Source of the DNA: Candidatus Omnitrophota bacterium
Lineage (GTDB): Bacteria; Omnitrophota; Gorgyraeia; Gygaellales; Profunditerraquicolaceae
NCBI GenBank assembly: GCA_049517335.1
Contig: JBEKSD010000028.1
Span: 1 to 11,512, forward strand
Length of the DNA: 11,512 nt
Reading direction: 5' to 3'
The first letter of the stretch is position 1; the number at the start of each line of letters is the position of its first letter. This document shows, in pieces, positions 1-11,512 of this stretch. The position numbers and the translations under genes were made by a program. The notes below the pieces were generated by a model. That model did no database searches. It was not told where the DNA came from and saw only the letters and a list, made by a program, of their open reading frames with translations.

Positions 1-1
1 C

Positions 2-229
2 GAGCAAAAGGTAGGCACTATTGCGAAGAAGTTAGGCATTCCGCAATCCAGCCTTTCGCGTCATTTGCTGCTTTTAAGAGAAGGGGGAGTGTTAAAATCT
101 CGGCAAGTAGGTACAATTATTTTTTATGATATCGAGAGTCGTGACATATTTAAAGTTTTAAAACCTATTGCCGAGATGTTACGCCATAAATTAAAAAGGA
201 CAGAAAAAGTATTAGATAGTTTGGGATAA
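2..229 (+). CDS. ArsR/SmtB-family winged-helix transcriptional regulator, 5'-truncated by the window edge
   Basis: Frame 2 reads EQKVGTIAKKLGIPQSSLSRHLLLLREGGVLKSRQVGTIIFYDIESRDIFKVLKPIAEMLRHKLKRTEKVLDSLG*. This fits the ArsR HTH-wing pattern (V..IA..L...QS.LS.HL..LR..G.L..R..G....Y). TAA at 227-229. Not in the ORF track. Confidence 0.85.
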   Translation, partial: EQKVGTIAKKLGIPQSSLSRHLLLLREGGVLKSRQVGTIIFYDIESRDIFKVLKPIAEMLRHKLKRTEKVLDSLG

Positions 230-327
230 GAAAAATAAAATTTTCTAATTTTGATACTAATAACTAAATATCTAGAATTAAGCACCACAAGATAAAGAGT
301 TAATTTTTATTTGGAAAGGAGGGGATC

Positions 328-480
328 ATGAAAAAGACATGTGAAAAGACAGAATTAACAAATTGTATTAAAGAGAAGGCGAAGGAGCTGTGGGAGAAAG
401 ACGGATGCAAGCAAGGCCGTGATCTGGATTATTGGCTACGGGCTGAAAAGATTGTAAAATCTCAGAGTACAAAATATTAG
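328..480 (+). CDS. Small DUF2934-like protein (50 aa)
   Basis: Strong SD AAGGAGG before ATG328. Translation MKKTCEKTELTNCIKEKAKELWEKDGCKQGRDLDYWLRAEKIVKSQSTKY* carries the DUF2934 pattern I...A..LWE..G...G.D...W..AE. Below the ORF-track size cutoff. Confidence 0.8.
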   Translation: MKKTCEKTELTNCIKEKAKELWEKDGCKQGRDLDYWLRAEKIVKSQSTKY

Positions 481-552
481 ATTAGAGTCAGTTATAATTT
501 CTAAAGATTGATTTAAAGGCTTACCAATGACCTTTAGAAAAAGGAGGAACAT

Positions 553-1038
553 ATGAAAGTAGCAAGAAATGTGTTTTTCGGGTTAATAGTGGTAGGGGCA
601 ATGGTTTTTGTTTCAGGGGTATCATTCGCAGAAACCGCAACGTCAGCGCCAGCGGCAACACCAGCGGCAGCAGCAAAGAAAGCAAAACATGAAGCTAGAA
701 TCAAGCTTTTGCAGGATTCCGCAGTAGCTCTTCAAGCGACAAACCCAGATTTAGCAATGAAATTGACTGATATTGTGAACGGGCAATCAAAAGAAAAGGC
801 GGAAGGTAGCAAAGAGAAAGTAGTAAAAGGTTCGCCGGAATGGAAAGCAAAGCGTGATGCAAGAATACAGCTTTATAAAGACGCGGCAACAGCTCTCCAA
901 GTGAGACATCCGGATTTAGCAAAGGGTTTAATGGATATGACGGTACCCAAACAAAAGACTGAAATGCAGAAAATGGCCGGAGAAAAGAACGAGAAGGAGG
1001 AAGTCGGAGAGAAGGTAGAGCCTAAGGGAGATAAGTAA
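553..1038 (+). CDS. Secreted hypothetical protein with a duplicated 31-aa helical motif
   Basis: SD AAGGAGG; Sec-type signal peptide ending VSFA; Ala/Pro linker; two copies of KAKxxARIxLxxDxAxALQxxxPDLAxxLxD; followed by a terminator. Confidence 0.8.
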   Translation: MKVARNVFFGLIVVGAMVFVSGVSFAETATSAPAATPAAAAKKAKHEARIKLLQDSAVALQATNPDLAMKLTDIVNGQSKEKAEGSKEKVVKGSPEWKAKRDARIQLYKDAATALQVRHPDLAKGLMDMTVPKQKTEMQKMAGEKNEKEEVGEKVEPKGDK

Positions 1039-1063
1039 GAGATAAAAGTATAGAAAATATAAT

Positions 1064-1095
1064 AAGGGCTGGACTTAACCGTCTAGCCCTTTTTT
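1064..1095 (+). terminator. Rho-independent terminator
   Basis: Stem aagggctggac / gtctagccctt (one G-U pair), 6-nt loop ttaacc, then a T run, about 25 nt after the stop of 553..1038. Confidence 0.85.
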
Positions 1096-1164
1096 ATGCC
1101 CAAAATGTACTTATCCAACTGAAAAATATCGAGCAACAAAGGGAAACATCGGGAAAAGAGACGT

Positions 1165-1274
1165 CTCTCTAATTTTGCCATACCTGTTTACAGAGAGTGC
1201 TTTTATGGTGAGCCTCTTCTGGGCGTCCTCACGGGAGTTACCTCTCAAATTTGCCAATAGCTGTATGCAGAGAG
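1165..1274. repeat. Intergenic element A: two degenerate 33-bp direct repeats (1165-1197, 1242-1274); homologous to 6811-6885
   Basis: ctctctaattttgccatacctgtttacagagag vs ctctcaaatttgccaatagctgtatgcagagag = 26/33 identical, each bounded by inverted ctctc/gagag. 1178-1252 aligns without gaps to 6811-6885 at 52/75. Confidence 0.7.
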
Positions 1275-1332
1275 GGCGTCCCCTTGTGCAATATTACTGC
1301 CCGTCCTTAGTAGAAATACCCGGATAAAGTTC

Positions 1333-1361
1333 TTGACAAAAGAAGTATTCTGTTATATTAT
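1333..1361 (+). promoter_or_regulatory. Sigma70-type promoter of the DUF134-desulforedoxin-rubrerythrin operon
   Basis: TTGACA (1333-1338), 17-bp spacer, TATTAT (1356-1361), 31 nt upstream of ATG1393. Confidence 0.75.
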
Positions 1362-1377
1362 TGGCATATGCCAATAA
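1358..1377. promoter_or_regulatory. Perfect 20-bp palindrome, candidate operator
   Basis: TTATTGGCATATGCCAATAA equals its own reverse complement and overlaps the -10 box and the expected transcription start. Confidence 0.75.
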
Positions 1378-1392
1378 CTAAAAGGAACGTCT

Positions 1393-1740
1393 ATGTCCAG
1401 GCCATGTAGATGTAGAAGAATAAGATGTAGCCCAGATACTAATTACTTTAAGCCCCGAGGTATTCCTGTAGATATGCTAGAGGAGATAAATCTTGCTTTA
1501 GATGAATTAGAGGCAATAAGGCTTGCGGATTTTGATGGCTTTTATCAGGAAGACGCAGCTAAAAAAATGAATATTTCCCGGCAGACCTTCGGAAATATTG
1601 TTAATTCTGCCCATAAGAAGATTGCAGATGTTTTGTTACACGCCAAGGCGTTAAAAATAGAAGGGGGCGTTGTGGAGATTACTCGAAGACAGAAAGTCCG
1701 GAAGCGGATGGATAGAAAGATAAAAGAAGGAGGTATTTAA
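1393..1740 (+). CDS. DUF134 (UPF0251) family putative DNA-binding protein
   Basis: MSRP..RRI...YFKPRGIP...[31 protein letters not shown]....KALKIEGG matches the DUF134 signature with its sigma-region-4-like HTH. Confidence 0.9.
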
Positions 1741-1741
1741 T

Positions 1742-1867
1742 ATGGCAGTTGAAAAAGTCAGTGAAAAGTATCGTTGCAATATTTGTGGAAATGAAGTTGT
1801 TGTTACGAAGGTTGGAGGTGGGGAGTTGGTTTGCTGCGGTAAACCTATGGAGAAAATTGAAGGATAG
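1742..1867 (+). CDS. Desulforedoxin (stand-alone desulfoferrodoxin FeS4 iron-binding domain, 41 aa)
   Basis: SD GGAGGT lies within the end of the DUF134 gene; ATG1742. Translation [41 protein letters not shown] has the Y.CxxCGN...GGG.LVCCG.PM desulforedoxin motif. Not in the ORF track, where the over-extended 1749..2459 ORF masks it. Confidence 0.92.
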
Positions 1868-1880
1868 GGAGGATTTAAAA

Positions 1881-2459
1881 ATGAGCAAGTCAATCAAAGG
1901 TACTAAGACAGAAAATAATCTTTTAGCAGCTTTTGCCGGTGAATCCCAGGCTAGAAACAGGTATACCTATTTTGCCTCAGCAGCCAGAAAAGAGGGCTAT
2001 GAGCAGATCGCCAACATCTTTACGGAGACCGCGGAAAATGAAAAGGAGCACGCCAAGGTATTTTTTAAATATCTTGAGGGAGGAGATGTAGAAATTACCA
2101 CATCTTACCCCGCAGGAGCGATTAAGGATACCAAGACTAACCTTGAGGAAGCGGCAGCCGGAGAGAACCTGGAGTGGACGACCCTTTATGCGGATTTTGC
2201 CAAAACCGCTAAAGACGACGGCTTTCCGGAGGTAGCGCGATCATTTGAACAGATAGCCAAGGTGGAAAAATTCCATGAATCAAGATATAAGAAGTTGATC
2301 AATAATATACTCAATGGCGAAGTCTTCAAGAAGAAAACAGCGGCCAGATGGCATTGTATTAACTGCGGTTATGTATTTGAAGGGGCTGAAGCGCCCAAAG
2401 AATGTCCTGCTTGTAAGCATCCTCAAAGTTACTATGAGATTTTGGCGGAAAATTTCTAA
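1881..2459 (+). CDS. rbr: Rubrerythrin (192 aa)
   Basis: Start at ATG1881 after SD GGGAGG. Motifs [28 protein letters not shown] and EKFHE supply the di-iron ligands; C-terminal rubredoxin-like WHCINCGY...CPACKHP. Confidence 0.95.
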
Positions 2460-2482
2460 GGGGCAGCTAATAACGGCCGGTA

Positions 2483-2501
2483 CAAAAATTATACACGTTT
2501 T
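2483..2501. repeat. 19-bp direct repeat, copy 1 (copy 2 at 3735-3753)
   Basis: caaaaattatacacgtttt is identical at both positions. Confidence 0.8.
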
Positions 2502-2514
2502 AGCCACTAAGTAT

Positions 2515-2630
2515 CGATGTCCGGACAAAGAGAGGCGGACAAATTTATCTTCTAACCGCTCAAAGAGTTACGCAATTTCCAGCCTAAAATGACCGGACAA
2601 AACGGACATATTTTCGAGCCTTTTTGTCCG
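2515..2630. repeat. Intergenic element B (CGGACA-box element), copy 1
   Basis: Aligns without gaps to 6919-7034 at 81/116; 2558-2603 aligns to 3678-3723 at 37/46. Contains four forward CGGACA boxes and inverted TGTCCG boxes near both ends. Confidence 0.85.
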
Positions 2631-2670
2631 TCACTAGGATAGTAATTTGTCTCTCTAAAGTAGATAATTC

Positions 2671-2699
2671 TTGCACTAATAGGGTAAGGGCTATATAAT
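2671..2699 (+). promoter_or_regulatory. Sigma70-type promoter downstream of element B
   Basis: TTGCAC, 17 bp, TATAAT. The spacer contains ATAGGGTA, as in the promoter at 7110-7138. Confidence 0.6.
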
Positions 2700-2950
2700 T
2701 AGTAGCTAGGAATTATGAGAGGTTTTCCCTCCGGTTTATATTAAAGGTACCCAAAATTTCTTGTTTGTAATAATACTTGTTACTGAAAAATTCTTATTTT
2801 TGATGGTAAGCAGACACTTTCCGGACTAATCGGGACGCTGTACCAGGTTTAAGCTGAAATACTAAACGTTTTACGTAACTTTCATCTGCATATCGACTAA
2901 GAAGATAATTAATAATCGGGACTTCTAATTAAGGTAAAAAGTGAGGGATC

Positions 2951-3640
2951 GTGAAGATTGGGAATATTTTAGGAATCTTGCTGGCGGCGTTGATGGTATT
3001 TGGCTGTCTAGGGGCTTTTGCCGGCGTATCCAAGGGGGAAAGAATAGTCTATGCTATTAGTCCCGTAGGAACAGCAGAATACAACGATATGGGGCTGGTA
3101 GATTACAAGGGCAAGAAGCTTTGGCTGGTTACTTTTCTGACGAAAGTCCCCGGATTTCACGATCTGGAAAAGATTTACGCCGATCCACAGACAGGATTGC
3201 CCTTGACAGTGGAGCGTTATATAGATTGGCCATTATCAAAGGAATTTTTAATCGAAGAATATGATCCGCAGAATAATTCCCAGATTACCAGGCGATTTCT
3301 GAAAGATAAGCTTACCAATGAATACAAATATAAATCTAATGGCCCATACTATAACGCTATCCTGCTCCCGTTTTATCTGCGCGGGGTCAAAGATTTGAAT
3401 ATCAGCTGGAGCATGGTAGTGCGCGTTCCCGGTCAATTTGCTGTCACGCTGCAAGATGTAGAAGATATCAAGGTGAATGGTAAAAGAATCGCAGCTTACC
3501 ATTTTACCAGCAAGCCAGATAAGTTCGAAATATGGATAAGTAAAGATGAAGACCTTCTGCCGGTGGTGATTAAGGGCACGGTCGGTTACAGCATGTTTAT
3601 GCAGAGCCATTCTTCGCAAGAGCAAGTCAAACAGAAATAA
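2951..3640 (+). CDS. Exported protein, DUF3108-like
   Basis: GTG start after GAGGGA; N-terminal signal peptide; GERIVY near the N-terminus and C-terminal IKVNG...AYHF...FEIWISKDEDLLPVVIK resemble DUF3108 beta-rich periplasmic proteins. The family call is tentative. Confidence 0.65.
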   Translation: MKIGNILGILLAALMVFGCLGAFAGVSKGERIVYAISPVGTAEYNDMGLVDYKGKKLWLVTFLTKVPGFHDLEKIYADPQTGLPLTVERYIDWPLSKEFLIEEYDPQNNSQITRRFLKDKLTNEYKYKSNGPYYNAILLPFYLRGVKDLNISWSMVVRVPGQFAVTLQDVEDIKVNGKRIAAYHFTSKPDKFEIWISKDEDLLPVVIKGTVGYSMFMQSHSSQEQVKQK

Positions 3641-3677
3641 GCATAAAGTTTCCAGCCTAATCGGGATGCTGTGCTCG

Positions 3678-3723
3678 ATTCAGATAGTTATGCCATTTTC
3701 AGTCAAAAATGACCGGACAAAAC
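3678..3723. repeat. Intergenic element B, partial copy
   Basis: attcagatagttatgccattttcagtcaaaaatgaccggacaaaac matches 2558-2603 at 37/46 without gaps. Confidence 0.75.
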
Positions 3724-3734
3724 AGCGCTCAGTG

Positions 3735-3753
3735 CAAAAATTATACACGTTTT
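3735..3753. repeat. 19-bp direct repeat, copy 2
   Basis: Identical to 2483-2501. Confidence 0.8.
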
Positions 3754-4060
3754 TTAAAACGAGGGAAACGCACTTGTTTAGTTAAGGGGTCCTCAAAGTA
3801 GCGAGGGAAGGTTTCTCTAAATCAAAAAGTTAGTTTGTAGCTCGGTATGTTGCATATATGAGTGCCATTTGAAAAACATAGAGGTTTTCCCTCATGAAAC
3901 ATGATAGGGGCCCTAGCGGGCTTTGCGAGTGAGCCGTGCCCAAGGGAGGCGAACGAAGTCAGATCAACAAGGTTTAAGAATTTTAAGCATTCAATCAGCC
4001 TCTCAAGTAGAAGGCTTGAAAACAAAGAGAGACTCAGGGGAAAGGAGGAAGTTGATTGGC

Positions 4061-4089
4061 TTGACAAATAGTTCGTTATGTTTTAAGAT
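4061..4089 (+). promoter_or_regulatory. Probable sigma70 promoter for the histidine kinase
   Basis: TTGACA (4061-4066), 17 bp, TAAGAT (4084-4089). Confidence 0.55.
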
Positions 4090-4214
4090 ATATCGAATCA
4101 CATAATTATACCGTATCTCTATATTGCACAATTGCATATAATCATTAATAAAAGAGGCAGCTCCTGCGGAATTTAATGCAGGAGAGTAGGTTAGAAGGAA
4201 ACGGTTCTTATAGG

Positions 4215-4316
4215 AGCTAACTTGAGAAGGAAAACCTATGGTATTTTTTAATACTCCTGACATGAAGCTAACTTGAGAAGGAAAACCTATGGTATTTTTT
4301 AATACTCCTGACATGA
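4215..4316 (+). repeat. Exact 51-bp tandem duplication spanning the kinase RBS and start codon
   Basis: agctaacttgagaaggaaaacctatggtattttttaatactcctgacatga occurs at 4215-4265 and 4266-4316. Confidence 0.95.
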
Positions 4317-6568
4317 ATATAAGCGGTTTCTTAGGGACTTCTCTTTCACTAGGGCTTTTAATAACTAGTATTTCATCTCTAATGCTGGGGATATTTGTCT
4401 TATCCAAAGGGTACAAAGAAAAATTAAAATTATTCTGGTTCATTTTGAGCTTTTTTGTGTGGGCTTGGGCGTTTTTTCTTTATCTCTGCTGTATAGCGAA
4501 AGATTATCATCGTGCCTTGTTGTTTGTTCGTATTGCCAACTACTCAGGTATTTTCATCAGTGCCTCCCTCGTCCTCTTCACAGAGGAATTCATAAGAAAA
4601 CCCAACAGGATAATTTCTAAAGTAAGTGCCTATGTAGCACTAATTATATTCATATTTAGTATTGTCTTTCCCCGCGCGTTTATTCCTTCTTTAAGCCCTA
4701 AAGTTTCATTTAAGATGTTTCCAGATAGCGGGATTATATATTATTTTATTACTTTATATTTCGTCTTTACCTGGAGCTATTCTATGTTTATTTTATATAA
4801 AAGCTTAAAGGCGGCTTATGGTATCAAAAGGGAGCAAGCCAAATACATCCTTATCAGTATGATAATTAGCGTGATCATAGCTTTAACCACCTTCCTACCG
4901 ATGTTTAATATTAATCTTTTCCCTTTTGGTAATTTATTTGTCTTCTTTTATGTTGTGCTTACAACTTTTGCTATTATTCGTTATCGCACTTTTGAAATCG
5001 ACACGGTCATCCACCGCACCCTGCTCTGGATGCTTACTTCCAGCTCAATCGTTGTGCCTGTCGGCATACTCTTATATTTTGCGCGTCCTTGGCTGACTCA
5101 ACTGAACTGGCTCCAGCTGACCTTAGTTACCACGGTGTTGTTTTACCTCTACCTGATTTATTACCAAGCCATGCAGCCCAAAATCGACCATCTCTTCAGG
5201 AGGCGTAAATACGATTATTACCTTGTCCTGGCTGAAATAGGCCAGAAAATAGGCACTGAGCTGGATATCAATGATGTGATCAGCCGCCTCTTCAAGGAAC
5301 TTAAAAAAATACTCTACATCCGCAATGGCCTGGTCCTGGTGCAGCAGTTGGGCCAAGAGGACTATACTGAGGCAGGCAGTATCGGTTATGACAGATTACA
5401 GGACGCTCCCCAGGATAGGCAGGGGGGAGTATTATATACCAGTAAGCTAAGCCAGTGGCTAAATAAGCATAAAAAAGCCTTAGAACGAGAACAGGTTGAA
5501 GTAAACCCCCAATATGAATCCATAAAGCAAGAAGCCCTCGCCTGGCTAAAGCAAAATATGGCAGAGCTGCTCATCCCTATTCTGATGGAAGACAAGATCA
5601 ACGGTCTCATCGGCATCGGTAAGAAAGAAAACCTCCGCTCCTACACTGCCAAGGATATAGAACTCTTGGAAAAAATGGGCAGGCAATTAGGCGTTACCAT
5701 AAACAACTCCCTGCATCACGAAGACATTATGGAAAAAGAAATACTGGAGTATCAGAAGCAGGCCCTGGAAGAGACTAATAAAGAATTAGATGACTTTACC
5801 TATACCGTCTCGCACGACTTAAAAGAGCCCTTAAGGGCTATAGATGCCTTCTCAAAGTATGTAATGGACGATTATCAGGACAAAATAGGCGAAGAAGGAA
5901 GGCATTATTTGGAACGTGTAAGGGCTAATGCGGAAAGGATGAAAAAACTCATCGAAGACCTGCTTGAGATATCCCGGATTAAGAGGAAAGGAAGCACCAT
6001 CGAAGAGGTGGATACAGAAGAGATTATGGCTGAAGTAAAGATGCGGCTTGAATACGCAATAAATCAAAAGTCCGTGGAGGTCATCATAAAAGATAAGCTT
6101 CCAAGGATATTCTGTGACCGCGTCAGGTTAACCGAGGTCTTCCTAAACCTGATTTCCAATGCCATCAAGTATAACAATAAGCCCAAGCCCATAATAGAAG
6201 TCGGTTATAACAATAAGGAGGACTTCCATGAATTTTACGTAAAAGATAATGGGATTGGAATACAAGAGGAATACTTTGATAAGATATTTGAGATCTTCCA
6301 GAGGTTAGGTAAAAGAGAGGATACCGAAGGTACCGGCGCGGGCCTTACAATAGTAAAGACAATAATCCAGATGCACAAAGGAAAAATCTGGCTTGAGTCT
6401 AAGCTAGGAGAAGGCACTACGTTCTATTTTACAGTTCCTAAAGCAAAGAGTACGATTCTAGGGAAGGATTTGACAGGTGATATCCTTTTAGAGAAGGCAC
6501 TTGGAAGAGAAGAACAACAGAGGATAAGCAGCTTAAACAAAGGAGGGCAAGATGATGGAAGAAACTAA
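4289..6568 (+). CDS. Sensor histidine kinase: N-terminal multi-TM (HisKA_7TM-like) region, GAF-like domain, HisKA, HATPase_c
   Basis: Multiple hydrophobic helices in the first ~290 aa; GAF-like LLIPI...GLIGIGKKE...YT..DIELL; H-box SHDLKEPLR, N-box NLISNAIKY, G1 DNGIGI, F-box FEIFQRL, G2 GTGAGL (Cph1/phytochrome-type kinase core). Confidence 0.95.
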   Translation: MVFFNTPDMNISGFLGTSLSLGLLITSISSLMLGIFVLSKGYKEKLKLFWFILSFFVWAWAFFLYLCCIAKDYHRALLFVRIANYSGIFISASLVLFTEEFIRKPNRIISKVSAYVALIIFIFSIVFPRAFIPSLSPKVSFKMFPDSGIIYYFITLYFVFTWSYSMFILYKSLKAAYGIKREQAKYILISMIISVIIALTTFLPMFNINLFPFGNLFVFFYVVLTTFAIIRYRTFEIDTVIHRTLLWMLTSSSIVVPVGILLYFARPWLTQLNWLQLTLVTTVLFYLYLIYYQAMQPKIDHLFRRRKYDYYLVLAEIGQKIGTELDINDVISRLFKELKKILYIRNGLVLVQQLGQEDYTEAGSIGYDRLQDAPQDRQGGVLYTSKLSQWLNKHKKALEREQVEVNPQYESIKQEALAWLKQNMAELLIPILMEDKINGLIGIGKKENLRSYTAKDIELLEKMGRQLGVTINNSLHHEDIMEKEILEYQKQALEETNKELDDFTYTVSHDLKEPLRAIDAFSKYVMDDYQDKIGEEGRHYLERVRANAERMKKLIEDLLEISRIKRKGSTIEEVDTEEIMAEVKMRLEYAINQKSVEVIIKDKLPRIFCDRVRLTEVFLNLISNAIKYNNKPKPIIEVGYNNKEDFHEFYVKDNGIGIQEEYFDKIFEIFQRLGKREDTEGTGAGLTIVKTIIQMHKGKIWLESKLGEGTTFYFTVPKAKSTILGKDLTGDILLEKALGREEQQRISSLNKGGQDDGRN

Positions 6569-6596
6569 AATCATCAATATCCCTCAAGAGAGGTGA
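6552..6596 (+). pseudogene. Possible 5' remnant of a response regulator gene
   Basis: SD AGGAGG at 6541-6546 and ATGATG overlapping the kinase 3' end. Reads MMEETKIINIPQER*, resembling the 'K.INILLVED' start of receiver domains, then breaks into repeat-rich spacer. Confidence 0.4.
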
Positions 6597-6810
6597 CAAG
6601 GATTAACTCTCTGTTTGCTAATGTATTAGAGAAATACCTCTCTCCAAAAAAGTGACAAAAGGGACATAAAAACAACCTCTCTAAGCCCTATTCATTAATT
6701 TTTTGCACCCCCCTAAAGACTATTTTTAAACAAAATACCATAATCGCACTGAGGGTTAACCTAAAACTGTACCGTTTCCAGGTTGAGATTTTTGCCTTCT
6801 GAGGGTTCCC

Positions 6811-6885
6811 CCATAGCTGTGTCTAGAGAGTCTTCTCCTCGTGGAATATTTCTGGGCGTTCTTAACGGAGATGCCTCTTAAATTT
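6811..6885. repeat. Intergenic element A, second copy
   Basis: Ungapped 52/75 match to 1178-1252; shared blocks ccata.ctgt, agagagt, tctgggcgt, cctct.aaattt. Confidence 0.7.
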
Positions 6886-6918
6886 CACAAGAACCGTACC
6901 CAAAATGGAGATAAATTC

Positions 6919-7034
6919 CGATGTCTGGGTCAAGAGAAGCGGACACCCGTATCTCTCACTGTAGTAATAAGTTAGAGAATTTTTGGTCAAAAAAGACCGG
7001 ACAAAACGGACACAATTTCGCCCATTTTTGTCCG
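6919..7034. repeat. Intergenic element B, second full copy
   Basis: Ungapped 81/116 match to 2515-2630, including identical gaccggacaaaacggaca and tttttgtccg. Confidence 0.85.
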
Positions 7035-7109
7035 CTCAATAGTCGAAAAATGACTGCTTACGATTCCAAAAATCATCGAGGAATTCTATCTCTGAGCTCG
7101 AAAAATTTC

Positions 7110-7138
7110 TTGATATGATAGGGTATTGTAGTTATAAT
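7110..7138 (+). promoter_or_regulatory. Sigma70-type promoter upstream of the Tad operon
   Basis: TTGATA (7110-7115), 17 bp, TATAAT (7133-7138). Confidence 0.65.
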
Positions 7139-7257
7139 ACATCCATATAGATAAGAAATACTTCCCCGTATTACTACGGGAAAGGGCTAATAGTTTTAAG
7201 ATTTCTCTTGCAATTTTTTTTGCTTTATGATACAAATAAAATAACTAAGGAGGAGTA

Positions 7258-7500
7258 ATGCGGGAACATTTAGGATTTTTAAAGGCGTCCAGCGCAGTGG
7301 TAAAAGTTACTGCCTGGATTTTTTTATTGCTTGGGCTTTTAGGGGGAGTTGCAATAGTTTTGGGTGTGGTGCCTGACCATCCCAGATGGATGGGTATTAT
7401 CATAATCGCGGTGTATGCCTTTTTGTTCTTTTTTCTTTACCTGATGGCTAAAATCGCGGACCTTCTAATCAAAATTATAAACGAAATTAAAAAGGAATAA
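7258..7500 (+). CDS. Small two-TM membrane protein, first gene of the Tad operon
   Basis: SD AAGGAGG; two hydrophobic helices; 18-nt gap to the next gene; no prepilin G|xxxxE motif. Confidence 0.75.
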   Translation: MREHLGFLKASSAVVKVTAWIFLLLGLLGGVAIVLGVVPDHPRWMGIIIIAVYAFLFFFLYLMAKIADLLIKIINEIKKE

Positions 7501-7518
7501 TTTCTAAAAGGAGCAAGT

Positions 7519-8427
7519 ATGAAACTTAAAATAACCGTTTTTTTATTGTTTTGTTTGTTTTCCGTTGGAATCCTTGGTTGCGACAAGATTAAGTCTGAGA
7601 TGTTCCAGAAAACCGTGGCCAAAAAATCCACTAAAGTTGTTACGATAAAAGGACCTGTTGTTGCCCGGATTAACAACGTCCCCGTAGGTTTAGAAGATTT
7701 AAATCAGGAAATCGATTCTTATAATGCTTCTGTACCGGCGGATAAACCGGAAGCAAAGATTACAACCAGAGAGCAGAAAATTAATTATCTTAAAAATGAA
7801 GTTATCCGCCGCATGCTTCTTGCCCAGCATGCAACCGATCAAGGGCTCGATAGGAACGAAGAGGTTGTGAGGGCGCTTGAAAAAACAAAGACCCAGCTTT
7901 TAGTGCTGGAATTAGTAAAACAGGAAACTGCAAATGTAGACGTTCCTTCAAAAGAGATAGAGGATTATTATAATACATATAAAGAACAACTAAAGAAACC
8001 TGAAGAAAGGCAGCTGCGCGAGATTTGTCTTTCGACTGAGCAAGAAGCCAAAGATATTGCAATCCAGCTTTTACAGGGCGGAGACTTTGCGACATTGGCT
8101 AAAGATCATTCAATAACGCCGAGTGCTAAAAACGGTGGAGACCTTGGTTTTATAGCAAAAGGAAAGAAATCGGCACAATTTGATCAGGTTGCTTTTTCCG
8201 GTGCACTGGAAGTCGGCGGGATCAGCAGTATTTTTAAGAGCCCGGACGGATATTGCGTATTAAAACTCGAGGCTAAAAAGGGAGGAGAACTGCGTTCGCT
8301 AACCGAGATGTGGGATGATATAAAACGCGGGTTGACATTCTTAAAGCAGCAGCAGAAAATTGAGCAATTGATAGGCACACTTTCCCGGGAAGCCAAAATA
8401 GAGGTTTATGAAGGGGAGATAAAATAA
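7519..8427 (+). CDS. Parvulin-type peptidyl-prolyl isomerase lipoprotein (PrsA/SurA-like foldase)
   Basis: Lipobox ILGC; SurA-N-like VVARINN...DLNQEI...LLAQHA...GLD; rotamase motif GGDFATLAKDHS...AKNGGDLGFI...FDQVAF...IS...KSPDGY. Confidence 0.9.
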   Translation: MKLKITVFLLFCLFSVGILGCDKIKSEMFQKTVAKKSTKVVTIKGPVVARINNVPVGLEDLNQEIDSYNASVPADKPEAKITTREQKINYLKNEVIRRMLLAQHATDQGLDRNEEVVRALEKTKTQLLVLELVKQETANVDVPSKEIEDYYNTYKEQLKKPEERQLREICLSTEQEAKDIAIQLLQGGDFATLAKDHSITPSAKNGGDLGFIAKGKKSAQFDQVAFSGALEVGGISSIFKSPDGYCVLKLEAKKGGELRSLTEMWDDIKRGLTFLKQQQKIEQLIGTLSREAKIEVYEGEIK

Positions 8428-9347
8428 TGCTACCACAAATAGGCAAGCCCAAGCTGATGATAATTGTCGGAGTCATTTTGATTTTGATGGCGACTTTCTT
8501 AGCTTATAACTGGCTGTCAGAGCAGAGAAGGATGGATGAAGAAAGAGCGGCAATAGCATATAAGAAAATGCAGGCTACTCAGATTACGGTCCTCGTGGCT
8601 AAAGAAGATATTCCCAAGGGCGTGGTAATAAACCCAACTTCCATCGGCACTAAAATCGTTCCGCAGGACTATGTCCAGCCTCAGGCAGTTACTTCTTTTG
8701 ACAGGATATCTGGTATGGTCACCACCGCCGATATTTCTCAAGGAGAACAGATATCCTTGACAAAACTCGTACCTGAAAAACAAGCTGGCGGCGGAGCATT
8801 GTCGGGTTTAACGCCGGCAGGGAAAAGAGCGGTTACTATTTTGGTAGACAATATTTCTTCAGTAGCCGGGTTAGTAAAACCCGGAGATTATGTTGATGTC
8901 ATGGCGGCTTTACAAGTACCTGTGCAGGTTACAGGAGGTAAACAGGAAGGCCAGTTGGGTATTCTGCCTTTATTCCAGAATGTTTTGGTTCTAGCCGTAG
9001 GGCAGAATTCTTCCACCGTTTCTTCCGGCCACGGAAGCCGTTATCAGAAAAAAGAAGATGAAAGTGGCAATACTCAAGAAAGTAGTAATCAGCTGATTAC
9101 TTTGGCTCTTGCGCCGCAGGAGGCAGGTTTAATTGCTTTTGTACAGGAGCAGGGCAAAATCCGTCTTATATTGCGCTCCCCGGCTGATGCAAAGGTTGAG
9201 CAAATACAACCGGCAACGTGGGAAACATTATTTAGATATTTAATGCCGCAAAACCAGGTGCAGGAAACTGTCAAACAGGAAAATCCCGATGATTACGTCG
9301 AGGTTTACCACGGATTGAATAAAGAACGGGTTCTTAAATTAAAATAA
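8427..9347 (+). CDS. cpaB: Flp pilus assembly protein CpaB (RcpC)
   Basis: N-terminal TM helix; SAF domain VLVAKEDIPKG...ADISQGEQI; RcpC motifs GKRAVTI.VD..SSVAGLVKPGDYVDV, QNVLVLAVG and ITLALAPQEA...GKIRLILR. The start overlaps the PPIase stop (TAATG). Confidence 0.93.
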   Translation: MLPQIGKPKLMIIVGVILILMATFLAYNWLSEQRRMDEERAAIAYKKMQATQITVLVAKEDIPKGVVINPTSIGTKIVPQDYVQPQAVTSFDRISGMVTTADISQGEQISLTKLVPEKQAGGGALSGLTPAGKRAVTILVDNISSVAGLVKPGDYVDVMAALQVPVQVTGGKQEGQLGILPLFQNVLVLAVGQNSSTVSSGHGSRYQKKEDESGNTQESSNQLITLALAPQEAGLIAFVQEQGKIRLILRSPADAKVEQIQPATWETLFRYLMPQNQVQETVKQENPDDYVEVYHGLNKERVLKLK

Positions 9348-9360
9348 ATTAAGGAGATAA

Positions 9361-10944
9361 ATGAAGAGACTATCCGGAATAGCTTTTTTAGTAATGTTAC
9401 TTTTGACGGTTGTTTCCTTTAAAGGTTACGCTTTGGATGATACCGGAGAAGAAGTAAAACTTTATATGGGAGAGGTCAAATTCGTCTTGGCGAGTAATCC
9501 AAATCGGGTGGCAATAGGCAATCCTGCAATTGCTGATGTTGCCAGCGTCAGCAGAACCGAAGTGGCCATTACTCCCAAATCCGTCGGTAACACTACTTTA
9601 GTAATATGGGATAATTTCGGTGAGCAGTCATATACGATAAGGGTCTTCGCGGAAAATACCACCGAAACAAAACGCCGGGTAGACGCGTTAATAGAAAAAC
9701 TTAATCTCCCTGAAGTTTATACCAAGGCAGACGATGACGAGGCAAAGGTTATTATATTGGGCAAGGTAAAGAACAAGGAGAGTAAAGAAAGAATAGCGAC
9801 TATTTTAGGCAAATTAAAAGATAAAACAGTTGACCTCACGTCTTTAAAAGAAGAAGAGACAGTTATCGAGATCGATACTCAGATATTGGAGCTTCAAAAA
9901 GGCGTAGAGCAGAACTTAGGGTTTCAGTGGCCGACGTCCCTTAGTCTTACTGAAAGTACGTCGAGCAGTGTCACTAGGGCATGGGGTAGTTTATTCAGGG
10001 TTTCACCAATTACAAACACCACCCCTTTCACGATGACTTTAAATACCCTCATACAGGAAAACAAGGTACGTGTTTTGAGTCGTCCCCGGGTTTCCTGTTT
10101 AAGCGGTAAAGAGGCGAAGCTTTTAGTCGGTGGTGAAGTTCCGGTTTTAAGCGGGACAGTTACTCCCGGAGCTGGTACTAGCGGAGGCGTGGCAGCAACT
10201 CCCGGCAACGTTGAATATAAGGAGTATGGTATCACGCTCAATATAAAGCCGCGCGTTGATGAGTTAGGGCGAATCCGATTGGGTTTAGATTTAACTGTCA
10301 GCGAACTCGGGCAGCAGATTTCTACTGCATATGCCCTTGCTTATACATTTACAAAGCGTAACGCTACCACTGAGCTTTATCTTGATGATGGGGAAACCGT
10401 TGCCATAGGCGGTTTAATCAAACACAAAACAGAGGAAGATTTAAGGAAGTTTCCTTGGTTGTCTGAAATCCCGGTGTTAGGGGCATTTTTTAGAAATAAG
10501 CATACTTTGGAAGGTGGAGGCCTCTCAAGTAACAGCGACACCGACTTATTTATTACACTCACCCCCCATATTGTAAGGCAGGAGATGAAACCGGAAGATA
10601 AAGACCGGACAATCAGAAATGTTACTCCGGTTGTATCTAGCGAAGAAACCATGGACCCGGTGACAAAATATGCCAGAATAATCCAGCAACGTATCTTGGA
10701 GAATTTGACATATCCGCAGAATGCAAGACAAGCAGGATTCCAGGGCACTACGCGCCTGCGCCTGAAGCTTTCTTATCAGGGCGAACTATTGGATGCAGAG
10801 GTTAAGAGCAGTTCCGGCTATAAAGTTCTCGACGATAACGCGGTAAATACCGCCAAAATGTCGCCCTCGTATCCTCCTTTCCCGCCCACAATAAAAGATA
10901 AGGAAATTTGGGTTGAAATTCCGGTAATTTATCAATTAGAATAA
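9361..10944 (+). CDS. cpaC: Tad secretin CpaC/RcpA with a fused C-terminal TonB domain
   Basis: Signal peptide; pilus-secretin N domain (RVAIGNPAIADV...GNTTLVIWD); BON-like segment; secretin core (RVLSRP..SGKEAKLLVGGEVP, YKEYGITLNIKP, DGETVAIGGLI, KFPWLSEIPVLGAFF, LFITLTPHIV); last ~95 aa TonB_C-like. Confidence 0.9.
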   Translation: MKRLSGIAFLVMLLLTVVSFKGYALDDTGEEVKLYMGEVKFVLASNPNRVAIGNPAIADVASVSRTEVAITPKSVGNTTLVIWDNFGEQSYTIRVFAENTTETKRRVDALIEKLNLPEVYTKADDDEAKVIILGKVKNKESKERIATILGKLKDKTVDLTSLKEEETVIEIDTQILELQKGVEQNLGFQWPTSLSLTESTSSSVTRAWGSLFRVSPITNTTPFTMTLNTLIQENKVRVLSRPRVSCLSGKEAKLLVGGEVPVLSGTVTPGAGTSGGVAATPGNVEYKEYGITLNIKPRVDELGRIRLGLDLTVSELGQQISTAYALAYTFTKRNATTELYLDDGETVAIGGLIKHKTEEDLRKFPWLSEIPVLGAFFRNKHTLEGGGLSSNSDTDLFITLTPHIVRQEMKPEDKDRTIRNVTPVVSSEETMDPVTKYARIIQQRILENLTYPQNARQAGFQGTTRLRLKLSYQGELLDAEVKSSSGYKVLDDNAVNTAKMSPSYPPFPPTIKDKEIWVEIPVIYQLE

Positions 10945-10948
10945 GACT

Positions 10949-11512
10949 ATGGCCAAGAAAATAGTAATATTCAGCACAAAAGGCGGTGTGGGTAAAACTT
11001 TTGTTGCCACTAACCTTGCTGTATCGCTTGTACAGAATCAGGGGCAGCGTGTATGCTTAATAGACCTTGATGTGCAGGTTCCTGGCGATATGGCTAGGAT
11101 GCTTAACCTCAATCCTTCCAAATCCATGTCCGATTTAATGGGCATGTTAAGAGCACATCCACAAACCGTTAAGAAATCCGATTTTATTATTAAGACGCAA
11201 TTCGGTATAGATTTTCTTCCTGGGGTTCTTAGGCCGCAGCAGGCGGGTAATTTTGAACCTGCGATTCTGAAAGAAGCCCTTAACTTTATCGACAAAGATT
11301 ATGATTATATCGTGATAGACGCCGGTAAAAGCTTAAGTAATATTTTCGTCTCCGTATTGAATCAGGCAAACCTTATTCTTCTTATCGCTACTCCCGATTT
11401 GGTGGCAATTTACCAGACAAAATGGATATTAGATACCCTGCAGTCTTTGGGCCTGCCGCTAGTGATGATCCAATGCGTTTTAAACCGGGCGGAGTCTGTT
11501 TCAGGGATCAGC
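10949..11512 (+). CDS. cpaE: TadZ/CpaE-like MinD/ParA-family ATPase, 3'-truncated by the window edge
   Basis: ATG10949, four nt after the secretin stop, open to the window end (188 codons): MAKKIVIFSTKGGVGKTFVATNLAVSL...RVCLIDLD...YDYIVIDAG...LLIATPDL...VLNRA. Position after cpaB-cpaC fits tadZ/cpaE. Not in the ORF track. Confidence 0.85.
   Translation, partial: MAKKIVIFSTKGGVGKTFVATNLAVSLVQNQGQRVCLIDLDVQVPGDMARMLNLNPSKSMSDLMGMLRAHPQTVKKSDFIIKTQFGIDFLPGVLRPQQAGNFEPAILKEALNFIDKDYDYIVIDAGKSLSNIFVSVLNQANLILLIATPDLVAIYQTKWILDTLQSLGLPLVMIQCVLNRAESVSGIS

What the first reader, a model, noticed from the sequence alone, without database searches (positions are those of the whole stretch)
9361..10944. 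Tad secretin fused to a TonB C-terminal domain
Seen: after the secretin core ends (LFITLTPHIV) and a ~25-aa linker, the same frame continues from ~10654 with YARIIQQRILENLTYPQNARQAGFQGTTRLRLKLSYQGELLDAEVKSSSGYKVLDDNAVNTAKMSPSYPPFP...IWVEIPVIYQLE. That is the TonB_C pattern (YP..A...G.QG...L.....G......V..SSG...LD..A...). Known: TonB_C normally ends an inner-membrane-anchored, ExbBD-energised protein and pairs with TonB boxes, while secretin C-termini often carry pilotin-binding segments. Inference: an oligomeric secretin would display a ring of TonB_C domains with no proton-motive-force anchor of their own. They could recruit TonB-dependent transporters to the pilus pore, gate the pore, bind peptidoglycan, or dock TonB-box-like substrates, linking a Tad machine to uptake or host/prey interaction. 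I know of no functional characterisation of such a fusion.
Basis: partly seen in the sequence, partly recalled or inferred. Interest (0 to 1): 0.8.

Follow-up and report, generated by a model that had tools for sequence, protein, structure and literature searches.

The report
Tad pilus secretin carrying a TonB tail
The outer-membrane pore protein of a Tad pilus machine in an uncultured Omnitrophota bacterium ends in a complete TonB-type docking domain, a conserved but so far undiscussed arrangement that may help place or anchor the pore in the cell envelope.

Summary
ORF 9361-10944 (+, 527 aa) is one protein: signal peptide, Tad-type N-domain, secretin core, variable linker, full TonB_C domain (Pfam 59 bits against a cut-off of 24.6; confident AlphaFold fold; TM 0.74-0.79 to solved TonB C-terminal domains). 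It is no assembly artefact: 120 of 120 listed homologues share the architecture, 39 of 201 Omnitrophota genomes sampled (all in the window's class) match full-length, and a contig from an independent sample bridges the junction. The operon (lipoprotein PPIase, CpaB, CpaC::TonB_C, TadZ::CpaF) is the same in 24 of 24 loci. A second secretin type (Gsp/PilQ-like) in the class also carries a TonB-type tail (7 of 7 examined).

The claim that this is the genome's only TonB_C does not hold: a divergent membrane-anchored TonB lies beside the single TonB-dependent transporter.

The domain sits where P. aeruginosa RcpA carries its pilotin-binding tail. My best reading is an unpowered periplasmic docking or anchoring module; this is inferred and the partner is unknown. 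Recruiting TonB-dependent transporters is weakened but not excluded. The papers I searched do not discuss the fusion. It is a new variant of a known kind, of moderate to high interest.

The parts
9361..10944 (+). Whole gene: CpaC/RcpA-type Tad secretin with C-terminal TonB_C domain, 527 aa, stop codon included
   Evidence: ORF; three Pfam domains in one protein; 120 of 120 listed homologues have the same three domains
9361..9432 (+). Probable Sec signal peptide (about residues 1-24); no lipobox cysteine and no TonB-type membrane anchor
   Evidence: Sequence (hydrophobic stretch ending ...FKGYA); models residues 2-24 as one helix. The cleavage site was judged by eye and no predictor was run
9448..9645 (+). 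Tad-type N-domain (T2SS-T3SS_pil_N, residues 30-95), beta-sandwich
   Evidence: 2.4e-14; Foldseek matches to VirB9 N-terminal domains 7o3t_B TMt 0.54 and 8rt6_v TMt 0.58, as PMC10499894 reports for the RcpA N-domain
9658..9900 (+). Alpha/beta domain between N-domain and barrel (about residues 100-180); no Pfam match
   Evidence: helices 100-114 and 139-155, strands 119-136 and 156-179, block pLDDT 76-90. Calling it a secretin ring-building domain is my inference
10048..10578 (+). Secretin core (residues 230-406)
   Evidence: 6.6e-39; same coordinates; secretin structures rank first, RcpA 8odn_A at E 3.1e-08
10579..10668 (+). Flexible linker (residues 407-436), variable in sequence and length
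   Evidence: high column entropy; 29-50 residues between the P402 and Y437 columns in 85 sequences, median 33; pLDDT under 50 for residues 409-427
10669..10941 (+). TonB-type C-terminal domain with its preceding helix (residues 437-527; Pfam TonB_C 448-526 = bases 10702-10938)
   Evidence: Invariant in 85 sequences: Y437, Y451, P452, G462, G474, S485, L490, Y504, P505, F507, P521
7519..8427 (+). Operon partner: lipoprotein SurA_N + parvulin PPIase, 302 aa
   Evidence: Rotamase 7.7e-16; SurA_N_3 0.0013, below cut-off; same position in 24 of 24 loci; lipobox cysteine in 24 of 24
8427..9347 (+). Operon partner: CpaB/RcpC, 306 aa
   Evidence: RcpC 1.4e-24, SAF 6.7e-08; TIGR03177 pilus_cpaB 6.6e-47, 159.9 bits vs cut-off 71; 24 of 24 loci
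10949..11512 (+). Operon partner: TadZ/CpaE-like ParA-type ATPase, cut by the contig end; in relatives it is the N-terminal half of a TadZ::CpaF fusion of 712-749 aa
   Evidence: AAA_31 1.8e-19, ParA 7.2e-15; L022 719-aa protein: ParA-type 2-241 plus T2SSE 365-658, 1.3e-63; 23 of 23 relatives
7258..7500 (+). 80-aa membrane protein just upstream; membership of the operon uncertain
   Evidence: no Pfam match; homologue in the same position in 2 of 23 relatives, L022 and L037

Best explanation
This is the outer-membrane secretin (CpaC/RcpA type) of a Tad/Flp pilus machine of an Omnitrophota bacterium. In P. aeruginosa RcpA the C-terminus is a short unstructured tail that binds the pilotin TadD. 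Here that position holds a variable linker (29-50 residues among 85 homologues) and a complete TonB-type C-terminal domain. The protein is exported by a signal peptide and has no inner-membrane anchor, so it is not a TonB. By homology with RcpA (13- or 14-mers), the assembled pore would carry a ring of tethered TonB_C domains in the periplasm, outside the barrel and just under the outer membrane. I think these most likely act as an unpowered docking module. As TonB and TolA domains do, they would catch an extended strand of an envelope partner by beta-strand addition, and so help localise, assemble or anchor the secretin. This would be built-in targeting or anchoring in a lineage where a LolA-type lipoprotein route for a pilotin is not detectable. 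Shown: domain identities, fold, conservation, operon, and presence of TonB-type tails on two secretin types. Inferred: periplasmic position, ring, docking role. Unknown: the partner.
For: Identity: (see observation check). Tad context: CpaB upstream and TadZ downstream. In relative L022: TadZ::CpaF, DUF192 and several small ORFs with a GQSTxEY motif that I read as Flp-like, with no significant Pfam support. Conservation: 120 of 120 listed homologues have the three domains. Of 131 class genomes, 41 have a CpaC match at E <= 1e-30; 35 of the 41 align to query residue 524 or beyond. Five more (G079, G129, G139, G234, G225) have a TonB_C or TonB_2 match close by on the same contig and strand with the same open-frame length, and G079, G129 and G139 match the full-length profile. 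One (G207) shows none. With the full-length profile, 39 of 201 phylum genomes match through position 520 or beyond, all within the window's class (96 of the 201). The TonB_C part is as conserved as the secretin core, including the last strand (W517, P521, Y524, Q525, L526 at 91-100% in 85 sequences), which is the edge strand that, from memory, pairs with the TonB box in TonB. Position: the RcpA C-terminal tail binds TadD and is essential for secretin assembly (PMC10499894, passages read); RcpA 8odn_A is a Foldseek match of the model. A role general to secretins: 7 of 7 examined long frames with a TonB_2 match are N0/STN + Secretin_N + Secretin + TonB_2/TonB_C proteins. In the domain tree they fall on the other side of a 100/97 split from the Tad-type domains, each side with different canonical TonBs. 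The domain is not needed as the cell's TonB: the own genome has a 233-aa membrane-anchored TonB next to its transporter. Binding by beta-strand addition is the documented mode for TonB and TolA C-terminal domains (PMC12204202, passage read). LolA (PF03548) was found in 0 of 37 fusion-bearing genomes and not in the own genome; LolB was not found in the own genome.
Against: No partner was identified, so the docking role rests on analogy. The LolA result is weak: the model rings in only 5 of 14 control genomes and, among the diderm controls, misses Bacteroides, Thermus, Synechococcus and Thermotoga. I did not test whether Omnitrophota classes without the fusion also lack it. I had no specific model for TadD-like pilotins, so their absence is not shown. 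By Pfam score the secretin-borne domain is the most canonical TonB_C in the genome (59 bits against 15.7 bits for the true TonB). Transporters are present in 31 of 37 fusion genomes, so binding of real TonB boxes remains possible. The AU test does not reject a single origin of all secretin-fused domains (p 0.149), so convergence is not established. In other classes, 6 of 8 CpaC-type secretins examined have Pfam-blank tails (K/E/S/A-rich where I saw their ends) instead of a TonB_C; this shows the position tolerates other appendages but says nothing about their role.
Confidence: 0.45

Rival explanations
1. Transporter recruitment: the ring of TonB_C domains binds TonB boxes of TonB-dependent transporters and holds them next to the pilus pore, linking uptake to the Tad machine or competing with the real TonB.
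For: The domain is a canonical TonB_C with a conserved last strand. It would sit at the height of transporter TonB boxes (inference from PMC10499894). 31 of 37 fusion genomes have 1-2 Plug-domain proteins, and the own genome has one.
Against: No Plug match in 6 of 37 fusion genomes that are 90-95% complete. Transporters have their own TonB encoded directly downstream in the own genome and at least 8 relatives. The same kind of tail occurs on a second secretin type not tied to Tad. A tether without a motor cannot energise uptake.
Confidence: 0.12
2. Peptidoglycan or cell-wall anchoring: the TonB_C domains bind the sacculus and fix the secretin, as AMIN domains or TsaP do for PilQ (recalled, not read here).
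For: Tad secretins lack AMIN domains: Pfam finds none here. A ring of tethered domains on linkers of 29-50 residues could reach the wall (inference). Its presence on two secretin types fits a general anchoring need. That TonB C-terminal domains associate with peptidoglycan is something I recall from older literature; I did not verify it here.
Against: No tool result supports peptidoglycan binding by this domain. In the abstract of the Ton-motor preprint seen in the listing, and in a passage of PMC11761067 read, it is ExbD whose link to peptidoglycan is studied or described; the preprint itself was not read.
Confidence: 0.15
3. Powered gating, an inverted Ton system: an inner-membrane, ExbBD-coupled protein reaches the secretin-borne TonB_C domain, so that proton-motive force opens or remodels the pore.
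For: The genome has two ExbB/ExbD pairs. One (C12:49240-50281) is followed by a conserved 202-aa membrane protein with an invariant S-x3-H in its transmembrane helix. This resembles the SHLS motor-binding motif (PMC12204202), and the protein has no detectable TonB_C. The other pair (C8) has no TonB- or TolA-like neighbour that I could see.
Against: Nothing links these genes to the Tad operon: they are on other contigs and there is no co-occurrence test. The 202-aa protein may simply be a divergent TonB: its low-confidence model (mean pLDDT 58) has strand, strand, helix, strand at the C-terminus. No precedent is known to me.
Confidence: 0.08
4. Artefact: mis-assembly or a frame-fusing sequencing error joined a secretin gene to a separate TonB gene.
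For: None found. The window is a short contig (11,512 bases) of a metagenome-assembled genome in 31 contigs.
Against: The same single ORF occurs in 24 of 24 loci from different genomes and in 120 of 120 listed database homologues. A contig from an independent sample bridges the junction with 0 differences.
Confidence: 0.01

Closest known systems
RcpA-TadD secretin-pilotin complex of the Pseudomonas aeruginosa Tad system (PDB 8odn; PMC10499894)
   Same: Same secretin family: pil_N/VirB9-like N-domain plus secretin core. Same operon partners RcpC/CpaB and TadZ. The C-terminus is the place where the assembly partner binds.
   Different: RcpA ends in a short random-coil tail whose last four residues bind the TPR lipoprotein TadD. 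Here the tail is a linker plus a folded TonB_C domain of about 90 residues, and I saw no TadD-like gene in the three 20-kb loci whose ORFs I listed (only some of those genes were scanned against Pfam).
TonB C-terminal domain of the Ton system (e.g. Helicobacter pylori TonB-CTD 6sly/5lw8; Neisseria TonB in 9dc4)
   Same: Same domain family and fold, aligned from the preceding helix to the last strand, including the YP motif.
   Different: TonB is anchored in the inner membrane by an SHLS helix, spans the periplasm and is driven by ExbBD (PMC12204202). Here the domain hangs from an outer-membrane pore with no motor contact of its own.
TonB-CTD-like domains of the Myxococcus gliding proteins GltG and GltJ (PMC11761067)
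   Same: TonB-CTD-like domains used outside nutrient uptake as connecting modules within a large envelope machine (passages read).
   Different: GltG and GltJ are inner-membrane proteins linked to a TolQR-like motor, and their contacts are AlphaFold predictions. The protein here is an outer-membrane secretin.
STN domain (Pfam PF07660, 'Secretin and TonB N terminus short domain')
   Same: A known module shared between secretins and the Ton world. The genome's two other secretins carry it.
   Different: STN is an N-terminal domain shared with TonB-dependent receptors, not the TonB C-terminal domain, and it is absent from the Tad secretin here.
Gsp/PilQ-type secretins with TonB_2/TonB_C tails in the same Omnitrophota class (found here)
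   Same: A C-terminal TonB-type domain after the secretin core, with a similar PFPxFP...ISY ending.
   Different: Different secretin family (N0/STN + Secretin_N). Their TonB domains group with a different set of canonical TonBs in the tree.

Membership tests
Tad secretin (CpaC/RcpA) | Secretin core domain (PF00263) | tested here: met
   6.6e-39, 133.6 bits vs cut-off 27.5; secretin structures rank first, RcpA 8odn_A at E 3.1e-08
Tad secretin (CpaC/RcpA) | Tad-type N-domain (PF13629, VirB9-like) instead of N0/STN/Secretin_N | tested here: met
   2.4e-14, with no Secretin_N or STN match; VirB9 N-terminal domain matches
Tad secretin (CpaC/RcpA) | Encoded with CpaB/RcpC, TadZ/CpaE, CpaF/TadA and Flp pilins | tested here: met
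   CpaB, TadZ in the window; TadZ::CpaF in L022; 24 of 24 loci. Flp-like small ORFs were identified by motif only. TadB/TadC were not found in the stretches examined
Tad secretin (CpaC/RcpA) | Short C-terminal tail that binds the pilotin TadD | tested here: not met
   The C-terminus is a folded TonB_C domain. This departs from the P. aeruginosa model, but I do not know that it defines the whole family
Tad secretin (CpaC/RcpA) | Forms a 13-14-mer pore in the outer membrane | not testable with these tools
   Inferred from homology to RcpA (PMC10499894)
TonB_C domain (PF03544) | Profile match above the curated cut-off over the whole domain | tested here: met
   59.1 bits vs 24.6, model positions 2-79 of 79; TIGR01352 48.4 bits vs 27.1
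TonB_C domain (PF03544) | Strand, strand, helix, strand fold like solved TonB C-terminal domains | tested here: met
   block pLDDT 85-94; TMt 0.74-0.79; 10 PDB matches, all TonB, TonB2 or HasB
TonB_C domain (PF03544) | Binds a partner strand (TonB box) by beta-strand addition | not testable with these tools
   Only conservation of the last strand was seen
TonB protein (energy transducer; NCBI's name for homologues is 'TonB family protein') | N-terminal inner-membrane helix with the SHLS motif that binds ExbB/ExbD | tested here: not met
   The N-terminus is a signal peptide followed by secretin domains; motif as described in PMC12204202
TonB protein (energy transducer; NCBI's name for homologues is 'TonB family protein') | Periplasm-spanning domain II between the membrane anchor and the C-terminal domain | tested here: not met
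   The 31-residue linker joins the domain to the secretin core, not to a membrane helix
TonB protein (energy transducer; NCBI's name for homologues is 'TonB family protein') | Encoded with ExbB/ExbD or next to a TonB-dependent transporter | tested here: not met
   Not in the window. ExbBD pairs are on contigs C8 and C12 and the transporter on C2

The most novel reading that the evidence does not exclude
An inverted Ton arrangement. The force-receiving or strand-catching TonB domain is carried by the outer-membrane pore itself, as a ring of 13-14 copies, on two different secretin families of Omnitrophota, possibly through independent fusions. The ring would couple the pore to an inner-membrane ExbBD-type motor through a TonB-like anchor protein that lacks a recognisable C-terminal domain, or it would capture TonB-box-bearing proteins. 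Either way, opening of the pilus or secretion pore, or uptake through it, would be tied to the proton-motive force during host or prey contact.
Probability: 0.08. Interest if true: 0.85.

Novelty: new variant of a known kind. Interest (0 to 1): 0.6.

Why it matters
Secretins and the Ton system are two of the best-studied envelope machines, and they are normally separate. Secretins depend on pilotins or wall-binding accessories, while TonB domains belong to inner-membrane force transducers. Here a TonB domain is wired permanently to the outer-membrane pore. This holds across a whole class of Omnitrophota, a phylum of mostly ultra-small, probably host-dependent bacteria whose Tad pili are discussed as attachment or predation tools (PMC10066038, passages read). 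It also occurs on a second secretin family. If the domain is a built-in targeting or anchoring device, it shows a new solution to secretin assembly. If it binds TonB boxes or a motor, it would be a new coupling between a pilus pore and uptake or energy. Either way it gives a defined, small, well-folded domain that can be tested in vitro. It also shows that NCBI's name for these proteins ('TonB family protein') is misleading.

Tried and rejected
Single-sequence search of the C-terminal 125 residues against PDB sequences: 0 matches at E <= 0.01. The profile search succeeded.

'Only TonB_C in the genome': searches (PF03544; PF13103) find only the secretin in the own genome. I rejected the conclusion. 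A 233-aa ORF next to the transporter scores only 0.0074 and 0.02 in Pfam, but 4.7e-19 over the whole domain with an HMM built from the fused domains.

The 202-aa ORF after ExbD as a TonB: no Pfam match at E <= 1; hhalign against the fused-domain alignment gives probability 0.2%; not detected by the lineage HMM at E <= 10; AlphaFold model of low confidence (mean pLDDT 58), so I ran no fold search on it. Left open.

Independent origin of the two fusion types: the best tree separates them, but the AU test does not reject one clade (p 0.149). The group was named after I had seen the tree. Only 96 columns were used, and four rows have long branches (TonB_L082, Gsp_L071, Tad_L056, Gsp_L073).

Complex prediction with the linker plus TonB_C (residues 403-527) as partner against the mature PPIase and periplasmic CpaB: verdict 'no answer', score 0.00, controls not run. 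This is no evidence for or against binding.

RNA: no RNA holder listed. Runs X3 to X16 hold small shares. Of those only X3 and X4 were laid, and they cover 12 and 9 of 30 bins; parts without cover say nothing.

The PPIase as an outer-membrane pilotin: 20 of 24 have D or E directly after the lipid-modified cysteine. In E. coli (recalled) that signals inner-membrane retention, so I do not put this idea forward; the rule may not hold in this phylum.

TPR-like look of the C-terminal part of the 1016-1068-aa f33 proteins: seen by eye only, with no Pfam TPR match at E <= 0.01.

Not done: no TadD-specific model was available; LolA was not searched in the classes without the fusion; the wider range outside Omnitrophota was not searched systematically. 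One homologue cluster is labelled Nitrospirota by NCBI (P0068), and the Atlas taxa rest on few members. The search of protein representatives, the search for related loci and the second Atlas call were not used. Supplementary files of papers were not seen; those of PMC10066038 (Tad/RcpA phylogenies) and PMC12204202 could mention the architecture.
Full report
WHAT IS THERE. The window is a whole 11,512-base contig (C28) of a 1.45-Mb genome in 31 contigs, 92% complete. The ORF listing gives one open frame at 9361-10944 (+), 527 aa. Pfam finds three domains above their curated cut-offs in this one protein: T2SS-T3SS_pil_N (residues 30-95, 2.4e-14), Secretin (230-406, 6.6e-39) and TonB_C (448-526, 5.8e-16, 59.1 bits against 24.6, model positions 2-79 of 79). 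TonB_2 scores below its cut-off. NCBIfam agrees: tonB_Cterm at 8.9e-13, and only partial matches to GspD, PilQ and other secretin models.

FOLD. I aligned 85 homologues (A1) and ran AlphaFold2 on the alignment. Mean pLDDT is 75.5. The N-domain, the alpha/beta domain, the barrel strands and residues 431-527 are confident (10-residue block means of 85-94 for 431-527). Residues 409-427 fall below 50. The C-terminal part is helix 433-448, helix 453-458, strand 462-471, strand 476-483, helix 488-500, strand 515-524. Foldseek against the PDB ranks secretins first, including RcpA (8odn_A, E 3.1e-08). It then lists VirB9 N-terminal domains for the N-domain, and TonB C-terminal domains (6sly TMt 0.74; 5lw8 0.73; 9dc4_T 0.79 with rmsd 1.3 over 80 columns) and TolA domain III (3qdp 0.65) for the tail. 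The single tail sequence matched no PDB chain at E <= 0.01. A profile of nine tails (A2) matched 10 distinct PDB sequences, all TonB, TonB2 or HasB C-terminal domains. The best was H. pylori TonB at 5.8e-12, aligned from the preceding helix to the last strand.

NOT AN ARTEFACT, AND CONSERVED. Of 660 database proteins with E <= 1e-5 among 8000 scored candidates, the best 120 are listed. All 120 (50-100% identity, 514-552 aa) carry PF03544 + PF13629 + PF00263. Where sources give names, these are 'TonB family protein' (NCBI) or 'pilus assembly protein CpaC' (JGI); the NCBI names give Candidatus Omnitrophica/Omnitrophota as the organism, except one labelled Nitrospirota.

In 131 genomes of the window's class, 41 have a match at E <= 1e-30. 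Of these, 35 align through query residue 524 or beyond, at identities down to 26%. Of the other six, G079, G129 and G139 match the full-length profile. G234 and G225 have a TonB_2 match close by on the same contig and strand with the same open-frame length. G207 shows none.

With the full-length profile A6 over 201 genomes of the phylum, 39 match through position 520 or beyond, and all 39 lie in the window's class (96 of the 201). They comprise the own genome, 15 of 17 from the same family, the one same-order genome, and 22 of 77 others. G167 has a longer linker.

The ESM Atlas reports five hits with this domain set and lists three clusters of 73-85 members, commonest phylum Omnitrophota. Contigs of public runs settle the junction. 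X1, which may be the source, has one 2790-base contig over the whole gene. X2, from another sample and study, has a 157-base contig over 10534-10690 with no difference.

CONTEXT. Upstream lie CpaB/RcpC (8427-9347; TIGR03177 at 6.6e-47) and a PpiC-type PPIase with a SurA-like N-terminal part (7519-8427). Downstream lies a ParA-type TadZ, cut by the contig end. In 23 relatives chosen from the hits, plus the window, the order PPIase, CpaB, CpaC::TonB_C, TadZ is the same in 24 of 24 loci, and one ORF matches both the secretin seed and the TonB_C seed. In relatives the TadZ gene is a fusion of 712-749 aa with a CpaF-type ATPase (T2SSE 1.3e-63 in L022), followed by a DUF192 protein and several small ORFs with a GQSTxEY motif that I read as Flp-like pilins. 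All 24 PPIases begin with a signal peptide and a lipobox cysteine, and 20 of 24 have D or E next.

CONSERVATION WITHIN THE TAIL. The stretch between P402 and Y437 varies in sequence and in length (29-50 residues, median 33). The domain itself is as conserved as the secretin core. Y437, Y451, P452, G462, G474, S485, L490, Y504, P505, F507 and P521 are invariant in 85 sequences, and the last strand (W517, P521, Y524, Q525, L526) is 91-100% conserved.

THE REST OF THE TON WORLD IN THIS GENOME. PF03544 and PF13103 find only the secretin, which at first suggested that the cell has no other TonB. That is wrong. Directly downstream of the only TonB-dependent transporter (C2:142418-144502, minus strand) lies a 233-aa ORF with an N-terminal membrane helix and a C-terminus ending in a PFPxFP...ISF pattern. 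Pfam scores it below threshold (0.0074 and 0.02). An HMM built from the secretin-fused domains scores it at 4.7e-19 over the whole domain. The same transporter-then-TonB arrangement can be read from the coordinates in G143, G061, G149, G095, G153, G123, G250 and G257.

There are also two ExbB/ExbD pairs. The one on C12 is followed by a 202-aa membrane protein, found in 15 of the 21 genomes searched in this family (the window's own included), with an invariant S-x3-H in its helix. It has no detectable TonB_C and only a low-confidence model.

A SECOND FUSED SECRETIN TYPE. The Atlas pointed to Secretin_N-type secretins of Omnitrophota in which about 30% of cluster members have a TonB_2 match, at a score of 0.85, which is a lead only. 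In the class, many TonB_2 matches lie in frames of 600-780 aa. All 7 that I fetched are N0/STN + Secretin_N + Secretin + TonB_2/TonB_C proteins, and one such match lies in another class (G003). The window's own two other secretins (524 and 517 aa) lack the tail.

I built a tree of 49 domains over 96 columns: 24 Tad-fused, 7 Gsp-fused and 18 canonical. A 100/97 split places the Gsp-fused clade (97/94) among 14 canonical TonBs, including the own genome's. The Tad-fused domains fall with 4 other canonical TonBs. Forcing all fused domains into one clade costs 12.3 log-likelihood units, but the AU test gives p 0.149. Two independent fusions are therefore suggested, not shown.

OTHER CLASSES. CpaC-type matches outside the class stop at about profile position 405-460, in frames of 557-1068 aa. 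Of 8 examined, 6 have Pfam-blank tails, and the ends printed are rich in K, E, S and A. The other 2, both from family f33, have two TonB_C stretches followed by a long further region. One in-class protein of 796 aa (G183) also has two TonB_C matches in one frame.

WHAT IT PROBABLY DOES. In P. aeruginosa RcpA the C-terminal tail is random coil. Its last four residues bind the lipoprotein pilotin TadD; without them no secretin forms, and the complex has C13 or C14 symmetry (PMC10499894, abstract and passages read). RcpC/CpaB binds the N-domain (PMC12307814, passages read). By homology, the tail of the window protein lies in the periplasm on the outside of the barrel, so the pore would carry 13-14 tethered TonB domains. 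TonB and TolA C-terminal domains bind their targets by beta-strand addition (PMC12204202, passage read). TonB-CTD-like domains also serve as connectors in the Myxococcus gliding machine, according to AlphaFold models (PMC11761067, passages read).

I therefore read the tail as an unpowered docking or anchoring module that takes the place of the pilotin-binding tail. Three points support this. The tail occurs on two secretin families. The cell has its own TonB for its transporter. And LolA was not detected in 0 of 37 fusion genomes or in the own genome; this last point is weak, because the model rings in only 5 of 14 controls.

Against the reading: no partner is known, the domain is a very canonical TonB_C, and transporters are present in 31 of 37 fusion genomes. 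Rivals are transporter recruitment, wall anchoring, and a powered inverted Ton arrangement. None is excluded.

LITERATURE. Searches for Omnitrophota/secretin/TonB, Omnitrophota/Tad/pili and secretin/'TonB C-terminal domain'/fused gave no paper on this fusion. Term searches found 'TonB' and 'secretin' 0 times in PMC10066038, which discusses Tad and RcpA in Omnitrophota. They found 'secretin' and 'Omnitrophota' 0 times in the TonB/TolA evolution paper PMC12204202. A 2026 preprint on Omnitrophota genomes mentions two flanking genes with TonB C-terminal domain content, without linking them to secretins.

VERDICT. The thing is a real, conserved and unusual domain architecture: a new variant of a known kind. 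Its mechanism is inferred and can be tested directly with a small soluble domain.

Noticed in passing
window 7519-8427 (+); L022 7205-8158; L023 6385-7353; L024 6930-7955 and 20 further loci: A lipoprotein PPIase (SurA-like N-terminal part plus parvulin domain) heads the Tad operon in 24 of 24 loci. All have a lipobox cysteine, and 20 of 24 have D or E right after it. A dedicated periplasmic foldase in a Tad operon is unusual as far as I know.
   Followed up: partly
window 10949-11512 (+, cut by contig end); L022 10737-12896: TadZ (ParA-type) and CpaF (T2SSE ATPase) are fused into one protein of 712-749 aa in 23 of 23 relatives. The window holds only the TadZ part because the contig ends.
   Followed up: partly
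L067-L073 (genomes G101, G057, G230, G212, G208, G065, G201): A second secretin type (N0/STN + Secretin_N + Secretin, 620-776 aa) also ends in a TonB_2/TonB_C domain: 7 of 7 examined. Many more frames of 600-780 aa with TonB_2 matches are listed.
   Followed up: partly
L099 394-3597 (-) and L104 509-3556 (-); G183:C11 frame of 796 aa: Tad-type secretins of 1016-1068 aa in another family (f33) have two TonB_C stretches after the secretin core plus a long further C-terminal region without a Pfam match. One in-class protein has two TonB_C matches in one frame.
   Followed up: partly
own genome C2:141611-142312 (-), next to C2:142418-144502 (-): The genome's real membrane-anchored TonB (233 aa) sits directly after its only TonB-dependent transporter. 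Pfam misses it at its cut-offs (0.0074 and 0.02), but a lineage-specific HMM scores it at 4.7e-19. Omnitrophota TonBs may be under-annotated.
   Followed up: yes
own genome C12:49240-50889 (+) (L003 1279-2925): An ExbB and ExbD pair is followed by a 202-aa membrane protein with an invariant S-x3-H in its helix and a conserved C-terminal block. It has no Pfam match at E <= 1 and was found in 15 of the 21 genomes searched in this family, the own genome included. The model is low-confidence, with strand, strand, helix, strand at the C-terminus. It may be a very divergent TonB/TolA-like transducer.
   Followed up: partly
L097, L098, L100-L103 (genomes of other Omnitrophota classes): Tad-type secretins of other classes carry C-terminal tails of roughly 130-365 residues beyond the secretin domain with no Pfam match (6 of 8 examined). 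The ends printed are rich in K, E, S and A.
   Followed up: no
own genome and 37 fusion-bearing genomes: LolA (PF03548) was not detected in the own genome or in any of 37 relatives, two of them single-contig genomes. LolB was not detected in the own genome. The model misses several diderm controls, so this is a lead only.
   Followed up: partly
window 7258-7500 (+): An 80-aa membrane protein without a Pfam match lies just upstream of the PPIase. It has a homologue in the same position in L022 and L037 only.
   Followed up: no
window 4289-6568 (+): A 759-aa histidine kinase with a 7TM sensor region (HisKA_7TM, HisKA and HATPase_c above their cut-offs; GAF matches below theirs) lies about 700 bases upstream of the Tad genes. 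Whether it regulates them was not examined.
   Followed up: no
L022 16228-17646; L024 15120-18946: Arrays of 3 to 7 small ORFs with a GQSTxEY-type N-terminal motif lie downstream of the Tad genes. I read them as Flp-like pilins. Pfam gives only a weak DUF4244 match for the one I scanned.
   Followed up: no
runs X1-X4 laid on window 9361-10944: Near-identical DNA (0 differences in the pieces laid) occurs in contigs of four runs labelled peat metagenome, from four different studies. X1 may be the source sample.
   Followed up: partly
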